Sequence record: MK907227.1
Direction: 5' to 3' (one strand)
Length of the DNA stretch: 44,219 bases
Origin: Escherichia phage vB_EcoS-12210III
In this document: positions 1 to 44,219 of the stretch, piece by piece
Position numbering within the stretch: the first letter of the stretch is position 1
How the letters are laid out: the number at the start of each line of letters is the position of its first letter
Position numbers and translations under genes: made by a program
Notes under the pieces: generated by a model
Databases searched by the model: none
Told to the model about the DNA's origin: nothing
Seen by the model: only the letters and a program-made list of their open reading frames with translations

Positions 1-127
1 CGAAGTGATAGCCAGCGCAAAGCGGTAGATGAGATTCGCGCACAGATTAATAATCAGCAATTCGACGTCAGTGACTTCGAATCATCACGCCAGTACGAGG
101 CGCTTATCGTTAATGCCGCATACCTCA
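1..127. repeat. Terminal exact overlap: positions 1-127 are identical to 44093-44219 (circular or circularly permuted genome, linearised arbitrarily)
   Basis: Direct comparison of the first and last 127 nt of the window; the same open reading frame runs from 44021 across the junction to the stop at 154-156. Confidence 0.9.
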
Positions 128-156
128 CTAACTTGGATAAGGCGACTAAGAAATGA
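1..156 (+). CDS. 3' portion of a hypothetical early protein (same gene as 44021..44219 across the wrap point; about 76 aa in total)
   Basis: In-frame continuation of the 44021 ORF through the 127-bp overlap; stop TGA at 154-156. Confidence 0.5.
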   Translation, partial: RSDSQRKAVDEIRAQINNQQFDVSDFESSRQYEALIVNAAYLTNLDKATKK

Positions 157-296
157 TTTACATCCATACGTACTACACTGGTAAGTTTAATAGCGTTAAG
201 CATGTTCGAGTGTGCGAGGGGTTTCATAAAGCATTTGATCAGCAGAGGGTTCTTGGGGGAACTATTAAGTGGTGTGAAGTTGTCAAAGAATGCTAA
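153..296 (+). CDS. Small hypothetical protein (47 aa), start overlaps the upstream stop (ATGA)
   Basis: ATG 153 overlapping TGA 154-156; ORF to TAA 294-296; below the size cutoff of the ORF track. Coding status uncertain. Confidence 0.3.
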   Translation: MIYIHTYYTGKFNSVKHVRVCEGFHKAFDQQRVLGGTIKWCEVVKEC

Positions 297-340
297 ATAG
301 CACGAATTCCTAAAACAGTATTGGGGTAATTTATTATAGT
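297..340 (+). promoter_or_regulatory. Conserved phage promoter unit: palindrome ATAGCACGAATTCCTAA (297-313), 22-nt spacer, -10-like TATAGT (335-340), leader CCGAAACGAG
   Basis: Member of a repeated motif family read directly from the sequence; lies upstream of the gene at 372. Confidence 0.5.
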
Positions 341-371
341 TACCCTACCGAAACGAGATGAGGTTACAATA

Positions 372-815
372 ATGACTAAGTTTATTTGCACAGGAAGTTA
401 CACTGATTCAGTTTCTATTGGTCAGGTAGTATATGGCCTCGCCTCTGAAGATGGGGAGTTTATTATAACCAAAGACACCAACGATTGCCCTTCTAATGAT
501 GGTGAGCCAAAGTTTAAGGTTGGAGAACGAGTTCCATTAAATGGTATACTTTGGCAATGGAAAGAGGTTAAAGAGATGGATAAAGATCCAACATTTGACA
601 TGATGATGAGTCAGTGCAAGGCGAGAGCTGAGTCACTTCGATTCTCCCAATCAGAGCCAAAGCTCCAGGCCAACCACTTTGACGGCTACGCAACATTCAT
701 CATTGCCCAGGCGTGCGGGATGCGCGAAGAGCCACAGGTTCACACCATTCACTTAACCGAAGAGCAGGCCAGAGAGCTAGCATACGAAATTCTTGAGCAA
801 TTGAATAAGATTTAA
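372..815 (+). CDS. Hypothetical early protein (147 aa)
   Basis: ORF with RBS-like GAGG upstream; preceded by a conserved promoter unit; no recognisable domain. Confidence 0.6.
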   Translation: MTKFICTGSYTDSVSIGQVVYGLASEDGEFIITKDTNDCPSNDGEPKFKVGERVPLNGILWQWKEVKEMDKDPTFDMMMSQCKARAESLRFSQSEPKLQANHFDGYATFIIAQACGMREEPQVHTIHLTEEQARELAYEILEQLNKI

Positions 816-866
816 CGCGCCTAAAACGCATTCTAACGAACGATAATTTAAGCAAGGTGATTCATC

Positions 867-992
867 ATGGAAGCACAAGAAAGCCCAGCAGAGTGGTGCA
901 AGCGAATGCAGGACGAAGCTAAAACTAGCGAAGAGGTGATGGCTTACTACGAGCTTGCGCAAATTTGGATGCAACGGGAGGAGAAACAATGA
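867..992 (+). CDS. Small hypothetical protein (41 aa)
   Basis: ATG 867 preceded by AAGGTGA; ends TGA 990-992 overlapping the next ATG (ATGA). Confidence 0.3.
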   Translation: MEAQESPAEWCKRMQDEAKTSEEVMAYYELAQIWMQREEKQ

Positions 993-1132
993 GCTTCACT
1001 GAATACGTAATCGCATGTGAAAGACTGGTCTTTGATATGAAAACATTCAACCGGTTCATCATTAAGGATTTAATTAAGCCTTACAAACAAGGTGTGACGC
1101 CAGAGGCTTTTGTTAAGTCATTCTATAAATAG
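989..1132 (+). CDS. Small hypothetical protein (47 aa)
   Basis: ATG 989 overlapping the previous stop; stop TAG 1130-1132. Confidence 0.3.
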   Translation: MSFTEYVIACERLVFDMKTFNRFIIKDLIKPYKQGVTPEAFVKSFYK

Positions 1133-1172
1133 CACGAATTGCTCAACGCAGTCGCCATGGATGGCATATAAT
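1129..1172 (+). promoter_or_regulatory. Conserved phage promoter unit: palindrome ATAGCACGAATTGCTCA (1129-1145), 22-nt spacer, TATAAT (1167-1172)
   Basis: Same architecture as the other copies; implies that the TTG-initiated extension of the track ORF (1110) is not coding. Confidence 0.5.
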
Positions 1173-1205
1173 CACCATATCAACACAACTAGAGAGATAG
1201 AGAAA

Positions 1206-1409
1206 ATGAACAACAAATCAAATGAAGTGACCAAAGTTAAATCACATATCGCAGAAAATAATTATGATGAGTCTTTGGGTTTAGGTTTAGGTTTGAATTC
1301 AAGAAAAGTAGTTGTTAACGGAATCACGGGTTTTCATTCTCGCTGCGTTATAGCTAAACCAGTTATTGGTTTTGAGTCTCGCTGCGTCTTTGTTGGTGGA
1401 GTCTTATAA
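1206..1409 (+). CDS. Hypothetical protein (67 aa); start trimmed to ATG 1206 downstream of the promoter
   Basis: In frame with track ORF 1110..1409, whose 5' part overlaps the promoter palindrome; AGAGAGATAGAG precedes ATG 1206. Confidence 0.4.
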   Translation: MNNKSNEVTKVKSHIAENNYDESLGLGLGLNSRKVVVNGITGFHSRCVIAKPVIGFESRCVFVGGVL

Positions 1410-1648
1410 TGTTCGGATTATCAGAAGCACACTTCAACGCAGTTAAACGTCAGGCCGCAAAGTTGAACGAAGAGTACAGCAAGCTATCGCCAAAGCAGCG
1501 TAAGGACGATAAGCATGTTGCGACGTTGATTTCTAAGATGTGGGAGCCAGTTTTTACAATCATTAGTCGAGATCGCTTTGTTTGGACTAGTGGATATCTT
1601 AAGGGTCGTGTGGGTCATGACGAGAATGGGAATAGTCTTTATGAGTGA
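1409..1648 (+). CDS. Hypothetical protein (79 aa)
   Basis: ORF; start overlaps upstream stop (TAATG). Confidence 0.5.
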   Translation: MFGLSEAHFNAVKRQAAKLNEEYSKLSPKQRKDDKHVATLISKMWEPVFTIISRDRFVWTSGYLKGRVGHDENGNSLYE

Positions 1649-1922
1649 ATTTACTATCTGGTTTATCGCGGGACTGATTGCTTGGGGTTGCTTTTTAATC
1701 GTTTAGATGGAGGTTGTAAAAAAGAGCTTGCATCACTGACCGGAATTATCTAACATTAACCACGTAGGCAATCGAGCCATCCAAGATGGAACGGCGCACG
1801 GAGCGCAGCTAATAAGTCCGTTGCTCATTAGGTAGCGTATACGGCATTAAGACCTAGCGCAAATAGGCAGATTAACCGGCTGTATCAGGCAGCCCCGGAG
1901 CCGTAACCGGGACTCATTCAAG

Positions 1923-1997
1923 GCTCTGCTAGCTCAATAGGATAGTAGCAACGACCTTCTAAGTCGTAGGTTACTGGTTCGAATCCAGTGCGGAGCG
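1923..1997 (+). tRNA. tRNA-Arg, anticodon UCU (reads AGA); CCA encoded at 1998-2000
   Basis: Manual fold: acceptor GCTCTGC/GCGGAGC (one G-U pair), U8, D-arm with GG, anticodon stem ACGAC/GTCGT, loop CTTCTAA (U33, anticodon TCT), 5-nt variable loop, T-arm ACTGG-TTCGAAT-CCAGT, discriminator G. Confidence 0.7.
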
Positions 1998-2015
1998 CCA
2001 ATAAAGGAGTTCATT

Positions 2016-2198
2016 ATGTGGGATGTGAAGTTGTCCATTCGCTTAATGGGCCGCAGTTGCAAGAATTGCTCTCAAGATTACATCGCGTCAGTTGCCGCAA
2101 TCAGCGCTGAGGATGCGGTAGCGAAAGTAAAAGAGATGTCAGGTGCTGACCCTGACACTCACAAATTCCTTGTAGCTTACGTTCGTGAGCGAAAGTAA
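2016..2198 (+). CDS. Hypothetical protein (60 aa)
   Basis: ORF immediately after the tRNA with RBS AAAGGAG. Confidence 0.5.
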   Translation: MWDVKLSIRLMGRSCKNCSQDYIASVAAISAEDAVAKVKEMSGADPDTHKFLVAYVRERK

Positions 2199-2242
2199 AA
2201 AGTGTTATACCCTTGTAAAGTTTCGTTTCTCTCGTTGTTTTT

Positions 2243-2266
2243 AGCCCTCGCTTGAGGGCTTTTTTT
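2243..2266 (+). terminator. Intrinsic terminator (stem AGCCCTC/GAGGGCT, T-run), followed by a TATAAT at 2281-2286 upstream of the small terminase gene
   Basis: GC-rich hairpin plus T6 read from sequence. Confidence 0.6.
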
Positions 2267-2309
2267 CGTCTCCAATATGGTATAATCTGACCTCAACAAA
2301 GGAGGATTT

Positions 2310-2816
2310 ATGAGTAAAGCAGCACTAAAGATGGGTGAGGGAAATTTCAAGGCGCTATACAACAAGAAGTATGGCGATATTGCCATGGTGGCAATCAACC
2401 GCAAGTACACACCAGAGGAGGTCTTCAATTTCGCCGTTCGATACTTCTCCTGGGCAGAGAGTGAGGCAATTAAGGCAATTGAGACAGCAGCTTTCCAGGG
2501 CGTTGTTAGTGAAAACCTTGTACACAAGCCGCGCGTGTTCACATTAACCGGGTTGGCGCTCTTCATGGGTGTCAACATCAATAGATTCGCACGCTGGCGT
2601 ACTGAGGCTGGGTACTCTGATGTGATGGAATTTATTGATAACGTAATCTACGAGCAGAAGTATCAGCTTGGCGTTGCGGGTATCATCAACTCCACAATCG
2701 TTGGTAAAGAACTTGGCATTGATAAGCCGCAGGAGATTAAGATTAGCAACAACTCCACAGCTAACGACGTTGATAGTATGAAGGAGGCGCTGGAGTCCGT
2801 GATTAGCAAGTTATAA
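2310..2816 (+). CDS. Terminase small subunit (putative)
   Basis: 168-aa ORF with strong RBS (AAAGGAGG) immediately upstream of the large terminase gene; assignment mainly by position and size. Confidence 0.55.
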   Translation: MSKAALKMGEGNFKALYNKKYGDIAMVAINRKYTPEEVFNFAVRYFSWAESEAIKAIETAAFQGVVSENLVHKPRVFTLTGLALFMGVNINRFARWRTEAGYSDVMEFIDNVIYEQKYQLGVAGIINSTIVGKELGIDKPQEIKISNNSTANDVDSMKEALESVISKL

Positions 2817-2834
2817 CAATAAGAGGGTATAACA

Positions 2835-4409
2835 ATGAGTGATGTTTTAGTTTGGGAGGAGCTATCCCAATCAGAAAAGCAAGCCATCAGGCTTCTTTCC
2901 ACGCATAACTTCGAGACATTCCTTCGGGTATGGTTCAGCCTGACACAGGGCCAGAAGTACATCATGAACTGGCATCACAGGTATCTTTGCAGGATAGTTG
3001 ACGAGATTATTAGCGGAGATCGAAAGGATACAATCATAAACGTATCGCCTGGCGCCGGTAAAACCGAGATCACATCCATCCACTTTCCAGTTTATAGCTA
3101 TCTAAAACTACCAAAAGTGCGAAATCTTAGCCTTTCGTTCTCTGATAGCCTGGTTAAGCGAAACTCTAAGCGAGTGCGCGACCTAATTAAGTGCAAGGAG
3201 TTTCAGGAGCTATTCCCTAGCAAGTTTGGCACGTGCAAGGATGATGAGATTCAGGTTCTCGATGAGTCAGGCAAGGTTCGCTTTGAGTCGATATCAAAAG
3301 CTATCGGAGGCCAGATTACAGGTTCACGTGGCGGCTACATTACTGACACCTATAGTGGTTGCCTTATGCTGGATGATGTAGATAAGGTTGATGACATGTT
3401 TAGCAAGGTTCGCCGAGAGTCGGTTCATATGCTCCTGAAGAACACCATTCGCTCTCGTAGGGCTAGCTCGGTCAAGGGTAAGGCCACACCAATTATTTCC
3501 ATACAGCAGCGATTGCATGTTAACGACTCAAGTTGGTTCATGGCTGAATCTGGAGGTATGGGGATAGACTTCGATGTGGTGAAGATTCCGGCGATAGTTA
3601 CTGAGGATTACATCGACACACTTCCTGACTGGTTAAAACCACACTTCGAGGCTGACGTTCTATCTAGTGAGTACATCGAGCGAGATGGTGTTAAGTACTA
3701 CAGCTACTACCCACAAAAGGAATCCATTCATGATTTAATGGCTATGCAAGACGCAGACCCATACACGTTCGCAAGTCAATATATGCAAAGCCCCATAGCT
3801 CTAGGTGGCAACATGGTGGATACGGATTGGTTTATACGTTACGGTGGAGATTTGCGAGCGCCATTGAAGTATGATTACCGATTTATTACTGCGGATACCG
3901 CGCTTACCACGAAGTCGTACAGTGACTTTAGTGTATTCCAGCTGTGGGGAGTAAAAGACAGAAAGCTATACCTTCTTGATATGGTTAGGGGTAAGTATGA
4001 AGCGCCCGAGCTTGAGGCTACCTTGCTAGAGTTTGAATCCAATGCGAGAAAGACTAATCGGGAGGAGGGTATTCTTCGGAAGGTAATCATCGAGAAGAAA
4101 GCATCTGGTATCGGTCTGATTCAATCTGCAAGCAGGGTTATGCGTACACCTATTGAGCCATTTATACCAGATACAGATAAAGTTACCAGAGTGCTGTCAG
4201 CAATGCCTCAGATTAAGGCTGGAAATGTAATGATTCCAGAATCGGCGCCGTGGATGAGTGCATTCATCTCTGAGTTTTCAGCATTTACAGCAGACATGAG
4301 CCACCGCCATGATGACATTGTAGATACAACAACAATGGCAATAAACTGCGAGCTAAACCTTGCAGATGACCCTAAATCGCGGATGTTACGCCTCGCAGGA
4401 ATTAAATAA
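2835..4409 (+). CDS. Terminase large subunit
   Basis: 524 aa; N-terminal P-loop (VSPGAGKTE), C-terminal nuclease-like region with conserved acidic residues; canonical position before the portal gene. Confidence 0.85.
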   Translation: MSDVLVWEELSQSEKQAIRLLSTHNFETFLRVWFSLTQGQKYIMNWHHRYLCRIVDEIISGDRKDTIINVSPGAGKTEITSIHFPVYSYLKLPKVRNLSLSFSDSLVKRNSKRVRDLIKCKEFQELFPSKFGTCKDDEIQVLDESGKVRFESISKAIGGQITGSRGGYITDTYSGCLMLDDVDKVDDMFSKVRRESVHMLLKNTIRSRRASSVKGKATPIISIQQRLHVNDSSWFMAESGGMGIDFDVVKIPAIVTEDYIDTLPDWLKPHFEADVLSSEYIERDGVKYYSYYPQKESIHDLMAMQDADPYTFASQYMQSPIALGGNMVDTDWFIRYGGDLRAPLKYDYRFITADTALTTKSYSDFSVFQLWGVKDRKLYLLDMVRGKYEAPELEATLLEFESNARKTNREEGILRKVIIEKKASGIGLIQSASRVMRTPIEPFIPDTDKVTRVLSAMPQIKAGNVMIPESAPWMSAFISEFSAFTADMSHRHDDIVDTTTMAINCELNLADDPKSRMLRLAGIK

Positions 4410-4421
4410 GCGTGATAAACT

Positions 4422-4445
4422 AGCCCCGTGTATGGGGCTTTTTTA
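4422..4445 (+). terminator. Terminator-like hairpin (AGCCCC-GTGTAT-GGGGCT, T-run) between the terminase and portal genes
   Basis: Hairpin plus T6; overlaps the GTG-initiated extension of the portal ORF in the track. Confidence 0.5.
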
Positions 4446-4457
4446 TTGGAGAAAAAC

Positions 4458-5726
4458 ATGGTCAAGACAGACAGCTACGCCAATATCTTTCTAGGCGGCA
4501 GTGATGGTAGTGAGATTTACGGGAGCTTGCAGAGCCAAGCCCCTACAATTCTAGCTTCGCTTTATGCGGATAATGCGCTGGTGCGTCGAATAATCGACAC
4601 AATCCCGGAAACAGCATTAGCGGCAGGATTCCACATTGATGGAATTGATGATGAGCCTGCATTCTGGTCGCGCTGGGACTACCTAGAACTAACAAAGCAC
4701 ATCAATGAAGCCTGGTCATGGGCGAGATTGTTCGGCGGTTCTGCCATTGTCGCTATCGTTAAGGACAATAGGGCGCTAACAAGTCCGGTCAGAGAAGGCG
4801 CTGAACTTGAAACTGTTCGCGTTTACGACCGTACGCAGGTAAAAGTCCAGACTCGCGAGGAGAACCCACGCAACGCGCGTTTTGGTAAGCCACTAACCTA
4901 TCGCATCACAACTAATGAGAGCGATATGTTCTATGATGTGCACTACAGCCGCATTCACATCATTGACGGAGAGCGAATTCCTAACGTAATGCGTCGGCAG
5001 AATGATGGCTGGGGCCGCAGCGTTCTCTCCAGTGACATTCTTGACTCAATTAAGGATTACACCAACTGCGAACTACTTGCTACGCAGTTACTGAAGCGCA
5101 AGCAGCAGGCGGTGTGGAAAGCCAAGGGTCTTGCTGAATTGTGTGATGATAGCGAAGGATTTGGCGCTGCAAGATTGCGCCTAGCTCAGGTTGATAACAA
5201 TAGTGGCGTTGGTCAGGCAATTGGCATTGACGCAGAGTCTGAAGAATACAGTGTTCTGAACTCTGATATTGGCGGGATTGATGCGTTCCTGGATAAGAAG
5301 TTCGACAGAATCGTTGCGCTGAGCGGTATTCATGAGATTATCCTGAAGAACAAGAACGTTGGCGGCGTATCATCAAGTCAGAACACCGCATTGGAGACAT
5401 TCCATAAGCTAGTCGATCGCAAGCGTAACGCTGAACTACTGCCGATTCTCGGGTTCCTGATTCCGTTCATTTCAGACGAGCAAGAATGGTCAGTGGAGTT
5501 TAATCCCCTAGCGCAGGAATCAAGTAAGGATAAGGCCGAGATTCTTGAGAAGAACGTAAACAGCATCGCGACGCTAATTGCATCTGGCGCTATGGATATT
5601 GACGAAGCGAGAGATACATTGCGCGCAATCGCTCCAGAGGTTAAGATTAGTGACGGTTCAGTAGAGACAGAGGTGACGATTAGTGAAACCAGTAACGACC
5701 CGCTGGAAGTATCCGCAGATAATTGA
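4458..5726 (+). CDS. Portal protein
   Basis: About 422 aa directly after the large terminase; start set to ATG 4458 (RBS GGAG) rather than GTG 4428, which lies inside the hairpin. Confidence 0.75.
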   Translation: MVKTDSYANIFLGGSDGSEIYGSLQSQAPTILASLYADNALVRRIIDTIPETALAAGFHIDGIDDEPAFWSRWDYLELTKHINEAWSWARLFGGSAIVAIVKDNRALTSPVREGAELETVRVYDRTQVKVQTREENPRNARFGKPLTYRITTNESDMFYDVHYSRIHIIDGERIPNVMRRQNDGWGRSVLSSDILDSIKDYTNCELLATQLLKRKQQAVWKAKGLAELCDDSEGFGAARLRLAQVDNNSGVGQAIGIDAESEEYSVLNSDIGGIDAFLDKKFDRIVALSGIHEIILKNKNVGGVSSSQNTALETFHKLVDRKRNAELLPILGFLIPFISDEQEWSVEFNPLAQESSKDKAEILEKNVNSIATLIASGAMDIDEARDTLRAIAPEVKISDGSVETEVTISETSNDPLEVSADN

Positions 5727-6411
5727 GAGCAAGGTTAACCGCAATCTCAGCATTGCGGTAACTGAGTTAATTTCAGCAATGAAGGATTCAGCAACAAGGC
5801 TTAGAATTGATACTGCAGAGGAGCTAGGGGAGGAGGATGGATATCTTGAGGGGATAATTTCTGCATTGGTGGCGTCATTTATATCAACCATCCCGGCTAT
5901 AGGGGCGGCGATATACAGATACAATAGCTCGCAATTTCTTGTGCTTGCAATAAAGACCGGAGGAAGGTCCAATCCTAGCGTTCTGAACCTTGAGGTTAAC
6001 GGCATCAATGGTGGTGAGCCGTGGTATAATGATGACCTTAATCAGTGGATTTACACCACGGATAAGTCAGCCAGGAAGCTGCTAAATAACATCAAGGATG
6101 ATTTCTTACAGGCGGCTGCAACAATACAGAATGGTGACTACGTTAAGTTATCCGATAGGTACAAAACATACAGGAAGCGAACGGCAAATATTGCATCTGG
6201 AATTGTCTCTAGTCTCAACTCGACACTGATGAGGCGTAGGCTTGAGGATGCTGGTGTTAGCCGTTACATCTGGCATGGCATGTTAGATGATAGGGAGCGT
6301 CAGTCTCACATAGCAAGAGAAGGTCTTAGCTTTAAACTTGGTGGTAACGATATATTTCCAGGTCAAGAATACGGCTGTCGTTGCTGGTCGGTTCCAGATT
6401 GGGAATCATAA
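5683..6411 (+). CDS. Head morphogenesis protein (Mu F / SPP1 gp7-like minor head protein)
   Basis: 242 aa after the portal, overlapping its 3' end; C-terminal motif region (WHGMLDDRERQSH...CRCW) typical of MuF-like proteins; position. Confidence 0.6.
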   Translation: MKPVTTRWKYPQIIESKVNRNLSIAVTELISAMKDSATRLRIDTAEELGEEDGYLEGIISALVASFISTIPAIGAAIYRYNSSQFLVLAIKTGGRSNPSVLNLEVNGINGGEPWYNDDLNQWIYTTDKSARKLLNNIKDDFLQAAATIQNGDYVKLSDRYKTYRKRTANIASGIVSSLNSTLMRRRLEDAGVSRYIWHGMLDDRERQSHIAREGLSFKLGGNDIFPGQEYGCRCWSVPDWES

Positions 6412-6423
6412 TAGGAGAATTAA

Positions 6424-7512
6424 ATGAGCAAAATCCGCTATGACAGCGCAAAGTTCAAGGCGACAATCGACGAGAATGGATTTCTAGTCGACACACCAGT
6501 AGTCGCACGCCTAGGCGTGCAAGTCTACTACATGGAAGACGGTCGAACGGTTCGAGAGTTTCGCCCAGCCGAGGAAGTCTTCAAGGATGAATCCCTCGCT
6601 AGTTACCAGGGTAAGCCAATGACTCTTGATCATGTTTTCGTTAACTCAGAGAACGCTAAAGAGGTAGTGGTAGGTTCCGTTACTGGCAAAGCTGAGCCAT
6701 TGGGTAGCTCAGTGGTTGCTCCGATTGTTGTTTACGATAACACAGCCATTCAGGAAGCTATGGCAGGTAACGCCAAGGAGTTATCCGTTGGTTACTATGC
6801 AATTCTTGACGAAACCCCTGGCTGGGGCGACCCCATTACTGGCGAGTACGTCCTTAAATCTGATGGTGATCAATTCGATGCGCCAGAAGGATGGCAGGAG
6901 TTCGACGCAATTCAGCGTGACATTAAAGTGAACCATCTCGCAATGGTGTATAGAGGTCGCGCAGGTATTGCCAAATTGAATATGGACGGTGAGCAGGAAA
7001 ACCCGTATACTACTGACGTTGATATCAATAAAGAGGATAAACATGAAATGACAGTTAAAATTAAACTCGACGGCGCGCAGGAATTTGAGGTCGCCCCGGA
7101 AATCGCCTCTCACATCGAAGCACTGAACGCAAAGGCTGACACCGCAATCGCTGAGCGCGATGCACTGAAAGCCAAGGTAGATGCAATGCCTGCTGAAATC
7201 GAAGCTGCCGTGGCTAAAGCGAAAGCTGACGCTGATGCCCTTGCCGCCCTGGTTGCTGTTGCTGCTGAAGCTGGTGTTAAGGCTGACGGTATGGATGCTA
7301 AAGGCATTAAAGTTGCTTACGTTAAAGAAGTCTCCGGCCTTGATGTTTCCGAGAAGTCTGACGCATACATCGACGCAGCGTTCGACATTGCCAAAGAATC
7401 TGATAAAATGGCTGAAATACGTAAAGCGACTACCGCTTCCGACAAATATGACAGCGCCGATGAGCCTAAGAAATTAGACCCGCGTGCTCGTTTAGCTAAA
7501 ATTAAGAAATAA
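6424..7512 (+). CDS. Scaffolding / prohead core protein
   Basis: 362 aa; C-terminal Ala/Lys/Glu-rich predicted coiled coil (AEIEAAVAKAKADADALAAL); sits between the MuF-like and capsid genes. Confidence 0.55.
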   Translation: MSKIRYDSAKFKATIDENGFLVDTPVVARLGVQVYYMEDGRTVREFRPAEEVFKDESLASYQGKPMTLDHVFVNSENAKEVVVGSVTGKAEPLGSSVVAPIVVYDNTAIQEAMAGNAKELSVGYYAILDETPGWGDPITGEYVLKSDGDQFDAPEGWQEFDAIQRDIKVNHLAMVYRGRAGIAKLNMDGEQENPYTTDVDINKEDKHEMTVKIKLDGAQEFEVAPEIASHIEALNAKADTAIAERDALKAKVDAMPAEIEAAVAKAKADADALAALVAVAAEAGVKADGMDAKGIKVAYVKEVSGLDVSEKSDAYIDAAFDIAKESDKMAEIRKATTASDKYDSADEPKKLDPRARLAKIKK

Positions 7513-7524
7513 GGAGTTATAAAC

Positions 7525-8034
7525 ATGGCAATTCGTTCCGTAGCACTGGCTGGTATGATTTCTGATACTTCGCTCTATAACATCGACGGTGCTTGTGTGG
7601 TTGGCGGTGCAGCACCAATTCCGGTTGGCACTTTTGTTGGCGTTACATCCGCTCAGCCTGTAGATGGTCACAAGGTTGTTGGACTCCCAGCTGTAACTGG
7701 CTCGCCAGTTAAACCTTATGGTGTTGTTGTTAAATCTCATTACGAGACTCCAGATGGCACAGCTCGCGTAAATGAAGCGGTTAACGTAATGACTCATGGT
7801 CGAATCTGGGTTCGTACAAATCTAGCGGCTGCGCCAGCTTTTGGTGGCAAGGTTTTCGTAAACGCGAGTGGCGTTGTTGTTGCAGAAGCGGCAGGTTCTA
7901 CTTGGGAGACTGGTTTTACATTTGCTGGTGGTTACATCAAAAAAACGGGCACAGACCCGCAAGACCTAAGCGTTGATGGCGCACTAGTTGAAGTTCAGCT
8001 TATTCAATCCGCAGACTCAACTGTTGCAGCTTAA
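7525..8034 (+). CDS. Head-associated structural protein (possible decoration or minor capsid protein)
   Basis: 169 aa, Gly/Val/Thr-rich, strong RBS (AAGGAG); placement between scaffold and capsid genes. Function uncertain. Confidence 0.4.
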   Translation: MAIRSVALAGMISDTSLYNIDGACVVGGAAPIPVGTFVGVTSAQPVDGHKVVGLPAVTGSPVKPYGVVVKSHYETPDGTARVNEAVNVMTHGRIWVRTNLAAAPAFGGKVFVNASGVVVAEAAGSTWETGFTFAGGYIKKTGTDPQDLSVDGALVEVQLIQSADSTVAA

Positions 8035-8050
8035 TAATTAAGATATATAA

Positions 8051-8075
8051 AGCCTCCTTCGGGAGGTTTTTTTTA
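8051..8075 (+). terminator. Intrinsic terminator (CCTCC-TTCG-GGAGG, T8), followed by a sigma70-like promoter (TTGCGT 8081-8086, TATAAT 8103-8108) upstream of the capsid gene
   Basis: Read from sequence. Confidence 0.6.
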
Positions 8076-8146
8076 TGTCATTGCGTGGGCTAAAAACTCG
8101 TGTATAATGAATCCGTAAACACATAACTGAAAAGGAACAATAAAGA

Positions 8147-9091
8147 ATGGCCATTAAATTTGATGCAGAACAAGCAAAAATCACCGCTCACCTCGAGCAA
8201 ATGGGCGTAGAAAAAGCTGATGCCGCTGGTATCTGGACTGTTAGCCAGCTTACCGCTGCTCTGAACCGTGCTTACGAAAAAGAATACGCAGAAAACTCAG
8301 TTGTTAATATCTTCCCTGTAACAAATGAAATTCCTGGTCACGCGAAGTATTTCGAGTACCCAGAATTTGATGGTGCTGGCATTGCTCAGATTATCGCTGA
8401 TTACTCTGACGACTTGCCGCTGGTTGATGCGTTTATGAACGAGAAACAAGGCAAAGTGTTCCGTTTCGGTAACGCATTCCTGATTTCTATTGATGAAATT
8501 AAAGCTGGCGCCGCAACTGGTCAGTCCCTGTCAACTCGCAAGCAAGCCCTGGCTTTCGAAGCGCACGACAACCTGCTGGATAAACTGGTGTGGTCTGGTT
8601 CCGCCCCGCACGGCATCGTGAGCGTATTCGACCAGCCGAACATCAACAACGTTGTTGCAACTCCAAGTTGGAATATTCCGGACAACGCAATCGGTGATAT
8701 CACCGAGATGATTGACGCAGTTGAGACTTCAACACAGGGCCTCCATCATGTGACTGACATTCTGCTTCCGGCCTCTGCTCGTCGAATTATGCAGCAACTG
8801 GTTCCGCAGACAAATTTGAGCTACGGTGAACTGTTCACTCGTAACAACCCAGGTTTGACCATTCGTTTCTTGCAGTTCCTGGACAACTACGATGGTGCGA
8901 ATGGTAAGGCTGCTCTGGCGTTTGAGAAGAGTCCACTCAATATGTCTATCGAGATTCCGGAAGCTACCAACGTTCTTCCAGGACAACCTAAGGACTTGCA
9001 CTTTAAGTACCCTGTAACATCAAAAGCTACAGGTTTGATCGTTTATCGCCCTCTGACGATGGCCGTAATCAAAGGTATTACCTTAATCTAA
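8147..9091 (+). CDS. Major capsid protein
   Basis: 314 aa with its own promoter and terminators either side (high-expression unit) in the head module. Confidence 0.7.
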   Translation: MAIKFDAEQAKITAHLEQMGVEKADAAGIWTVSQLTAALNRAYEKEYAENSVVNIFPVTNEIPGHAKYFEYPEFDGAGIAQIIADYSDDLPLVDAFMNEKQGKVFRFGNAFLISIDEIKAGAATGQSLSTRKQALAFEAHDNLLDKLVWSGSAPHGIVSVFDQPNINNVVATPSWNIPDNAIGDITEMIDAVETSTQGLHHVTDILLPASARRIMQQLVPQTNLSYGELFTRNNPGLTIRFLQFLDNYDGANGKAALAFEKSPLNMSIEIPEATNVLPGQPKDLHFKYPVTSKATGLIVYRPLTMAVIKGITLI

Positions 9092-9097
9092 TAAATG

Positions 9098-9120
9098 GCC
9101 CTCTTCGGAGGGCTTTTTTT
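9098..9120 (+). terminator. Intrinsic terminator (GCCCTC-TTCG-GAGGGC, T7) after the capsid gene
   Basis: Read from sequence. Confidence 0.65.
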
Positions 9121-9184
9121 ACGTCTGTACCAAATGGATTTGTTGGGTTATAATCACTCAATCAGATAAACAAAGGAGACAAAA

Positions 9185-9430
9185 ATGATTCGTTTAGAAC
9201 ACACTGGCGCTTGCCTTATCGTTTACAAGGGTGAGAAATATTTGCCTGGTGACACTTTTGAGGTTGATGTAATTTGCGACGGACTCAAGCGTTTAATCGC
9301 AGAGGGTAAACTCACTATTGAAGGTGACGCTAAAGCAACCAAGCAAATCGCGCAAGAAATTGTTAGCAAGAAAAAGCGCAAAGAACCGAAAACTATCTCC
9401 GAAGCTGAGACTGGCAACGAGTACAAATAA
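9185..9430 (+). CDS. Hypothetical head/neck protein (81 aa)
   Basis: ORF with RBS AAAGGAG. Confidence 0.5.
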   Translation: MIRLEHTGACLIVYKGEKYLPGDTFEVDVICDGLKRLIAEGKLTIEGDAKATKQIAQEIVSKKKRKEPKTISEAETGNEYK

Positions 9431-9471
9431 CAAACAGGGCGCTTCGGCGTCCTTTATTGTATGGAGCTAAT

Positions 9472-9873
9472 ATGAATGATGCAATTTTGGCGTTTATGCG
9501 CTCGCTTGTTCCGGCGCTCAAAGCGGTGGATGACGAATCAATTAATGTATGGATTGATTTGGCACGCCTATACGTATGCGAAAGTAAATTTGGAGCAGAC
9601 AAAGATAAGGCAGTAGGACTTTACGCGCTACACCTGATGATTGCTGATGGCGCGTTTAAGGGTGAGAATGAAGGGCTGGAAACATACAGCCGTAGGATGG
9701 CAAGTTATGCACTGAGCGGTGAATTCTCTATCACTTATGATACCCAATCAGCAGCATCTGGCGACTTATCATCTTCTCAATTCGGCCGTATGTACAAAGC
9801 ACTGCTCCGCAAGAAAGGCGGCGGCTTCGGTTTAATTACTTCCGCTGGTGGCGGTGGGTGTGGTTGCCGATGA
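9472..9873 (+). CDS. Head-tail connector / head completion protein (putative)
   Basis: Position in the neck gene series; start set to ATG 9472 (RBS GGAG). Confidence 0.45.
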   Translation: MNDAILAFMRSLVPALKAVDDESINVWIDLARLYVCESKFGADKDKAVGLYALHLMIADGAFKGENEGLETYSRRMASYALSGEFSITYDTQSAASGDLSSSQFGRMYKALLRKKGGGFGLITSAGGGGCGCR

Positions 9874-10241
9874 ACTACAGTGAAATTGAATCAATCACTC
9901 GCTCTGGCATTAACTTCTTTAGTGATGCCAATGGCGTTTATGAAATGAGTACTGGTGATGGATATGTTGAAATTGCTAACGGCGTTGAAGTTGAAGTTCC
10001 TTCGCAAACATTTCAGCTAAAAGGCTTGGTGCGAGAAATCAAGACGCGCGATATAGATGGTGAGTTTATCCAGTTTGGCGATAAGCGCGGAATATTCACG
10101 GCGCAGGTTGAAATTAAGCAGGGTTATCAGATTAAAGTCAATGGCGACACTTTTGTTGTTGTTGACCCGAGACCTGTTAAACCAACTGGTACAGTTGTTG
10201 GCTACAGGCCAATTCTTCGTAGGGTGGCTACTTATGGCTAG
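9870..10241 (+). CDS. Head-tail joining protein (putative)
   Basis: ATGA overlap with the upstream gene; position. Confidence 0.45.
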   Translation: MNYSEIESITRSGINFFSDANGVYEMSTGDGYVEIANGVEVEVPSQTFQLKGLVREIKTRDIDGEFIQFGDKRGIFTAQVEIKQGYQIKVNGDTFVVVDPRPVKPTGTVVGYRPILRRVATYG

Positions 10242-10683
10242 TTTTATACCGAAGGCCAATGGCGGGGTTATTGAATTTACCCGCTCCATTTCTGAATGGA
10301 TAGATAAGGTTGAATCTGGAGTTGATGAGGTTGTTGCAGGAACCATTATCAAGACAGCTAATGGCCTGGTAGATCAGTCACCAGTTGACACCGGTAGATT
10401 TAAAGCCAACTGGCAAATAACAGCAAACTCCCCGGCTCAGCAGTCAGTAATTGACTATGATAAACTTGGAACAGAGACCAAAAGAGCACTCGCAAGACAA
10501 GCAAGGGCGGTAGCCAGAGCAAAGGGAACAAAGGTCATTTACATAACAAACAGGCTTGATTACTCAATTCACCTTGAGTATGGCGGTTCGGGTCAGGCGC
10601 CAAACGGCATTATTAGGATTGTTCAGATGCGGCTTGGTCGATACTTCCAGGAAGCAGTAGAGGAGGCTAAACGTGCACTATGA
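10234..10683 (+). CDS. Neck / tail completion protein (HK97 gp10-like, putative)
   Basis: About 149 aa; start ATG 10234 overlapping the upstream stop; position. Confidence 0.45.
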   Translation: MASFIPKANGGVIEFTRSISEWIDKVESGVDEVVAGTIIKTANGLVDQSPVDTGRFKANWQITANSPAQQSVIDYDKLGTETKRALARQARAVARAKGTKVIYITNRLDYSIHLEYGGSGQAPNGIIRIVQMRLGRYFQEAVEEAKRAL

Positions 10684-11074
10684 ATTGTCTATAGCTGCCA
10701 GGAAATATGTTAATGATTTGCTGGTGAAAAACTTCCCAGTCAGATATCCAGTATCTTGGGAAAACGTTGCTTTCACTCCTCCAGCAGATGGTTCTATCTG
10801 GCTAAAGTATGACTACATCGAGGTTGACACCGTAACATACGGGCTGAGCAGGAAGTGCAAATACTATGTAGGGATGGTGCAGGTTTCTGTCTTCTTCAGT
10901 CCAGGTACTGGCATTGATAAGCCTAGACAAATCGCTAATCAATTGGCAGAATCTATCGTTGATGGTACAATGCTTGACACCGGGACCATTTACGAGTCTG
11001 GAGTTGTTAACCCGGTTATCAAATCCAAGTCTGGGTGGTTTATCCCGGTTCATTTTTATGTTCGTCTAGACTAA
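10673..11074 (+). CDS. Tail terminator / tail completion protein (putative)
   Basis: 133 aa, GTG start after RBS GAGGAGG; immediately upstream of the major tail protein gene. Confidence 0.45.
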   Translation: MHYELSIAARKYVNDLLVKNFPVRYPVSWENVAFTPPADGSIWLKYDYIEVDTVTYGLSRKCKYYVGMVQVSVFFSPGTGIDKPRQIANQLAESIVDGTMLDTGTIYESGVVNPVIKSKSGWFIPVHFYVRLD

Positions 11075-11089
11075 CAAAAGGAAAAATAC

Positions 11090-11746
11090 ATGGCTCATTT
11101 ATCAAATGGCACGCAGGTCTTCGTAGAAGGAACTCGCGGAACTCCAATTAACGTAACTAAAATCTCTAACGCAACTAAACCAGTTTTAACCGTATCTAGC
11201 GCATCTGGCCTGGCTAAGGGTGACTACCTTCTGTTTACCGCCTCCAGCTCAACCCTACTTAGCGACAAACAGGTGCGAGTAACTGAAGTTTCTGGCACTT
11301 CGGTAACAGTTGAAGGTATTGATACCTCCGACGCCACTAAGTTCCCTGCTGGCTTAACTGGTGAGGTTGTTAAGATTAATTCATGGATCGAAGTCCCGTG
11401 TGTTCAGGACGTATCTACTGACGGCGGCGAACAGCAGTTTGTTAACTTCCAGTGCCTTTCTGACGAACGCGAACAGCAGATTCCGACTTATAAATCTGCG
11501 GTAACAAACACCTTCACCTTTGCTCACGAGTACACCAACCCGGTCTATCCGGTTCTGCGTAAATACGATGAGTCTGGCCAGGTTGTTGCGATTCGTCTGT
11601 TCGTACCTCGCGCTCAGGAAATGCGCTTGCAGTCCGGCACTATCTCTTTCAATGACATCCCTGCCATTGGTGTCAACGAAATCGAAACGGTATCCATGGC
11701 GGTATCCATTCGTGGTCGACTGTCCTCCGTGGCAGCTAAAGTTTAA
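11090..11746 (+). CDS. Major tail (tube) protein
   Basis: 218 aa; strong RBS; terminator downstream; precedes the chaperone and tape-measure genes. Confidence 0.7.
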   Translation: MAHLSNGTQVFVEGTRGTPINVTKISNATKPVLTVSSASGLAKGDYLLFTASSSTLLSDKQVRVTEVSGTSVTVEGIDTSDATKFPAGLTGEVVKINSWIEVPCVQDVSTDGGEQQFVNFQCLSDEREQQIPTYKSAVTNTFTFAHEYTNPVYPVLRKYDESGQVVAIRLFVPRAQEMRLQSGTISFNDIPAIGVNEIETVSMAVSIRGRLSSVAAKV

Positions 11747-11754
11747 AACACAAA

Positions 11755-11774
11755 CCCTCTTCGGAGGGTTTTTT
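11755..11774 (+). terminator. Intrinsic terminator (CCCTC-TTCG-GAGGG, T6)
   Basis: Read from sequence. Confidence 0.6.
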
Positions 11775-11779
11775 ATTGC

Positions 11780-11823
11780 ATGGCACTTTTTGCTAAAGAG
11801 TTAATCCAATCTTCCTGTATAGT
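11780..11823 (+). promoter_or_regulatory. Conserved phage promoter unit inside the tail module: palindrome variant ATGGCACTTTTTGCTAA (11780-11796), 22-nt spacer, TATAGT (11818-11823), leader CATCGAAACGA (11829-11839)
   Basis: Same geometry as the early-region copies. Confidence 0.5.
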
Positions 11824-11856
11824 TAACTCATCGAAACGAAATGAGAGATTAATTAA

Positions 11857-12105
11857 ATGAATAACGTTAAAAACATCATCAAACTTACTGCGGTTCTGGT
11901 TGCTTTTTATGCGGTAGTTAAGATTGTTAACCCAACTGGCGAGACTTATGCCAATGCAAAGGCAAGCGAATATAACTTTGAGTTTGCTAAGGCCGAGCGA
12001 GTTTGCAAGGGTTTGGTAGGTGGTAAAGTTGACCAAATCATGAAATATGGTAGCGAGATTTGCAAGGATACCGCTGCTAAGATTGCAAAAGAAAACACTA
12101 AGTAA
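11857..12105 (+). CDS. Small exported/membrane protein (82 aa) inserted in the tail module (moron-like)
   Basis: Own promoter unit; N-terminal hydrophobic segment (IIKLTAVLVAFYAVVKIV); two Cys; interrupts the major tail to chaperone gene order. Confidence 0.5.
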   Translation: MNNVKNIIKLTAVLVAFYAVVKIVNPTGETYANAKASEYNFEFAKAERVCKGLVGGKVDQIMKYGSEICKDTAAKIAKENTK

Positions 12106-12143
12106 TAGAATACACACTCACAAACAATAAGAGGATTAACAAA

Positions 12144-12458
12144 ATGGCAAAGTTCAAACTTTCACTGGCAGCACTCCCTGACTTTAAGTTGCCTGTAAAA
12201 TTTAAGCTGGCTAACGACCAGGATGTAGAGGTTATCTTTACAGTCAAACATAAGAAAACATCTGAGTTGCAGGAATTACTTAGAAAGGAAGACTTGAGCA
12301 CCAAAGAGCTTATTATGGCAATTGCCTCTGACTGGGACTTGGAAGAGGAATACAACGAGGATAACGTTAATGAGTTCTGTGACCTATTCCCTGCTTCAAC
12401 CGTTGCGCTAACTACCGCCTATATGCAAGCACTGGCTGGTCAGCGTGTAAAAAACTAA
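12144..12458 (+). CDS. Tail assembly chaperone (lambda G-like)
   Basis: 104 aa directly upstream of the tape-measure gene; slippery heptamer A_AAA_AAC at 12449-12455 just before its stop. Confidence 0.7.
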   Translation: MAKFKLSLAALPDFKLPVKFKLANDQDVEVIFTVKHKKTSELQELLRKEDLSTKELIMAIASDWDLEEEYNEDNVNEFCDLFPASTVALTTAYMQALAGQRVKN

Positions 12459-12778
12459 AACGAGCGGTGTATCTACAGTACCAGTCAGAACCAACTGATG
12501 CCGAACTGGAAGCTATTGGGATGCGCCGCTCTGATTACGAAGACGAAGAGCCTGAAGTTTTGCACTTCGACGATAACATGATGAAGGCGTGGGACATTTA
12601 TTGTTCAATGGCTACACAGTGGCGAGTCGGAGCTAATGGAGTAACAGGTCTTGATTACAACGTGCTAAATTTCCTCTTTAGAGTGTATAATGTTTCTGAA
12701 GAAGAATTGGTGCTCAGTGATTTACGCATCCTTGAAGCTAAAGCTCTTGAGATGATGGACAACCTGAGAAAAAAATAA
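12144..12778 (+). CDS. Tail assembly chaperone frameshift fusion (lambda GT-like): 12144..12455 joined by -1 frameshift at 12449-12455 to the -1 frame running to 12778
   Basis: The downstream ORF (track 12467..12778) has no ATG and is in the -1 frame relative to the G-like ORF; heptamer A AAA AAC lies in the correct register (codons GTA AAA AAC TAA). Confidence 0.6.
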
Positions 12779-12796
12779 CCCGCTTCGGCGGGTTTT
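12779..12796 (+). terminator. Hairpin (CCCGC-TTCG-GCGGG) with short T-run; weak terminator or RNA stability element
   Basis: Read from sequence. Confidence 0.4.
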
Positions 12797-12813
12797 CTAT
12801 TATGGAGGCTTAG

Positions 12814-15789
12814 ATGGCAACAAATGAATTAGCCGGAATCACACTAGCCGTAGACGTATCGCAAGTAGACAGGGGTACGCAGTCCCTACAAAAGTTCAGG
12901 CAGGCAAACCAGCAGGCTGCTTCCGGTATTAGTGAGTTCGTCAACGCTGAGCAGGTTGCTAAAAACCAGGCTAGAGACACGGCTCGCGCACTTGCTGAAC
13001 AGCAAGCATCTTTGGCTAAATTGCAAACGGCTATTGACCCAACTGCGGCAAAGTTCCGTAAGCTGCAAGAGGCAGCGGTAGGTCTTGATAAGGCATTCGC
13101 GGCTGGCGTAGTTCCTGATGAGGAGTTTTTCCGCTTAGGTGAGGCGCTTGAAACGCAGAACGCAAAACTTGCTCGTTCACGTGCGGCACTAACTGAAGAG
13201 GGTAGAGCGGCAGCGCAAGCTGCAAAGGATAAGGCAAAGGCAAAGGCTGAAGCGGATAGATTCATTGCATCACTTGAGCGTCAGGCTCAAGCGGCAACAT
13301 TGACGCGTGAGGAGTACTTAAAATTACAGGCTGCTCAGCTTGGCGTAAGTTCTCAGGCAGCGCCTATTATTGACAGAATCGCCGATGCATCACAGAAGGC
13401 AAACACCCAGCTAATTGCTCAGAGCAAGGCCTTTCAACGCTCTGGCTTAAGCGCAGGCCAATACAAGGCTGCAATCTCTCAATTGCCAGCGCAGATTACA
13501 GATATTGGGACATCACTTGCTGGCGGCATTCCGATTTGGCTTATTGCAATTCAGCAAGGCGGACAAATTAAGGATGCATTTGGAGGTATTGGTAACACCT
13601 TTAGATTCGCGCTTGCAGCCTTAAATCCATTCAATGTTGCTGTTGGGGTTTTGGGTGGCGCGCTTGTTGCTCTAGGTATCGGTGCTGCCCAGGCAGAGAG
13701 TGAATTCAGAGCATTAAATTCTGCCATTGCGTTCTCAAACAACTCCACAATCGCATCAATCTCGCAGGTTAGAGAGTTGGTTAGCTCTGTTTCTGATGCT
13801 ACTGGTGCAACCAGAGGACTTGTGACTAGCATCGCAACAAGCCTTATTGAGCAAGGGAACCTTACGCTGACGCAGATTGACAAGATTACTAAATCTACCG
13901 CCAGATGGGCGCAGTTGACAGGTAAGGATGCAAAGGAAATTACTGGTTACTATAACCAGATTGCGAGCGACCCAATTCAAGGACTTGCTGATTTAGACAA
14001 GAGGTTTAACTTCCTTACTCAGGGGCAGTTAACAACAATTGAAAGATTGAGAGAGACTAGGGGTGAGGTTGAAGCCGTAACTGCTGCTATTGATATATTT
14101 AGCAAATCACAGGAAGCAAACCTTAACGATATTGCAGCCCAGCTTACTCCTCTTGAATTGGCCTGGAATGACTTCAGGAAGTACATATCTGATGTATGGG
14201 ATGCGATTAGTCGCAGAACGGTTGGGGCGCTAAACCTGTTTGTTGATGTAATAGCCGGGACAATTGAACAGATTAAGGTCTTCATTAACCAAGGTGACGC
14301 GCTGATTGGTGAGTTTGTAATTAGTGCAACTCAGGCATTGCAGAATATCCCAGGCCTTGATGGTGTCGGTGATGATGTAATCAAGAGTCAGCAGAAGATT
14401 ATCGATGCCGCCAAGAAGCAAAACCTTGAGCTAGAGAAGTCTATCAGGGAGAGAGATGCCAGAATCAGAGAGGGAGAACTTGGTTACGTTACACGCAGGG
14501 AAAATCAGAATTCCAATGAGCAATCAGGTACTGATGAGGAGTTTGCAAAAAGGAAGAAGGCGCTTCAGGATGAACTTGATGCGATCAAGAAGAGCAGGAA
14601 AGAAGAAAATGGTAGGGTTAAAGAGCAAAGAGACCTTACAATTGGTTACGAATCTGGCGTGTTGGCGCTCCAGGCTCAGCTCAAGGTTCTTCAGGAAAAC
14701 AGGGATATCGGCGCGGTAATAAGCAATGAGCGCAAGCAGTATCTTCAGGAGGTTGCCAAATTCCAGATTCTTGAGCAGAGGCAACTTGATGGCTCAATTA
14801 CCAAAGAGCAAGCAAGACTTCTCATTGAAAAGGATAAAGTTCTTGAGCTGGCAAGACAGAAGGCTGAGCTAGGTGATCAGATTGCTTTGCAGGAGCGAGC
14901 TAATAAGTTGGCTGAAGATAACCGCAAGAAGATTCTTCAGATTAACAATGAGGCAAGCAATATTAATTTGGGTACTGGACTATCATCTCGTGAACTGCAA
15001 AGAGCCAAAGAGATTCAGGCTCTTCAGTCCAATCAGGTCAATGCTGGTGGCTCTCTTGATGATGTTGATTTTCAGCAATTGCTGGAAGCAAGAAAGGAAT
15101 ACTACAAGCAAGAGGATAATCTTAGGTCAGACTGGCAATCCGGTGTAATATCCACTCTCGCTGACTTGACAGATAAGTACACTGACTACAACCAGATTGC
15201 TAAGGACTTAACCGTTGCGGCATTTGACGGGATAACAGAGCAAATTACAAACCTTGTAACCACTGGTGAGACCAATTTTAGGGAGTTCACAGCAAGCATC
15301 CTCAAAATGATTGCCAAGATTGCAACTCAGCTTCTTATTGTCAAGGCTATTGAGTCCAGTTTAAGTAGCTTCGGCGGTACTGGCGGCGCCTTTGGTTCAA
15401 TTGCTTCTGGCCTGGGTTTTGCTGGTGGCGGCTATACTGGCAATGGTGGTAAGTATCAGCCAGCAGGAACGGTGCACCGCGGTGAGTTTGTATTCACAAA
15501 AGAAGCGACTAGCAGAATTGGTGTTAAGAACCTTTACGCACTAATGAAGGGTTACGCAAATGGCGGTGTTGTTGGTGGCCCTTCTGGTTATGCAAATGGT
15601 GGTTTGGTTTCTGGTGGAGCAGATGTTAATGTTAGTGGTATCACTGTTAACGTAAACTCGGGTGTAGGTAGCGACCCAGAACAAGCTAAGGCACTGCAAA
15701 GCGGAGTCAAGGCTATCGTAGCCGAAGAGATTGCTCAGTCCTTCCAGCAGGGTGGTAGGGCGTATGCCTACCTTCGTGGATTCAACTAA
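12814..15789 (+). CDS. Tail tape measure protein
   Basis: 991 aa, long Ala/Gln/Glu-rich predicted helical region, C-terminal Gly-rich repeats (GYANGGVVGG / GYANGGLVSGG); follows the chaperone pair. Confidence 0.9.
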   Translation: MATNELAGITLAVDVSQVDRGTQSLQKFRQANQQAASGISEFVNAEQVAKNQARDTARALAEQQASLAKLQTAIDPTAAKFRKLQEAAVGLDKAFAAGVVPDEEFFRLGEALETQNAKLARSRAALTEEGRAAAQAAKDKAKAKAEADRFIASLERQAQAATLTREEYLKLQAAQLGVSSQAAPIIDRIADASQKANTQLIAQSKAFQRSGLSAGQYKAAISQLPAQITDIGTSLAGGIPIWLIAIQQGGQIKDAFGGIGNTFRFALAALNPFNVAVGVLGGALVALGIGAAQAESEFRALNSAIAFSNNSTIASISQVRELVSSVSDATGATRGLVTSIATSLIEQGNLTLTQIDKITKSTARWAQLTGKDAKEITGYYNQIASDPIQGLADLDKRFNFLTQGQLTTIERLRETRGEVEAVTAAIDIFSKSQEANLNDIAAQLTPLELAWNDFRKYISDVWDAISRRTVGALNLFVDVIAGTIEQIKVFINQGDALIGEFVISATQALQNIPGLDGVGDDVIKSQQKIIDAAKKQNLELEKSIRERDARIREGELGYVTRRENQNSNEQSGTDEEFAKRKKALQDELDAIKKSRKEENGRVKEQRDLTIGYESGVLALQAQLKVLQENRDIGAVISNERKQYLQEVAKFQILEQRQLDGSITKEQARLLIEKDKVLELARQKAELGDQIALQERANKLAEDNRKKILQINNEASNINLGTGLSSRELQRAKEIQALQSNQVNAGGSLDDVDFQQLLEARKEYYKQEDNLRSDWQSGVISTLADLTDKYTDYNQIAKDLTVAAFDGITEQITNLVTTGETNFREFTASILKMIAKIATQLLIVKAIESSLSSFGGTGGAFGSIASGLGFAGGGYTGNGGKYQPAGTVHRGEFVFTKEATSRIGVKNLYALMKGYANGGVVGGPSGYANGGLVSGGADVNVSGITVNVNSGVGSDPEQAKALQSGVKAIVAEEIAQSFQQGGRAYAYLRGFN

Positions 15790-15819
15790 TTAACGGGGCT
15801 TCGGCCCCTAAGGATTTTT

Positions 15820-16170
15820 ATGGCTATTGATAAATTTACCTGGTGCACTCAAATCCAAAATGGAGGCGGCTCGTTCTCTAACACGAACAATGTGCGAATA
15901 GTTAGCTTCGGCAATGGTTACACCCAAAGGGGTACTGGTGGATACAGGAGCAACACCAGAAGCTACCAGATGACATATACCAACAAGGACTGGCGAGATG
16001 TCATGGATTTCTGCTTCAACCACATCATTACCCCGTTCTTCTGGACTACGCCGCAGGGCGACACATCCATGTTTGTTATTCAGCAGGATAGTATTAGCGT
16101 CACACCAGTCAGTAAGGAAGTTCAGACTGTAAGCATGCAATTCGTAGAAGTATTTAGTTCAATGCGTTAA
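15820..16170 (+). CDS. Minor tail protein (lambda M-like, distal tail)
   Basis: 116 aa directly after the tape measure, in the conserved M-L-K-I-J order. Confidence 0.55.
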   Translation: MAIDKFTWCTQIQNGGGSFSNTNNVRIVSFGNGYTQRGTGGYRSNTRSYQMTYTNKDWRDVMDFCFNHIITPFFWTTPQGDTSMFVIQQDSISVTPVSKEVQTVSMQFVEVFSSMR

Positions 16171-16175
16171 ACTAA

Positions 16176-16196
16176 GCCCCTATGCGGGGCTTTTTT
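16176..16196 (+). terminator. Terminator-like hairpin (GCCCC-TATGC-GGGGC, T6) inside the tail operon
   Basis: Read from sequence. Confidence 0.5.
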
Positions 16197-16209
16197 ATTG
16201 GAGAAATAT

Positions 16210-16965
16210 ATGCTAAGTCCAAAGTTTGAAAATCAGTTGCAAAGCCTTTTCCCTGGCGAGATTGTGACACTAATCCAGGTTGACGGAACCTCCTTCGGAA
16301 GTCTCGTTTACAACTTCCACAATGAGAATATTTCATACACGCCAGAAGAGATCATGCTGGCCCAGATGAATGGCGAGCCACTACCAGAGAAAACCATCAC
16401 CTTCCGCGGTGAAGAGTACGGACCTAGACCTTTCGGTATCTCGGGTATCAATATGACTTCTGACGGCAAGGCTAACAAGGTTACGTTAACGGTATCAAAC
16501 GTGGACCAGCGCATTAGCGCACTTATCCGCACATACAACGGATTGGTTAAGGCTAAGGTTACTATCTGGATTACTACGCGAGACAACATCAATGAAGACG
16601 GAAGCATTGCTGATGGGGACTATCGCAGATTCGTTTACTTCATTGAGCGACCTAAGCAGGTTGATTATAAAACCGCATCATTTGAGCTAAGTAGCCCGAT
16701 GGATATGGATGGTATTTATATCCCCGCAAGACTTGTTCAGTCTGTTTGCTACTGGGCTTCTAGGGGTTGGTATCGTAGCGGTAATGGGTGTACTTATGAT
16801 GGAAATAGATACTTTAATAAGGATGATAAGCCAGTTGATGACCCGTCTTTAGACTTCTGTGCAGGAACTGTTAACAGTTGCAAACTTAGATTTGGTGAGA
16901 ATAATCAGTTAGATTTCGGCGGCTGCGCTGCAGCAAGCCTTCAAGCTAAAGCCAACCAGAGTTAA
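16210..16965 (+). CDS. Minor tail protein (lambda L-like)
   Basis: Start set to ATG 16210 (RBS GGAG); four C-terminal cysteines (CYWAS...C...C...C) as in L-like proteins; position. Confidence 0.65.
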   Translation: MLSPKFENQLQSLFPGEIVTLIQVDGTSFGSLVYNFHNENISYTPEEIMLAQMNGEPLPEKTITFRGEEYGPRPFGISGINMTSDGKANKVTLTVSNVDQRISALIRTYNGLVKAKVTIWITTRDNINEDGSIADGDYRRFVYFIERPKQVDYKTASFELSSPMDMDGIYIPARLVQSVCYWASRGWYRSGNGCTYDGNRYFNKDDKPVDDPSLDFCAGTVNSCKLRFGENNQLDFGGCAAASLQAKANQS

Positions 16966-16975
16966 GGAGAAATAA

Positions 16976-17734
16976 ATGTTAACACCAAAAGTTAAACTTG
17001 AAATCTTTCAGCACGCAAAAGAGGATTACCCGCATGAATGCTGCGGAGTTGTCACACAAAAGGGTCGCGCTCAGAAGTATCACAGAATCACCAACGCCAG
17101 CAAAGACCCAGAGAATGAATTCCTCCTTGATTCAAATGAGTATGCTAGTGTCGCATTCAACCTAGCGGATAATGAGTCCATTGTTTACGTAGTTCACTCC
17201 CACACGGGCGATGGAGCAACAACAAGACCAAGCCCAGCGGATATCTGTAGCTGCAATGAGTGCGAGATTCCGTATGTTATTGTAAGCATCCCGGAGGGAG
17301 ATATGCGTATTCTTGAGCCATCAACGATGCCACTGATTGGTCGCCCGTGGGGGCTTGGTAGCTTTGATTGCTGGGAGTTGGTAATGGCATTCCATAAGAA
17401 ATACGGCGTCAAACTGAATGACTACCGCGTTAATTACCCGTGGTGGGAGAAGCGGTACAATGAAAATATCTATGATGACAACTGGATTAAGGAAGGATTT
17501 GAGCTGGTAAAAACTTCAGATATTCCGATTGGTTCCATGATTATGATGCAGGTGCAAAGTGAGGTGACAAACCACGCCGGAATCTACATTGGCAATAACA
17601 GATTCATTCATCACCTTTATGGTAAAATGAGTTCCGTTGATATCTACTCCGATTACTGGAGGGAGCGCACTGTGCGAATTGTTCGCCACAAGGATTTACC
17701 AGAGGATGTAATTTATGACTCAGAAGCTGATTGA
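16976..17734 (+). CDS. Tail assembly protein (lambda K-like: JAB/MPN metalloprotease plus NlpC/P60-like domain)
   Basis: N-terminal E...HSH...D motif (HECCG..., VVHSHTGD) of the JAMM type; C-terminal Cys/His region; position between the L-like and I-like genes. Confidence 0.7.
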   Translation: MLTPKVKLEIFQHAKEDYPHECCGVVTQKGRAQKYHRITNASKDPENEFLLDSNEYASVAFNLADNESIVYVVHSHTGDGATTRPSPADICSCNECEIPYVIVSIPEGDMRILEPSTMPLIGRPWGLGSFDCWELVMAFHKKYGVKLNDYRVNYPWWEKRYNENIYDDNWIKEGFELVKTSDIPIGSMIMMQVQSEVTNHAGIYIGNNRFIHHLYGKMSSVDIYSDYWRERTVRIVRHKDLPEDVIYDSEAD

Positions 17735-18287
17735 CATTAAGTTGGGCCTGTCACTAGGCCGCAGGTTTGGAAAGATTCACCAGATGGCGGTGAGTAGCGT
17801 GCCTGAAGCTATGCGGGCACTTTGCTCACAGATCCCTGCGTTCAAGGAGTTCATGAATAGCCATGTAGGTCAAAACACCAGATATGCTATTTTTGTGGAT
17901 GGTAAAAATGTGAACGAGCATCGAATAGCTGATTTTAGTGCCGTTCAGGAGATACGCATCTTACCAATCCCTCAAGGCCGTAAGTCTGGCGGGCTTTTTC
18001 AGACTATTTTAGGCGCCGCTCTTATCACGGTTGGCATCTTTACCGGGCAGATTTATCTTGTTGGCGCTGGTGTTTCTCTGGCTGCTGGCGGTATTGCCCA
18101 GCTACTTTCACCTCAAGCAACTGGATTAAAGACGCAGGACAACCAAACAAGCAACCGCGCCTCTTACGCATTTGGCTCAGCTGTAAACACTGTAGCCGCT
18201 GGTTATCCTGTTTGCCTACCTTATGGTTATCGAACGGTTGGCGGTTCGGTATTTAGTGCTGGCAGTTATTCCGAAGACATTGCTTAA
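17715..18287 (+). CDS. Tail assembly protein (lambda I-like)
   Basis: 190 aa with hydrophobic C-terminal half; overlaps the K-like gene end; position before the J-like gene. Confidence 0.55.
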   Translation: MTQKLIDIKLGLSLGRRFGKIHQMAVSSVPEAMRALCSQIPAFKEFMNSHVGQNTRYAIFVDGKNVNEHRIADFSAVQEIRILPIPQGRKSGGLFQTILGAALITVGIFTGQIYLVGAGVSLAAGGIAQLLSPQATGLKTQDNQTSNRASYAFGSAVNTVAAGYPVCLPYGYRTVGGSVFSAGSYSEDIA

Positions 18288-18295
18288 ACATCATA

Positions 18296-18316
18296 CCCGC
18301 CTAGTGCGGGTTTTTT
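18296..18316 (+). terminator. Terminator-like hairpin (CCCGC-CTAGT-GCGGG, T6) before the J-like gene
   Basis: Read from sequence. Confidence 0.5.
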
Positions 18317-18367
18317 ATTTAGTGTAGAATGGCACAAATGATCAAAACAAACATGAGGCTTTGTGAT

Positions 18368-21300
18368 ATGGCTGAAGATATTAAGATTTATGGTGCTAAA
18401 GGTGGTAGCCAGAAGCAGCATCAACCAGTTGAGCAGGAAGACAACCTTATTTCATTAAACAAGGTTAAGGTGTTGCTTGCGGTTGCTGACGGAGAGGTGG
18501 ATTCAAACTTCTCAATGAAGGATTTATACCTTGCTGACGTTCCGGTACAAAATCAGGATGGTAGTTACAACTATGAAGGTGTTCGCGCTGAGTTCCGTGC
18601 TGGCACGCAGTATCAGGACTATATCGCTGGCCTTGATGGTGCCAACTCAGAAATTCAGGTATCAAGGGAAATCAAAAACGATACCCCGCACATCATTGCG
18701 GTTAACAATAATCAGCTATCAGCGATTCGTGTAAAGCTATATTGGCCCAGACTGGTTAAGCAAGAGAGTAACGGTGACCTGAACGGGACAACCTGCGAGT
18801 ATGCAATTGACCTTTCTGTTAATGGTGGAGCTTACCAGGAATACACTCGAGGAGTTGCTAACGGGAAGACAACAACTGGTTACGACCGCAGCATTCGTGT
18901 AAATCTTCCTGCTGAATTTGATAGCGCATTGGTTCGCATCCGTAAGATCACACCAGACTCAACAAGTAGCACCCTGGTTAACGGAATGCAGATCACAACC
19001 TATCAGGAGGTAATCGACGCTAAATTCCGATATCCGCTTACGGCCCTGGTTTATGTTGAGTTCGGCTCTGACCTTTTCCCTAACGGGATTCCAACAATCT
19101 CAATCAAGAAGAGGTGGAAGCTGATTCAGGTCCCAACTAACTACGACCCTGAAACCAGAACTTACAGCGGGACATGGAACGGTTTGTTCAAGATGGCATG
19201 GTCAAATAACCCAGCGTGGGTTCTTTATGACTTGGTGACAAACCGCCGATATGGTCTTGACCAGCGAGAGCTAGGTGTAGAGATTGATAAATGGGGGCTG
19301 TACGAAGCCGCGCAATTCTGCGACCAGATGGTTCCTGATGGTAAGGGTGGTTTAGAGCCTCGTTATCTTTGCGATATGGTTGTCCAGAATAAAGCTGAGG
19401 CTTACACGCTAATTCGTGATATCTGTTCAATCTTCCGTGGCCTAACCTTCTATGACGGTGAAAAGATTGGCGTCGTGGTTGATAAGCCTCGTAATCCATC
19501 TTACATCTTCACGAATGATAACGTTGTTAATGGATTGTTCAGTCGCACATTTGCCAGCGATAAGAGCCTTTACACTACTGCTAACGTCCAGTTTGATGAT
19601 GTAGAGAACAACTATCAACAAGATGTAGAGCCGGTATTTGAATTAGAGGCAACTCGTCGTTTTGGATTTAACCCTGTAGATTTAACTGCGATTGGCTGTA
19701 CTCGCAGAAGTGAAGCAAACAGACGTGGTAGGTGGCTCCTTAAAACCAATCTGAGAAGCGAAACTATTAGCTTCACTACCGGGTTGGAAGGCATGATTCC
19801 GATGATTGGAGAGGTTATTGCGGTTAATGACGCAGCATGGTCGAGCAACTATCAGTTAAACCTTTCCGGTCGCATTGAGTCAGTTCAGGGATTGCAGGTT
19901 TTTACCCCGTTTAAAGTTGACGCAGCTCCAGGTGACAGAATTCTTCTGAACAAACCCGACGGAAGCCCGGAGGCAAGAACTATTGCAAGCGTATCTGAGG
20001 ATGGTATGACGATTAACCTGAACACGGCTTTCAGCTTTGTAGCTCAGCCTGACACTGTATTCGCAATCGATAAGGATAATCTGGCGCTTCAGCAGTATGT
20101 TGTGACCGGGATTCAAAAAGCGGATTCTGATGGTTCGGATTCATTCCAGTACACGATTACCGCAGTAGAGTATGACCCGAACAAGTATGACGAGATTGAC
20201 TACGGCGTTAACATCGTTGATCGTCCGACTTCAATCGTAGAGCCTGACAGATTGTCGCCGCCTGAGAATTTAACAGTGTCAAGCTACAGTAAGGTTGTTC
20301 AGGGCTTGTCAGTCGAGACGATGGTAATTGGCTGGGACAAGGCTCCATATGCTAAAACCTACAATGTTCAGTGGAGAAAAGAGAATGGCAACTGGATTAA
20401 CGTACCCAGAACAGCTAGCGCAGAGGTTGATATCGAAGGTATTTACGCAGGAATCTATGACGTTAGGGTTCGCAGCGTATCAGATACTGAAAACGTGTCT
20501 GCCTGGTCTGACATTGTAACTGTATCGCTAACTGGTAAGATTGGCCGCCCGTCTGCGCCTACAGTTATCACTGCATCAACTGATGAAGTATTTGGCATCC
20601 GTGTTAAATGGGGATTTCCTGAAGGATCTGGTGATACTGCTTACACTGAACTTCAGCAGGTTCCTGATAATGGTGACGGTACTTATAATCCTGATAACGC
20701 AAGTTTGCTGACTTTACTGCCTTATCCAGCCTATGAATACTGGCACACACCAATTCAGCCAGGAAAGGTTATCTGGTATCGCGCAAGATTGATTGACAGA
20801 ATCGGTAACACATCTGATTGGTCTAATTTCGCAAGAGGCATGAGTACTGACGACGCCAATATTATCAATGATTACATCAAGGTTGATATTGAGGGCTCGG
20901 AAGGATTCAAATACCTCGAGCAGAATGCGATTCAAAAGAATCAGGACATTCAGAACCAGGCAGAATCAATCCTTCAGAACGCATTGGCTAATGACACTGA
21001 TGTTCGTCGTATGACTAAGGAGAACGGCAAACGTAAGGCTGAATATGTTCAGGCTGTTAATCTCATAGCCGATGAAACTCAGGCGCGCGTAGAGGCTCTC
21101 ACACAGCTTAAGGCGCAGATAGATGATGAAGTTGTAGCGTCGATTACTGAAGTTCAGACTGCATTAGCCACAGAGACAGAAGCAAGGACTACAGCAGACA
21201 CGGCTCTATCAGCAAGGCTCGGTGAAAACGAGGCGGCTCTAAACCAGAAATTAGACGCATTCTCTAATGCCACATCAACTGGAGTGCAGTACGGAATTAG

Positions 21301-21739
21301 CCTTGGCCTGAAATACAATGGGCAGACTTATTCATCCGGCATGAGTATGGAGCTTGTTGGCACTGGTGGTAATGTTCGTAGTCAATTCATTTTTGACGCA
21401 AACAGATTCGCAATCAGTAACGGCATTGGTTCTGGTTCCGGTCAGTGGCAACTCCCCTTCGTTGTAGAGAACGGAAACGTAATCATCCAAAGTGCGGTAA
21501 TTGGCGATGGCTCAATTACTAACGCGAAGATTGGTGACTTTATTCAGTCCAGCAACTACGTAGCAGGAAGCACAGGCTGGAGGATTGATAAGTCTGGTAA
21601 CGCTGAGATTCGCGGTAAACTGTACGCCAACAGTGGTGAGTTCGCATTCAACGGAATAAATAATACGGTACAGATTAACGGAAACGGAATCACGGTTAAC
21701 TTACCTGGAGGGGGAAGAGTTGTGGTAGGTACGTTCTAA
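18368..21739 (+). CDS. Central tail fiber / tip attachment protein (lambda J-like host-specificity protein)
   Basis: Clear similarity to lambda J over the N-terminal and central regions as I recall them (e.g. IQVPTNYDPETRTYSGTWNG / DKWGLYEAAQFCDQMVPDGKGG / AIGCTRRSEANRRGRWLLKT); about 1123 aa from ATG 18368 (alternative start ATG 18329). Confidence 0.9.
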   Translation: MAEDIKIYGAKGGSQKQHQPVEQEDNLISLNKVKVLLAVADGEVDSNFSMKDLYLADVPVQNQDGSYNYEGVRAEFRAGTQYQDYIAGLDGANSEIQVSREIKNDTPHIIAVNNNQLSAIRVKLYWPRLVKQESNGDLNGTTCEYAIDLSVNGGAYQEYTRGVANGKTTTGYDRSIRVNLPAEFDSALVRIRKITPDSTSSTLVNGMQITTYQEVIDAKFRYPLTALVYVEFGSDLFPNGIPTISIKKRWKLIQVPTNYDPETRTYSGTWNGLFKMAWSNNPAWVLYDLVTNRRYGLDQRELGVEIDKWGLYEAAQFCDQMVPDGKGGLEPRYLCDMVVQNKAEAYTLIRDICSIFRGLTFYDGEKIGVVVDKPRNPSYIFTNDNVVNGLFSRTFASDKSLYTTANVQFDDVENNYQQDVEPVFELEATRRFGFNPVDLTAIGCTRRSEANRRGRWLLKTNLRSETISFTTGLEGMIPMIGEVIAVNDAAWSSNYQLNLSGRIESVQGLQVFTPFKVDAAPGDRILLNKPDGSPEARTIASVSEDGMTINLNTAFSFVAQPDTVFAIDKDNLALQQYVVTGIQKADSDGSDSFQYTITAVEYDPNKYDEIDYGVNIVDRPTSIVEPDRLSPPENLTVSSYSKVVQGLSVETMVIGWDKAPYAKTYNVQWRKENGNWINVPRTASAEVDIEGIYAGIYDVRVRSVSDTENVSAWSDIVTVSLTGKIGRPSAPTVITASTDEVFGIRVKWGFPEGSGDTAYTELQQVPDNGDGTYNPDNASLLTLLPYPAYEYWHTPIQPGKVIWYRARLIDRIGNTSDWSNFARGMSTDDANIINDYIKVDIEGSEGFKYLEQNAIQKNQDIQNQAESILQNALANDTDVRRMTKENGKRKAEYVQAVNLIADETQARVEALTQLKAQIDDEVVASITEVQTALATETEARTTADTALSARLGENEAALNQKLDAFSNATSTGVQYGISLGLKYNGQTYSSGMSMELVGTGGNVRSQFIFDANRFAISNGIGSGSGQWQLPFVVENGNVIIQSAVIGDGSITNAKIGDFIQSSNYVAGSTGWRIDKSGNAEIRGKLYANSGEFAFNGINNTVQINGNGITVNLPGGGRVVVGTF

Positions 21740-21743
21740 AACA

Positions 21744-21763
21744 AAAGCCCCGAAAGGGGCTTT
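21744..21763. terminator. Bidirectional terminator hairpin (AGCCCC-GAAA-GGGGCT) between convergent genes
   Basis: Perfect hairpin flanked by A-run and T-rich sequence. Confidence 0.6.
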
Positions 21764-21767
21764 ATAT

Positions 21768-22703
21768 TTAATACATATCAGGAAGGTAAGGAAGTGGCAT
21801 TGATATTGTTACGTCAGGCCTATTTCCTATCTCGTATCTGACAATCCTTGAGCCGGTGCCAGATCTAACATACCCATTGCTCATTACGATTCCTTTGTTT
21901 CTCAACTCCTTATATGCTCGTATTGCCCTTGTGTTAAACCCACATCTGAGTATTGGGAAGTAAGATTCGCCAATGTACTGATTGCTACCTGATAGGTTTA
22001 TGAATCCAGAAACAACCAATGGCCTAGTTACGGTCGACAGCGTACAAACACCATTTGAATTAAATATGTTTAATCCAGGACCTGGCGTTGGTGCTACCAT
22101 CTGAAATATAAGAAGGTCCATAGTTACACTTCCTGGAGTGTCACCAGTATCTTCCGTATTTATGTTTGTGCATACCAGCTGGTTACTACCATTGTATTCA
22201 ACTGATACGCCGGAGTTGTTCCACTTTCCAAACGGTATACCATAAATTGGCAGTGTGTATGTGTTGGTGAAAGATATTCTCTGAGCAAACTTGCATACTA
22301 ATAGCCTGTCAGTGGTGGTTATAGAAGTAAAGTCAGTACTGTCAGAAACGTAAATACCCTGGCCTGTAGATGCTCTTAGTACCTCAACAACAGTACCAGA
22401 AAATTGAGTTATACGGTCGGAATATCCATTCTCATAGCCAATCGATATCGTTCCTCTTGATGCAGTTGATGAGAATCCATTTATGTAGTAAATCTCAACA
22501 CCTCTATCAAGTTCGAATGAGTAAGCTCCATTGTTAGGGATAAGGAACCTTGATGCCCCTTCATTTCCCTGGATTGAGAACGTCTTACTAAATCCACCAC
22601 TAGAAACGTTGAAGTTTCCAGCAAAGTTCAAGGCTCGCATGCCTGCGGTAATTGTCATTGGATTCCTTCCATCATTAAGATCTATGTATATACCTTGAGT
22701 CAT
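21768..22703 (-). CDS. Tail-associated protein, candidate receptor-binding protein (about 311 aa)
   Basis: Gly/Ser/Thr/Asn-rich; convergent with the J-like gene and co-transcribed downstream of a small lipoprotein gene; start taken at ATG 22703 (TAATG overlap) rather than GTG 22712. Function inferred from context only. Confidence 0.35.
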   Translation of the reverse strand: MTQGIYIDLNDGRNPMTITAGMRALNFAGNFNVSSGGFSKTFSIQGNEGASRFLIPNNGAYSFELDRGVEIYYINGFSSTASRGTISIGYENGYSDRITQFSGTVVEVLRASTGQGIYVSDSTDFTSITTTDRLLVCKFAQRISFTNTYTLPIYGIPFGKWNNSGVSVEYNGSNQLVCTNINTEDTGDTPGSVTMDLLIFQMVAPTPGPGLNIFNSNGVCTLSTVTRPLVVSGFINLSGSNQYIGESYFPILRCGFNTRAIRAYKELRNKGIVMSNGYVRSGTGSRIVRYEIGNRPDVTISMPLPYLPDMY

Positions 22704-22933
22704 TAATTCCACTCCTTAGAGCCATAATCACGAACGGAGCCACTGGAGCCTTTAATTCCATCGTAGCGAATGTCAATTTCACCAGCCGGAACAACTACGC
22801 CACCTTTCCATTTAGCTACGCACACGCCGTTTGAGGACGTTGCACACCAACCATCAGGACGAGGACCAGAAGAACAACCAACTGCCATGATTACTGCTGC
22901 TGCGATGATTGCTGATTTGATGAAGTTATTCAT
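22703..22933 (-). CDS. Small lipoprotein (76 aa), candidate superinfection-exclusion lipoprotein (Cor/Llp-like role)
   Basis: Signal peptide ending in a lipobox-like AVGC ([22 protein letters not shown]); own promoter unit; start ATG 22933 with RBS AAGGA. Confidence 0.55.
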
Positions 22934-22968
22934 TTTGTATTCCTTGGTAATTTCGTTTCGATGGAGTA

Positions 22969-23012
22969 ATAGTATCGCATCCTTGCGATCAGTGTTTAGC
23001 AATTAGTGCTAT
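22969..23012 (-). promoter_or_regulatory. Conserved phage promoter unit (minus): palindrome at 22996-23012, 22-nt spacer, -10 TACTAT (22969-22974), leader CATCGAAACGA
   Basis: Reverse complement matches the family consensus; overlaps the 3' end of the Rha-like gene. Confidence 0.5.
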
Positions 23013-23656
23013 TTCTTTTCCAGCAGCAGCTTAATGTCAATTCCGAGATTATTCTCAATCAATCCAGTCAGCGCATCATTCTTTTCTTTAAGGGCGAAGC
23101 ATTGGGCTTCATACTTAAATCTTTCCTCCATCTCATCAGAACGACTAGCCCAACACTGGCGAGCCTCACAAGCCAGCATGTCTAGTTTTTCATCGGTACT
23201 CTTATCCATGAGTAAGATCTCATTTATTCTTTGCTCTGCAACAATGCGCTGGCTCAGGTGTGCATTCTGCGCATTAGCCACACCAAGCATCATTCGAACC
23301 TCTTTAAGTTCATTAATGCTTACCATCTGGCTGATTACTTCTGCTTGTTTTTTAACTAACGCCTCAAGCTCATGAAGTCGACGGATAACTCTGTGACGAA
23401 GAATGACGCTGTAGCCAGTTATTAGCGTTTCTGTAAGTTCCTTGTTAAGTAAAATCTCTGATGTATAGCCTAAATTATCTGTAAGTACTTGATAATCCTC
23501 ACTCCTTAAGTATGAGGAGTTGTTATAATGTATCAAATCATTGATCATTTCCTTGGCATCACGAATTACCTTATTATGTTCTTTACCAGTTAACCCCGCG
23601 ATCTCTTTGGTGCTCATCATGGCAACGTTGGTATCTTTAAATGGCTTGATATTCAT
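23009..23656 (-). CDS. Rha-family phage regulatory protein (putative)
   Basis: N-terminal motif STKEIAGLTGKEHNKVIRDAKEMI resembles the Rha signature (GK.H..V.RD); start taken at ATG 23656. Confidence 0.5.
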   Translation of the reverse strand: MNIKPFKDTNVAMMSTKEIAGLTGKEHNKVIRDAKEMINDLIHYNNSSYLRSEDYQVLTDNLGYTSEILLNKELTETLITGYSVILRHRVIRRLHELEALVKKQAEVISQMVSINELKEVRMMLGVANAQNAHLSQRIVAEQRINEILLMDKSTDEKLDMLACEARQCWASRSDEMEERFKYEAQCFALKEKNDALTGLIENNLGIDIKLLLEKK

Positions 23657-23657
23657 T

Positions 23658-23987
23658 TTAACCGCCAAAAATTTTATTAATCAATTTATCAGCATCATCC
23701 TGAGACAGCTTCAATCTCTCTATTGGCTCTGGTTTTTTGCCTGTAACATTCCATCCTGTACATTTTCTTTTTATGTCAATACGCCTTGAGACTGAGTAGT
23801 AAGAGGCAACTTCAACCCTTTCAACAACCCCATAAGATTCAAGTTCAAGCAAGGTCCTCCTTGCGTTAGCCCTTTGGATTCCTGTCAATCTAGATACATC
23901 ATCCGCGGTAGGGCTGTACCTATCGCATCCTTCAGTGCAGTGTAGTATGCAATCAATTACCTTTTTTCTTGTGCTTGTCATTCTCAT
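23658..23987 (-). CDS. Winged-helix DNA-binding transcriptional regulator (putative)
   Basis: 109 aa; HTH-like segment (DVSRLTGIQRANARRTLLELESYGVVERVE); strong RBS GGGAGG; leader contains a palindromic half-site array. Confidence 0.5.
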   Translation of the reverse strand: MRMTSTRKKVIDCILHCTEGCDRYSPTADDVSRLTGIQRANARRTLLELESYGVVERVEVASYYSVSRRIDIKRKCTGWNVTGKKPEPIERLKLSQDDADKLINKIFGG

Positions 23988-24035
23988 CTTTCATCCTCCC
24001 GTTATGTATGCGATGAATATACTCGTTAACTCATA

Positions 24036-24101
24036 TGTAGTCAATATTGCTGACTACATTTTATTGCAGTCACTTCAAATGACTACATTTAATTGTAGTC
24101 A
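24036..24101. promoter_or_regulatory. Array of five 8-bp half-sites in alternating orientation: TGTAGTCA (24036), TGACTACA (24051), TGCAGTCA (24066), TGACTACA (24080), TGTAGTCA (24094)
   Basis: Read from sequence; spacing 15, 15, 14, 14 bp; lies between the -10 of the regulator gene promoter and its start codon. Confidence 0.6.
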
Positions 24102-24152
24102 CTTAAACAAAATTGCCATCCAAAAAGTAAAGTAAAAACCTCGCTCCCTGAG

Positions 24153-24196
24153 TTAATAAATGAAATTATCAGAATGTCTTTAGCAATTAGTGCTAT
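24153..24196 (-). promoter_or_regulatory. Conserved phage promoter unit (minus): palindrome 24180-24196, 22-nt spacer, -10 TATTAA (24153-24158)
   Basis: Reverse complement matches the family; drives the winged-helix regulator gene. Confidence 0.5.
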
Positions 24197-24318
24197 TTAT
24201 CGCCAATTTCACCACAAATCACGGTTACACGTAACCGATGTAACTCGATGTATGCAATCTCATCCGCGAAAAATGATATACGCGCTGTTACGCCAATTTA
24301 CGCATTAGTTACATTAAA

Positions 24319-24388
24319 ATATCTATATATATCAACCTTTTACTCTTATTATTATTATTATATATATTACTGTGTATATCATGTAACT
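24319..24388. repeat. AT-rich ~70-bp repeat, copy A (ATATCTATATATATCAACCTTTTACT...(TTA)n...TATATAT...TACTGTGTATA)
   Basis: 26-bp exact match plus microsatellite-containing tail shared with copy B at 41355-41425. Confidence 0.8.
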
Positions 24389-24549
24389 ACTTCTATAGAG
24401 TGTTCCGGTTATAATTTTAATATCATGTGGATTTATACAGTATTGCGCGACAGCTATACCAATGCACCATTAGCAATAAATGATATACACGATATACACG
24501 ATGGTTACATTGAGCTATGGCTGGGCTGAGATGCCAAGAAACGTAACTA

Positions 24550-24879
24550 GTGGTAATACCTACACGGGATTACAAAGGATTCACGCGTAAGTTTAAATCA
24601 ACGATTGGTGAAACCAATTGGACTGGCTACAGTGCCGAATATATAGTTAACTCATCGAAAGCAAACAACCAGAGAGATGCAGAAATGACCTACTACATTA
24701 TCAAAGAGAAAAACAACGCACTGTTCGGCGACTGCTATTTTGGTGGCCCAGCTGGATACACCACGAATAAGAGCGAGGCTGACAGATTCGAGACTAAAGA
24801 GGAAGCTAGGGATGTACTGAACGGATACTTCACTGAAGAAGATTTGAAGTCTGTTAAAGTAGTTAAGGTTAAGGAGTAA
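24550..24879 (+). CDS. Hypothetical protein (start uncertain; internal ATG at 24676)
   Basis: ORF from the track; no clear RBS at either candidate start. Confidence 0.4.
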   Translation: MVIPTRDYKGFTRKFKSTIGETNWTGYSAEYIVNSSKANNQRDAEMTYYIIKEKNNALFGDCYFGGPAGYTTNKSEADRFETKEEARDVLNGYFTEEDLKSVKVVKVKE

Positions 24880-24883
24880 AAAT

Positions 24884-25081
24884 ATGAAGGCTTTTATAGA
24901 CATAAATAAGTCACCATACAACGACGAATCAGATCCAGAGGTAAGAATAAGGATAAAATTTGAAACTGGAAGAGAGATAAACATAACAACAACATGCTCT
25001 GGTATATCAAAGGCTATTATGGGATGCAGTGAAATCCCTGTAGATGTATCACTTAGAAACGTAGAGGTTAAGATAAAATGA
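24884..25081 (+). CDS. Hypothetical protein (65 aa)
   Basis: RBS AAGGAG; ATGA overlap with the next gene. Confidence 0.5.
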   Translation: MKAFIDINKSPYNDESDPEVRIRIKFETGREINITTTCSGISKAIMGCSEIPVDVSLRNVEVKIK

Positions 25082-26043
25082 CTTTCAGAGTTTACACACG
25101 AGAGGAACTAAGCAATGAGTCTTACCACTCCGAGACTGAACACATCTCCGGTAGCTCACTTGTCGAGATTATCCAAGGATCACCAGCAAAGTGGAAATTC
25201 AAGCAGCGTAACAGCGATAGCAAGGCACTTAAATTCGGAACGCTTAGTCACACGTACATCCTGGAAGGTGACATGTTTGATAAAGAATACCTTCGAGCTA
25301 CAGACCTTGACGCGATTGAAGGCTTAATTACAAGCCAGGCAGGTTTAGCTTCAGCACTTAAAAAAGTTGGCGTGGCTGGCACTTCCGGGAAGGGTTATAG
25401 CGAGCTCGTAGAGATGATGTATCGATCTGGTGAGGACTGGCCCGTTAAATGGCTAATTGAGCAGCTGGAAAGCGCTCAGGCGCTCGTGGAGGGTAAGGAG
25501 CTGGTTAGCGCAGCAGACTACGACAAAGTGGTAGCGATGCGCGAGGTTCTTTGCAATATTCCAGCATATAATGCAATCGTGAACAGCGAAACGGCGCAGA
25601 AAGAGCTATCAATCTTTGGTGAGATTCTCGGTGTCGGAGTTAAGATTCGAATAGACCACGTTGATGTTGTTGATGGTGTAGTTCGGATCACAGATTATAA
25701 AACTACCGCAGACGCAAGCCCGGAAGGATTTGGTAAGTCGGCGTTTAATCACGGCTACCTTGCAAAAATGGCGCTTCAGAGAGATCTGTTTGTGAAGGCA
25801 TTTAACGAGAAGCGAAAGGTTGTTGTAGGGTTGTTGGCTCAGGAGAAGGTGGAGCCATACTTACCAATGCTGTACACCCTAACTGACGAGCAACTTCGAA
25901 TTGGTCGCCTTCAGTACCTTGAGGCGCTCGCCACTTACAAGAAGTGCAAGGAGCTGGATATCTGGCCTGGGTACTCTAATGGCATTACAGAGCAAGAGTT
26001 GATGATTCCTGACTGGGCAATTAAGCAGTATAAAGAAATTTAA
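25078..26043 (+). CDS. PD-(D/E)XK family exonuclease (putative recombination exonuclease)
   Basis: 321 aa; motifs consistent with the PD-(D/E)XK fold (..IDHVD.. and ..ITDYKT..); precedes the ERF-like and SSB genes. Confidence 0.6.
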   Translation: MTFRVYTREELSNESYHSETEHISGSSLVEIIQGSPAKWKFKQRNSDSKALKFGTLSHTYILEGDMFDKEYLRATDLDAIEGLITSQAGLASALKKVGVAGTSGKGYSELVEMMYRSGEDWPVKWLIEQLESAQALVEGKELVSAADYDKVVAMREVLCNIPAYNAIVNSETAQKELSIFGEILGVGVKIRIDHVDVVDGVVRITDYKTTADASPEGFGKSAFNHGYLAKMALQRDLFVKAFNEKRKVVVGLLAQEKVEPYLPMLYTLTDEQLRIGRLQYLEALATYKKCKELDIWPGYSNGITEQELMIPDWAIKQYKEI

Positions 26044-26087
26044 ATAGCACGAATTGCTAAATAAAAAATTAAAAGGTGGAGTATGAT
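26044..26087 (+). promoter_or_regulatory. Conserved phage promoter unit: palindrome ATAGCACGAATTGCTAA (26044-26060), 22-nt spacer, TATGAT (26082-26087)
   Basis: Family member; overlaps the GTG-initiated extension of the track ORF. Confidence 0.5.
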
Positions 26088-26117
26088 TACCCCCATCAAC
26101 TACGAACGAGGTTAAAT

Positions 26118-26768
26118 ATGCAAATTTCAGAATCATGCAAATCAATTTTAAACGCGCTACACACTGCCAAATCGCTATTTGCGAAGGCTGAAAAGTCTAA
26201 GCAGAACTCGCACTTAAAGAACAAGTACGCTACCTTAGAAGACGTTTTGGCGGCTGTTGAGCCTGGTTTAGATGAGTGTGGGCTTGTTATGTTCCAGAGT
26301 GTACTTGATGATGAACAAACCAATCGCATGAAGGTTGAGACAAAACTGTTTCATGCTGAATCTGGAGAGTGGGTTAGCTTCTTAATGATCGTCCCAATCA
26401 GTAAGAATGATGCACAGGGCTACGGCTCAGCATTAACATACGCTCGACGTTACGGAATCACAGCTGCATTAGGACTTAGTCAGGCAGATGATGATGGCAA
26501 TCTCGCAGCGAAAGGTGTTAAGGACTTTAAGCGAGAGCTAGAGAAATGCAATACTCTTGATGAGCTTCGCAATGTCTGGAAGGAGGCTAAGCAGTCACTT
26601 GATGCGGCAGGATGGAAGGTTTTCGAACCCCACATCATAGAGCGAAAGGCAGAGATTGAAGCAAATGCAGCAACTGGCTTCAACCCAGCAGCACCAAAGA
26701 AAGTTGCAGAAAAAAGTAGTCCTGAAGAAAAGATTAAAGTAGAATCAAAACAAATCGACACATTCTAA
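26118..26768 (+). CDS. ERF-family single-strand annealing protein (putative)
   Basis: Motifs KYATLEDVLAAVEP and GSALTYARRYGITAALGL resemble the ERF signature as I recall it from P22 Erf; start set to ATG 26118. Confidence 0.6.
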   Translation: MQISESCKSILNALHTAKSLFAKAEKSKQNSHLKNKYATLEDVLAAVEPGLDECGLVMFQSVLDDEQTNRMKVETKLFHAESGEWVSFLMIVPISKNDAQGYGSALTYARRYGITAALGLSQADDDGNLAAKGVKDFKRELEKCNTLDELRNVWKEAKQSLDAAGWKVFEPHIIERKAEIEANAATGFNPAAPKKVAEKSSPEEKIKVESKQIDTF

Positions 26769-26809
26769 TTTAAGAGATGCTTCGGCCCCAACAATAGAGA
26801 GATAAAAAC

Positions 26810-27235
26810 ATGCACGTAATTACTGGTCAGATTCGACGCGCCCCATTCACTAAGGAAGGTCAGAATGCTAATGGTAGCTGGAAAATGTTCGCAGTTGATT
26901 TGAGTGAGCGATATAAGGATAAAGATGGGCAGAATCAGTATAGTAACTATCGCGCCGTCTTCTTCGCTAAAGAATCTATGTTAGATTGGTACAATGATGC
27001 ATTTCAAGAAGGTAAAGTTGTTAGTGTTAGCGCTGAAAGTTTGGCTGTAGATGTTAGGGATAAAGATGGTAAGACTTACGTAACCATTAACATGAACAAT
27101 CCGCGACTTGAGTTTAGTCAGCGTGGTGATTCAGCACCGCAGCAACAGCAACATCAACCTCAGCGGCAACAGCAACCTCAGCGGCAACAGCAACCTCAGC
27201 AGCAACAGAACTTCGAGGACGACATCCCATTCTGA
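26810..27235 (+). CDS. ssb: Single-stranded DNA-binding protein
   Basis: 141 aa; C-terminal acidic tail ending DDIPF (SSB C-terminal tip) preceded by a Gln/Pro-rich linker. Confidence 0.8.
   Translation: MHVITGQIRRAPFTKEGQNANGSWKMFAVDLSERYKDKDGQNQYSNYRAVFFAKESMLDWYNDAFQEGKVVSVSAESLAVDVRDKDGKTYVTINMNNPRLEFSQRGDSAPQQQQHQPQRQQQPQRQQQPQQQQNFEDDIPF
27161..27200 (+). repeat. Tandem 18-bp repeat (CAGCGGCAACAGCAACCT x2 plus partial) encoding the SSB Q/P-rich linker
   Basis: Read from sequence. Confidence 0.8.
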
Positions 27236-27242
27236 TAAAAGA

Positions 27243-27264
27243 TAAAGCCCCTTTCGGGGCTTTT
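27243..27264. terminator. Bidirectional terminator hairpin (GCCCC-TTTC-GGGGC) between convergent SSB and tailspike genes
   Basis: Hairpin flanked by A-run and T-run. Confidence 0.6.
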
Positions 27265-27268
27265 CTTG

Positions 27269-29638
27269 TTAGAAAACTATAACACTAAATGCTTGGTTTA
27301 CAGATACTCCTCCTGTATTTGTTACGCTAACCCTAATCTTGTTGTTATCAACAAACACAAATGAAGATAAACCAATGTAACCATACAAATCAACTGATGC
27401 GCCCGTAATTCCATTTGAATAATCAAGAGTTACAAGGTACGTTCCGTCAGCCTCTCTCTCACATGAAGCCCCCGAGCCTCTAATTACATTACCTTCAGCG
27501 TTTACGAGAATAGAAGTTATTGCGCTTTTTCTTGGTACTGGATTTACAACTCCAGCCGCGGAAACTACGTAATCATACGTTACGCCGTTTGATGCGTTGT
27601 ATGTAATCCTTGATCCAATTGCGCTTCCACTAGCTGTCACAACAGGCATTAAGCTGCCAGATCTCCCAAAACGACCGCCATTAATAACGATGTTGTTTCC
27701 AGGACCAGCAATATAGAAGTCAGATGAGTAGTTTATTCCTGGTATGACTTCAAAGTTAGTAAGGTTGATATCATTGTTAGATCCGAAGCTAACCAATGCA
27801 GGCCCTTGATCTGGTACAGGTAAGCATGAGAATCCACTAACAAAGATATTCTTGTTGTTATCCCTAAATGCAATCGCCGTTCCTGAATTTGCTGTAGTTG
27901 TTCCTGATGCTTCACACCCACATGAAATCATGCTCAACCCCTCACACGCATTGAGTGAATAAGCGGTATTTGTCGTGTGGTCTGAAGTGCAGCTAATCAT
28001 TGTTGAGTACTTCATTCCGGTAAGGTCAAAGGCTCCAGTTCTCTCAGTGTCTGATGATGCAAGCCCGCAGTTAGAAATAACAACCGATGTTCCGTTATCC
28101 AGCCTTATCTTTCCGTCGTTAGAGAAAACGCGGTTAATGCGCGTCTGAAAAATATCCTTTGACCACACTGAATACTTACAGTTAATAGTATCTACGCCAT
28201 CAATTTCAGCAACGCCTGCTTGTAGGATGTAAATCGCTGCCTGATTCTTGCTTGCAGCCGAGTTACCCTCAATTGTTAGATTTTTTATTGTTGTCTTCTG
28301 CGGGTAAACAGAAGCAAAAGGCCACGCTGGGTCCTGGTAAAGAACTGCGTCAACAACCTGACTGCCTGCGTTGGAATCCTGATTTGATAATGTAACTGTA
28401 GAGTTTGAACTTTTCCTTATCGTCTTGTTCTTTCTATAATCAACTCCAATAAAACCAGCCCTAAAGTTTTTATCGCCTGATATTTCAGCAAATGAAGGCA
28501 CCGAAAGCCCATCGGAGATAACCAAGGACTTAGATATAGTTGCCATACCGCTTGATAGCCCTGAAATAACTTCCGCAAGATTAGTTGAATAACCCTCTCT
28601 TGAGTTAATTTCTGACTTTGAGTAAATTTCTGACTTTGAGTAAACATCAAGATTGGTTCTTGCTGTAGCTTTATTTGAAACGTCAGAGAGGTTTAATGAT
28701 TTTTGAAAAGTCTCACTTTTTGAATAAACATCAAGCAAACCCCTTACTCTATTAGCACTTGCGCCACCAGTATTAGAGCCAGAAGCAACATACAGAGCCT
28801 CTCTGGATGAATAGGAGCGCACACCGCCCGCTACAGTCTGGTTTAGGTCAATGACTCTGTATATGTTATCAGATGACGTGTTTGCTGAAATCTGGAAGTT
28901 TTTCTGACCATTGATCCCTCGGTTTGATTTAACTTCAATTATGCAGACTGTCGCAGCTGCGAAGGTTGATGTTATCACCTCCGGGGTGTTGGTCATCGAT
29001 GATACCCGGCACAGGTAACGAGAGCCAGAATTGAAATTAAACGTATCCCAGTCAAGCGATGTTAGAAGTGGCGTTGTTCCGCTAATTCCCATTCCTGCGA
29101 GAGCAACCATAGCCCCCGCGTCTCCAGCGCTATCAATGGCTGCGATAGTTGCATCTCTTGCGGCTGTAGTTATGTCTCTTGCACTAACAGCAGTGGCGGC
29201 GCTCTCTGCTGCGGCAATCTGGCTAGCTAAAGCCTCGGAGGCGCCTGTTACTGACTGGTTGGCTAATTGCTCGAAGCGAGGCCAATCGAAAGTATCTTGC
29301 CCGATAAATTGCAGTAAACTTTCAATAGAAGTCTCCTTTGACTGATAGTATCGCAAAGTCTCCGCAACATCCTGAGCCAAACCCTGAACCGTAATACCAT
29401 CGTGCGCAAGAATCGCATAACCCGTACCAGCCGGAACTGTTTCAGAATTAGGATTGTAAACATTAATCTGCGTATCACTGATGATTTCAGAGATGGTGTA
29501 AATTTTTAGTGGGTTAGTTTTAAAAATGATAGTGGCACCAACCCTGATCAGTGTAAGAGGTGCTTTCCATGTTGTCCCCGCGCCAGTTACCTTGCCATTT
29601 GCGGCCAGCGAGGCGGTTCCTAAGTCATAAATTGCCAT
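27269..29638 (-). CDS. Tailspike / tail fiber protein (probable glycan-binding or depolymerase-type receptor-binding protein)
   Basis: About 789 aa from ATG 29638 (RBS GGAG); Gly/Ser/Thr/Asn-rich body typical of beta-helix tailspikes; internal tandem hexapeptide repeat. Enzymatic specificity not determinable. Confidence 0.7.
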   Translation of the reverse strand: MAIYDLGTASLAANGKVTGAGTTWKAPLTLIRVGATIIFKTNPLKIYTISEIISDTQINVYNPNSETVPAGTGYAILAHDGITVQGLAQDVAETLRYYQSKETSIESLLQFIGQDTFDWPRFEQLANQSVTGASEALASQIAAAESAATAVSARDITTAARDATIAAIDSAGDAGAMVALAGMGISGTTPLLTSLDWDTFNFNSGSRYLCRVSSMTNTPEVITSTFAAATVCIIEVKSNRGINGQKNFQISANTSSDNIYRVIDLNQTVAGGVRSYSSREALYVASGSNTGGASANRVRGLLDVYSKSETFQKSLNLSDVSNKATARTNLDVYSKSEIYSKSEINSREGYSTNLAEVISGLSSGMATISKSLVISDGLSVPSFAEISGDKNFRAGFIGVDYRKNKTIRKSSNSTVTLSNQDSNAGSQVVDAVLYQDPAWPFASVYPQKTTIKNLTIEGNSAASKNQAAIYILQAGVAEIDGVDTINCKYSVWSKDIFQTRINRVFSNDGKIRLDNGTSVVISNCGLASSDTERTGAFDLTGMKYSTMISCTSDHTTNTAYSLNACEGLSMISCGCEASGTTTANSGTAIAFRDNNKNIFVSGFSCLPVPDQGPALVSFGSNNDINLTNFEVIPGINYSSDFYIAGPGNNIVINGGRFGRSGSLMPVVTASGSAIGSRITYNASNGVTYDYVVSAAGVVNPVPRKSAITSILVNAEGNVIRGSGASCEREADGTYLVTLDYSNGITGASVDLYGYIGLSSFVFVDNNKIRVSVTNTGGVSVNQAFSVIVF
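28601..28640 (-). repeat. Tandem 18-bp repeat inside the tailspike gene (encodes SKSEIY-SKSEIN)
   Basis: TGAGTTAATTTCTGACTT / TGAGTAAATTTCTGACTT / partial third copy on the plus strand. Confidence 0.75.
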
Positions 29639-29661
29639 TGTGTAAAGTCTCCATTTGTAAA

Positions 29662-29678
29662 ATAGCACTAATTGATAA
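29662..29678 (+). promoter_or_regulatory. Copy of the promoter palindrome (ATAGCACTAATTGATAA) with no matching -10 in either direction, between the primase terminator and the tailspike start
   Basis: Sequence identical to the palindrome of the primase promoter (30707-30723) but in plus orientation; 22 nt downstream is GGCATA. Confidence 0.4.
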
Positions 29679-29704
29679 GTTGGATTGTATCATCTTTCAG
29701 GCAT

Positions 29705-29725
29705 AAAAAAACCTCCCGAAGGAGG
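29705..29725 (-). terminator. Intrinsic terminator for minus-strand transcription (CCTCC-TTCG-GGAGG followed by T-run on the minus strand)
   Basis: Plus strand shows AAAAAAA-CCTCCCGAAGGAGG. Confidence 0.6.
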
Positions 29726-30658
29726 TTAGTCTAGTAATTCGCTTGCCTTGTATATGCGCTTTCTTATTCCTGACTTGAAAAAATTATCATCATTTGGCAT
29801 TACAACATCAAGATTGCGATCATCAGCAACGGCGAGTAAATCAAAATCGTGGCGAGTACAAGCCACTCTCAGCTTGTGGTTCCTAAGCGCATAAGCAACC
29901 ATCTCCATATTGTAGCTAGAGTGGCAAACAAGTACACAGCGGTTACCAGTAGCAAGATGAACACGAATACCATCAATCCAATTATCCACAAGATAAGCGT
30001 ACTCATCACTTTTAAAGGCACCAATAACAGCGACAGATTGGCGAGTGTAATCTTTTGCAGCATAACTAACATCTCCATCTTCATTTATAAACATTACATT
30101 GCACATTTCTTCCGATATGCCGTCACTATAAGCCATAAAACACGGTATTGCGTGTATTATTTCGCCTGATTTTGTTCTGCCAACATCAAAGCCAAACTCG
30201 CTATAGATACCCTCATATATGCTGAGTGGAGTTGATTCTACCCTCTCCGTCCTTTCCATTATCTCTAAGCATCTTTCATGGTCAATCTGAGCGCCCATTT
30301 TGTATGGTGATGTACGAGATGCTCTTTTGTTTGCTTTTGATATAACCTCTACTGGAACGAGATTTAGCCAATCACCAAGCGTATCTATTGTTTCACTATA
30401 ACTCATTCCGGAACACTTCATGACCCAACCAACACCAGAATCATTGCCGCACTGGTTGCATATTGCTGCTCCATTTCCCTTTTCTTGACCTAACTCATCA
30501 GTGAATCTAAACCTATCACGACCTCCACAATTCGGGCATGGCCCATGCTTCTTGCTAAGATTTTCTCTGGTCCATCCCAAATGAGACAAGTAGAACTCAC
30601 CCCACATCCCTTTCATTTTAGCTATCACTTCATTTTTGTCATGATAATTCATATACAC
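29726..30658 (-). CDS. DNA primase (zinc-ribbon plus TOPRIM-like)
   Basis: 310 aa; N-terminal CPNCGGRDRFRF zinc-ribbon motif and a second Cys pair (CNQCG); acidic motifs downstream. Confidence 0.65.
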   Translation of the reverse strand: MYMNYHDKNEVIAKMKGMWGEFYLSHLGWTRENLSKKHGPCPNCGGRDRFRFTDELGQEKGNGAAICNQCGNDSGVGWVMKCSGMSYSETIDTLGDWLNLVPVEVISKANKRASRTSPYKMGAQIDHERCLEIMERTERVESTPLSIYEGIYSEFGFDVGRTKSGEIIHAIPCFMAYSDGISEEMCNVMFINEDGDVSYAAKDYTRQSVAVIGAFKSDEYAYLVDNWIDGIRVHLATGNRCVLVCHSSYNMEMVAYALRNHKLRVACTRHDFDLLAVADDRNLDVVMPNDDNFFKSGIRKRIYKASELLD

Positions 30659-30678
30659 CCTCCATAAACAATAAAGGC

Positions 30679-30723
30679 ACTATACACAATGCATAGCGCC
30701 ACTGTTTATCAATTAGTGCTATT
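30679..30723 (-). promoter_or_regulatory. Conserved phage promoter unit (minus): palindrome 30707-30723, 22-nt spacer, -10 TATAGT (30679-30684)
   Basis: Family member upstream of the primase gene. Confidence 0.5.
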
Positions 30724-30727
30724 TCCC

Positions 30728-31201
30728 TTACTCTTTAGCTTTCCGTGCTGCTTCGTTAGCGGCCTTAATTTTGCGCCAGGACCGACACTCTGGCTTGGTG
30801 GCTAATTCAGCCTCGGTAACCACGCGAAGCATGTGGCGTTTTTTGCACCGAAGTGTCAGCGGCTTGCCGTTGCCGTCGAATTGCAAGTCTGGTCGGCAGA
30901 ATGTTGCGCGAAAACCTTCTCCATTTCGCTTATAGTAGTTGTGCGAAAGCTGAGCACCACGCGCCGACATCATGCCGCGCTTAAACCATTCTTCTACAGC
31001 CTGTGGTGTTACCTTTAATTGCTTTGCCATATTTGCCTTTGTGCCGAAGAAATCAAGAACAATTTCCAGCCGCGCACGTAAACCCGCTCTTACTTCATCT
31101 TTTAAAACGTAGTAACCTGAAGGTCGTTTTCGCTGCTTTTTATCTTCAGTGCGGATGGTTCCGTTATTGCCGTTAATGGTTCGCTTGTCTACTGCATTCA
31201 T
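30728..31201 (-). CDS. HTH DNA-binding protein (Cro/CI-like, putative regulator)
   Basis: 157 aa; HTH-like segment KANMAKQLKVTPQAVEEWFKRG; basic N-terminus; divergent from the helicase gene. Confidence 0.5.
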   Translation of the reverse strand: MNAVDKRTINGNNGTIRTEDKKQRKRPSGYYVLKDEVRAGLRARLEIVLDFFGTKANMAKQLKVTPQAVEEWFKRGMMSARGAQLSHNYYKRNGEGFRATFCRPDLQFDGNGKPLTLRCKKRHMLRVVTEAELATKPECRSWRKIKAANEAARKAKE

Positions 31202-31302
31202 TTCATTACCTCAATAGCATTTTTTGTTAAAAGTCATACTGATTTGATGGTATTATTGTACTCAATTAAACGCTACAAGACAATTTTTATAGGAATTTAG
31301 AT

Positions 31303-33297
31303 ATGTTGCCTATCGAGAAGCTGGTTGCAAACTTCGATAAAGAAAGAATCAAGCAGATTCAGAAAGATTACCAGTTTGGCGAGATAACCCCTTACGAATT
31401 CCAGTGCGTTACATTTGACGCAATTGGGAAGGCTATTGGCAAGTATGAGGCGCCATTTATCGCAGACCTTTCCGTATCGGCTGGTAAGACAATCATTCTC
31501 GCTATGATTGGTAAGCGTATGGAGCAGCTTGGTCTTCCTTATATGGTGCTTTCTCGCCAGTCAGAGATAATCAGCCAGAACTCAGAAGAGCTTCGCAATC
31601 TTGGCATCCGTAATAGCGTCTATTGCGCCGGGCTTAACGTTAAATCAGTTTATTACCCAACCATAGTTGCCAGTGAGGGCACGGCAGCTAACGGCTTATT
31701 TAAGGGGCTTGGTGACTATGTTCCGGCTGTTATCGCAATCGATGAGTGTCACATGGTCGATCACATGGATATCGTGGAAGCCGAAGAGAATGAAGAAACA
31801 TTTGAGCAAATGAGCACAAAGAAAGGCGAGATGGTTTTTAAGGATGGCGTTAATACTGGATTGCTTGGTACTGGTCGTGCGCAGTACACGCTAATAATCA
31901 CTGAGATGAAGCGTCGCTGCCGTGAAAAATACGGGCGGGAGCTTCGTATATTCGGCCTTACTGGTAGCCCTTATCGAAACAATGATCATATCGTCGTTAG
32001 CAATCCAAATATCCGTGGGTTCTGGCGAAAAACTGTGATTCAGGTTCCAACAAATTACCTTGTTGATTTGGGATTCGTGGTTCCTACTGTTTATGGCGAG
32101 GTTGGCGATTTGGGTTATGACCTTAGCGAGTTTGTTCCAGACGGTAGTGATGGCGTGAAAGACTTTAGCAGAAAAGAAATGGATGCAATGGCCGCAAAGA
32201 TTCACGACAACCAAACCATGACACAAAAGATAATGCAGTTTGTCGTCAAAATACTGGAGACTCGCAACGCCGCATTGGTCACCTGCGCTGGAAAACTCCA
32301 TTGTGATGAGGCTGCTGCGGCATTGCCGGATGGATACCCTTACGCCATTATCACCGATTCTACCGGAGAGAGGAGGCGCAGAGAGATTCTTGCAGATTGC
32401 CAGACTGGAAAGTACAAGATTATCTTTCAGATTGGATGTCTAACCACGGGCGTAAACCAACCGCTGTGGGATACTAGCGTCATACTACGCAAGATTGGCA
32501 GTCTAACCTTAATGATTCAGCTTCTTGGTCGTGGCATGCGAAAACTAAAAAAGGCGCACATAGATGCTGGGTTCAAGAAGGAGGACCACTTGGTATTAGA
32601 CTTTGCCGGAGCGCTTGATGACATGGCAGAGCTTTACTTTGACCCAATAATTGAGGAGATTCAGGCTGAGAAGTTTAAATCCTCAAGAAAAGGTGGTGAT
32701 GAGGTTCGCCAGTGTCCGCAATGTGGATATGAGAACTCGCCATTTGCTAGACGCTGTAGCAATAAGATTAATGGCGTTAGATGCGATCACTTTTTCCAGT
32801 TCACAACATGTGATGATATTACCGACCAACAAACAAAGGCGGTAATCAAGAAAGGTTGTGGAACTAAAAATGACATAGCAGCAAAAGTTTGTCGTGAATG
32901 CGGAGAAATGCTTAAAGACCCAAACGCTAACCTGACTGGAAAGATGTATCGTCGCGGAGACTATTTGCGGGTTTATGATTTTCAAGTTGGTTTAAGCAAG
33001 AATCAAACGGGCATTGTAGTTAAGTACAATATCATGGCCCACAACGGAGAAAGATTTAACGCTTGGGAGTTCTTCAATCCAGAATCTGACCATAGGGTTT
33101 GTAGTGTGCTTTGGAAAAACTTTTGCCTTGCTCACATTGAAAATCGCGCTGAAGCAGCACGAATTGGCAGACTGAAGAATGCAAGAATGATTATGACTAA
33201 CGCAGATAAGTTTCGTGCGCCAGTCCAGGTGACACACCGCAAGAATGGCAAAGGAAAGGATATAATAGCTTTTAAGAATTTTGGAGAATTGTTATGA
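31303..33297 (+). CDS. Superfamily-2 DNA helicase with C-terminal zinc-ribbon region
   Basis: 664 aa; Walker A (SVSAGKT), DEAH-like motif (IDECH), C-terminal Cys clusters (CPQCG...C...C; CRECG). Confidence 0.75.
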   Translation: MLPIEKLVANFDKERIKQIQKDYQFGEITPYEFQCVTFDAIGKAIGKYEAPFIADLSVSAGKTIILAMIGKRMEQLGLPYMVLSRQSEIISQNSEELRNLGIRNSVYCAGLNVKSVYYPTIVASEGTAANGLFKGLGDYVPAVIAIDECHMVDHMDIVEAEENEETFEQMSTKKGEMVFKDGVNTGLLGTGRAQYTLIITEMKRRCREKYGRELRIFGLTGSPYRNNDHIVVSNPNIRGFWRKTVIQVPTNYLVDLGFVVPTVYGEVGDLGYDLSEFVPDGSDGVKDFSRKEMDAMAAKIHDNQTMTQKIMQFVVKILETRNAALVTCAGKLHCDEAAAALPDGYPYAIITDSTGERRRREILADCQTGKYKIIFQIGCLTTGVNQPLWDTSVILRKIGSLTLMIQLLGRGMRKLKKAHIDAGFKKEDHLVLDFAGALDDMAELYFDPIIEEIQAEKFKSSRKGGDEVRQCPQCGYENSPFARRCSNKINGVRCDHFFQFTTCDDITDQQTKAVIKKGCGTKNDIAAKVCRECGEMLKDPNANLTGKMYRRGDYLRVYDFQVGLSKNQTGIVVKYNIMAHNGERFNAWEFFNPESDHRVCSVLWKNFCLAHIENRAEAARIGRLKNARMIMTNADKFRAPVQVTHRKNGKGKDIIAFKNFGELL

Positions 33298-33713
33298 ACA
33301 TTACAGACAAATTTGATTACATTGAGTTTTACTCTGGACCGGTTAAGTCGTGTCCGAAAGAGGATGACGAACAAATCTTTTGCTCTGATTGGGTTAAGTA
33401 TAACTATCCAGAGATGGTATTTTTCCACTGCGTGAATGAGGGCAAAAAAACCATTGGTCAAGCAAGAAAGGACCAGGCTAAAGGGCTTCTCAAAGGCGTA
33501 TCAGACTGTATGTTTCTTATTCCCGAATCTATCAGAGGAAAGTACCCTTTCGGAGCCATAGAGCTAAAGAGGGCAGGAAAAACCCAGGCTAGTCCAGTCA
33601 GTAACGAGCAGAAGTCCTTCCTTAAAAGCGTAAGAGAGTCAGGCGGCTTCGCTGCCGTGGCGTACGGTCGCGAGGGTTTTCTTGCTGCATTTAGAGAAAT
33701 GATTTCAAAATAG
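33294..33713 (+). CDS. VRR-NUC-like nuclease (putative)
   Basis: 139 aa; C-terminal region with D...ELK-type motif (GAIELKRAG) and overall VRR-NUC-like pattern; ATGA overlap with the helicase gene. Confidence 0.45.
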   Translation: MNITDKFDYIEFYSGPVKSCPKEDDEQIFCSDWVKYNYPEMVFFHCVNEGKKTIGQARKDQAKGLLKGVSDCMFLIPESIRGKYPFGAIELKRAGKTQASPVSNEQKSFLKSVRESGGFAAVAYGREGFLAAFREMISK

Positions 33714-33753
33714 CACTAATTGCTAAAGATGAATCGGTGGGGTGGTGTATTAT
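33710..33753 (+). promoter_or_regulatory. Conserved phage promoter unit: palindrome ATAGCACTAATTGCTAA (33710-33726), 22-nt spacer, TATTAT (33748-33753), leader CATCGAAACGA
   Basis: Family member. Confidence 0.5.
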
Positions 33754-33789
33754 CACCTCATCGAAACGAAACGAAGAGAGAGAAACAAA

Positions 33790-33984
33790 ATGGCTACTAT
33801 CTACACTGGCAAAATGTACGAATCACGCAAGACTGGTTACGAATATGAATTAGTAATTACAGCTGACGGTTATGTTCTTGATGATGGAGATGGTTACGCA
33901 TTCGAAGTTAGCCCGACATACAAAGATGATTTAGAAACTGTTAAAAACGCATTTGGCGAAAAATTTGATGAGGTATCGGAATAA
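33790..33984 (+). CDS. Hypothetical protein (64 aa)
   Basis: Start set to ATG 33790 downstream of the promoter and leader. Confidence 0.4.
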   Translation: MATIYTGKMYESRKTGYEYELVITADGYVLDDGDGYAFEVSPTYKDDLETVKNAFGEKFDEVSE

Positions 33985-34205
33985 TGGCAATTTTTACATT
34001 TGAGCACCAATGGGAAGTATTTAAGTTAATGGCAGTTCAGGAGCTAAATAAATCTGGATATAACAAAAACCCTTGGGGCTTAGCATTTTGCCTGGACATG
34101 AGTTTTGAAGAAGATTACCTGAACACAGATATCGAAACATGGCGTGACCGTATTGTTGCAGACATTGCGGAAATGAAAAAAGATTGCCCGGAGGATTTTG
34201 AATAA
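33984..34205 (+). CDS. Hypothetical protein (73 aa)
   Basis: ORF with start/stop overlap. Confidence 0.4.
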   Translation: MAIFTFEHQWEVFKLMAVQELNKSGYNKNPWGLAFCLDMSFEEDYLNTDIETWRDRIVADIAEMKKDCPEDFE

Positions 34206-34330
34206 TGAAAATTGTAGACAAAGAGATGTTCGAAATTTCACAGACTTATGCAAAAGACGCAGTTAAAACCGGCTCAGAATATTGCTGGATGTGTGCTAAA
34301 GAGTACATAAAAATGGCATACGGCTTGTGA
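34205..34330 (+). CDS. Small hypothetical protein (41 aa)
   Basis: ATG overlapping the upstream stop; ends overlapping the next start (GTGA). Confidence 0.25.
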   Translation: MKIVDKEMFEISQTYAKDAVKTGSEYCWMCAKEYIKMAYGL

Positions 34331-34575
34331 TAGTTGAAACCGGACGCGCCGCAGTATGGGCGCATTGTGGGGAGGCGGGGTTGCAGGATGACATTAAGCA
34401 GATATCCCGCTTCTTTGACATAAAAGATATTAGCGTTGTCTTTAATGGTAAATTTTCTTACATGGATGAACGCCCAAGAAAATACGCAAGAGTTAAGCCA
34501 GGTGTTAGAATTGATGTTAACGAGTTCCTTAAATCTGAGGGATTAAAGTTTAAGATAACGAAGCATAAGGATTAA
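34327..34575 (+). CDS. Hypothetical protein (82 aa, GTG start)
   Basis: ORF from the track. Confidence 0.4.
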   Translation: MIVETGRAAVWAHCGEAGLQDDIKQISRFFDIKDISVVFNGKFSYMDERPRKYARVKPGVRIDVNEFLKSEGLKFKITKHKD

Positions 34576-34577
34576 GT

Positions 34578-34829
34578 ATGTTAGGTTTAGATTTTCAGCC
34601 AGGGCATTACGATTTAGTGCATGGGCAAAGCGGTGCAAAGTTTAGAGCGATACCTATTTCTGACTGGTTTCCTCCAGATTATGTGGATGTGAACGCAAAA
34701 ACTAAAGAAGGAAAGTGGGTGCAGATTTACTACTCTCCGGCATGCGGAAACCTTTGCATGACTGACCTTGGTCATAAGTTAACAATTAGTGCTGATTTGA
34801 TTGACTACTGGTTGAAAGAAGTTGAATGA
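34578..34829 (+). CDS. Hypothetical protein (83 aa)
   Basis: ORF from the track. Confidence 0.4.
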   Translation: MLGLDFQPGHYDLVHGQSGAKFRAIPISDWFPPDYVDVNAKTKEGKWVQIYYSPACGNLCMTDLGHKLTISADLIDYWLKEVE

Positions 34830-34911
34830 AGATCCTAATACTAGTAGCATTAGTCCCACTATTTAGCTTTACTATCTTATACTTTATCGTAATGAATTAA
34901 GGAACTTATAA

Positions 34912-36042
34912 ATGGCAACTGCAAAAATTACCAACGAAGAACTGCGCGAAGAGCTGGCTAATGGCATGACAAACAAGGCAATCGCAGAGAAGTACGGAAT
35001 GAACATTCGCAACGTTGAATTGCGTCGTAGTAAATTAGCTAAGCAAGGTGAGGGGCATGGCCGTGATGTTAGCAACCTAATTCCTCAAGGTTACGCTGTC
35101 AAAGGTGTGTCTAGCTTAATTGGTGCCGACGGTGAGATTAAGCAACAGTGGGTTAAATCTGACATCGACAAAGAGAAGCAAGAAGAAATGATGCTTCAGG
35201 CAATTCAGGCCCTAACTGATGAGTTGCCACGCGAGAAACCAAAGCCGCTCAGTAAGTCATCATTTGAGGATACCTTAAGCCTGTACCCCGTATTCGACTT
35301 ACACATTGGCGCAATGGCTCACCATGCCGAGTGTGGTGAGAACTACAGCACTGAAATTGCAGAGCGCATTCTTAATAGCTACTTTGATTACGCGGTTGCA
35401 AAGGCTCCTAACTCAAAGAAGGCTGTATTGCTGATTGGTGGTGACTTCCTTCACTCTGACGGAATGGAAGCGGTAACTCCAACGAGTCGTCATATTCTTG
35501 ACCAAGATAGCCGTTATCACAAATTGGTTTACGTAGCAGTACGAGCAACCCGCAGAGCAATTAGCCGGATGCTTGATAAGCACGCTGAGATTGAGGTTCA
35601 GATTATCCCTGGAAACCACGACCTCTCAGGTATGATTTGGCTTCGTGCTGCAATGGCGGCGTTCTATATGGATGAGCCTCGAGTTAATGTTGACGCATCT
35701 CCTGCAGCGCTTCACGTAACGCAGTTTGGAAAGACGCTGCTTGGTTACTGTCATGGACATGAACTCAAAAAGCCTGATACCAGACTATCAACACTGGCTC
35801 GTGACCATCGTAAGGCTTTTGGTGAGTCTGAGTATGTTTACACTCATAGTGGCCATTACCACCATCAAACGATTACAGAGGGTAACTTAGGTATCGATGA
35901 GTCTCATGGTCAGCTTGGTTGCAAGGATGCGTACAGTGCCAACGGTGGTTATCGCTCTTATCGCCAGGCGTCGGTAATCATCTACAGCCCTAAATTCGGA
36001 GAGATTGGTCGATTCACTTGCCGTCCCGAAATGTTTAGTTAA
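34912..36042 (+). CDS. Metallophosphoesterase (calcineurin-like) with N-terminal HTH-like segment
   Basis: Motifs DLH, GGDFLH, GNHD, GH, GHYHH in the canonical order; N-terminal TNKAIAEKYGMNIRNVELRR is HTH-like. Confidence 0.6.
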   Translation: MATAKITNEELREELANGMTNKAIAEKYGMNIRNVELRRSKLAKQGEGHGRDVSNLIPQGYAVKGVSSLIGADGEIKQQWVKSDIDKEKQEEMMLQAIQALTDELPREKPKPLSKSSFEDTLSLYPVFDLHIGAMAHHAECGENYSTEIAERILNSYFDYAVAKAPNSKKAVLLIGGDFLHSDGMEAVTPTSRHILDQDSRYHKLVYVAVRATRRAISRMLDKHAEIEVQIIPGNHDLSGMIWLRAAMAAFYMDEPRVNVDASPAALHVTQFGKTLLGYCHGHELKKPDTRLSTLARDHRKAFGESEYVYTHSGHYHHQTITEGNLGIDESHGQLGCKDAYSANGGYRSYRQASVIIYSPKFGEIGRFTCRPEMFS

Positions 36043-36085
36043 TAGCACTTTTTGCCTAAGTAATGCCGTAGAAATGCGGCATAAT
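36042..36085 (+). promoter_or_regulatory. Conserved phage promoter unit: palindrome ATAGCACTTTTTGCCTA (36042-36058), 22-nt spacer, CATAAT (36080-36085), leader CATCGAAACGA
   Basis: Family member. Confidence 0.5.
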
Positions 36086-36126
36086 CACCACATCGAAACG
36101 AGATGAGCTAAACAAGGAAGCACAAA

Positions 36127-36303
36127 ATGACTAAAGTGATTTATTGCACCAAGAACAACTCAAAGACACTGCCATTTACAGTTAACCAGCCGTACAATGC
36201 AGAGTACCAGGGTGATGGATATTACAAGATTTACGGCGATGACATGACTCACATTTTAGCGCCGATTGATGGTTCGTTAGTTGAATTTATTATCGCTGAC
36301 TAG
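36127..36303 (+). CDS. Small hypothetical protein (58 aa)
   Basis: ATG 36127 downstream of the promoter and leader; terminator-like hairpin follows. Confidence 0.35.
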   Translation: MTKVIYCTKNNSKTLPFTVNQPYNAEYQGDGYYKIYGDDMTHILAPIDGSLVEFIIAD

Positions 36304-36330
36304 CGCAGAAAAAACATAGCTTTACAAGCG

Positions 36331-36354
36331 GGGGGCCTTTGGCTCCCTTTTTTT
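36331..36354 (+). terminator. Terminator (GGGGGCC-TTT-GGCTCCC with one G-U pair, T7)
   Basis: Read from sequence. Confidence 0.5.
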
Positions 36355-36432
36355 ATGCTTCTTTTCCGAGCGGTGCTAATGTATCATTCTTTTATTAACT
36401 TAAGCATTGACAAATACATAAAGGTGGATCAC

Positions 36433-36648
36433 ATGAGAGAAGTAATTAACGCCGCTACAGCATCAACTGGCGGTGCTGCGTTTACTGGTGCGGCAACTGG
36501 TCAAATGACTATAGCAATAATCAGCCTTATCGCTCTAATCATTTTCGGAGCCTGGGGTGCTTACTGGAAGTATAAGGATAGTCAAGCTATCAGGCGGGCG
36601 CTTGAATCTGGAGACTTGAAAACAGCAATCAATATAAGGAGCAAATAA
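36433..36648 (+). CDS. Holin (putative, single transmembrane segment)
   Basis: 71 aa from ATG 36433 (RBS AAGGTGGA); hydrophobic segment MTIAIISLIALIIFGAWGAY with charged C-terminus; directly upstream of the endolysin gene. Confidence 0.55.
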   Translation: MREVINAATASTGGAAFTGAATGQMTIAIISLIALIIFGAWGAYWKYKDSQAIRRALESGDLKTAINIRSK

Positions 36649-37134
36649 ATGAAGCAGAAGCTGCTAATTACCGCGGCTACGGCTGCGGCGATATACATCG
36701 CAGCTCCGCTTATTGAGCTCGTGGAAGGTGTGGAGAACAAGCCGTACATGGACATTGCCGGAATCCCTACAGTTTGTTCCGGTATTACTGGTCCTGATGT
36801 TGTTTGGGGTAAGACTTACAGCAATAGGGAGTGCCGGAACCTGCTGGAGAAACATATCCAGATTCATGCTAAGTATGTTCAGGATGCAGTTACCTACCCA
36901 ATCGCACCGCAGACAAGGGGGGCGTTAATCAGCTTTAGCTATAATGTTGGCGGCTCAGCGATGAGGAAGTCCACGGCTGTAAGGCTAATTAACCAGGGTA
37001 AGATTGAGCAAGGTTGCAAGGCTCTCGGGATGTGGAACAAGGCTCGAGTTAACGGGAAACTGAAGGTAGTTAAAGGCCTTGTTAACAGGAGAAATGAGGA
37101 GATTAAGCTATGCTTAAGTGGATTGCAGCGTTAG
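36649..37134 (+). CDS. SAR endolysin (T4 lysozyme-like muramidase with N-terminal signal-anchor-release segment)
   Basis: N-terminal weakly hydrophobic Ala/Gly-rich segment (LLITAATAAAIYIAAPLIELVEG) followed by an E-x8-D-x5-T catalytic triad pattern (E...D...T in ELVEGVENKPYMDIAGIPT). Confidence 0.8.
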   Translation: MKQKLLITAATAAAIYIAAPLIELVEGVENKPYMDIAGIPTVCSGITGPDVVWGKTYSNRECRNLLEKHIQIHAKYVQDAVTYPIAPQTRGALISFSYNVGGSAMRKSTAVRLINQGKIEQGCKALGMWNKARVNGKLKVVKGLVNRRNEEIKLCLSGLQR

Positions 37135-37499
37135 TAATGTGCGTAGCTTTATCTGGATGTTCGGCAACGTCTGCGCTGACTGGTTTAATTGGCAGTAAGC
37201 CAGAGATTAGCGCTCAAGCTGGTACAGAGAACAATAAGGTTGGTGTCGGGTTAACGAACAAGGTTGACTCAAGTAACTCCAGTGAAGCCACAGTTAAAGA
37301 TTCTAAGGTTGGGTCACTTGATAGCTCGAGCGGAAAAAAGACTGCTGACAATTCGATTAAGGCCTCAACAATCACTGCTGAAAAGATTGAGATCACCAAT
37401 AACGAATCATCCGCACTGCCGTGGATTGGAACGGGAGCGATGGGTCTGCTGGTTTTAATTCTCATGGCATTAATCTTAAGACGCAAAAAAGCCTCATAG
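37110..37499 (+). CDS. Unimolecular spanin (u-spanin; N-terminal lipoprotein signal plus C-terminal transmembrane segment)
   Basis: Lipobox LSGC near the N-terminus and C-terminal TMD (WIGTGAMGLLVLILMALIL) followed by RRKKAS; this architecture matches the T1 gp11-type spanin. Confidence 0.75.
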   Translation: MLKWIAALVMCVALSGCSATSALTGLIGSKPEISAQAGTENNKVGVGLTNKVDSSNSSEATVKDSKVGSLDSSSGKKTADNSIKASTITAEKIEITNNESSALPWIGTGAMGLLVLILMALILRRKKAS

Positions 37500-37514
37500 T
37501 GGAGGCTATTTCTG

Positions 37515-37607
37515 TTACTTAATTCTAACTTCAACGTCGATATCGTACCGCATAGCTAATGGATGGGCCTTTCCATTAACTTGGCTCATCTTCATAATAT
37601 TATCCAT
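37515..37607 (-). CDS. Small hypothetical peptide (30 aa)
   Basis: ATG preceded by AAAGAGGA and a promoter unit; coding status uncertain. Confidence 0.25.
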   Translation of the reverse strand: MDNIMKMSQVNGKAHPLAMRYDIDVEVRIK

Positions 37608-37637
37608 TTTAAAATCCTCTTTGTTTTCTATGAAGTA

Positions 37638-37681
37638 ACTATGCTCTTTTTGTTTTTCTTTTATTTAGCAATTTGTGCTAT
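37638..37681 (-). promoter_or_regulatory. Conserved phage promoter unit (minus): palindrome 37665-37681, 22-nt spacer, -10 CATAGT (37638-37643)
   Basis: Family member. Confidence 0.45.
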
Positions 37682-37758
37682 CAGTACACGCCAAGATAAA
37701 TAGCTACGTTATCCATGATTGCAACAGCAGTCAGCATACCAGCGAAGAACTTAACCAT
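37681..37758 (-). CDS. Small hydrophobic peptide (25 aa; MVKFFAGMLTAVAIMDNVAIYLGVY)
   Basis: ATG downstream of a promoter unit and CATCGAAACGA leader; coding status uncertain. Confidence 0.2.
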   Translation of the reverse strand: MVKFFAGMLTAVAIMDNVAIYLGVY

Positions 37759-37795
37759 TTTGTTTTCCTTTCCTGTCTATCGTTTCGATGAATTA

Positions 37796-37839
37796 ATAAT
37801 AACAAAAGCCCACAAGGGGCTTTTAACAAAAAGTGCTAT
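37796..37839 (-). promoter_or_regulatory. Conserved phage promoter unit (minus): palindrome variant 37823-37839, 22-nt spacer, -10 TATTAT (37796-37801), leader CATCGAAACGA; overlaps a terminator hairpin (37805-37822)
   Basis: Family member with the first half-site degenerated (TTAACAA). Confidence 0.4.
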
Positions 37840-38175
37840 TTAAGAAAATAACTCCTCGTCAGTCATTGTTCCTATGTTCATCATCTCTTTTATGTACTTG
37901 CTCTCATACCCGCTAAGCGCATCGAAATTGAAATCAAACGGCCTCTTCAGGCTACCCTTGCTAACAAACTCACCACACTTACCATCAATGTATCCAGCAG
38001 TTAACATCTTTGCGCAAAACTCCTTTGAAGCAGCGCTGCAAAATTCCCTATGCGACAAACCTGCTGCTTTGCTGAATCTCTGAGAGTCCTTATGTTGGTA
38101 GATGAATCGCGCCAAATGCTGGCGCGTGAAGTATGAATACGACTCGCAGAAGCGGTACAAATCCAAAATAAACAC
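37840..38175 (-). CDS. Hypothetical protein (111 aa, GTG start)
   Basis: ORF from the track; GGGGTGA upstream of GTG. Confidence 0.4.
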   Translation of the reverse strand: MFILDLYRFCESYSYFTRQHLARFIYQHKDSQRFSKAAGLSHREFCSAASKEFCAKMLTAGYIDGKCGEFVSKGSLKRPFDFNFDALSGYESKYIKEMMNIGTMTDEELFS

Positions 38176-38178
38176 TCA

Positions 38179-39762
38179 TCACCCCAATAGTCGTGGATTA
38201 ATGTAAACTTTATCACCAATCAGGCACGTGTAGTTTTTCTCATCAAGCATTGGCAGCAAGTGGTCTTTAATCTTCGTCATTACTCCCGCTTGAGCCTCGA
38301 ACGGCTTAACCTTGCGAGCCGCTTCATATAGCGAACGAATACCTACTACTCCTTTCCCGTTTTTGCCTTGCTTAATCAGGATATCAATCAGCTTATTCAT
38401 CTCTGCATTGTCGCCAGCGTGACCCGCGGCGTTAGCGGATGACAAATAAGTCTTGCTAAGTTCCTGGAACATAATTACAGCTTCCTGCATTGTATCAAGC
38501 TCAATTTCTCTCGACTTCTGAGGGCTACCGCCATTTGGGTTGAACCAGTTACGCACAGTGTGAAGAACCGCCGCAATCCTGATTGCCTGCTTATCGAACT
38601 TACCCAACGCGCCTCGCAACATTGTGTGTGAATACTTCCCGCCGTCAGCAAGGTGCGGTTCCATCTCCTGACGCGCGCGGTTGAGATATTTCATTGCTGA
38701 ATTACTAACTGTCAACTTAACTTCTTGTTCATTCATGATTTCATGAACCAGACGGAAGTAGTTAGCCTTAAGCTCACCATCTATCGGTTCGTAAGTTGAC
38801 TCACCATTTTCATCAACAAACACACGCTCGCCCAGGAATGACTTTTCACGTACAAGCAGGAAACGTTCAGATACACCGATACCACGCGCGCCAGCGTTCA
38901 TGATCGCATTGATTGTTTCATCCTGTGCAATTACAGAGATGCAACCCATAGCAACAAAGCTCATATTGTTTTCTGCGTTAGCACGCGCAATTGACACGTT
39001 ACCAGCATCCCAGGCCTTCAGCACAAGCTCGCTGTTCGTTTTCTTCGAACCATCACCATAGGTCATACCAAGCAGTGAGTTGACGCTGGTTGCTTCATCT
39101 GATATTACAGCAAAGCTGCCCTGGCGGTTGTTTATTCGCGCAAGTCCTTCCGGTGTGGTATCTGACACAGGGAAAACGATATCACATAGTTTCTCGAGTT
39201 TTTCCTCTAGTTCCTCTTTCTCCTCAAAAAGTGAAGCCATCTCTGACGGAGATTTTTCCTGCTTCATCTCTTTGGATAATTCAGATAGTTTTGCCATAAT
39301 TTTCTTGCGCTCACGCTTTCTCACTTTATTTAGTCGCTCAGTCTCAGCAATCATTGGAGCAATTGAAAGTGAGTTGATTGCTGATTTACCCGTCGATGGT
39401 GGCTGACTCGTTACGACGTACAGCGAAGTCGGTTGCTGCGTTCCGTGATACTCAACAGTAAATCGACCCAGCATTGCAGCGGAAATACACCCCAGGAAGT
39501 GCATGTAAGCTGACGACTCAGGGAACTGAACAGAACGGGCAATATTAGCTGACAGCTTACCAACAACATCAATGTCATTACCTAGTGAGATTACTGGATA
39601 CTTGTCATTAGCTGCATCAATCTCGACTGGTGCTTTCCAGAATGATTGAGACTGGCGATAGCCATTAGCATTAATGGCGACGCGCAGGGGCGGGAGGTTT
39701 TCTGCGGCAGCAATTGCCATAACCTGTTCAACAGATAGTTTATCTTCGTTGAAATCGAACAT
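38179..39762 (-). CDS. P-loop NTPase, DUF3987-like (putative replication/primase-associated ATPase)
   Basis: 527 aa; Walker A-like SQPPSTGKS and Walker B-like AVISDEAT; its N- and C-terminal segments are paralogous to the protein at 42248..42670. Confidence 0.6.
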   Translation of the reverse strand: MFDFNEDKLSVEQVMAIAAAENLPPLRVAINANGYRQSQSFWKAPVEIDAANDKYPVISLGNDIDVVGKLSANIARSVQFPESSAYMHFLGCISAAMLGRFTVEYHGTQQPTSLYVVTSQPPSTGKSAINSLSIAPMIAETERLNKVRKRERKKIMAKLSELSKEMKQEKSPSEMASLFEEKEELEEKLEKLCDIVFPVSDTTPEGLARINNRQGSFAVISDEATSVNSLLGMTYGDGSKKTNSELVLKAWDAGNVSIARANAENNMSFVAMGCISVIAQDETINAIMNAGARGIGVSERFLLVREKSFLGERVFVDENGESTYEPIDGELKANYFRLVHEIMNEQEVKLTVSNSAMKYLNRARQEMEPHLADGGKYSHTMLRGALGKFDKQAIRIAAVLHTVRNWFNPNGGSPQKSREIELDTMQEAVIMFQELSKTYLSSANAAGHAGDNAEMNKLIDILIKQGKNGKGVVGIRSLYEAARKVKPFEAQAGVMTKIKDHLLPMLDEKNYTCLIGDKVYINPRLLG

Positions 39763-39792
39763 TACTTGTCTCCGTATTGTTTCTGAGCGGCC

Positions 39793-39836
39793 ATTATATC
39801 AACGACCGCTTATAATTCATTGTCAATTTGTGCTTA
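39793..39836 (-). promoter_or_regulatory. Conserved phage promoter unit (minus): palindrome variant 39820-39836 (hexamer TTGACA), 22-nt spacer, -10 TATAAT (39793-39798)
   Basis: Family member upstream of the NTPase gene. Confidence 0.5.
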
Positions 39837-40190
39837 TTATCGGTATTGAGCCTCAAAGCGGTAGTCGCCGCAAACTGTAACAAAGCCAACATCTTCGTCA
39901 CGATATAGCTGCCATGCGCTGCCCTCTTTATCGTAAATGTATCCAGCGAACTGACCAAGTCCAGCATGGAGATCTACTTGATATCTCTTCCCTTCAGTGA
40001 AGTATTTACGAATGGATGATCGATGATTAACATTTGTGCAGTAAATGGTCTTTGTCTTGATGTACTTGCCGCGCTCTTCAATGTTAATCCATTTTCCATC
40101 TTTCTTGATTTGCTCTACGCCATCTTTTACTCTGGCTTTGTATAATACGTTTTCGTTACTGATCCAGTTTTTGGTAATCGTAGTTGTCAT
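39837..40190 (-). CDS. Hypothetical protein (117 aa)
   Basis: ORF from the track; ATGA overlap with the upstream small ORF. Confidence 0.5.
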   Translation of the reverse strand: MTTTITKNWISNENVLYKARVKDGVEQIKKDGKWINIEERGKYIKTKTIYCTNVNHRSSIRKYFTEGKRYQVDLHAGLGQFAGYIYDKEGSAWQLYRDEDVGFVTVCGDYRFEAQYR

Positions 40191-40351
40191 TTTGTTACTC
40201 TCTTAGTTGTCCACATGAATTTGTTAGGTACTGATTTGCGCACGATTCGCACAACAATCTTGTCAACCTTCTGAACTAAACCGTAAATCTTCCCATCAAG
40301 TGACGCGCGGTACAATGCCTCTTCTATCGCGTCATGAAAGTTGTCGAACAT
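40187..40351 (-). CDS. Small hypothetical protein (54 aa)
   Basis: ATG 40351 downstream of a promoter unit and leader (RBS GGGAG). Confidence 0.3.
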   Translation of the reverse strand: MFDNFHDAIEEALYRASLDGKIYGLVQKVDKIVVRIVRKSVPNKFMWTTKRVTK

Positions 40352-40377
40352 TTCTTATCTCCCGTTTCGATGTAAAG

Positions 40378-40421
40378 ATAATACCGCATCCTTGCGATTT
40401 CGTTTTAGCAATTCGTGCTAT
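40378..40421 (-). promoter_or_regulatory. Conserved phage promoter unit (minus): palindrome 40405-40421, 22-nt spacer, -10 TATTAT (40378-40383), leader CATCGAAACGG
   Basis: Family member. Confidence 0.5.
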
Positions 40422-40569
40422 TTCGTGCTTTTTCTATCGCCTTGAGCATAATCTCGTGAGAATCCAGTAGGTCCTCATTAAACCAGTCACCGCAAGGCCA
40501 ACCCTTGCCGCTGTAGGCACTTATGACCTCAAGATCGAAATAATTTATCTCAGATGGTAATAGCATCAT
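40405..40569 (-). CDS. Small hypothetical protein (54 aa)
   Basis: ATG overlapping the upstream stop; 3' end overlaps the promoter palindrome. Confidence 0.3.
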   Translation of the reverse strand: MMLLPSEINYFDLEVISAYSGKGWPCGDWFNEDLLDSHEIMLKAIEKARNSTNC

Positions 40570-40805
40570 TTCACCTCGTCAAAAGTTGCAATTCCAGGGA
40601 TAAACATCACAACATTCCAGCCTGCAATGGCAATCCAGCCAGAATCGTTCTTGTGCGGTCGCTCAGCGCCATTAATCAACCACTCGTTCGGGATTGCCTT
40701 GCCGTTAATGATTAGTGGCTCAGCGTTGTATACAGAGCCCTTTACGAACGGTGTCAAAATCTTCTTGTCCGTGCTGGTGATACAGTTAGTGCAGCGAATT
40801 TTCAT
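40566..40805 (-). CDS. Hypothetical protein (79 aa)
   Basis: ORF from the track. Confidence 0.45.
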   Translation of the reverse strand: MKIRCTNCITSTDKKILTPFVKGSVYNAEPLIINGKAIPNEWLINGAERPHKNDSGWIAIAGWNVVMFIPGIATFDEVK

Positions 40806-40815
40806 ATCTCAATCT

Positions 40816-40995
40816 TCAAATAAATGGTAAACATTCAACGCATCCAAGTCCATCACAGCACAGGAATTCATCCTCTGACTGGAATTGCTTAGCCAAGTTA
40901 ATGTCCAACTTTCCGCGCAACACAAGGTCTGTGTAATCTTCGTTAAGCCCAATCAGTGCGCATTCGTTACGAAGTTCATCTTTATCAATCTTCAT
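40816..40995 (-). CDS. Small Cys-containing hypothetical protein (59 aa)
   Basis: ATG 40995 with RBS GAGGAG downstream of a promoter unit; C-terminal CCDGLGCVEC. Confidence 0.35.
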   Translation of the reverse strand: MKIDKDELRNECALIGLNEDYTDLVLRGKLDINLAKQFQSEDEFLCCDGLGCVECLPFI

Positions 40996-41022
40996 TTCTA
41001 TCTCCTCGTTTTTGATGAGCTA

Positions 41023-41067
41023 ACTATAGCCTCGCTAACTCATAATGTCTTTAGCAAAAAGCGCTAT
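41023..41067 (-). promoter_or_regulatory. Conserved phage promoter unit (minus): palindrome variant 41051-41067, 23-nt spacer, -10 TATAGT (41023-41028)
   Basis: Family member. Confidence 0.45.
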
Positions 41068-41354
41068 TCGTCAGATTTATGCATTGTTGCAGATATTGCA
41101 ATGATTCACATGATTATTGCACATACAGCAATATTGCTTCTGATGCAATGATGTTTTTGATTGTTGCGAAAAGTGAAATGAAGTGGTGGGTGAGTGAATG
41201 AAAGATGGATTGACTACCATACAAGTTGATTTTCATTCTTGGTGAGCCATTCTTGAGATATACGAGTAACCATCGTATACCAAGTGTCGTCACAAAAGTT
41301 AGTTACCACTAACCTACGTTTTTTACGCGAGATATACGCACGATATACAATATA

Positions 41355-41425
41355 ATATCTATATATATCAACCTTTTACTTTATTATTATTATTATTATT
41401 ATATATATGTATACTGTGTATACCG
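41355..41425. repeat. AT-rich ~70-bp repeat, copy B (with (TTA)6 microsatellite), inside a 540-bp non-coding AT-rich region
   Basis: Matches copy A at 24319-24388. Confidence 0.8.
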
Positions 41426-41699
41426 ATAATTGATTGGATAATTGATATGTTCCGCGCAGATATTCTGACACTTGTCAGAATGGGATGACATTGTAGGAAT
41501 AAAAAGGCGCATATATAGGAAAGCACTCCCAAAAACGGTACACAGGGGATACGGCACGTTTACAACCAGTGCTGACGCTGCCTTGGAGGCCGAAAAAACG
41601 TATCCGCGATGGAATAGACATAAAAATACGTTGACCGACACGTAAACAAGTGGCAAGATGGCAATCACTGAAACGAAGTAAACGAAACGAGGTATCAAC

Positions 41700-42248
41700 A
41701 TGCAGAAAGTAACACTTGGCGAAGTTATCCGTGAGATGGTGCGTAACGCAATGGCGTCTGAGAACGGCGAGTTCAAAGTTCCGGTAAGCCAGATATTCAA
41801 ACTTGTTCGCGGCAAGCCATATCCAGAAATGGAGTATGACGAAGAGACTGACGAGATCCTAAACCTGGCAGACAGGGCGATGCCTGAACTCAAGAACTCG
41901 TACATCTACAATACCGTGTCGCGAATGACTGAACTACGAGACGCCAACAAGCGAGCGCGCTACAAGTTCATCTGGATTGACGATGAAGGCGAGCAAACCA
42001 GGCCGGGTAATTTCGACGGCGATGGTGCTGATAAATACCTGGTAATTTATATTGAGAACGGCTCTCACTGGACTGGCAATCGTGAGAAGAAGAAGCAGGA
42101 AGCAGAGAAAGAGGTCGCCATCATTGAAAGGTTCAAGGCTCGGTTACTCAAGATCACACCTAACGTTATCGACCTGCAAGGCGAGCAGAAAGAGGGCGCT
42201 CTCATTGCCCTGGCCCGTTACTATGAAATGATTAAGGAGACTAACTGA
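41700..42248 (+). CDS. Hypothetical protein (182 aa)
   Basis: ORF from the track; leader contains AAACGAAACGAG. Confidence 0.55.
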   Translation: MQKVTLGEVIREMVRNAMASENGEFKVPVSQIFKLVRGKPYPEMEYDEETDEILNLADRAMPELKNSYIYNTVSRMTELRDANKRARYKFIWIDDEGEQTRPGNFDGDGADKYLVIYIENGSHWTGNREKKKQEAEKEVAIIERFKARLLKITPNVIDLQGEQKEGALIALARYYEMIKETN

Positions 42249-42670
42249 TGTTTAATTTCGATGAAGAGAAACTGACGGACGAGCAGATTATGAATATTGC
42301 TATCCAAGATGGGCTGCCACCGCTACTGGTTGCAATCAATGCTAACGGGTATCGACAAACGCAAGGCTTCTGGGGTCATCCCGATGCGTCAGAAGTATAC
42401 AAAGATGAAGCGCTTGGCGTTCTGATTAATATTATTAGGAAAATGGCAAAGAACGGCAAGGGCGTGCTTGGTATCAGGTCTTTATACGAAGGCGCTCGCA
42501 GGGCGAAAAGAATTAAGGGTGGCAATGACAGGCTAATGGCGCGCATTAAGGATGAGTTTATCCCAGCCCTAGAGAGTATGAATCTAGCTTGCCTCATTGG
42601 AGATAAGATTTATGTTCATCCGGCAATCCTCGAGGAGAGCTGGGAGCCTAACTTCAAAGTATACGAATGA
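42248..42670 (+). CDS. Mini-paralog of the DUF3987-like NTPase termini (140 aa; lacks the ATPase core)
   Basis: N-terminus MFNFDEEKLTDEQIMNIA...LPPLLVAINANGYRQTQGFW matches the NTPase N-terminus; C-terminus KNGKGVLGIRSLYEGAR...CLIGDKIYVHP matches the NTPase C-terminus. Confidence 0.6.
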   Translation: MFNFDEEKLTDEQIMNIAIQDGLPPLLVAINANGYRQTQGFWGHPDASEVYKDEALGVLINIIRKMAKNGKGVLGIRSLYEGARRAKRIKGGNDRLMARIKDEFIPALESMNLACLIGDKIYVHPAILEESWEPNFKVYE

Positions 42671-42777
42671 GAGCATCCTAGTAGACTACCATACCACTTC
42701 CGGTACAGTGATGAGGAGGTGAAGGCGGGGATTGAGTTCTACTGGAAAGCGAAAGCTCTCCTGAACGGTGAATATTA

Positions 42778-42993
42778 ATGCTTATAAAATGTGTGTATGT
42801 AAGGCAAGCCAATCACCACAACCTTTCAGTTGTAAATGGCGGGATATACGTGGCTAAGCCGATACCTTGTTTTAATGGCTCATACTACATCAAGGTTGAT
42901 GGTAATGGGTACATAGTTAAGACGATAGGTGAATCCCTTATGATAAAAAGCCTTGGCGTCATAATGGCTAAGTTCGAAATAGTTCGCAAATAG
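42778..42993 (+). CDS. Hypothetical protein (71 aa)
   Basis: ORF from the track. Confidence 0.4.
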   Translation: MLIKCVYVRQANHHNLSVVNGGIYVAKPIPCFNGSYYIKVDGNGYIVKTIGESLMIKSLGVIMAKFEIVRK

Positions 42994-43033
42994 CACGAAT
43001 TGCTAAACAATGGATCGGGTAGTCAGCTATGAT
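42990..43033 (+). promoter_or_regulatory. Conserved phage promoter unit: palindrome ATAGCACGAATTGCTAA (42990-43006), 22-nt spacer, TATGAT (43028-43033), leader CATCGAAAACAAAGAGG
   Basis: Family member. Confidence 0.5.
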
Positions 43034-43063
43034 TACCCCATCGAAAACAAAGAGGAAATGAAT

Positions 43064-43267
43064 ATGGAAGCTGTTCGAGTAGAAGATCAGTGCTTTGATC
43101 AGGCCGAGGTAAGTATAGGTAGCGGCGCTCAAGGAACGTTTGTGTATCTGGATTTCGATCCTGACGACAATGGAGACAGCCAGGCGATTATGCGATACAG
43201 CTCTGATCAAGCCCGCAAACTGGCGGCGGCATTAATCCTGGCAGCAGACGAGGCGGAGAGGCAATGA
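43064..43267 (+). CDS. Hypothetical acidic protein (67 aa)
   Basis: Start set to ATG 43064 (RBS AGAGGA); the track start at 43010 lies inside the promoter. Confidence 0.4.
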   Translation: MEAVRVEDQCFDQAEVSIGSGAQGTFVYLDFDPDDNGDSQAIMRYSSDQARKLAAALILAADEAERQ

Positions 43268-43280
43268 AGGAGAAATTATA

Positions 43281-43499
43281 ATGCAGGTATATACGAATAG
43301 TAATGGTGTCGAGTTTTGTGTGGTTTCCGGAGTGGTTCTTCGCACTGTTGGCGGTCTCGGGATCATCAACATTTCAGGGATCAAGCCTGAATCGCTGGTT
43401 AAGGGTGTCCAGGCCGGAATCTTCACCTTTCACTCAACGCTGACGGCTAAGCAGTATGTTACCCTCGCCAACGCGGTTAAGTACGGGGTTATCAGATAG
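43281..43499 (+). CDS. Hypothetical protein (72 aa)
   Basis: ORF from the track; RBS-like AAGGAGA upstream. Confidence 0.45.
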   Translation: MQVYTNSNGVEFCVVSGVVLRTVGGLGIINISGIKPESLVKGVQAGIFTFHSTLTAKQYVTLANAVKYGVIR

Positions 43500-43539
43500 C
43501 ACTTTTTGCTAAAATGGGATTCATCCTGACTGGTATAAT
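43496..43539 (+). promoter_or_regulatory. Conserved phage promoter unit: palindrome ATAGCACTTTTTGCTAA (43496-43512), 22-nt spacer, TATAAT (43534-43539)
   Basis: Family member. Confidence 0.5.
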
Positions 43540-43611
43540 CCCCACACCAACCACGCGAGTGTAAGTTAAGTGACGATATACGAACATAAATTCAGCAGCA
43601 GGGGTATTGAT

Positions 43612-43695
43612 ATGCTCCTGCACTATGTAGACGAAAAGTACGCAAAGCTCATGCTTAAGACGCATGGCGGCACAATAACGAGGATTGATATATGA
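43612..43695 (+). CDS. Small hypothetical peptide (27 aa)
   Basis: ATG with RBS-like AGGGG; ATGA overlap with the next gene; coding status uncertain. Confidence 0.25.
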   Translation: MLLHYVDEKYAKLMLKTHGGTITRIDI

Positions 43696-43952
43696 GTAAG
43701 TACAATCGTGAAATTATTGGCATTGATGGCACGGTAACAACAGTGGATGTTTATCGCGTTCTTGATGCGTTTGGTGTATCTGACCCAGCAACGCAGCATG
43801 CAATAAAGAAGATGCTTTGCACTGGTCTGCGTGGTCACAAAGATTACCTTACTGATCTTAATGACTCGATTGATTCATTGCGGAGGGCTAAAGAGCTTTA
43901 CGGGCAGAAGATGATTCATGAATCGTCTAAATCAATTCAGGTTGGTAAATAG
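43692..43952 (+). CDS. Hypothetical protein (86 aa)
   Basis: ORF from the track. Confidence 0.45.
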   Translation: MSKYNREIIGIDGTVTTVDVYRVLDAFGVSDPATQHAIKKMLCTGLRGHKDYLTDLNDSIDSLRRAKELYGQKMIHESSKSIQVGK

Positions 43953-43992
43953 CACTTTTTGCCTAACCAGCTACGGCGGGTTTTGTTATAGT
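43949..43992 (+). promoter_or_regulatory. Conserved phage promoter unit: palindrome ATAGCACTTTTTGCCTA (43949-43965), 22-nt spacer, TATAGT (43987-43992)
   Basis: Family member upstream of the gene that wraps across the window ends. Confidence 0.5.
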
Positions 43993-44020
43993 TGGTTCAC
44001 ACAAAGCGAGAGGATAGAAA

Positions 44021-44219
44021 ATGATTACTATTAACCTGTCAGACAAGCAAGCAGCAGAACTGAAGTCGATGATTAATTCATTCATGCCAACACGAAGTGA
44101 TAGCCAGCGCAAAGCGGTAGATGAGATTCGCGCACAGATTAATAATCAGCAATTCGACGTCAGTGACTTCGAATCATCACGCCAGTACGAGGCGCTTATC
44201 GTTAATGCCGCATACCTCA
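44021..44219 (+). CDS. 5' portion of the hypothetical early protein that continues at 1..156 across the wrap point
   Basis: ATG 44021 with RBS GAGAGGA; reading frame continuous through the 127-bp overlap. Confidence 0.5.
   Translation, partial: MITINLSDKQAAELKSMINSFMPTRSDSQRKAVDEIRAQINNQQFDVSDFESSRQYEALIVNAAYL

Follow-up and report, generated by a model that had tools for sequence, protein, structure and literature searches.

In this virulent T1-like phage of the vB_EcoS-12210I group (genus Veterinaerplatzvirus, Drexlerviridae), a divergent control region between the leftward and the rightward operons contains five alternating 8-bp repeats, and the question is which molecule reads them and for what purpose. 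The window, meaning the whole stretch of DNA analysed here, is the complete genome of 44,219 bp; over the 2.1 kb compared, it is identical to 42 near-identical vB_EcoS-12210I isolates. To the left of the repeat array, the minus-strand operon begins with a winged-helix gene (23658..23987), followed by genes for a Rha-domain protein (23009..23656), a lipoprotein and a DUF6453 protein. The plus-strand early recombination genes, encoding an exonuclease, ERF and SSB, lie to the right. The two genes closest to the array on its left, both on the minus strand, agree with a sequence-only reading of this DNA that had named a winged-helix regulator gene and a Rha-like protein. The winged-helix protein of 109 residues, recognized from its open reading frame, weak profile matches and an AlphaFold model, is the candidate array binder. 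A ribosome-binding site, GGGAGG, can be read on the minus strand at 23995..24000, 7 nt 5′ of the ATG at 23987. The downstream gene encodes a Rha-domain 'anti-repressor' (PF09669, phrog_8235). Its ATG follows the winged-helix stop codon after a gap of 1 nt, so the pair looks translationally coupled, and the Rha gene is presumably the co-transcribed, regulated cargo of the winged-helix gene.

The array is composed of half-sites A to E. Half-site A, TGTAGTCA on the plus strand at 24036..24043 (TGACTACA on the strand of the gene), is promoter-proximal and overlaps the predicted −35 element. Half-site B at 24051..24058 has the opposite orientation, reading TGACTACA on the plus strand and TGTAGTCA on the minus strand. 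Half-site C at 24065..24072 is again in plus orientation and reads TGCAGTCA, with one mismatch. Half-site D, TGACTACA on the plus strand and thus in minus orientation, lies at 24080..24087, and the promoter-distal half-site E, TGTAGTCA in plus orientation, lies at 24094..24101. The start-to-start spacings are 15, 14, 15 and 14 bp, and the alternation of orientation is strict. The five alternating 8-mers at 24036–24101 had been noticed before and are as described, except that the third site, previously placed at 24066–24073, is one base further to the left. The perfect palindrome TGACTACA-TTTAAT-TGTAGTCA is likewise read directly at 24080–24101.

The array is real, non-random and unique within the phage genome. 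The exact 8-mer TGTAGTCA has six copies in the genome, counting both strands, compared with 1.28 expected, and none of 100 shuffled sequences reaches six; four of the six copies fall inside the 66-bp array. Inverted pairs 10–18 bp apart, with up to one mismatch, are limited in the whole genome to the four pairs of the array, and each of 30 shuffles gave none. No such inverted pair occurs outside the array, which fits a purely local (auto)regulator. All five 8-mers of the window are unchanged in L216 and L217, including the variant TGCAGTCA of half-site C.

To characterize the candidate binder, we modelled the winged-helix protein with an alignment of its family (pLDDT 82); a single-sequence AlphaFold model (pLDDT 48) was set aside. 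The predicted structure contains helices at residues 5–19, 28–35 and 39–51, strands at 55–81 that form a four-strand wing, and a C-terminal helix at 96–107. The recognition helix is predicted at about residues 38–51, QRANARRTLLELES. The model thus has the three-helix bundle, recognition helix and β-wing of a generic winged-helix domain. The best structural matches in Foldseek are SlyA, MarR, MepR and TFE-α, and the top PDB matches are all winged-helix regulators; sequence and fold searches of the PDB returned generic winged-helix regulators alone, at E values of about 1e-3. At E ≤ 0.1, the Pfam matches of the window protein are TrmB (21.3 bits; cut-off 25.6), HTH_IclR (20.3 bits; cut-off 22) and DprA_WH, all below threshold, and no MarR model (PF01047 or PF12802) is among these three. 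Four other family members match MarR weakly, with best E values of 1.8e-5 to 2.7e-5, and weak LexA_DNA_bind matches are found too. Membership of the MarR family was considered and rejected: the Pfam matches are below threshold, the protein has 109 residues compared with about 140–150, and it has no MarR N- and C-terminal dimerization helices. The target-normalized Foldseek TM-scores against MarR/SlyA chains are 0.37–0.45. The window protein is a member of an unclassified winged-helix family and belongs neither to MarR nor to LexA.

This family is very rare. It comprises six 90%-identity clusters among 5.8 billion proteins, all apparently in T1-like or unknown short contigs. A word-based search with the window protein returned one 97% identical cluster only. 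Exhaustive HMMER searching of 1.84 billion representatives gave four further relatives (P0002–P0005) with 34–40% identity over the matched stretches; in alignments with the window protein their identity is 26–39%. A profile search added P0006 (41% identity), and the final profile search added none. When the window protein, P0002 and P0005 were run by tblastn against 50,697 phage records, family members came up only in the 42 near-identical vB_EcoS-12210I isolates, and family scans of the IMG/VR and JGI metagenomes found zero members. A literature search on the 8-mer, the genus, Drexlerviridae anti-repressor promoters and Rha/winged-helix autoregulation found nothing relevant.

Rare as they are, the distant homologues share the layout of the window. 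In every member locus (the window, L218 and L220–L223), the Rha-domain gene is directly 3′ of the winged-helix gene; the junction is a 1-nt gap in the window and a 4-nt overlap in L218, and the gene order is the same in L220–L223. Directly upstream of the winged-helix gene, every locus has four to five alternating 8-mers at a spacing of 14–16 bp, and in every relative the gene-proximal last site reads TGAC..CA towards the gene. In L218, where the ATG is at 491, the sites are TGACATCA (413–420), TGATGTCA (427–434), TGACATCA (441–448), TGGTGTCA (455–462) and TGACATCA (469–476), in a 14-bp phase. L220 (ATG at 125) has TGACATCG at 39, TGATGTCG at 53, TGACACCA at 68, GGATGTCA at 82 and AGACATCA at 98. 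L222 (ATG at 124) has AATCATCA at 38, TGATGATA at 52, TGCCATCA at 67, TGATGACC at 81 and AACCATCA at 97. Four sites each are found in L221 (ATG at 1319), with TGAGGTCA at 1218, TGACTTAA at 1232, TTAGGTCA at 1246 and TGACCTCA at 1260, and in L223 (ATG at 5001), with TGATGTCA at 4933, TGACATCA at 4947, TGATGTAT at 4961 and TGACATCA at 4975. When L218, L220 and L223 are compared, the sites are 81–91% identical and the spacers 33–61%. An ANT domain is added to the Rha protein in L222 alone.

The position of the cassette varies among the T1-like genomes. The leftward arm carries it in the window (23009–23987) and in L221 (1319–2286), where it diverges from the early genes. In L218 (491–1323) and L223 (5001–5485), it lies within the rightward early operon, between a 64-residue gene and a DUF3799 exonuclease gene. 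The L223 cassette has a Rha gene reduced to 49 codons, and its first half-site overlaps the stop codon of the upstream gene.

We compared the core of the sites with the recognition helix of each protein. In the window, the helix IQRANARR is paired with the core TGTAGTCA (TG-TAG-TCA). The helix xDRGNVRR, in P0002, P0003 and P0006, is paired with TGATGTCA (TG-ATG-TCA) at three loci. P0004 combines the helix LDRGSVRR with the core TGATGRYN, and P0005 combines MDVSNARRE with TGAGGTCA (TG-AGG-TCA). The invariant Arg43 and Arg44 of the helix parallel the invariant outer TG..TCA of the sites, and the co-variation as a whole rests on four distinct specificities. The Rha protein does not follow the same pattern. 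The Rha proteins of the window and L221 are 73% identical and the cores differ, whereas those of L218 and L220 have no detectable similarity and the core is common to both. In L223, Rha is truncated to 49 residues and the array is intact; in CEB_EC3a and ZL19, Rha is 83–84% identical to that of the window and no array lies upstream of it. A core that follows the helix and not Rha is what would be expected of a cognate protein–operator pair; RNA hairpins, a host factor or binding by Rha do not explain the pattern.

These comparisons divide the two binders that had been proposed from the sequence. The winged-helix product is favoured by the co-variation of the core with its helix, as well as by the recurrence of the layout upstream of distant homologues in the relatives; the Rha-like protein is disfavoured, because the core ignores Rha similarity. 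That the array is bound by the adjacent Rha-domain protein or by a host factor is, in our judgement, quite improbable. Rha (Phage_pRha) is a presumed DNA-binding domain and is adjacent in every locus, and exact TGTAGTCA clusters in many unrelated viral contigs without this winged-helix family indicate that other proteins evidently can use the motif. However, the array outlives truncation of Rha, phages with a closely similar Rha do without it, and a host factor leaves the four different cores in similar phages unexplained.

We next consider where the array lies relative to transcription. The sequence-only reading had placed a −10 element at 24153–24158 on the minus strand and the array in the transcribed leader of the winged-helix gene. 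This −10 was not recovered by the promoter scan. The top σ70-like match on the strand of the gene is TTGACT-17-TATATT at 24044..24016, with 10 of 12 consensus matches. Its predicted −35, TTGACT (24039..24044, minus strand), is made of half-site A and the preceding T, and its predicted −10, TATATT (24016..24021, minus strand), has a homologous TATATTCATC in L221. Predicted promoters with a 17-bp spacer and a −35 from a half-site are found also in L221 (TTGACC/TATATT), L218 (TTGACA/TAGAGT), L220 (TTGACA/TAAGAT), L222 (TTGCCA/TATACT) and L223 (TTGACA/GATAAT). In L218, L221, L222 and L223 this is the sole sense-strand promoter-like match, and in L220 it is the better of two matches, the other being antisense. 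A half-site thus supplies the −35 of the best sense-strand σ70-like promoter at each of the six loci, with the reservation that all six are consensus matches and that the half-site's own TGAC supplies part of each −35 match. With the best promoter having half-site A as its −35 and the same arrangement in the five other loci, the leader reading in its simple form is not supported; most of the window array is probably at or upstream of the predicted promoter. A longer 5′ UTR that includes the array could still arise if transcripts read through from the conserved leftward promoter region. The arrays of L220 and L222 begin about 15 bp past a strong intrinsic terminator, so there the cassette must drive itself from its own promoter. 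Additional sites cover the start region as well as the promoter spacer in L218, L220, L222 and L223; the arrays of the window and L221 run upstream from the −35, a geometry that is also compatible with activation.

The position of the promoter bears on the proposal that the array acts as RNA, in which hairpins in the winged-helix/Rha leader would form the mutually exclusive stems 1:2, 2:3, 3:4 and 4:5 and serve as an attenuator, a processing element or a stability element. We regard this as unlikely. The minus-strand (sense) RNA folds well (−28 kcal/mol, z = −5.0), and the mismatch of half-site C becomes a G–U pair on the sense strand; however, strong folding is inherent to any palindromic operator array. 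Hairpins need no common 8-mer within an array, nor would they need TGATGTCA to be common to three diverged loci, and they leave both features unexplained. The predicted promoters put most sites upstream of the transcription start, the sense strand has no U-tract after any stem, and no Rfam family came near any threshold. Position 24076, in the spacer and within the extended D–E stem, varies between C, A and T among close relatives; selection on an extended 14-bp stem around D–E was dropped as an idea because of this variation among three bases. Since each array has one core, any change of core looks compensatory, and RNA covariation counts cannot separate a hairpin from an operator. An intrinsic terminator or leader attenuator was also rejected, as the sense strand carries no G+C-rich stem followed by a U-tract. 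The terminator-like match in the array, ATGTAGTCA..TGACTACAT followed by TTTATT, with three G–C pairs, is on the plus strand only and is antisense; the sense strand has none.

The operator interpretation can also be set against phages that do not have the module. In most T1-like phages, the intergenic DNA is common with the window from about 24175 or 24226 rightwards, and neither the array nor the winged-helix gene is present; the other Drexlerviridae in the phage collection are also without the winged-helix/array module. Relatives that have Rha downstream of different DNA indicate that the winged-helix gene and the array are an accessory insertion of about 500 bp. Just upstream of the Rha gene of CEB_EC3a, at about 2427–2449, there is a palindrome, TACGAAATTTTCGTA/GTGATACGAAATTTTCGTAGCAC, and just upstream of the Rha/KilA gene of IME253, at about 3252–3296, the direct repeat (G/A)ATTTGAGGAG occurs twice. 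On this evidence, every variant of the leftward operon seems to come with a control site of its own.

Within the shared intergenic DNA, the region 24170–24600, which is conserved across Rtp-like phages, is rich in further repeats. GTTACA/TGTAAC occurs there five times compared with 0.24 expected, including the palindrome CGGTTACACGTAACCG at 24222–24237. Three copies of GATATACAC or its complement (24372, 24482 and 24491) are found in this region and none elsewhere in the genome, and a (TTA)n/TATA tract lies at 24340–24370. These repeats are candidate early-promoter operators or an origin. The open reading frame listed at 24550–24879, with 109 residues from a GTG start, has probably been drawn too long: in L218, L221 and L223 the homologous proteins have 64 residues and begin at the position of M46 (MTYYIIKEKNN..., about 24685).

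A 48-bp island of homology to sites E–B, TGTGGTCA..TGACCACA..TGCAGTCA, is found in IME253 (2497–2548), ZL19, TR3 and phiA2-1, phages without the winged-helix gene. It closely follows the KilA/Rha stop codon, and an unrelated 89-residue gene lies downstream of it. The outer pair is altered on both arms (TGACCACA/TGTGGTCA) and the perfect palindrome is kept, as is the variant TGCAGTCA of half-site C. The island may be a recombination remnant, a hairpin or the site of another protein. Alone among the observations, it speaks more for a hairpin or another binder than for a winged-helix operator: a palindrome is maintained there through changes in both arms, next to a KilA stop codon and with no winged-helix gene. 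Because the island is isolated between unrelated flanks, it also suggests recombination at module boundaries, and it could be asked whether the array itself is a recombination scar or a chance repeat without present function. This we find barely credible in view of the 8-mer count and inverted-pair statistics against shuffled sequences, the conservation of sites over spacers, and the repetition of the layout in six loci with 26–41% identical proteins.

The motif itself is not restricted to this family. We scanned IMG/VR for the two palindromes of the array and found 54 and 55 loci, which is about the chance number. At 22 of these 109 loci, 4–11 copies of TGTAGTCA/TGACTACA lie within 200 bp, whereas two control 8-mers of the same composition form clusters in 0 of 36 and 1 of 65 loci. 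The cluster contigs range from 0.32 to 0.68 in G+C; the clusters include L096 (3539–3698), L114 (13312–13786), L113 (6143–6377), L104 (2960–3275), L095 (4096–4322), L083 (2708–3204), L034 (8057–8153), L072, L056 and others. They adjoin integrases, primase-helicases, HTH_17 or HTH_36 proteins, or a Phage_rep_O gene. Pfam analysis of 45 flanking open reading frames gave no single common family, and BLAST/phmmer searches at the palindrome loci found no winged-helix homologue and no relatives of the module.

The genes beside these clusters raise the possibility that the array is a set of replication or partition iterons and the winged-helix protein an initiator or centromere-binding protein. Origins and centromeres typically have repeat arrays to which small winged-helix proteins bind, some of the TGTAGTCA clusters adjoin primase-helicases and one a Phage_rep_O gene, and the window protein has a weak local match to phrog_678 'replication initiation O-like' (E = 3e-4), while one family member weakly matches Phage_rep_org_N. 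We nevertheless judge this explanation very improbable. The initiator similarity extends over the generic winged-helix portion only, a partner ATPase or GTPase is missing, and the arrays always overlap the predicted promoter of the winged-helix gene itself. In addition, the module is missing from nearly all T1-like phages and its genome position varies, which excludes an essential origin of the family. A λ O-type initiator in particular was rejected: the phrog_678 match is weak and stands alone, the protein has 109 residues, and the module is absent from the other Drexlerviridae in the collection.

Having weighed these alternatives, we consider that the array is likely the autoregulatory operator of the winged-helix protein, overlapping the promoter of the winged-helix/Rha operon, with binding predicted from the comparison of sequences. 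The earlier guess of an operator array with autoregulation thus gains comparative evidence, and the leader or RNA-hairpin alternative that accompanied it does not. In the proposed mechanism, one winged-helix domain would read each TG-nnn-TCA half-site. Monomers or dimers would occupy the alternating half-sites, and neighbours may touch across the dyads, possibly via the C-terminal helix, which would give cooperative occupancy of about 70 bp. With the promoter-proximal half-site serving as the −35, occupancy would exclude RNA polymerase. The outcome would be negative feedback on the winged-helix gene and the translationally coupled Rha gene, and probably on the lipoprotein and DUF6453 genes too. 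The cassette is an accessory, self-contained module found at different places in T1-like phages. What is inferred in this mechanism is that the protein binds, that it does so cooperatively, where transcription starts, and that the effect is repression rather than activation.

The proposed operator can be compared with known systems. In the immI region of P22, the gene for the small repressor Arc directly precedes the antirepressor gene ant and is co-transcribed with it; Arc binds cooperatively to an operator within the Pant promoter and so turns Pant off. Similarly, a small DNA-binding gene lies here directly upstream of, and coupled to, an 'anti-repressor'-type gene, the candidate operator would overlap the promoter of its own operon, to judge from consensus matches in six loci, and negative autoregulation by several cooperative subunits is predicted from sequence. 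There is no homology to Arc or P22 Ant, the regulator being a winged helix and the cargo Phage_pRha. Arc is a ribbon-helix-helix protein that binds one 21-bp operator as a dimer of dimers, whereas here a winged-helix protein would bind 4–5 half-sites over about 70 bp. Unlike P22 Ant, the cargo is a Rha-domain protein in a virulent phage without a known repressor to antagonize. No new principle is involved, since P22 already provides a small autoregulated repressor encoded upstream of an anti-repressor gene.

With regulators of the MarR, SlyA and LexA type, the window protein shares the fold of three helices and a β-wing, together with inverted-repeat half-sites that overlap predicted promoter elements. 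However, it has one short C-terminal helix in place of the MarR N- and C-terminal dimerization helices, and a run of 4–5 alternating half-sites, about 1.4 helical turns apart, replaces their one or two palindromes. Binders of repeat arrays include plasmid ω (heptad arrays), MetJ (tandem met boxes) and λ O (four palindromic iterons). As in these systems, many short sites, direct or inverted, would be read by small polymerizing proteins, and the number of sites varies by locus. Plasmid ω and MetJ are ribbon-helix-helix proteins with contiguous sites, whereas the 8-bp sites here are separated by AT-rich spacers of 6–8 bp; the iterons of λ O, in contrast, lie inside the O gene and serve replication.

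A more far-reaching version of the operator model, which we put forward tentatively and think less probable than not, is that the protein polymerizes head-to-head and tail-to-tail on half-sites about 1.4 helical turns apart and forms a filament over its own promoter, with the cassette being a mobile, specificity-switching unit exchanged by virulent T1-like phages. If so, the cassette would possibly time an anti-repressor-like activity against resident prophages or host regulators. The TAG, ATG and AGG cores, set against the Q-R-A-N-A, D-R-G-N-V and D-V-S-N-A helices, would then be a ready-made recognition code.

Regulation in the T1-like phages (Drexlerviridae) is almost uncharted, although these phages are popular for therapy, and most of them carry a Rha/KilA-type 'anti-repressor' without an assigned role. 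Pairing a rare winged-helix family with its own candidate operator array gives an orphan gene a testable function. The predicted operator of the window has an odd number of half-sites that alternate in orientation at intervals of about 1.4 helical turns, a geometry unlike the usual design of one or two palindromes. Finally, the four natural pairs of protein and site specificity would be useful for dissecting or engineering winged-helix recognition.

Follow-up and report, generated by a model that had tools for sequence, protein, structure and literature searches.

The DNA analysed here, one strand of 44,219 nucleotides from Escherichia phage vB_EcoS-12210III (record MK907227.1, called the window below), holds two copies of a short AT-rich element. 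The anatomy of these copies, A and B, together with their conservation among related phages suggests that they could be twin replication-origin-like modules of the Drexlerviridae, a reading to which we give about an even chance of being right. The preliminary description of this DNA had proposed four roles for the element, namely replication origin, recombination hot spot, packaging signal and nucleoid-protein binding site. The first of these is favoured by duplex instability, iteron-like repeats, conservation and a link to an MCM-like winged-helix helicase, whereas a packaging signal is unsupported; hot-spot and nucleoid-protein roles may exist beside an origin but are not required. No replication origin was identified according to the papers on SU57 in 2020 (PMC7718038) and on TLS in 2024 (PMC11447400), and none of the other T1-like papers searched mentions these elements, the Rtp genome paper lying outside that search.

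Anatomy of the two copies

The window is a complete Rtp/T1-like coliphage genome, classified as Veterinaerplatzvirus vv12210I in the Braunvirinae, Drexlerviridae, and 42 GenBank records of Escherichia phage vB_EcoS-xxxx (MK9072xx) match it at 100% identity. Bases 1-127 are repeated exactly at 44093-44219, and this terminal duplication of 127 bp is best read as the assembler overlap of a circular contig, so that the true unit length is 44,092 bp. A tRNA gene lies at 1923-1997 (+), upstream of the terminase genes, and SU57 annotates a tRNA-Arg at the equivalent place.

The claim that an AT-rich (TTA)n element occurs twice, 17 kb apart, is confirmed by both exact matching and alignment. The core ATATCTATATATATCAACCTTTTACT is found exactly at 24319-24344 (copy A) and at 41355-41380 (copy B), as part of the longest exact word common to the two, which has 27 nt (24318-24344 and 41354-41380). 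No other dispersed exact repeat in the genome reaches this length, the maximum in 30 dinucleotide shuffles being 14-18 nt, and the repeat is real and far beyond chance. Local alignment extends the similarity to about 100 nt (24288-24379 with 41323-41423, both on the + strand). The only exact repeat in the genome that exceeds the A/B word has 28 nt; it comes from the SSB gene, whose C-terminal part contains coding repeats rich in CAG/CAA, arranged in tandem with units of 18-24 nt, at 27139-27204 (+).

The microsatellite that follows the core does differ in length between the copies, as first described, with five TTA units in copy A (24346-24360, + strand, followed by TATATAT at 24361-24367), while the six units given for copy B turn out to be seven (41381-41401, +, followed by TATATAT at 41402-41408). 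At the orthologous copy A site IME542 has (TTA)6 and a shorter TA run, and copy B of Rtp has only 4 ATT units.

Both copies do lie in AT-rich, gene-free DNA, in stretches of about 700 bp (23988-24684 for A and 40996-41699 for B) whose GC content is 35-37% versus 44% for the genome, with leftward genes on one side and rightward genes on the other. Their placement at junctions of divergent transcription units holds for both copies in the window, but it is not universal, as copy A of TLS follows a co-directional tail gene. Rightward of copy A the module of recE, erf and ssb follows after two small ORFs, and the conserved non-coding block of locus A, defined by its conservation in relatives, spans 24215-24510 (+) upstream of this module. 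Leftward of copy A is a pair of genes for an HTH protein and a Rha-type protein, not found in Rtp. Between these HTH/Rha-like genes (23009-23987, -) and the leftward promoter motif there are inverted repeats of the type TGTAGTCA-N8-TGACTACA at 24036-24110, which look like the operators of an inserted regulatory cassette. At the other locus, a DUF7174 protein and then a 140-aa protein are encoded rightward of copy B, and small ORFs followed by a 527-aa DUF3987 helicase leftward of it.

The two copies also stand out by the low stability of the duplex. By nearest-neighbour dG the least stable 60-bp window of the genome is in copy B (41349-41409, 90% A+T, z = 5.6) and the second least stable is in copy A (24309-24369, 89% A+T, z = 5.2); outside A and B the next reaches only z = 3.1. 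We regard both as candidate DNA-unwinding elements.

The cores are flanked by short repeats. GATATAC has 12 copies in the genome, seven of which fall in the two regions where 0.38 would be expected (p = 3e-11 in a k-mer test of ±200 bp around the cores of the window), and the extended motif GATATACRC has five matches, versus 0.47 expected, all within the two regions. At locus A the left iteron-like site, ATGATATAC at 24273-24281 (+), points inward and makes a perfect inverted repeat of 9 bp with 24374-24382. The latter belongs to a right composite site, GTATATCATGTAACTA at 24374-24389 (-), which contains GATATAC and GTTACAT in inverted orientation and mirrors both ATGATATAC and TAGTTACAT, the pairing partners being TAGTTACAT at 24306-24314 and ATGTAACTA at 24381-24389. 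Farther to the right, GATATACAC GATATACAC GATGGTTACAT at 24482-24510 (+) is a tandem iteron-like pair (24482-24490 and 24491-24499) followed by a GTTACAT site. A tandem GATATACAC repeat had been reported after copy A and it does exist, at 24482-24499 rather than at 24484-24501. Copy A of the window has one inward GATATAC site on each side in addition to this same-direction pair, which lies at +143 and +152 from the core centre in the window as well as in SU57, Rtp, IME542 and MSK; the whole repeat layout of copy A is identical across these four relatives. The left flank of copy B (41257-41348, +) carries GATATAC at 41257, 41331 and 41342, with TACGC recurring every 11 bp between 41324 and 41345, and its right flank (41409-41423, no strand assigned) has two palindromic GTATAC hexamers that are 9 bp apart.

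Motif scanning also places an exact IHF consensus, TATCAACCTTTTA (WATCAANNNNTTR), inside each core, at 24330-24342 and at 41366-41378 (both +), and these are two of only four exact WATCAANNNNTTR matches genome-wide. Such a predicted site is present in 7 of the 8 Braunvirinae copies scanned (window, SU57, Rtp and IME542) and missing from copy B of Rtp. In the other subfamilies the scan found no IHF consensus in the element copies, and neither DnaA boxes nor GATC clusters were found in any copy scanned.

Conservation across the family

We compared nine Drexlerviridae from five lineages, these being the window, SU57, MSK, Rtp, IME542, e4/1c, T1, TLS and the Webervirus NJR15, along with two outgroups, SB28 and KpV2811, which are not Drexlerviridae and have the helicase, the primase and the recE module in common with them. 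Locus searches with RecE and DUF7174 gave 6 and 2 loci; whole genomes from an annotated phage collection were used. The phage phiJLA23 was left out on account of the many runs of N in its record.

In 9 of 9 Drexlerviridae the nearest-neighbour scan ranks precisely A and B as the two 60-bp windows of lowest duplex stability, with z between 4.5 and 6.0 and the next window at 3.8 or less. In every one of these genomes an A-type element is upstream of the recE module and a B-type element is in the divergent early region. The outgroups each have a single stability outlier (z of about 4.8), located in a divergent region directly upstream of the helicase operon. The preliminary description had allowed for the element being absent from all related genomes, in which case it would more likely be a neutral duplication; it is present at both loci in all nine Drexlerviridae examined, and this family-wide conservation refutes that fallback.

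The two loci are not conserved to the same degree. The block of locus A is 92-96% identical in SU57, MSK, Rtp and IME542 (82% over 60% of its length in e4/1c), and for its core (24296-24392) the identity rises to 98-99% in MSK, Rtp and IME542. In the same comparison the neighbouring genes reach 79-89% for recE, 84-92% for erf and 84-90% for the helicase. The B locus diverges faster among the relatives than A.

Beyond the closest relatives the sequence of the element changes and does so at both loci together. Alignment of A with B within a genome scores 56 in T1, 60 in TLS and 90 in NJR15, compared to at most 52 against the elements of other subfamilies, so that in these three phages the copies are closer to each other than to the orthologues of other subfamilies and the two co-vary by lineage. 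In NJR15 the copies have an identical 43-nt core in common that is unrelated to the core of the window. Additionally, the recE-erf-ssb module of this Klebsiella phage (28967-34499) has been transposed and inverted, together with the AT-rich element, relative to the T1-like phages of E. coli. Copy A was inverted along with the recE module in Webervirus, which means that the element travels with the recombination module.

The repeats around the cores are also specific to the lineage. GTAAGAT has 13 of its 17 genome copies in NJR15 within ±200 bp of the cores (p = 3e-25), and by the same ±200 bp measure the counts are 4 of 8 for TGTTCAC in TLS and 4 of 5 for GTGTAAC in T1, and near the single cores of the outgroups 4 of 5 for TTGGGGA in KpV2811 and 4 of 9 for GGGCATA in SB28. 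Inward tandem repeat pairs spaced 9-10 bp apart are found on both sides of the core in TLS, in copy A of NJR15 and in KpV2811. The layout is irregular in T1 and in some B copies, and copy B of MSK has no match to the motif used.

These comparisons bear on the possibility of a duplication that is neutral or selfish, or of a recombination hot spot, in which the copies stay alike only through gene conversion by RecE/Erf. RecE and Erf are indeed encoded by the phage, microsatellites are prone to slippage, and the two copies of one genome resemble each other more closely than they do the orthologues of other subfamilies. However, both loci are retained in synteny in five lineages, each with its own system of flanking repeats, and copy A is better conserved than the adjacent genes. 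The cores of SU57 differ at separate positions, which indicates that homogenisation is not continuous, and recombination between direct copies 17 kb apart would be expected to delete replication genes. We consider this explanation very improbable.

Another proposal is that the element is a gene for a small RNA or for a small protein, the latter being the 93-codon ORF at 24248-24529. The frame is open across copy A in the window and in Rtp, but it is broken or shifted in SU57, IME542, e4/1c, T1, TLS and NJR15, and the coding reading was rejected as no open frame across the element is conserved among the relatives compared. The RNA reading fared no better, with fold z-scores of -0.95 to +0.10 over both strands, which are not significant, and no Rfam match at the element; the Rfam search returned only the tRNA at 1923-1997. 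We find this proposal scarcely credible.

Nothing in 5,426 complete E. coli genomes and 72,556 plasmids matches the block of copy A, and hence there is no evidence from these of satellites or plasmids borrowing the element. A scan of IMG/VR with the generic pattern ATTATTATTATATATA gave, among the matches listed, only unrelated AT-rich contigs, mostly of giant viruses.

Putative promoters and projected packaging ends beside the copies

The main rival to an origin is an upstream control region for immediate-early transcription at each locus. Promoters of the host RNAP, firing rightward from A into the recE operon and from B into the early arm, would be activated or timed by a curved AT-rich complex bound by a factor such as IHF, and a phage regulator would use the flanking repeats as its operators. 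At locus A the promoter scan finds a rightward sigma-70-like promoter, TGGACT-17-TATAGT, at 24619-24647 (+), followed by a conserved leader TTAACTCATCGAAAGC. At locus B a promoter-like site, TTGACC-17-CAAGAT at 41631-41659 (+), lies 41 nt before the ATG at 41700; it was read from the sequence and scores below the threshold of the promoter scan. Both sites are about 250 bp to the right of the core, and they correspond to P51 and P01 of TLS, respectively; the list of consensus sigma-70 promoters for that phage has just three entries, these two among them. This counts in favor of a control region and against the origin reading, as does the orientation of the element towards the operon downstream of it, which is kept even after the Webervirus inversion. 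The exact IHF consensus in the Braunvirinae cores and the two predicted promoters annotated on copy A in the EC3a record are also consistent with control of transcription.

Despite this, several features do not fit a control region. The core is about 250 bp from the promoters and this is too far for an UP element. A sigma-70 promoter inside the element was considered and rejected: the sole internal pair of hexamers, TTTACT-18-TATATT, is found in copy A only and spans the microsatellite, so that its spacer is 18 bp in copy A, at least 21 bp in copy B and variable among the relatives, and a spacer of 16-18 bp is conserved neither between the copies nor among relatives. A third divergent early region, at 31202-31302 between the helicase gene and the primase and HTH genes, has no such element, and in the outgroups the single element is at the helicase operon only. 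Taking both sides together we think it unlikely that control of early transcription explains the elements, and we rate the promoter reading, like the RNA and coding readings, as weaker than that of twin origins.

Each locus is bounded on its left by a leftward copy of a promoter-associated 21-nt repeat, AAATAGCAC-N5-TGCTAAA, found by repeat search at 24177-24198 (-) and 41048-41068 (-). The window has about 17 copies of this repeat, always oriented with transcription, for example at 294-314, 1126-1146, 26041-26061, 33707-33727, 42987-43007 and 43946-43966 on the + strand and, beyond the two boundary copies (24177-24198 and 41048-41068), at 22990-23014, 30695-30723, 37654-37682 and 40402-40423 on the - strand. 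About 20 nt past each repeat there is TATAGTTA and a conserved leader CATCGAAACGA. The palindromic form TAGCA-N5-TGCTA suggests that a dimeric factor acts at the phage promoters. The repeat is family-wide and its function is an open question according to the TLS paper (PMC11447400).

The next rival in line concerns packaging, as copy B is close to the place where relatives of the window appear to start packaging. The elements could be accessory packaging sites, with B the right half of pac, its DNA bent by the small terminase subunit or IHF, and A a secondary or vestigial site. The end of MSK was placed by PhageTerm at position 36,862, forward, with p = 1.6e-9 (PMC8421802), and the end of SU57, position 1 of its record, was defined by a coverage step (PMC7718038). 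Projected on the window these ends fall at about 41217-41235, 120-140 bp to the left of core B, and the records of T1, TLS and Rtp start about 215 bp to the left of their own copy B. Clusters of repeats with an IHF site are also what is found in cosB of lambda and pac of P1.

The projected ends lie outside the repeat, however, which puts the pac cut beside copy B and not in the element that A and B have in common. Immediately to the left of the cut is a zone of TTGCAAT/ATTGTTGC repeats at 41075-41170 that is unique to B (together with the projected end the feature spans 41075-41235, +), and the small terminase subunit may bind there. The T1 record begins in locus B, inside the zone equivalent to the TTGCAAT zone, with a 2.8-kb terminal repeat, and it lists a single terminal repeat; T1 is classically described as having one pac fragment with limited permutation. 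Copy A is the better conserved of the two but lacks a pac-like flank, and the element of the outgroups is at the helicase operon, far from the terminase genes. With nothing at A comparable to the ends beside B, the packaging signal suggested in the preliminary description is not borne out for the repeat, and we consider an accessory packaging role of the elements improbable.

A candidate initiator and known origin systems

If A and B are origins they would need an initiator, and the most likely one is the DUF3987 helicase (527 aa, 38179-39762, -). It models as MCM-like with a C-terminal winged helix (cf. PMC4889955). Single-sequence and profile searches of the helicase against PDB chains gave no match, so that the fold comparison alone is informative, and there is no sequence similarity between the helicase of the window and the SaPI proteins. 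The C-terminal domain diverges faster than the ATPase core where the repeats of the lineages differ, with identities of 42% versus 73% for NJR15 and 60% versus 78% for TLS, and it is 92-99% identical among phages of the GATATAC class. Counting against the origin reading, the putative recognition helix of the winged helix is not notably basic and the fold is a generic one.

The 140-aa protein encoded by the second gene to the right of copy B (42248-42670, +) is a paralogue of the helicase that consists of the N-terminus and the C-terminal winged helix without the ATPase core. BLASTP aligns it to helicase residues 1-73 at 49% identity and to residues 439-526 at 44%, and its model has winged-helix topology. 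It is found only in Braunvirinae and Rogunavirinae, is a remnant in Rtp and is absent from T1, TLS and NJR15.

The closest comparison is to the SaPI origins, which have an AT-rich centre with element-specific iterons of 5-6 nt on both sides in opposite orientation (PMC9371898). The SaPI helicase is self-loading and recognises the iterons through a C-terminal winged helix (PMC9371898). The phages resemble this design in having an easily melted AT-rich centre, A and B being the least stable windows in 9 of 9 Drexlerviridae, and in the modelled C-terminal winged helix of the candidate initiator-helicase of the window. There are differences as well. The repeats in the window are longer, at 7-9 nt, are less regular in some copies and are predicted sites only. 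The window has two copies per genome, and neither is directly downstream of the helicase gene, as the SaPI origin is of rep; the helicase gene belongs to the leftward operon headed by copy B, which lies 1.3-3 kb upstream of the gene, and copy A is elsewhere and does not adjoin it. In SB28 and KpV2811 the element is directly upstream of the helicase operon.

Other systems can be compared as well. P4 has two cis-acting sites, ori and crr, several kb apart, which have the repeat motif of the initiator in common, and its alpha protein combines a primase and an SF3 helicase in one polypeptide. The window resembles P4 in its GATATAC clusters at two loci 17 kb apart and in a primase of the P4-alpha type, which carries the Zn-ribbon PF08273. 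In contrast to P4, primase (29726-30658) and helicase are encoded as two proteins, the latter being MCM-like and not SF3. SPP1, a pac-type siphophage of Bacillus, has two dispersed origin modules, oriL and oriR, with initiator boxes beside an AT-rich stretch. It differs in that its initiator belongs to the G38P family and one of its origins is inside a gene. The lambda origin is a single site inside the O gene, with iterons beside an AT-rich region, and is helped in its activation by nearby transcription. An arrangement of the lambda type was sought in TLS by its authors and none was found (PMC11447400). It is the SaPI-like design, combined with two copies that recall ori/crr of P4 and oriL/oriR of SPP1, that leads us to read A and B as twin origin-like modules.

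On this basis a mechanism can be proposed. The core of about 60 bp, with 85-92% A+T including (TTA)n(TA)n, would act as a DNA-unwinding element, and the short lineage-specific repeats around it (here GATATAC and GTTACAT), often arranged as inward tandem pairs, would bind a phage-encoded initiator. This would probably be the MCM-like helicase, which would use its C-terminal winged helix for binding and, like the SaPI Rep proteins, would load itself where the core has melted. Priming would then fall to the P4-alpha-type primase and elongation to host Pol III. The outward early promoters about 250 bp away could aid opening, as could, in Braunvirinae, the predicted IHF site within the core. Of this picture the analysis shows the anatomy, the conservation and synteny, the co-variation of the two copies by lineage and the fold of the protein, while binding of a protein, melting of the DNA and the start of replication are proposed.

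Looking at what speaks against twin origins, AT-rich DNA with clustered protein sites would also fit promoter-operator regions and pac sites. The less regular layout of the repeats in T1 and in some B copies, and the distance of both copies from the helicase gene, are further points against it. GC skew was also considered as an origin indicator and rejected. It changes sign at A, at B and at 31.2 kb, and as it only follows gene orientation it is uninformative on origins.

A more specific version is that A and B are one cooperating two-site origin system and not two independent origins; as a joint reading of the parts that follow we consider this quite unlikely. The MCM-like helicase, attached to both sites by its winged helix, would bring them together through looping or handcuffing, by analogy to ori and crr of P4. 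The 140-aa paralogue would be a dominant-negative or licensing factor acting on the same or on a second class of repeat (GATATAC versus GTTACAT). Replication would in this way be timed and also coupled to the nearby pac cut and to the formation of concatemers driven by RecE/Erf.

T1 is one of the seven classical T phages, its relatives account for more than 900 records in the phage collection searched, and T1-like phages are common contaminants of laboratories and fermenters as well as candidates for phage therapy. For these phages each genome now has two short, bounded candidate origin modules with repeat motifs and a candidate initiator that can be named, which makes the open question of their origin directly testable. 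For annotation the rule that follows is to seek two minima of duplex stability. If the reading is right, the pairing of an MCM-like helicase with an iteron/AT-rich origin, so far characterised in staphylococcal islands, would be extended to a large family of virulent enterobacterial phages.

Follow-up and report, generated by a model that had tools for sequence, protein, structure and literature searches.

A predicted extended -10 promoter and a reversed direct-repeat copy, possibly an operator, ahead of the tail-fibre gene of a T1-like phage

Escherichia phage vB_EcoS-12210III is a virulent T1-like siphophage (Drexlerviridae, Braunvirinae, Veterinaerplatzvirus). The window, i.e. the whole stretch of 44,219 bp that we analysed, is its complete genome, and about 40 deposited genomes (Escherichia phage vB_EcoS-12210I and its siblings) are identical to it. 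The genes around the locus follow the conserved order of T1: a helicase gene on the plus strand, then genes for a helix-turn-helix (HTH) regulator, a primase and a lateral tail fibre, all on the minus strand (Table 1). The primase and tail-fibre genes are separated by a gap of 87 bp (29639-29725). The first-pass annotation had placed the start of this minus-strand gene at 29638, about 85 bp from the primase gene, and we confirmed this start: the ATG at 29638-29636 is also the annotated start in relatives, and the alignment with the PHROG tail-fibre profile begins at residue 1. Its name for the product, tailspike, holds in part. Relatives are annotated as lateral tail fibre or tailspike, which is the source of the name used here; the PHROG profile is that of a tail fiber, and a Pfam search of the product returned no match. 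The first 100-120 or so amino acids (29279-29638, minus strand) are common to about 900 phage records and are 34-38% identical to side tail fibres of the lambdoid phages HK75, mEp506 and HK446, which fits a conserved virion-attachment adaptor ahead of variable receptor-binding parts. At the other end of the gene, a symmetric hairpin (AAAGCCCC-TTTC-GGGGCTTT, 27244-27263) that scored as a terminator on both strands lies between the tail-fibre gene and a convergent ssb-like gene (26810-27235).

Table 1. Position and strand of the genes, signals and predicted elements at the locus.
Feature	Position	Strand	Details
Lateral tail-fibre/tailspike gene	27269-29638	-	789 aa; PHROG 24092 tail fiber, 2.8e-149; annotations of Rtp50, bas02_0034 and others
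Shine-Dalgarno GGAG of the tail-fibre gene	29649-29652	-	10 nt before the ATG; from sequence; conserved in the nine-relative alignment
Second extended -10-like match, TGCTATTTT	29659-29667	-	Reversed repeat plus flank; putative minor promoter or pause element
Drexlerviridae direct-repeat copy, ATAGCACTAATTGATAA	29662-29678	+	Reversed relative to the tail-fibre gene; ends 23 nt before the ATG
Predicted transcription start, tail-fibre gene	29674-29680	-	Nominal +1 at 29677, 7 nt after the -10
Predicted extended -10 sigma-70 promoter, tail-fibre gene, TGATACAAT	29684-29692	-	From sequence and conservation
Intrinsic terminator of the primase transcript	29703-29727	-	Stem AACCTCC/GGAGGTT, TTCG loop, T7; terminator scan
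DNA primase gene, upstream neighbour	29726-30652	-	Pfam Zn_Ribbon_Prim, 9.6e-15; PHROG 510, 6e-96
Primase promoter, family type	30679-30722	-	Repeat 30722-30706, 22-nt spacer with hairpin, -10 TATAGT 30684-30679
HTH regulator gene, homolog of T1 gp23/Rtp52	30728-31201	-	PHROG 2856 transcriptional regulator, 5e-84; weak Pfam P22_Cro match
Divergent regulator/helicase control region	31214-31283	both	Within 31202-31302; from sequence; layout conserved in T1, KLPN1, Rtp, CJ19 and MM01

The first element encountered in the direction of transcription is the terminator of the primase transcript. Its 7-bp stem (29727-29710) overlaps the TAA stop codon of the primase gene (29728-29726) and runs into a stretch of seven T (29709-29703), so that it presents the features expected of an intrinsic terminator, namely a GC-rich stem-loop followed by a U-run directly at the stop codon. 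The RNA is predicted to fold with -12.3 kcal/mol (z -3.6). The element is invariant in an alignment of nine relatives, is annotated as a terminator in CEB_EC3a and MM01, and its T-run is present in 67 of the 69 distinct tail-fibre upstream regions retrieved from IMG/VR. To judge by its sequence, it is a canonical and strong terminator. Its earlier placement at 29705-29725 was about right, the stem and T-run together occupying 29727-29703.

Twelve nucleotides further on, between the terminator and the repeat, we identified the extended -10 element TGATACAAT, with TG at 29692-29691 and the hexamer TACAAT at 29689-29684, 45 nt before the ATG. This predicted promoter has no match to a -35 element, and the corresponding region is occupied by the T-run of the terminator. 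A scan of the 87-bp gap for consensus -35/-10 pairs found no promoter, because such a scan needs a -35 and cannot report promoters that consist of an extended -10 only. The positions T-15, G-14, T-12, A-11 and T-7 are invariant in the alignment of nine annotated relatives from several genera. Close relatives are so alike overall that their conservation carries little weight, and the argument rests on distant lineages: the same five positions are kept in at least 10 lineages whose flanks can no longer be aligned. Indeed, TGnTAnnnT starting 35-62 nt and lying 39-56 nt before the ATG was found in 58 of these 69 distinct regions, where the background would give 0.029 per region, and the hexamers (TATTAT, TAAAAT, TACAAT, TATAAT, TAGAAT, TATACT) differ at non-critical positions only. 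The other 11 regions, of the TLS type, present a -35/-10 promoter (TTGCAT-17-CATAAT) in the same place.

Annotated genomes give the same picture, since the extended -10 is also found in phiJLA23, KLPN1, damhaus, SG01, Ec_L1 and SH6/T1. In distant genera the element directly follows the terminator, as TGATACAAT in Rogunavirus, TGATATTAT and TGCTATTAT in Webervirus, Hanrivervirus and Kyungwonvirus, TGGTACAAT in Eclunavirus and TGATAAAAT in T1 and SH6. In Webervirus the tail-fibre gene lies behind a different upstream gene (ssb), yet the module of terminator and promoter is retained. The conserved extended -10 in the gap makes it very probable that the tail-fibre gene has its own promoter, usable by the host polymerase, and read-through of the terminator would then be unnecessary. 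From the standard spacing between -10 and +1, we infer that transcription would start at about 29677, and purines are found nearby at 29676 and 29680. A literature search on promoters and transcriptomes of T1-like phages returned no 5' end, footprint or reporter data for any promoter of Drexlerviridae.

The same succession of terminator and extended -10 precedes the small-terminase gene, both in the window (TGGTATAAT, 2278-2286) and in T1 (TGGTAAAAT). In the window, this second module (2255-2312) consists of the terminator GCCCTCgcttGAGGGC with seven T, then TGGTATAAT, with the ATG at 2310. The centre of the terminator dyad lies 29 nt upstream of -12, at about -41.5, in the small-terminase and tail-fibre modules of the window, the small-terminase module of T1 and the tail-fibre module of phiJLA23. 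These predicted modules match the "transcripton" picture of the T1 late region, as far as it is quoted in the TLS paper (PMC11447400).

The gap also contains a member of a repeat family. The 17-mer ATAGCACTAATTGATAA is part of the 21-nt direct repeat aaATAGCACnnnTTGnTAAAA of phage TLS, which was reported in silico from TLS and mentioned for T1, Rtp and Rogue1 (German, Kropinski, Misra et al. 2024, PMC11447400). In TLS, the repeat occurs as multiple intergenic copies, co-directional with transcription and about 76 nt upstream of start codons; its function was left open (stoperator, enhancer or UP-like), and no copy is listed in the TLS tail-fibre leader (PMC11447400). Our literature search found the repeat described in the TLS paper only. 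In the window, we found 14 matches to the motif with at most three mismatches, where 0.17 are expected. Our set of repeat matches amounts to 21 for the window, about 18 of which are convincing; T1 has 23 and Klebsiella phage KLPN1 has 17. Among the contigs of IMG/VR, the repeat is multi-copy on Drexlerviridae-like contigs only. Its conservation is asymmetric: ATAGCAC is invariant and TTGnTAA is variable.

Most copies of the repeat stand at a fixed distance from a -10 element, a feature found in this analysis that is absent from the TLS paper. A spacing of exactly 22 nt from TTGnTA to the best-scoring -10 (TAnnnT) was seen for 14 of the 21 window matches, 15 of 23 in T1 and 14 of 17 in KLPN1; when 21-23 nt are allowed, the window count rises to 16 of 21. 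This spacing puts the centre of the dyad near -42 of promoters that have no usable -35, which in our analysis is the geometry of a class-II-type activator site. The primase promoter is of this type, and its spacer hairpin is predicted to fold with -16.0 kcal/mol (z -4.8).

Hairpins of this kind are frequent in the family. Significant hairpins in the 22-nt spacer or around the -10 were detected for 32 of the 49 repeat-type promoters of the window, T1 and KLPN1 (mean z -2.8), for example at 30679-30705, 33727-33760 and 42990-43045 in the window, 41956-42010 in T1 and 46640-46696 in KLPN1. Their arms vary between promoters yet remain complementary (GGGGTA/TACCCC, GGCCA/TGGCC, CCCGGCgaaaGTCGGG), and some of them are annotated terminators of T1. 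This suggests that the terminator of the upstream gene is embedded in the next promoter, with the -10 doubling as the U-tract. In about 10 promoters of the window, a leader box (CATCGAAACGA, e.g., 11841-11851 and 33766-33776) follows the -10 by 5 nt, at about -1/+1, and is itself followed by the Shine-Dalgarno. The box reads ATCGA(A/C)AACGA in T1 and KLPN1, and the tail-fibre leader is devoid of it.

Several other members of the family differ from this standard layout. The promoter of a gene for a 527-aa helicase-like protein (39793-39830, minus strand) has the sequence AAGCACAAATTGACAA-22 nt-TATAAT, the hexamer being preceded by TGA; the repeat AAGCACAAATTGACAA is degenerate, with a perfect TTGACA as its right half, and the 22-nt spacing is retained. 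Another degenerate copy, TCAGCACTAATTGTTAA (34779-34795, minus strand), has no -10, runs opposite to the plus-strand genes around it and overlaps the 3' end of a small ORF. An orphan copy at 24180-24196 (minus strand), with only TATTAA at the 22-nt position, adjoins an array in the non-coding gap 23988-24247. This array (24036-24107) is made of three tandem units of about 29 nt, each of them an inverted repeat, TGTAGTCA-N6/7-TGACTACA, and may be an operator array or an origin. Finally, a promoter module composed of the repeat and a AGTTAATC-AAT spacer, downstream of the major-tail-protein terminator, is apparently inverted between T1 (18797-18871) and the window (11769-11850); the T1 copy points antisense and has the -10 TAAGAT at 22 nt.

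The tail-fibre copy matches aaATAGCACnnnTTGnTAAAA at all 13 specified core positions and in its 5' flank (aaa), and presents TAAgt instead of TAAAA in its 3' flank. As the first-pass annotation had noticed, its 17-mer is identical to that of the primase promoter (30706-30722, minus strand). This identity is specific to the lineage: in relatives, the tail-fibre copy reads TTGCTAA or TTGTTAA and the primase copy TTGATAA. We considered concerted evolution of the two copies as a general rule and rejected it, given that the two copies of the relatives differ. The earlier description of the element as a palindrome holds loosely. Dyad arms do exist (TAGCA/TGCTA, 5 bp apart), but they are only 5 bp long and the tail-fibre copy matches at four of five positions (TGATA); an inverted-repeat search with a seed of 6 reported nothing at this copy because the arms are too short.

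We also corroborated that the copy has no correctly spaced -10 in either direction: the 22-nt position is GGCATA on the plus strand and CAATGG, which includes the start codon, on the minus strand. It therefore cannot be a promoter element in the way that other copies are. The copy starts 5 nt after the -10 of TGATACAAT and, with the start site predicted above, would cover about -1 to +16, within the range of -10 to +20 expected of an operator; its dyad core (29663-29677) would be centred at about +8.

The reversed copy was found in 35 of the 69 distinct upstream regions. In the 34 regions that present both this copy and the extended -10, the distance between them takes three values: 5 nt (12 regions), 6 nt (12) or 11 nt (10). 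These placements occur in Braunvirinae, T1-like phages, Ec_L1 and other lineages, and the short flanks on both sides of the copy have diverged. Substitutions inside the copy are confined to the N positions of the family consensus TTAnCAAnnnGTGCTAT, which is the pattern expected if the same factor reads the reversed and the other copies. Webervirus, Rogunavirus, Hanrivervirus and Kyungwonvirus have no such copy in the tail-fibre leader, although their genomes use the repeat elsewhere, and any regulation through the copy would therefore be dispensable. It is also possible, in view of the asymmetric conservation of the repeat, that the reversed copy does not bind a factor in the same way.

A role at the RNA level was considered as well. 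We detected no RNA structure in the tail-fibre leader (z 0.03). An RNA hairpin or 5' stabiliser was rejected on this ground, together with the fold of the repeat in the window (-0.3 kcal/mol) and a stem that is broken in copies of the TTAACAA type. A known RNA family in the leader was likewise rejected, as the Rfam matches scored below the gathering threshold (E 0.46). The absence of leader structure and of an Rfam family makes a role at the DNA level more likely.

These observations lead us to view the 87-bp gap as a putative compact module for late-gene expression that is conserved across Drexlerviridae. On the minus strand, its order would be the primase terminator, then 12 nt further TGATACAAT without a -35, then 5 nt further the reversed repeat, and finally the Shine-Dalgarno and ATG. 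The tail fibre would be transcribed by the host RNA polymerase from its own extended -10 promoter, and the terminator would insulate it from the regulator-primase transcript. The repeat overlaps the predicted start point, so a factor bound to it would hinder RNA polymerase, and expression of the tail fibre would be lowered or delayed. We lean slightly towards this combined reading of an own promoter with an operator-like repeat over its start; the operator role of the copy, taken by itself, is possible and falls just short of evenly balanced. It appears more likely that the copy dampens the promoter than that it drives it. Binding of a regulator at the palindrome had already been proposed, as repression or as activation from an atypical position. 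A repressive role is indeed a reasonable prediction, but the position is not atypical for repression, since about -1 to +16 is a classical operator position.

Copies of the repeat in T1 are informative in this respect. Those that break the 22-nt rule stand before structural genes, except for a copy at the genome end and one with a -10 at 25 nt. At the small terminase, the copy and the -10 of TGGTAAAAT overlap; at the major capsid, the spacer of TTGACG-16-TGcTATTAT is taken up by the copy; ahead of the tail gene ST33, the copy is placed after the -10 and before the ATG; and the tail-fibre copy has the same layout as in the window. Two further points weigh against an operator: repressing a structural gene with an activator of other genes needs an extra step of relief for late expression, and the dyad of the tail-fibre copy is imperfect (TGATA arm).

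Alternatively, the promoter is real and the repeat copy is a passenger that has no effect on expression, left as the relic of a promoter module or by gene conversion with the primase copy. The imperfect dyad and the absence of the copy from the same leader in several genera are in line with this view. Moreover, the exact and lineage-specific identity with the primase copy 1 kb away suggests sequence exchange, and the apparent inversion of a promoter module between T1 and the window implies that modules move. What the passenger explanation does not predict is the fixed register of the copy (5, 6 or 11 nt after the -10) despite diverged flanks, nor the restriction of substitutions to N positions, as under the same selection as functional copies. 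We consider it rather unlikely on these grounds.

The reversed repeat might also be read by RNA polymerase itself, in which case TGCTATTTT would be a second extended -10 promoter or a sigma-70-dependent pause element. It is a full match to TGnTAnnnT in the window and in other Braunvirinae, the half-site TGCTA corresponds to the TGnTA core of extended -10 elements, and the major-capsid promoter of T1 takes its TGn and TAT from a reversed repeat. However, T-7 is missing in T1-like phages, Ec_L1 and one further type of leader (TATTTA, TATTAA), and a start from TGCTATTTT would leave a leader beginning at the Shine-Dalgarno. The universally conserved element is the upstream TGATACAAT rather than TGCTATTTT, and a reading by polymerase is in our view quite unlikely.

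The first-pass annotation had instead suggested that the gene may depend on read-through of the primase terminator; in this view the tail fibre would lack its own promoter, and a factor at the repeat would perhaps help. The blank consensus scan and the co-orientation of the two genes, 87 bp apart, would be compatible with this. It is contradicted by the conserved extended -10 in the gap, by the strength of the canonical terminator and by Webervirus, which keeps the module behind ssb, such that read-through now appears highly unlikely. A conventional promoter elsewhere had been named as the finding that would speak against it, and the extended -10 at 29692-29684 is such a promoter in silico, both promoter and start being predicted.

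Lastly, it is extremely unlikely that the repeat works in the plus orientation as an antisense or divergent promoter towards the 3' end of the primase gene, like that of the helicase/regulator region: its right half and flank do form an extended -10 match (TGATAAGTT, 29673-29681, plus strand), kept as TGCTAAGTT or TGCTAAAGT in Braunvirinae, and the divergent region 31202-31302 demonstrates that such layouts with a repeat exist, but an antisense -10 at the family spacing is absent in the window (GGCATA), T1 and SH6, T1-like phages do not keep the element (TAAGCA), and downstream there is no ORF or known RNA, the sub-threshold Rfam matches included.

A reading of the copy as an operator calls for a factor that binds it, and the HTH regulator encoded two genes upstream of the tail fibre is a candidate. 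This protein is 49-97% identical in T1, KLPN1, Rtp, CJ19 and MM01, with a conserved HTH region, and its homologs were found in 824 phage records, all Drexlerviridae-like. Both the regulator and the repeat are uniformly conserved and restricted to Drexlerviridae. A sequence search of the PDB returned no relative of the regulator, and its single-sequence AF2 model (pLDDT 40) was too poor for use of the fold. The regulator promoter (TTGTCT-17-TACAAT, 31283-31255, minus strand) is independent of the repeat. The regulator leader holds the repeat of the helicase promoter (31214-31230, plus strand), and the -10 hexamers of the two promoters overlap. From its layout, this divergent region looks like autoregulation coupled to the activation of a divergent promoter. 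We view the regulator as the leading candidate for the repeat-binding factor because it is as restricted to the family as the repeat, because its HTH is conserved and because its own promoter has an autoregulatory layout. Host Lrp would be a weak alternative: the tail-fibre copy matches its consensus (yAGhAwATTwTdCTr) at 10 of 15 positions on either strand, and the best copies of the family at 11-13 of 15, for a consensus that is of low information.

It is conceivable, if unlikely, that a single site read by this homolog of T1 gp23 times the whole infection according to its position. Under such a program, the regulator would be made first, from a repeat-independent and self-limiting promoter. 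Bound at about -42, it would switch on some 15 promoters without a -35, whose spacers often carry the terminator of the previous gene. Structural genes with constitutive promoters (the tail fibre; the small terminase and major capsid in T1) would be held down by the same site where it overlaps the promoter core or start. Replication would then multiply the sites and titrate a fixed pool of regulator, flipping expression from early to late. If the program were true, it would constitute an early-late switch that operates without any phage RNA polymerase or sigma factor.

T1 is a classical T phage and, to our knowledge, it was never worked out how it times gene expression without a polymerase or sigma factor of its own. 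The gap before the tail-fibre gene would offer a compact test case, with a terminator, a predicted promoter for the host polymerase alone and a repeat in a position that would repress rather than activate. The tail-fibre and primase-promoter copies stand 1 kb apart and share the same 17-mer in what would be opposite roles, so that their comparison could reveal both the function of the repeat and the protein that reads it. We see the main value of the locus in this use as a minimal test bed for transcription control in T1-like phages. In addition, when T1-like phages and Klebsiella phages of the genus Webervirus are engineered, it is most often the tail-fibre or depolymerase gene that is exchanged, and the native boundaries of promoter and terminator matter for this.

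Several known systems can be compared with this arrangement. The closest are the direct repeats of TLS (PMC11447400), which have the same sequence and are likewise multi-copy and intergenic across T1-like phages, with about 18 copies in the window; unlike them, the tail-fibre copy is reversed relative to transcription, stands closer to the ATG (23 nt, against about 76 nt) and lacks a -10 at the 22-nt spacing. The predicted promoter resembles the extended -10 (TGn) sigma-70 promoters of E. coli and its phages in its TG at -15/-14, its TAnnnT and its lack of a usable -35, and differs from them in being fused to a terminator, 12 nt after the T-run, as a module that is repeated in the family. As for Lrp, the resemblance of the repeat is presumably a weak lead. 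Its arms TAGCA...TTGCTA fit the outer positions of the E. coli consensus, but the invariant C of ATAGCAC violates this consensus and the repeat is multi-copy in Drexlerviridae-like contigs only.

Phage-encoded systems offer other parallels. The stoperators of the temperate mycobacteriophage L5 are orientation-dependent repressor sites. The repeat is similar to them in its many short intergenic copies, of which those downstream of promoters could block transcription, and is dissimilar in that most copies of the window stand at a fixed, apparently activating distance from a -10. The small DNA-binding activators Mor/C of Mu and the Ogr type of P2 act at dyads about -43 upstream of promoters that have a -10 only. 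Here the position of the dyad is alike; however, the candidate regulator has no Pfam match to Mor and only a weak Cro-like HTH, and we know of no copies in operator position in these systems. Dual regulators are represented by lambda cI at OR and by CRP and FNR, which act at class II sites (-41.5) as opposed to sites over the start point. The repeat shows both placements, at about -42 in promoters without a -35 and across the core or start point of other promoters, and the promoter of the regulator gene has a downstream site as in an autoregulatory loop. In contrast to these systems, the conservation of the repeat is asymmetric, and its phage is a virulent one that lacks a lysogeny switch. Judged against these precedents, the locus would be of a familiar kind, in which an operator overlies the start of a promoter, here built from an already described repeat family.

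Follow-up and report, generated by a model that had tools for sequence, protein, structure and literature searches.

The stretch of DNA analyzed here (the window, 44,219 bp) matched 42 GenBank records at 99% or more, including those of Escherichia phages vB_EcoS-12397V and vB_EcoS-12210I and their relatives, which are classified in the genus Veterinaerplatzvirus (Drexlerviridae, Braunvirinae). All 25 of the matching records listed are 44,219 bp long and 100% identical to the window, with only the start point and strand varying, and the 42 records look like the same phage isolated repeatedly, with its assembly arbitrarily permuted. Because it is identical to Veterinaerplatzvirus genomes, the window is the complete genome of a T1-like siphovirus, a coliphage. 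PHROG scans of the window showed the nonstructural genes to be the usual T1 set: genes for a RecE-like exonuclease, Erf, SSB, a primase, and a transcriptional regulator, and then those for a 664-aa helicase, a VRR-NUC-type nuclease, several small ORFs, and a metallophosphoesterase with a helix-turn-helix (HTH), downstream of which lie a small SH3-like ORF and the genes for a holin, a SAR endolysin, and a spanin. No DNA polymerase gene was found among the ORFs of this complete 44-kb genome. The genome carries one tRNA-Arg(TCT) gene (1923-2000, +). The features at and around the HTH-metallophosphoesterase gene are as follows.

30728-31201: dedicated transcriptional regulator
34899-34904 (+): ribosome-binding site AAGGAA, 7 nt before the ATG, read from the sequence
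34912-36042 (+): HTH-metallophosphoesterase coding sequence, 376 aa, ATG start, stop codon included
36127-36303 (+): SH3-like ORF, 58 aa, PHROG 4788
36330-36355 (+): intrinsic-terminator-like hairpin (36330-36348) and T-run, between the SH3-like ORF and the holin gene
38179-39762 (-): 527-aa helicase

In the window and in T1 alike, the gene closes a rightward operon that begins with the helicase and the VRR-NUC nuclease. The terminator-like hairpin is strong, consisting of GGGGGGCC-TTT-GGCTCCCT followed by seven T, and the holin/endolysin/spanin cassette lies beyond it, set apart from the HTH-metallophosphoesterase gene and the SH3-like ORF. In T1, a terminator is annotated immediately after the orthologue, ST16. 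Many Drexlerviridae encode a stand-alone SH3/DUF7244 protein between an "exonuclease" and the pinholin (PMC13164509), and the 58-aa ORF of the window sits at that place. The longest holin ORF (36355-36648, +) would encode 97 aa, its PHROG holin match begins at residue 27, and GenBank annotates a protein of 71 aa; the true holin start is probably an internal ATG about 78 nt into this ORF. Elsewhere in the window, a 140-aa ORF (42248-42670, +) repeats the ~90 C-terminal residues of the 527-aa helicase in stand-alone form, so that this helicase domain is present twice in the genome; PHROG 7327 is common to both proteins, and the 140-aa ORF aligns to positions 438 to 514 of the PHROG 2373 profile.

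A widespread phage protein family

The 376-aa protein is a member of PHROG 704, named "DNA repair exonuclease" (E = 1.6e-147, with residues 4 to 375 aligned to positions 2 to 389 of the 390 in the profile). Its orthologues are ST16 of T1 and gp14 of Shigella phage Sf12, the latter with 90% amino acid identity, and identity to the proteins of the T1-like coliphages tunus and BEK7 is about 55%. ST16 occupies the same place, upstream of the lysis cassette, and no notable difference was seen between the window protein and ST16 or PHROG 704, of which it is an ordinary member. The gene is a core gene of the Drexlerviridae, and in 508 of 522 of them it immediately precedes the lysis cassette. Few enzymes are, like its product, conserved in almost every T1-like phage.

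Relatives were detected by tblastn in 2,049 phage records, including those of Escherichia, Klebsiella, Salmonella, Vibrio, Campylobacter, Flavobacterium, and Rhodobacter phages and of N4-like roseophages, and an exhaustive HMMER search returned 4,723 cluster representatives (50% identity) at E ≤ 1e-3. The family also occurs in Jersey-like and many environmental phages and in prophages. The window copy is therefore real and typical but not new, and it belongs to a very large family that is already catalogued. Database names for the relatives include "DNA repair exonuclease," "winged helix-turn-helix domain-containing protein," "metallophosphoesterase," and even "oxidoreductase"; these names are automatic, with "DNA repair exonuclease" assigned by homology alone. 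No experimental or functional study of the ST16 family was found in the literature, where the family is represented by genome-announcement annotations and one pan-genome statement, and two candidate papers, one on Avs sensors and one on Druantia and Zorya, do not mention the protein. All NCBIfam matches of the window protein were below threshold (PdeM, the "anti-phage phosphoesterase" DS9_1, and LuxR-type response regulators), and phmmer with the single protein found no match among PDB sequences. The window protein is best described as a member of a distinct, HTH-fused branch of nuclease-like metallophosphoesterases.

A protein 94% identical to that of the window, within the same gene order, was found on a 46.7-kb contig (NZ_VSMK01000220.1) of a Nitratidesulfovibrio liaohensis assembly. 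This contig most likely represents coliphage contamination of the assembly.

Catalytic domain and fold

The C-terminal part of the protein is occupied by the metallophosphoesterase (MPE) domain, whose features are as follows.

35266-36039 (+): binuclear MPE domain, residues 119 to 376
35296-35304 (+): motif I, D129-L-H131, metal ligands, invariant in 143 sequences
35440-35460 (+): motif II, G177-D178-F-L-H181-S-D183, with D178 as the bridging metal ligand
35476-35514 (+): conserved loop between motifs II and III, with T189, L196, D197, D199, and R201 each at least 90% conserved
35611-35622 (+): motif III, G234-N235-H236-D237, with N235 as a metal ligand
35752-35760 (+): motif IV, H281-G-H283, with H281 as an invariant metal ligand
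35851-35865 (+): motif V, G314-H315-Y-H317-H318, with H315 and H317 as metal ligands

An earlier note on this DNA had read a phosphoesterase motif series in the protein, and the whole series is present (DLH at residues 129 to 131, GDFLH at 177 to 181, GNHD at 234 to 237, HGH at 281 to 283, and GHYHH at 314 to 318). An alignment of 143 sequences, mostly 30 to 45% identical to the window protein, revealed D129, H131, G177, D178, N235, H236, H281, and H317 to be invariant and G74, W80, H181, D183, T189, D197, D199, R201, D237, R257, H315, and D339 to be nearly so. All seven metal ligands (D129, H131, D178, N235, H281, H315, and H317) are thus invariant or at least 95% conserved. The family-specific loop between motifs II and III may be a substrate-binding element.

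The five motifs with their seven metal ligands and the four-layer alpha/beta-beta/alpha sandwich fold are those of the calcineurin-like superfamily (PF00149). The score of the window protein against the PF00149 (Metallophos) model is 20.1 bits (E = 9.4e-4), just below the gathering cutoff of 21.5, and 31 of 120 relatives match the model at E ≤ 0.01. The family is too divergent for this model, and the subthreshold score is therefore no argument against an MPE fold. In comparisons with solved structures, the fold score was 15.8 for the PolD DP1 proofreading exonuclease, 14.7 for Staphylococcus aureus SbcD, 14.6 for Thermotoga maritima Mre11, 14.0 for MJ0936, 13.5 for LpxH, 12.1 to 13.3 for other Mre11 chains, 12.3 for Rv0805, and 9.3 to 9.5 for PPP-type protein phosphatases; the top Foldseek match was an Mre11 chain (E = 9e-8). 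DNA nucleases are thus the top matches of the modeled fold, by a narrow margin over generic phosphodiesterases, a ranking that is not decisive by itself. When the family profile was aligned by hhalign with the single Escherichia coli sequences of SbcD, CpdA, and PphA, only short, motif-length matches were obtained, with probabilities below 6%.

The earlier note had named nucleases, protein phosphatases, and enzymes that degrade signaling nucleotides as options and had cautioned against choosing a function by eye. That caution was justified; the set of options is supported overall, and the fold and the histidines of the GDxxH and GNH motifs favor a nuclease. Lambda NinI (lambda-PPase) is a phage enzyme of the MPE superfamily, and ninI closes the early region, ahead of the late and lysis genes. 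The window gene has a similar place, last in the early region and followed by late or lysis genes, and this resemblance, with the shared superfamily, is what would speak for a Ser/Thr/Tyr protein phosphatase that, like NinI, acts on host or phage proteins. NinI, however, is in the PPP family, a different subfamily, and the PPP signature motifs GDxxDRG and GNHE are absent from the window protein, whose fold similarity to PPP-type enzymes is low. A protein phosphatase was rejected on both counts and is extremely improbable.

N-terminal domain and gene neighborhoods

The N-terminal part of the protein comprises two elements, delimited in the structural model.

34933-35043 (+): three-helix HTH, residues 8 to 44 (helices 8 to 16, 21 to 28, and 32 to 44)
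35086-35223 (+): connector, residues 59 to 104, a beta-hairpin (61 to 85) followed by a long helix (87 to 104)

The connector is family specific, its hairpin carries the near-invariant G74 and W80, and no match to the beta-hairpin-helix arrangement was found among solved structures. When 120 relatives were scanned singly, their N termini matched the Pfam families HTH_1 (29 proteins), HTH_8 (22), HTH_50 (16), Sigma70_r4_2 (13; best E, 1.5e-9), and GerE (7 at E ≤ 0.01; best E, 2.4e-8), while the window protein itself scored 13.9 bits against GerE (PF00196; E = 0.044), below the gathering threshold of 23.5. A profile of its first 48 residues recognizes 126 of 149 representatives of the family, and a second profile, of the 112 N-terminal residues, finds the solved DNA-binding domains of VraR, RhlR, GerE, and NarL with E values from 3e-4 to 5e-3. 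In addition, the three-helix bundle superposes on solved DNA-binding HTHs. The HTH-like segment proposed in the earlier note is thereby borne out at residues 8 to 44, and the profile-HMM and structure comparisons that the note had named as a check uphold both the HTH and the phosphoesterase fold. On profile and model grounds the HTH is confirmed, is ancestral to the family, and is predicted to bind DNA.

Retrieval of 80 viral loci and clustering of their ORFs revealed three recurrent arrangements. In the first, that of the T1-like phages, the lysis cassette lies downstream of the gene. In the second, seen at 21 of 86 loci, the gene is directly followed by one or two genes, for a Pnkp-type HAD phosphatase (PF25109, E = 1.4e-14) and a dNMP kinase (PHROG 139). 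Three MPE clades with only 40 to 45% identity contribute these loci, from T1-like phages, Jersey-like phages, and environmental phages with a T7-type RNA polymerase. Two distant relatives (L055 and L057) have genes for a family A DNA polymerase, an exonuclease (PHROG 107), and endonuclease VII ahead of the HTH-MPE gene and genes for the HAD phosphatase, the dNMP kinase, and an ATP-dependent DNA ligase after it. In roseophage EE36phi1, the gene follows those for dCMP deaminase, dNTP pyrophosphohydrolase, and thymidylate synthase. The third arrangement is that of prophages, represented by 35 bacterial loci, mostly in the chromosomes of Proteobacteria, where the gene is often located one or two genes after an endolysin homologue and two to five genes before a large terminase; the terminases of these prophage-like loci are of three different Pfam families (L095, L100, L102, and L121; L092, L106, L111, and L115). 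In all three arrangements, the gene is at the end of the DNA metabolism region, beside the start of the late functions.

Two observations on the neighbors are of separate interest. The "polynucleotide kinase" proteins of PHROG 415, for example, ST64 of T1 (L005, 4948-5478) and a protein of L057 (9168-9746), contain the Pnkp HAD phosphatase domain only, with a DxDGT motif and a match to PF25109 and without a P-loop kinase, so that the name is misleading; the adjoining P-loop gene encodes a separate member of the dNMP kinase family (PHROG 139). In Salmonella phage Jersey (L002, 4609-7170), the gene shares a rightward island of four genes, inserted amid leftward tail genes, with one for a protein with an Ant-like antirepressor domain (PHROG 63).

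The HTH and the position of the gene raise the possibility of a bifunctional regulator, in which the HTH would bind phage operators or promoters and switch late, lysis, or packaging transcription, with the MPE domain serving as sensor or effector enzyme. There is precedent in HTH-enzyme regulators such as BirA, and the position between endolysin and terminase genes in the prophage-like loci is that of lambda Q. Consistent with this possibility, the HTH is of the LuxR, sigma region 4, or resolvase type found in transcription factors, the gene directly precedes the lysis cassette in nearly all Drexlerviridae, a terminator-like hairpin (annotated as a terminator in T1) stands before that cassette, the prophage-like loci place the gene between endolysin and terminases of three Pfam families, and there is a weak PHROG match to "late transcriptional activator" (E = 0.046). 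Conservation, however, is much stronger in the catalytic residues than in the HTH (mean identity to the window protein across the family, 0.39 for the MPE domain versus 0.23 for the HTH), and selection therefore acts mainly on the enzyme. Furthermore, the phage already has a dedicated regulator (30728-31201), the T7-like and N4-like relatives embed the gene among DNA and nucleotide metabolism genes rather than at a late-operon boundary, and the promoter scan found no sigma-70-like promoter in the 82 bp that precede the gene and no excess of promoter-like sites around it over shuffled expectation; no repeated operator was found near it. We therefore regard a regulator as rather unlikely.

The second arrangement suggests an end-healing phosphoesterase that would act on damaged DNA or RNA ends, either as a 2',3'-cyclic phosphodiesterase or as a 3'-phosphatase. 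It would play the part of the MPE-type phosphatase domain of bacterial Pnkp and, with a neighboring kinase and ligase, repair breaks made by host defense nucleases. The MPE superfamily includes 2',3'-cyclic phosphodiesterases (PMC7826289). Three clades have an adjoining Pnkp-type HAD phosphatase and P-loop kinase, to which L055 and L057 add the ATP-dependent ligase, and the window protein has a weak NCBIfam match to the ligase-associated PdeM (E = 0.0012). Yet the adjoining HAD protein already supplies a 3'-phosphatase, and the adjoining kinase is of the dNMP kinase family (PHROG 139, E of ~1e-41 to 1e-47) rather than a polynucleotide kinase. Motif II of the lambda phosphatase and CthPnkp type is GDxxDRG, in place of which the window protein has GDFLHSDG. 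The window phage, moreover, has none of the partner genes, neither that for the HAD phosphatase nor that for the dNMP kinase, and we judge end healing to be quite improbable.

As an antidefense phosphodiesterase, the enzyme would destroy the signaling nucleotides of host immunity (cyclic oligonucleotides or cNMPs). This is the signaling option of the earlier note, and we consider it very improbable, because the gene belongs to the syntenic core and not to the variable accessory genes, the ancestral DNA-binding HTH would have no role, and the nuclease-type histidines are conserved; moreover, PADLOC gave no match for the window protein, and no antidefense report on the family was found in the literature.

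Comparison with known nucleases and proposed function

The MPE of Pseudomonas putida is a structurally solved single-stranded DNA endonuclease in which His81 (of GDxxH) and His113 (of GNH) are essential for DNA cleavage (PMC7826289). By motif position rather than superposition, H181 of the window protein corresponds to His81 and H236 to His113, and the spacing is the same as that of D78/H81 and N112/H113, with H181 at position +3 from the bridging Asp and H236 at +1 from the ligand Asn. Like the P. putida MPE (PdeM), the window protein is a stand-alone MPE without a capping domain or an ATPase partner, with 24% identity over 141 aligned residues. As with the ligase-associated PdeM, an ATP-dependent ligase gene is found near the HTH-MPE gene in relatives, though only in the distant L055 and L057, three genes downstream. 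The score against the PdeM clade model TIGR04123 is 18.2 bits (E = 0.0012), with a cutoff of 150, and the window lacks the PdeM-type operon of an Lhr-core helicase, an ATP-dependent ligase, and Exo, with neither a ligase nor an Lhr gene present. Membership in the PdeM clade was rejected on these grounds.

The nuclease-type motifs GDFLH181 and GNH236D align in the profile search with GDLLH(S) and GNHD of T. maritima Mre11. Identity to Mre11/SbcD proteins, which are homodimers with ATP-stimulated dsDNA exonuclease and hairpin endonuclease activity, is only 13 to 18%, however, and sequence profiles reach Mre11/SbcD only at an E value of ~0.04. The window protein differs further in having the N-terminal HTH and beta-hairpin connector and in lacking a C-terminal capping domain, since it ends 59 residues past motif V. 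No gene for a Rad50/SbcC partner was found among the ORFs of the complete 44-kb genome, in which the large nonstructural ORFs scanned against PHROG encode the tail fiber, helicases, primase, and RecE-like exonuclease and the remaining large ORFs, outside that scan, were assigned structural or packaging roles by T1 gene order only. A canonical SbcCD/Mre11-Rad50 system was therefore rejected, and the protein is not classed as a member of the Mre11/SbcD family, although it probably works like an Mre11/SbcD nuclease subunit. Identity to archaeal PolD DP1, a 3'-5' proofreading exonuclease, is 12%, and DP1 is a polymerase component with an OB domain, whereas the window phage has no DNA polymerase.

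The best reading, which we hold with moderate confidence, is that of a stand-alone, HTH-tethered, Mn-dependent DNA nuclease (phosphodiesterase) that acts independently of Rad50. The seven ligands would hold two metals, probably Mn2+, which would activate water for attack on a substrate that is presumably DNA, with endonucleolytic and/or exonucleolytic cleavage. H236 would be the leaving-group acid (a candidate general acid) and H181 would contact the backbone phosphate, the roles proposed for the equivalent histidines of the P. putida MPE. The LuxR/resolvase-like HTH, joined by the conserved beta-hairpin and helix, could keep the enzyme on DNA, and no Rad50/SbcC-type ATPase would be needed for its action. 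As the product of the last enzyme gene of the replication-recombination operon, the nuclease would most likely break down host DNA to supply nucleotide (dNMP) salvage and/or remove ends, hairpins, and branches from replicating phage DNA before packaging. Some of the ends produced by the P. putida MPE, and likewise by SbcCD, carry a 3'-phosphate (PMC7826289), which we suggest as a rationale for the adjacent 3'-phosphatase in relatives.

T1-type phages often contaminate laboratories and are candidates for therapy. A solo, Mre11-like nuclease tethered by an HTH, should the protein prove to be one, would illustrate how small phages manage without a Rad50 ATPase and would shed light on the breakdown of host DNA or the processing of concatemers in T1-type phages. 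A further hypothesis, which we consider unlikely, extends the nuclease reading to a new class of DNA-guided, partner-independent MPE nucleases in which the HTH guides the cut to particular sites or structures when replication gives way to packaging and lysis. Such an enzyme might, for instance, initiate or tidy up the processing of concatemers or link the state of the DNA to late gene expression, and this would explain why the gene keeps to the lysis/terminase boundary in phages and prophages that are unrelated and whose terminases are of different families.

Follow-up and report, generated by a model that had tools for sequence, protein, structure and literature searches.

What purpose is served by a run of very short minus-strand genes that are interspersed with copies of one promoter-like repeat? 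The question is raised by positions 37,515 to 40,995 of our window, the complete 44,219-bp genome of Escherichia phage vB_EcoS-12210III, which is placed in Drexlerviridae, Veterinaerplatzvirus. The block is an ordinary small-gene arm of a T1-like coliphage, as is usual for the family: the leftward arm of the (presumed early or accessory) small-gene region of a virulent T1-like siphovirus, built of five compact promoter-gene cassettes. Early timing is assumed here from the literature wording 'presumptive early genes'. The block is convergent with the u-spanin gene (37110-37499, plus strand), with which it shares a bidirectional hairpin terminator (37490..37507, no strand), as the sequence and the annotation of relatives indicate. 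The best explanation of the whole, which we consider probable, is one of composite-promoter cassettes that are read by the host and encode a replication trio and micro-proteins, with the promoter units also acting as recombination sites.

A preliminary description had given each gene its own promoter, which is wrong, as nine ORFs in five operons share five units: P1 serves o59-o79-o54b, P2 serves o54a-o117, P3 the helicase gene and o111, P4 o25 and P5 o30. All ORFs listed there exist (30, 25, 54, 54, 79, 59, 117 and 527 aa), as do the ATGA overlaps (o79/o54b, 40566-40569; o54a/o117, 40187-40190), but a real 111-aa gene with a GTG start was overlooked (37840-38175, phrog_2794).

The five proposed promoter positions were borne out. 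The motif AGCACNNNTTGCTAAA is found at each on the minus strand (41050-41065; 40404-40419; 39819-39834, a variant; 37822-37837; 37664-37679), followed 20-21 nt downstream by a TATAAT-like hexamer and then by a conserved start region. Genome-wide there are 23 motif matches at two or fewer mismatches (1.9 +/- 1.3 expected; attained in 0 of 100 shuffles) and about 16 good copies of the composite promoter, whose layout is aaAT-AGCAC-N3-TTGCTAAA, 20-21 nt, a TATAAT-like -10 and a conserved start C/ATCGAAACGA. The first part is a 21-nt direct repeat (DR), aaATAGCACnnnTTGCTAAAa, at about -52 to -33, including the palindrome TAGCA-N5-TGCTA centred at -42. The second is a rigid spacer of 20-21 nt leading to the TATAAT-like -10, usually with a G at -14 ahead of it, and the third is the conserved start C(-1)A(+1)TCGAAACGA, with the ATG about 25 nt further on. 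Of 57 sites from nine phages, 42 have a 20-nt and 11 a 21-nt spacer; the corresponding counts for 526 non-identical units (about 100 loci) are 484 and 42. G occupies -14 in 86% of units, TG occupies -15/-14 in 41% and A occupies +1 in 91%, while the distance from +1 to ATG is most often 25 nt. An asymmetric element, the repeat invariably points in the direction of its gene and keeps a fixed 20-21 nt to the -10. The units have no -35 hexamer at the canonical distance; canonical sigma-70 promoters number only seven in the window at a score of at least 10/12, against about 13 in shuffles, and none reaches 11/12. No mapped transcription start site was found in the literature for this phage or its relatives, so the +1 and -10 assignments are predictions. 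Nor are the units peculiar to this block or to early genes: the identical unit type precedes tail, lysis and replication modules, is used genome-wide and marks no temporal class.

P1 (41006..41069; all five units are on the minus strand) has its DR at 41050-41065 (AGCGCTTTTTGCTAAA), a 21-nt spacer, a -10 of TATAGT at 41023-41028 that was also recovered by a consensus scan, and a predicted +1 at 41016 (ATCAAAAACGA). In P2 (40361..40423) the DR (40404-40419) is followed by a 20-nt spacer with the hairpin ATCGCAAGGATGCGgT, TATTAT at 40378-40383 and a predicted +1 at 40371 (ATCGAAACGG). P3 (39776..39838) is the variant, shared with TR2 and PsgS01F: its DR is AGCACAAATTGACAAT (39819-39834), its spacer 20 nt, and its TGa plus perfect TATAAT (39793-39798), a true extended -10, is enclosed in a hairpin, with the +1 predicted at about 39786. 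P4 (37779..37841) joins a DR at 37822-37837 to TGt plus TATTAT (37796-37801) and a predicted +1 at 37789 (ATCGAAACGA), and its spacer holds an intrinsic terminator, AAAAGCCCCTTGTGGGCTTTT (37803-37825). P5 (37621..37683) has a DR (37664-37679) adjoining the o25 stop, an A-rich spacer with no hairpin, CATAGT at 37638-37643 and a predicted +1 at 37631. Hairpins in the 16 units of the window have a mean z of -2.0, and complementarity around the -10 is -7.99 kcal/mol within units against -5.49 +/- 0.08 kcal/mol for permuted partners. Such stem-loops, in the spacer or around the -10, may insulate adjacent units.

Comparison with phage BEK6 indicates a further use of the units. P4 consists of the 5′ part of BEK6 unit 1 and the 3′ part of BEK6 unit 2, with the intervening 100-aa gene gone; it is a recombination scar, left when an exchange between two units removed a cassette. 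At the DRs of P2 and P1 homology to C119, PsgS01F and ACG-M12 breaks off, P2 doubling as a breakpoint against C119 and PsgS01F. Since these units of about 65 bp are repeated, they would serve as sites of homologous recombination at which cassettes are gained, lost and swapped. Several breakpoints sit at start codons rather than at units, so the units are one junction type among others.

The products appear to form three groups: a conserved trio, four mosaic accessory micro-proteins and two lineage-specific leftovers. The earlier view that none is recognizable was too strong; seven of the nine ORFs have strong PHROG matches, the 30-aa ORF has a weak one, and the NTPase belongs to Pfam DUF3987. 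Judged by PHROG families and dN/dS of 0.02-0.2, the six small ORFs of 59, 79, 54, 54, 117 and 111 aa are real genes (the range over the block genes is 0.01-0.22).

The trio comprises o117, the helicase and o111, all on the minus strand. The product of o117 (39837..40190) is a core all-beta protein, apparently of tandem small SH3-like barrels, and its gene lies directly upstream of the helicase gene in every relative checked, including T1. The 527-aa o527 (38179..39762) is a P-loop helicase of the DUF3987 family (SF6, MCM-like), matching PF13148 (E=4.7e-42) and phrog_2373 'DNA helicase' (E=1e-258), with dN/dS of 0.01-0.03. The GTG start of o111 lies 3 nt past the helicase stop, and GenBank covers this gene by its last 55 aa only; the core protein matches phrog_2794 over its full length and is modelled as a winged-helix protein. 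In all relatives the tandem beta-barrel protein and the winged-helix protein flank the helicase. The literature describes DUF3987 proteins as replicative helicases with a C-terminal wHTH, and one member has been demonstrated to be a 5′-3′ helicase. Family annotation and synteny suggest that the trio most likely serves phage DNA replication, although T1-like phages have a separate primase and helicase besides, a point against this role. The likeness to DUF3987/SF6 helicases of phages and mobile elements lies in the strong Pfam match, the Walker A (PSTGKS), the length and the C-terminal domain; unlike them, the present helicase has no adjacent or fused primase but a beta-barrel protein and a separate winged-helix protein instead, and a 140-aa paralogue that lacks the ATPase core is found on the other arm.

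The leftovers lie downstream of the trio. The hydrophobic 25-aa o25 (37681..37758, minus strand) is putatively coding, with a good Shine-Dalgarno, and is restricted to 12210I-type phages and BEK6. This single independent homologue differs by two conservative changes (M->I, I->L) and zero synonymous changes, and searches of Pfam, PHROG and NCBIfam gave o25 no family match. The 30-aa o30 (37515..37607, minus strand) is what is left of a 60-61-aa gene (phrog_8121) after the in-frame loss of 29 internal codons, as judged from the BEK6 alignment, a Klebsiella phage homologue and a weak phrog_8121 match to the C-terminal half. We consider the chances even that P4, P5 and both ORFs are decaying remains of lost cassettes from which nothing functional is made. 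The segment 37515-37840 is missing from T1, ACG-M12, C119, Sd1, TR2 and PsgS01F, where o111 adjoins the spanin gene, and the chimeric P4, the codons missing from o30 relative to the 60-aa BEK6 gene and the lack of a family for o25 agree with decay. Against it, the promoters, Shine-Dalgarno sequences and frames of both ORFs are intact in two phages whose DNA differs by about 10%, the changes in o25 are conservative, and the o30 deletion is in frame and leaves both conserved ends.

Upstream of the trio sits a mosaic, dispensable-looking accessory set of four minus-strand genes whose presence varies among relatives. The 59-aa o59 (40816..40995; phrog_9053, E=7e-39; dN/dS 0.06-0.13; 70 homologues) is missing from Sd1 and T1; its CCDGLGCVEC motif had been pointed out before, and the cysteines of this C-terminal four-cysteine cluster (C46, C47, C52, C55) are indeed kept in 25 homologues. 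The 79-aa o79 (40566..40805; phrog_4448 over its full length, E=8e-42; dN/dS 0.08-0.22) is unannotated in GenBank and is missing from TR2 and T1. Of the two 54-aa genes, o54b (40405..40569; phrog_4548, E=2e-30; dN/dS 0.02-0.06 among close relatives) has its TAA stop within the P2 DR, and o54a (40187..40351; phrog_5407, E=4e-21; dN/dS 0.07-0.09) is found, among the relatives fetched, only in TR2 and ACG-M12.

An anti-defence role of the small proteins is plausible by context; that the micro-genes encode early effectors of host takeover or anti-defence, as the preliminary description proposed, is a tentative reading that we doubt on balance. In its favour, the four accessory genes are patchy among relatives yet under purifying selection, and cytosine methyltransferase genes fill the same slot in Sd1 and Bas11. 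Phage Bas11 is viable after deletions covering gene 54 and nearby genes, and its Gp54, a small non-essential protein from the equivalent block, is sensed by the host immunity protein CapRelSJ46 and, its authors suggest, may inhibit another defence (PDB 9AXB; Zhang et al. 2024, PMC11578894). The rare barrel fold of Gp54 recurs in o117. However, the window holds no sequence homologue of Gp54, and o117 is twice the size, conserved family-wide and helicase-linked rather than accessory. Pfam, NCBIfam and PDB sequence searches gave no sequence or family link to described anti-defence or takeover proteins, the conserved genes of the block point to replication, and of the shortest ORFs the 30-aa one is a remnant and the 25-aa one unsupported.

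How the units are read is indicated by the sister phage Bas11, for which promoter activity without infection has been published (PMC11578894). The 'native promoter' clone of its gene 54 was made with primer TZ-58, which begins at TAGCACTTTTTGTTAAAA, and at this point Bas11 carries a standard unit (N20, TATCAT); Gp54-FLAG was produced from this pBR322 clone in uninfected MG1655, and upstream escape mutations, the positions of which are absent from the text, reduced Gp54 expression (PMC11578894). Since the cloned promoter starts exactly at the repeat and is expressed in uninfected E. coli, host RNA polymerase suffices, although on a multicopy plasmid this demonstrates activity and not a need for the repeat itself. 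We infer that host sigma-70 RNA polymerase reads the units without a phage protein, as promoters of an extended-10-like kind whose activity is raised by the upstream repeat; this repeat may be read by the polymerase itself or by a host factor. The full TGn in only 41% of units counts against the extended -10 reading. The TTGCTA hexamer lies 22 bp from the -10 and cannot serve as a normal -35.

One candidate reading of the repeat is a site for a host global regulator, most plausibly Lrp, acting in a class II-like manner from -42 in place of the -35 contact; we hold this lead to be unlikely. Class II activators classically bind at this position, where the palindrome has its centre. TAGCAC(N3)TTGCTA fits the E. 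coli consensus yAGhAwATTwTdCTr at 12-13 of 15 positions, among them most of those that are strongly conserved, only 0.08% of window 15-mers reach 12, with the repeats a large share of those, and a host reader would suit both the expression seen without phage proteins and the presence of the unit in two unrelated phage families that share hosts. Yet the match arose from trying about ten consensus sequences and is no test, position 6 is an invariant C where Lrp favours A/T, and the regulator usually works through several sites. BLAST of 5,426 E. coli genomes found no host promoter resembling the unit, and no literature report was found tying lrp to growth of T1-type phages.

Quite improbable is that the repeat is an operator at which a phage DNA-binding protein (o111, the C-terminal winged helix of the helicase or its 140-aa mini-paralogue) switches units on or off or blocks read-through: the 5-N5-5 palindrome is of a type favoured by dimeric HTH proteins, the winged-helix o111 is kept in all Drexlerviridae checked, related palindromes TTGCA-N5-TGCAA cluster just upstream of P1 and are conserved in relatives, the most deviant repeat and best -10 belong to the o111 operon, and stoperator and enhancer options were proposed for phage TLS (PMC11447400), but one unit is active in uninfected cells, T4-like phages lacking o111, a Slopekvirus among them, carry the unit, its asymmetry, co-orientation and fixed 20-21 nt to the -10 suit a promoter element better than a roadblock, and these phages are virulent, with no repressor recognized in family searches.

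Our preferred reading, host-read composite promoters, can be set beside known systems. T4 middle promoters, which depend on a MotA box and on sigma appropriation by AsiA, likewise pair a sigma-70 -10 with a box in place of the -35, and the two boxes are similar in sequence, (a/t)(a/t)(a/t)TGCTTtA in T4 and tTGCTaaA here; however, the distance to the -10 is 12 +/- 1 bp for the MotA box and 20-21 bp here, neither MotA nor AsiA was recognized, and one unit is active without infection. With extended -10 (TGn) and class II activator-dependent sigma-70 promoters the units share the good -10, the frequent G at -14 (86%), the lack of a usable -35 and a palindrome whose centre, near -42, falls where CRP, FNR or lambda cI bind at class II promoters, but here the full TGn is present in only 41% and the upstream element is asymmetric and invariant over about 16 promoters per genome. 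Closer in organization are the promoter-early stem-loop cassettes (PeSLs) of T4-type phages (Arbiol et al. 2010, PMC2839356; Comeau et al. 2014, PMC4122927), repeated composites of promoter and stem-loop (60-100 bp) that are most frequent where variable regions hold small orphan genes, with the stem-loop in the spacer or over the -10. Recombination between copies removes or exchanges the ORF that they flank, and the unit that remains is a chimera, as for P4 against BEK6. In PeSLs both the -35 and the -10 box fit the consensus and the region upstream is AT-rich, whereas here the -35-like hexamer is shifted 5 bp upstream within a G/C-containing repeat, and the phage is a siphovirus of 44 kb.

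All five units belong to the TLS/T1 repeat family, known as 21-nt intergenic direct repeats of TLS that also occur in T1, Rtp and Rogue1 (German, Kropinski & Misra 2024, PMC11447400). They agree in consensus (aaATAGCACnnnTTGnTAAAA), co-orientation with genes, distance to the start codon (about 76 nt; 72-83 nt here) and central triplets (TTT, GAA and AAA, plus TAA here). That paper, which reported only three intergenic canonical sigma-70 promoters, treated the repeat alone and left its function open (stoperator, enhancer, UP-like). The published repeat is the upstream half of our unit, to which the present analysis adds the fixed distance of 20-21 nt to a -10 that has G at -14 ahead of it, the conserved predicted transcript start, the stem-loops around the -10, the use as recombination junctions and the occurrence outside Drexlerviridae.

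Five copies of a composite promoter unit (a 21-nt direct repeat, a 20-21 nt spacer, a TATAAT-like -10 and a conserved start) accompany the minus-strand small-gene block at 37515-40995: P1 (41006..41069), P2 (40361..40423), P3 (39776..39838), P4 (37779..37841) and P5 (37621..37683). The five promoter positions of the preliminary description are borne out, the minus strand carrying AGCACNNNTTGCTAAA at 41050-41065, 40404-40419, 37822-37837 and 37664-37679 and a variant at 39819-39834. P2, P4 and P5 match the repeat consensus aaATAGCACnnnTTGnTAAAA fully; P1 has AGCGC, and the P3 variant reads AGCACAAATTGACAAT. All five are co-oriented with their genes, and the distance from repeat start to ATG is 74, 72, 76, 83 and 76 nt. 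Genome-wide, the motif is matched 23 times at ≤2 mismatches (1.9 ± 1.3 expected), a count that none of 100 shuffles reaches, and the window holds about 16 good unit copies.

That description also had each micro-gene under its own promoter, which does not hold. Nor are the units special to this block, for further copies stand ahead of the tail module (11782), the lysis cassette (36044), replication genes (26046, 30720 and 33712) and genes of the rightward small-gene arm (42992, 43498, 43951, 299 and 1131). Within the block, five units serve nine ORFs (named here by length in aa) in five operons: P1 for o59-o79-o54b, P2 for o54a-o117, P3 for the helicase gene o527 with o111, P4 for o25 and P5 for o30. 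The 5′ flank of a unit often overlaps the stop codon of the upstream gene. The TAA of o54b (40405-40407) lies inside TTGCTAAA of the next unit, the TAA of o111 (37840-37842) makes up the AAAT flank of the next, and the TGA of o25 (37681-37683) abuts TAGCAC of the next. Stop codons built into the units are extreme compaction, which constrains protein C-termini and repeat alike.

The repeat itself has been described before. Phage TLS has 18 intergenic copies of aaATAGCACnnnTTGnTAAAA, all co-oriented and ~76 nt from start codons; according to its authors, T1, Rtp and Rogue1 have the repeat too. They recognized no more than three sigma-70-like promoters between TLS genes and left the role of the repeat open as a stoperator, an enhancer site or an UP-like element (PMC11447400). 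Our literature search found no transcript-mapping study of any T1-like phage, and a full-text search for 'ATAGCAC' returned noise only.

Aligning the good copies gives a three-part unit: aaAT-AGCAC-N3-TTGCTAAA, then 20 nt (21 in P1), then a TATAAT-like hexamer. Downstream of the hexamer come six mostly pyrimidine bases, C/ATCGAAACGA, a Shine-Dalgarno sequence and the ATG. Of 57 repeat sites, drawn from the window plus eight further phages, 42 have their -10 at 20 nt and 11 at 21 nt. When IMG/VR was scanned for the complete composite pattern, at least 119 stretches matched, nearly all on 40-53-kb contigs; among the matches listed, 526 non-identical units have a spacing of 20 nt (484) or 21 nt (42). 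Among the matches listed, 570 units have as central triplet TTT (263), GAA (209), TAA (42) or AAA (18), and show G at -14 in 86%, TG at -15/-14 in 41%, T at -12 in 77%, C at -1 in 80% and A at +1 in 91%, A at -11 and T at -7 being fixed by the search filter. The distance from +1 to ATG, again among the matches listed, has its mode at 25 nt. Of the five units, P3 and P4 have the full TGn of an extended -10, P1 and P2 have the G at -14 without the full TGn, and P5 has neither.

Nothing is conserved across the units at the canonical -35 position (17 bp). TTGCTA stands 22 bp from the -10, exceeding the distance of a -35 by 5 bp; it might instead be the -35 of another -10, an idea we rejected on finding no hexamer with A at position 2 conserved 16-18 bp downstream. 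The repeat contains the palindrome TAGCA-N5-TGCTA, centered at -42 from the predicted +1. At ≥10/12 the window has 7 canonical sigma-70 promoters, none better, versus ~13 in shuffled sequence; within the region they are likewise not enriched (16 versus 13.5 expected). Since the window is poorer in canonical promoters than its shuffles, the unit is taken to be the main promoter type of the phage.

Units also tend to fold. Over 16 window units the mean folding z is -2.0; hairpins are found in P4 (-11 kcal/mol), P3 (-12.1), P2 (-6.0) and P1 (-7.3), and none in P5. In some units, such as P3, the stem encloses the -10; in others the hairpin sits within the spacer, that of P4 being predicted to make a good intrinsic terminator for the helicase-o111 operon. 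In about half of the 526 units (among the matches listed; ~100 loci plus the window) the spacer pairs with the discriminator/+1 region, placing the -10 in a hairpin loop, and T1 units carry compensatory versions, GGGGAGTAA...TTACTCCC. The mean fold around the -10 in these 526 units, among the matches listed, is -7.99 kcal/mol against -5.49 ± 0.08 when downstream halves are permuted, and the complementarity of spacer and discriminator therefore appears selected; the effect is not in doubt, its significance being overstated since related units are not independent.

Evidence on what reads the unit comes from phage Bas11. Mutants of Bas11 escaping the CapRelSJ46 defence carry mutations 'immediately upstream' of gene 54 (Zhang et al. 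2024, PMC11578894). Gp54-FLAG was made 'from its native promoter' on pBR322 in uninfected MG1655, mutant versions giving less protein, and the phage part of the cloning primer TZ-58 starts at TAGCACTTTTTGTTAAAACC (PMC11578894). Upstream of gene 54 the Bas11 genome (JohannLBurckhardt, MZ501085) has a model example of the unit, with ATAGCACTTTTTGTTAAAa, the -10 TATCAT 20 nt after the 16-nt core, and tgcctc-A. The native-promoter construct thus begins at the repeat, which indicates, indirectly, that such a unit is active as a promoter with host components alone. In agreement with this, two standard units occur in the T4-like Slopekvirus phT4A, one with a 31-nt spacer, one helical turn longer. We conclude that the units are host sigma-70 RNA polymerase promoters, extended-10-like and -35-less, that are helped by the repeat.

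The phT4A cassettes are three adjacent small-gene cassettes on the minus strand (4559-5237 of locus L012) with T1-type -10 and leader; the repeat stands at 20 nt in one and at 31 nt in another, and in the third a canonical TTGCAT at 17 bp replaces it. Among the matches listed, two further unit matches lie on 144-kb and 179-kb IMG/VR contigs. The ORF downstream of one phT4A unit is found in T4-like phages only, for which reason a Drexlerviridae origin of the Slopekvirus cassettes was rejected: the promoter type alone is shared.

As for the factor that would help, the repeat agrees with the Escherichia coli Lrp consensus yAGhAwATTwTdCTr at 12-13 of 15 positions, a resemblance that makes Lrp a candidate reader, as a lead only. 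A stoperator of the mycobacteriophage L5 type would fit the orientation with transcription; we recognized no phage repressor, the site is locked to the -10 at a fixed distance, and a unit drives expression instead of blocking it. o111 as an obligatory activator is rejected because the unit works in uninfected cells and units also occur in phages lacking o111, and a scan of ten rightward-arm proteins gave no DNA-binding candidate. A canonical UP element is rejected, since by its consensus it would not have the G and C that occur in the repeat's conserved core. The MotA-box and sigma-54 readings are rejected on spacing. T4 MotA middle promoters are defined by a MotA box 12 ± 1 bp upstream of the -10, as opposed to the spacing of 20 nt (484) or 21 nt (42) in the 526 units among the matches listed. 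The sigma-54 consensus is TGGCAC-N5-TTGC with GG at -24, GC at -12 and a start ~12 nt downstream; AGCAC-N3-TTGC has a gap of 3 and not 5, AG for GG in all but one copy, and a -10 hexamer 20 nt after the motif. A host origin of the unit is dismissed, a BLAST search of 5,426 E. coli genomes having returned no match to a unit-like sequence.

Beyond the conclusion that the units are host sigma-70 promoters, a wider proposal would make the repeat-plus-10 unit a distinct, portable class of strong promoter for enterobacterial hosts, lacking a -35 contact and read via its -42 element by a host factor (Lrp-like) or an unusual polymerase contact, with a conserved transcript start marking phage mRNAs, and moving between Drexlerviridae and the T4-like Slopekvirus as a self-sufficient gene-delivery cassette. 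We rate this as speculative and rather improbable as a whole.

The ORFs listed in the preliminary description and their two ATGA overlaps are real, and a true 111-aa gene with a GTG start follows the helicase gene, missed there and in GenBank. o111 matches phrog_2794 over residues 1-111, and its homologues all begin MFILDLY. The gene called an NTPase is, by domain match, a DUF3987 / SF6 helicase: o527 matches PF13148 over residues 81-430 (E=4.7e-42; 145 bits, cut-off 27), has a PSTGKS Walker A motif, and matches phrog_2373 'DNA helicase'. The DUF3987 family is classed among SF6/MCM-like replicative helicases with a C-terminal winged helix, 5′-3′ DNA unwinding having been shown for one, distant, member. 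The helicase is followed directly by o111 in T1, ACG-M12, C119, Sd1, TR2, PsgS01F and BEK6, and preceded by o117 in the first six, the upstream side in BEK6 being outside the fetched sequence. Seven conserved genes have dN/dS of 0.01-0.22 against five relatives, indicating strong purifying selection. Four genes are patchy: o59 (absent in Sd1 and T1), o79 (absent in TR2 and T1), o54a (in TR2 and ACG-M12 only) and o54b.

Pfam and NCBIfam scans of the nine ORFs and a 140-aa paralogue gave DUF3987 only, and PHROGs gave, besides 'DNA helicase', families of unknown function only. For o59, o79, o54b and o54a, searches of Pfam, NCBIfam, PHROG and PDB sequences found no known relative. PDB sequence searches with o527, o111, o117, o79 and an o117 profile returned nothing usable, and Foldseek of o117 against viral models returned uncharacterized phage proteins only. 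The paralogue, a 140-aa ORF at 42248-42670 (+), is a 'mini' version of the 527-aa helicase with the whole ATPase core missing: over its N-terminal ~48 aa it shares 49% identity with the helicase, and over its C-terminal ~90 aa 44%. It forms its own PHROG (7327), is found on the other arm of C119 and TR2 as well, and might be a competitor of the helicase for a partner or DNA site.

The earlier guess that the micro-genes are host-takeover or anti-defence factors draws support from the accessory context of the four patchy genes; it has no family link, and those genes of the block that are conserved speak for replication. Methyltransferase genes fill the same slot in Sd1 and Bas11, and Gp54 of Bas11 is a precedent for the counter-defence reading (PMC11578894). 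The window has no Gp54 homologue, and searches for anti-defence or takeover homology gave only PHROGs of unknown function and no PDB sequence relatives. At least one of o59, o79, o54b and o54a may be such a factor, a possibility we regard as somewhat unlikely. The four C-terminal cysteines of o59 (40816-40995) are kept in 25 homologues. Its end, CCDGLGCVECLPF, is resembled by the end DCGCEFDPACKRCFPF of Bas11 gp50 (74 aa; 2520-2744 of locus L013), and the two may share a small Cys4 module among otherwise dissimilar micro-proteins.

The window comprises the whole genome of a T1-like, virulent siphovirus. Its 4-kb region agrees at 100% identity with 42 database records of vB_EcoS-12210I-type isolates, which are classified in Drexlerviridae, Braunvirinae, Veterinaerplatzvirus. 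Between the two small-gene arms lies a divergent, AT-rich region of 700 bp without genes (40996-41699); a perfect (TTA)7 run occupies 41381-41402, and there are a number of short AT-rich repeats. The genome end of the T1 and ACG-M12 records, where their homologous block is placed, falls at the equivalent of this region, which may be an origin of replication or serve in packaging. Three 15-bp palindromes TTGCA-N5-TGCAA (41087-41101, 41117-41131 and 41134-41148) closely precede the first leftward unit, and three to four such sites are kept at the equivalent place in Sd1, TR2 and PsgS01F. They share the core GCA-N5-TGC with the promoter repeat and look like putative operators or origin iterons. 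A tRNA gene labeled tRNA-Arg TCT in GenBank lies at 1923-1997 (+), among the rightward small genes and upstream of the terminase; Rfam found nothing else over the whole window.

Some database entries call for care. The GenBank annotation of MK907231.1 lacks o79 and o25 and cuts o111 to 55 aa, and in its rightward arm some CDSs begin inside promoter units, as at record position 41801 (window 43010), the start predicted from that unit being ~43064. The helicase of 'Pseudomonas phage PsgS01F' is 98.5% identical to that of the window, and T1-like helicases occur in 21 'Campylobacter phage' records. These host labels (e.g. PP134917.1, MG065687.1) look doubtful, and the phages may be contaminants carried with E. 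coli.

Traces of recombination are clearest at the smallest ORFs. Six relatives lack the segment 37515-37840 and have o111 directly next to the spanin gene; outside the 12210I clones the segment is found in BEK6 only. By alignment, o30 is a 60-aa BEK6 gene (phrog_8121) minus 29 internal codons, in frame; a 61-aa Klebsiella phage protein is a comparable phrog_8121-type relative. o25 differs from its BEK6 counterpart by two conservative replacements and no synonymous change, too few changes to judge selection. Between o111 and o25, BEK6 has one more gene, of 100 aa and served by a unit of its own. P4 is the same as BEK6 unit 1 up to and including TTCATCGAAACGA, and the same as BEK6 unit 2 from there on. 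Judged from these sequences, the chimeric P4 and the missing 100-aa gene are the product that would be expected if two units had recombined and the gene between them had been lost. Homology also breaks at the 3′ edge of the P2 repeat versus C119 and PsgS01F, where o54a is replaced or absent, and inside P1 versus ACG-M12; other breakpoints fall at start codons. The case for recombination consists of a single clear scar plus three breakpoints that coincide with units, and is no statistical test.

The finding is real and ordinary for Drexlerviridae, half of it already in the literature, and the block is a standard small-gene arm of the family. For the phage itself the result is housekeeping, with an annotation corrected and an 'NTPase' identified. 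The main interest lies in the recognition of a promoter with such geometry and in the mobility of its units. T1-like phages rank with the most common phages of E. coli and Klebsiella, their transcription is essentially unstudied, and their genomes are almost without canonical promoters. On our proposal, the 21-nt repeat, on record ever since the genomes of T1 and TLS were published, would form the upstream half of a promoter for host polymerase that is rigid and has no -35. Such a promoter would also bring with it a stem-loop and a conserved 5′ end of the mRNA, and would double as a recombination module. If true, this would provide a compact strong promoter part and a rule by which start codons and operons could be annotated across hundreds of Drexlerviridae genomes, and would explain the shuffling of accessory genes, including ones sensed by host immunity such as that for Gp54 of Bas11.

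The closest known analogues of the units are the PeSLs (promoter-early stem-loop cassettes) of T4-type phages (PMC2839356, PMC4122927). PeSLs have canonical -35 and -10 elements at normal spacing, whereas the units have no -35 at 17 bp. Demonstrated promoter and terminator activity and excised mini-circles are further marks of PeSLs; of these, promoter activity has indirect published support for a sister unit, that of Bas11. The two are alike in having a stem-loop within or over the promoter, which is present in P1-P4 and absent in P5, and in that recombination between copies gives indels or replacements of the small ORFs they flank.

Follow-up and report, generated by a model that had tools for sequence, protein, structure and literature searches.

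A motor-less paralog of the DUF3987 helicase in the early region of Escherichia phage vB_EcoS-12210III

The HSV-1 protein OBPC reportedly acts as a competitor and consists of the C-terminal portion of UL9, an origin-binding helicase, and papillomavirus E8^E2 is said to be an effector-less initiator derivative that keeps the binding domain and acts in the same manner. Both proteins are products of the parent gene itself, arising through splicing or internal starts, and only one end of the parent is retained in each. Here, a phage protein (referred to below as the mini-paralog, or mini) is described that resembles OBPC and E8^E2 in that the putative binding modules of a replication protein are kept, the catalytic part is lost, and parent and derivative belong to the same infection. 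It differs from these same-gene products in being a separate gene, located on the opposite strand 2.5 kb from the helicase gene and separated from it by saturated synonymous divergence. Moreover, the mini keeps both ends of the parent and has gained a new tail, and competition by the mini is a prediction.

Replicative helicases of the SF6, or MCM-like, type that occur in phages and in mobile elements make up the DUF3987 family, PF13148 (Kazlauskas et al. 2016, PMC4889955; PMC11724360). ATP-dependent DNA unwinding has been shown biochemically only for a distant member of the family, AgaPH, and there is a precedent for the binding of a primase by a terminal domain of its DUF3987 helicase (PMC11724360). 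The window analysed is the 44,219-nucleotide stretch of record MK907227.1, from a T1-like coliphage, in which a gene at 38179..39762 on the minus strand encodes a 527-aa protein that matches PF13148 over residues 81-430 and scores 144.9 bits where the gathering cutoff is 27. This protein possesses a Walker A P-loop, an MCM-related AAA+ fold and a C-terminal winged helix; by these features it is a member of the DUF3987 / SF6 MCM-like helicases, for which unwinding is predicted.

Homology between the mini and the helicase

The mini is encoded by a 140-aa ORF at 42248..42670 on the plus strand, which ends at an in-frame TGA and is placed in PHROG 7327 by profile comparison. BLASTP of the two translations yields two independent alignments, each significant: mini residues 1-69 align with helicase residues 1-73 (49% identity, E 4e-20), and mini residues 35-128 with helicase residues 439-526 (44% identity, E 2e-21). 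The PHROG profiles of the two proteins also cross-match reciprocally. The original prediction had held that the small protein is paralogous, at roughly half identity, to both ends of the NTPase, as if the ATPase core had been excised, and the alignments and profile matches bear this out. The Pfam domain is limited to helicase residues 81-430 and the mini has no Pfam match, so that the missing part is exactly the ATPase core; the absence of the P-loop/AAA+ core from the 140-aa product is likewise apparent from the alignments, which are confined to helicase residues 1-73 and 439-526. The mini is, judging by these comparisons, a paralog of the helicase by descent and cannot itself be a helicase. 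By descent, DUF3987 helicases thus have both terminal modules, N-terminal and winged-helix, in common with it, whereas the P-loop/AAA+ domain is present in the helicases and absent from the mini, and the C-terminal tail of the mini is absent from the helicases. In the predicted structures the excision of the core looks clean, with the breakpoints at loop regions.

At the nucleotide level the two genes are far apart. Third codon positions of the N-terminal modules are 43% identical, with synonymous sites near saturation, the longest exact run common to both genes is 8 nt, and half of the identical N-module residues (14/28) use different codons. This near-saturation argues that the shared N-module sequence is held by selection at the protein level, and gene conversion as the cause of N-module conservation was rejected on these grounds and on the shortness of the longest identical run. 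A recent assembly artefact, already discounted in the original prediction, is excluded by the same figures together with the conservation of the gene, at a dN/dS of about 0.2.

Terminal modules, translation signals and the cut-off tail

The N-terminal module of the helicase (codons 1-42; 39637..39762, minus strand) is defined by the model, by conserved columns and by its match to mini residues 1-42. It is acidic (pI 4.5), carries the motif VAINANGYR..FW and folds in the model into three short helices (10-20, 24-32 and 35-40, where the model numbering is the true residue minus 1). The AAA+/P-loop motor, the part without a counterpart in the mini, corresponds to Pfam DUF3987 (residues 81-430; 38473..39522, minus strand) and contains the Walker A sequence PPSTGKS around residues 121-127. 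The C-terminal winged helix (residues about 451-527; 38182..38412, minus strand) is basic, with a pI of 9.3. In the mini, the homologous N-module (codons 1-42; 42248..42373, plus strand) shows 66% amino-acid and 67% nucleotide identity to that of the helicase, and the winged-helix module (codons 55-128; 42410..42631, plus strand), also basic (pI 10.3), is 47% identical to its helicase counterpart. The columns AI..NGYR..W are the most conserved in both families.

The three-helix unit recurs in the AF2 model of a mini relative that is 84% identical, with a helix pattern identical to that of the helicase model; confidence in the mini model is moderate (pLDDT 75, pTM 0.62, one good model out of five). 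The C-terminal module of the mini is predicted to adopt an H1-S1-H2-H3-S2-S3 topology and has structural matches to known winged helices, among them the C-terminal winged helices of MCM, ORC/Cdc6 and kleisin at only 8-20% sequence identity. The N-module matched no Pfam family with the E limit relaxed to 10, and nothing significant came from PDB sequence searches that used DUF7174, the helicase and the mini-family profile as queries. The original prediction had suggested that the termini may form a shared interaction or DNA-binding domain; their homology stands, and the models refine this suggestion to two distinct modules, an acidic three-helix unit and a basic winged helix.

The mini is preceded by an AAGGAG Shine-Dalgarno sequence (42234-42239) and an 8-nt spacer before the ATG, signals that can be read from the sequence (42234..42250, plus strand). 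The ATG overlaps by one base (TGATG) the stop codon of the upstream DUF7174 / PHROG 4841 gene (41700..42248, plus strand), which opens the rightward early operon and immediately precedes the mini at all loci examined. By this arrangement the mini is translationally coupled to the DUF7174 gene. The leftward operon with the helicase and the rightward operon with the mini are separated by an AT-rich divergent control region of roughly 700 bp (40996..41699, no strand assigned), which contains (ATT)7 near 41383 as well as TTGCA-N5-TGCAA palindromes, the latter at 41087-41148. The start codons of the helicase (39762) and the mini (42248) flank this region on opposite strands, 2,485 bp apart, as originally described.

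The proximity of the mini to this AT-rich region and its clustered palindromes would fit a sequence-specific DNA-binding regulator or an origin factor, whose basic winged helix would bind the adjacent region or an origin and would compete with or recruit the helicase, like motor-less repressors derived from viral initiators. The high pI of the winged helix in both proteins and the presence of the DNA-binding winged helices of ORC/Cdc6 among the best structural matches are consistent with such a role. However, the helix that would serve for recognition (LMARIKDEFIPALES) has an acidic and hydrophobic character, not a basic one. Phages that have lost the mini retain the palindromes unchanged in sequence and place, and no change in them accompanies the divergence of the mini winged helix; as binding sites for the mini they were therefore rejected, and a regulatory role of this kind appears quite unlikely.

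The in-frame TGA (codon 141; 42668..42670, plus strand) takes the place of a Gly codon (GGx) in full-length relatives. The frame beyond it is open for 35 more codons, up to a TAA at 42776-42778, and the cut-off tail (42671..42778, plus strand; EHPSRLPYHFRYSDEEVKAGIEFYWKAKALLNGEY followed by TAA) still shows the near-invariant columns and model helix of the family. Members of PHROG 7327, which occupy the same position after the DUF7174 gene, are normally 173-178 aa long, and the copy in 12210III is shorter. Because of the TGA, its match to the PHROG 7327 profile (E 1.2e-57) covers positions 1-142 of 179 only, and the full architecture of N-module, winged helix and conserved tail (about 175 aa) is not found in the 140-aa product. 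The family tail contains a near-invariant RLPYHLRY motif (columns 146-153) and a predicted amphipathic helix (155-172); it has no counterpart in the helicase, and a search of the 12210III genome for its source found no other copy. Comparison with the family indicates that the 140-aa allele encodes a protein of roughly 175 aa shortened by a nonsense mutation.

With the conserved tail cut off, the local copy may be non-functional. The 12210III ORF could be a decaying pseudogene without remaining function, its likeness to the helicase a historical trace, given that the TGA removes the near-invariant motif and that stepwise loss is seen in many relatives. Yet translation signals are intact, and the allele, whose TGA is also present in metagenomic contigs (L003, L006-L008), occurs with both modules intact in several diverged backgrounds (clusters 84-93% identical, with differing N-terminal halves). 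A second, independent nonsense allele (TAG) is known, and both stops lie in the linker that directly follows the winged helix and not at random positions, as would fit selection acting against the tail alone. Outright decay therefore seems unlikely, and the tail-less allele may be partly functional only, or heading to loss.

Origin, distribution and recurrent loss

About 110 sequenced phages carry the mini, the family amounting to about 112 phage records and 273 homologous 90%-identity clusters, and it follows the DUF7174 gene in phages of the Braunvirinae, Rogunavirinae and Nouzillyvirus. The mini very probably arose when the helicase gene was duplicated in one Drexlerviridae branch, the one that includes these three groups, and the copy lost its motor in frame and had a tail added. 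The deletion would have removed the whole AAA+ motor, roughly helicase residues 43-445, and joined the acidic three-helix module directly to the basic winged helix, and a new conserved tail of 35-50 aa was gained. In a tree of the modules, all bootstraps (100%) unite as a clade the nine minis that come from sequenced loci, and 78-92% place them with the co-resident helicases. When divergent metagenomic minis are added, bootstrap support for strict monophyly is only 15% and one mini (P0243) stands apart because its winged helix is helicase-like. A single origin is nevertheless favoured, since the tail and the position after DUF7174 are common to all minis, including the divergent ones; a second origin, or gene conversion, in the P0243 lineage is the alternative. 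The reverse course, in which a motor was inserted into an ancestral small protein, was rejected, as the minis branch next to some of the helicases only, and as these termini occur much more widely in helicases than in minis.

Divergence is much more rapid in the mini than in the helicase: mean pairwise identity among minis is 70% for the N-module and 50% for the winged helix, versus 92% and 95% among the co-resident helicases. The dN/dS is 0.18-0.29 for the mini and 0.08-0.24 for its N-module, versus 0.01-0.05 for the helicase, and the mini winged helix is only 24-53% identical to that of the helicase in the same genome. Remnants of the gene are found in Rtp, Rogue1 and A110b, and frameshifted and in-frame-deleted derivatives in metagenomes; together with the separate nonsense mutation, these losses indicate a gene that phages can do without and frequently discard. 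The majority of the Drexlerviridae whose helicases have these termini are without a mini, so the helicase does not need it. The mini is a genuine accessory early gene that is conditionally useful, non-essential and frequently inactivated.

Possible roles and implications

The best overall explanation, to which we give a probability of roughly 0.4, is that of a helicase-derived accessory early gene acting as a motor-less mimic of the docking ends of the helicase. The mini would be expressed from the control region that it shares with the helicase, at a position close to the promoter, with strong initiation and translational coupling. The mini, by mimicking both docking modules, would occupy the partner or partners of the helicase termini, or bridge them, for which the primase, SSB, a host factor and fork or origin DNA are candidates. 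In this manner it may tune or redirect replisome assembly, with the family-specific tail supplying an extra contact. The role of regulatory or competitive partner put forward in the original prediction and the more specific proposal of a motor-less competitor or adaptor for the partners of the helicase are tentative, and faithful competition by way of the winged helix is weakened by the low identity of this module to that of the co-resident helicase.

The pattern of loss also bears on an immune interface, in which the mini would be an anti-defence decoy or else a liability, being detected by certain host defence systems. As an abundant early protein with helicase-like surfaces it could titrate a helicase sensor or trigger abortive infection, and phages would gain or lose the mini according to host. 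Recurrent independent nonsense mutation, frameshift and deletion are the pattern of defence triggers, the mini evolves fast relative to the helicase, and the gene lies in a variable early accessory region where relatives carry genes of counter-defence type (the early region of Rtp has a Stp-like peptide and a polynucleotide kinase). In addition, the interval includes a gene (39837..40190) homologous to the SECphi27 128-aa trigger of Mokosh type I (40% identity, E 3e-23). That trigger is, however, a different gene, and SECphi27 is without a mini; PADLOC gave no match for the mini, the helicase or DUF7174, no escape mutation in the mini gene has been reported, and the mini winged helix is too diverged from that of the helicase for faithful mimicry. 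An immune role on this evidence is doubtful. Mini alleles of 128 aa do exist, an observation that prompted comparison with the SECphi27 protein; the idea that this trigger is a truncated mini was rejected, as it is the homolog of 39837..40190. A still bolder version, that the mini is a purpose-built early mimic that blinds an immune sensor watching the helicase or hijacks the loading partner of the helicase, with a tail that hosts recognise, is the least likely of those considered here. Recognition of the tail by some hosts would explain its recurrent removal by two independent stops, or the deletion of the gene.

For the family, the origin by domain loss means that PHROG 7327, to which no function has been assigned, gains an evolutionary origin. 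Two discrete modules are identified in the Drexlerviridae helicase, a 42-residue N-terminal three-helix unit and a C-terminal winged helix; both are likely to be partner-docking elements, because selection has kept them even where the motor is gone. The mini is in this sense a natural "domain dissection" that could be used to find the binding partners of the ends of DUF3987/MCM-like helicases. The natural knock-out alleles, by nonsense mutation, frameshift and deletion, mark it as conditionally costly and hence as a candidate for studies of phage-host conflict. If the mini were a dispensable leftover, it would be a tidy example of domain loss and little more; if the bolder reading of a purpose-built mimic is true, it would be the first case of a phage turning its own replicative helicase into a decoy or adaptor by removal of the motor.

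Likeness of the mini to both ends of the helicase

The likeness between the mini, the 140-aa product of 42248..42670 (+), and both ends of the 527-aa DUF3987 helicase (38179..39762, −) is real. Two separate BLASTP alignments are significant, one pairing mini residues 1-69 with helicase residues 1-73 (49% identity, E 4e-20) and the other pairing mini residues 35-128 with helicase residues 439-526 (44% identity, E 2e-21), and the profiles PHROG 2373 ('DNA helicase') and PHROG 7327 (unknown function) each match the other's protein. These alignments bear out the paralogy proposed in the original prediction, and its view that the ATPase core had been excised holds as well: the Pfam family DUF3987 spans helicase residues 81-430 and has no match in the mini. 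The absent part corresponds approximately to helicase residues 43-445, and both of its breakpoints fall in model-predicted loops. The start codons lie on opposite strands with 2,485 bp between them, in agreement with the 2.5 kb first estimated, and lie, as had been described, on either side of roughly 700 bp of AT-rich intergenic DNA; an (ATT)7 run with TA-rich repeats occupies 41350-41412.

The structure of the helicase was modelled confidently (pLDDT 90.7, pTM 0.88). Kazlauskas et al. 2016 (PMC4889955) place DUF3987 among divergent replicative helicases of the SF6/MCM-like type that carry a C-terminal wHTH, and biochemistry on a PriCT-DUF3987 protein has shown 5'-to-3' helicase activity and binding to its primase (PMC11724360); the identity of the phage helicase agrees with both accounts. 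The mini family, modelled through a full-length relative with 84% identity, yielded a model of moderate confidence (pLDDT 75, pTM 0.62, one of five models good), in which three short N-terminal helices as in the helicase (the N-module) are predicted to be followed by a canonical winged helix and a tail helix. In both proteins the N-module is acidic (pI 4.0 in the mini, 4.5 in the helicase) and the winged helix basic (pI 10.3 and 9.3), with the motif AI..NGYR..W forming the most conserved columns in both families. No Pfam family covers the N-module-like motif. The helicase N-module may be part of a wider small helical motif, since five repeats (...DMTAEEALAAAEAEGLPLIRSAASSSGYKHV...) in P0270, a eukaryote-like protein of 633 aa with a C-terminal DnaJ domain, match mini-profile positions 8-38 (summed E 1.4e-8).

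Origin and selection

A tree built from the concatenated modules places the nine minis included, all from sequenced loci, in one cluster in 100% of bootstraps, and beside the helicases of their own phages in 78-92%, on much longer branches. Pairs of minis are on average 70% identical in the N-module and 50% in the winged helix, against 92% and 95% for pairs of the co-resident helicases. Derivation of the mini from the helicase through duplication and internal deletion is well supported. When 1.84 billion representative proteins were searched with a profile, only 45 matched: helicases, full-length minis of about a dozen lineages, and numerous fragments. The tail and architecture are common to the divergent minis too. 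Strict monophyly is broken (15% bootstrap support) by P0243, a divergent mini whose winged helix is helicase-like. A single origin is most likely. Among the matches, the metagenomic P0281 (222 aa) pairs the lid and winged-helix end of a DUF3987 helicase with an unrelated N-terminal P-loop part, and is either another rearranged derivative of that family or an assembly chimera.

The mini is preceded by a Shine-Dalgarno sequence (AAGGAG, 8 nt upstream), and the TGA that terminates the upstream DUF7174 gene overlaps its ATG, an arrangement unchanged across all loci examined. At 90% identity the homologues fall into 273 clusters, and the distribution that had been proposed for checking in related phages extends to about 112 phage records out of several hundred with the same helicase type. 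For the mini gene as a whole, pairwise dN/dS is 0.18-0.29 (N-module 0.08-0.24, winged helix 0.10-0.38), and for the helicase 0.01-0.05. The mini and helicase N-modules share 43% identity at third codon positions, use different codons at half of the identical residues and have a longest identical run of 8 nt, a divergence which argues that selection on the protein maintains their similarity. These figures rule out recent gene conversion and, as the original prediction had reasoned from divergence, an assembly artefact. The DUF7174 gene (41700..42248, +) always stands directly before the mini and persists after loss of the mini (133 phage records); a search for its structural or functional annotation and literature found none.

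Truncation and loss

Mini homologues are mostly 173-178 aa long. In the window, a TGA at 42668-42670 directly follows ...KVYE where relatives encode Gly, and the frame stays open for a further 35 codons, to a TAA at 42776-42778, encoding EHPSRLPYHFRYSDEEVKAGIEFYWKAKALLNGEY, the tail conserved in the family. What the window encodes is thus an allele truncated by a nonsense codon, 140 aa long. The identical TGA occurs in metagenomic contigs with differing N-terminal halves, and another contig (L018 3385..3528) carries an independent TAG 12 codons upstream of the TGA position, with the tail intact 3' of it. Both stops (the first within 42668..42778) lie in the short linker between winged helix and tail; they could mark recent knock-outs or selection that acts against the tail alone, or go with read-through at a low level. 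Loss of function in the truncated allele is a rival reading of the mini, rated unlikely.

More extensive losses are found elsewhere. The tiny annotated ORFs of Rtp (rtp2, L012 1064..1123) and Rogue1 (gp04, L011 1103..1189) are deletion stubs of 19 and 28 codons that begin MFDF.E.KLTDEQ and preserve the start overlapping the DUF7174 stop, and the Rogue1 stub additionally retains the last codons of the mini. The tail alone remains in A110b (L010 about 3540..3650), and metagenomes hold frameshifted N-only ORFs and several in-frame N-terminus-tail fusions; the proteins P0250, P0258 and P0275 are among these derivatives. Internal deletions seem to recur at this locus, sparing its start and end. Judged from these stubs, frameshifts and fusions together with the two nonsense alleles, the mini is non-essential and often inactivated.

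Early-region setting and possible role

The phage is a T1-like siphovirus of the Drexlerviridae. Over a 5.5-kb region it shows 100% identity with a series of 44,219-bp Escherichia phage vB_EcoS genomes (MK9072xx; host E. coli DSM 12242), and since the window has this length too, it is a complete genome. The local gene order is common to the annotated relatives JeanPiccard (Braunvirinae) and Jk06 (Rogunavirinae). A lone tRNA-Arg (1923..2000, +; anticodon TCT, reading AGA), the only Rfam or ARAGORN match genome-wide, is also present in the relatives' early region. Matches of an 86-aa ORF (43692..43952, +) are confined to the C-terminal third of longer profiles (positions 151-229 of 235 in PHROG 2452 and 172-243 of 246 in PHROG 17613, 'ATPase'); this ORF may represent a further early gene, a fragment of some larger member of an NTPase family, and it is unrelated to the P-loop NTPases that JeanPiccard and JulesPiccard encode.

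The mini lies in the variable early region, as second cistron of an operon that diverges from a control region shared with the helicase operon. The parts kept under selection are exactly the two helicase parts outside the motor, and in related systems such parts are docking or regulatory elements. Because of this, the mini would be a motor-less competitor or adaptor for the partners of the helicase, its tail providing a new contact, a tentative reading given a probability of roughly one in three. A regulatory role would be plausible. Repeated knock-outs and the neighbourhood of the mini would suit an immune decoy or trigger, a role considered unlikely. Just upstream of the helicase lies a 117-aa gene (39837..40190, −; PHROG 2684), whose product is homologous (40% identity, E 3e-23) to a SECphi27 128-aa protein of unknown function, likewise encoded directly upstream of a DUF3987 helicase. 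The SECphi27 protein triggers the defence system Mokosh type I and is frameshifted in escaper phages (Stokar-Avihail et al.).

A DNA-binding regulator is likewise considered unlikely. A version that acts at a DNA site is weakened by the putative recognition helix, which lacks basic character, and by the nearby TTGCA-N5-TGCAA palindromes, which stay unchanged where phages have no mini. Two or three of these cluster at 41083..41150 (genome-wide, 9 matches against 3.1 expected, three of them in this cluster). Whether or not a relative carries the mini, the cluster stays near the leftward-operon start, lying about 560-620 bp upstream of DUF7174 at every related locus. The palindromes are probably operators for some other regulator.

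Derivatives of replication proteins that lack the catalytic domain are a known theme, and the mini, which lacks the helicase motor, is a further variation on it.
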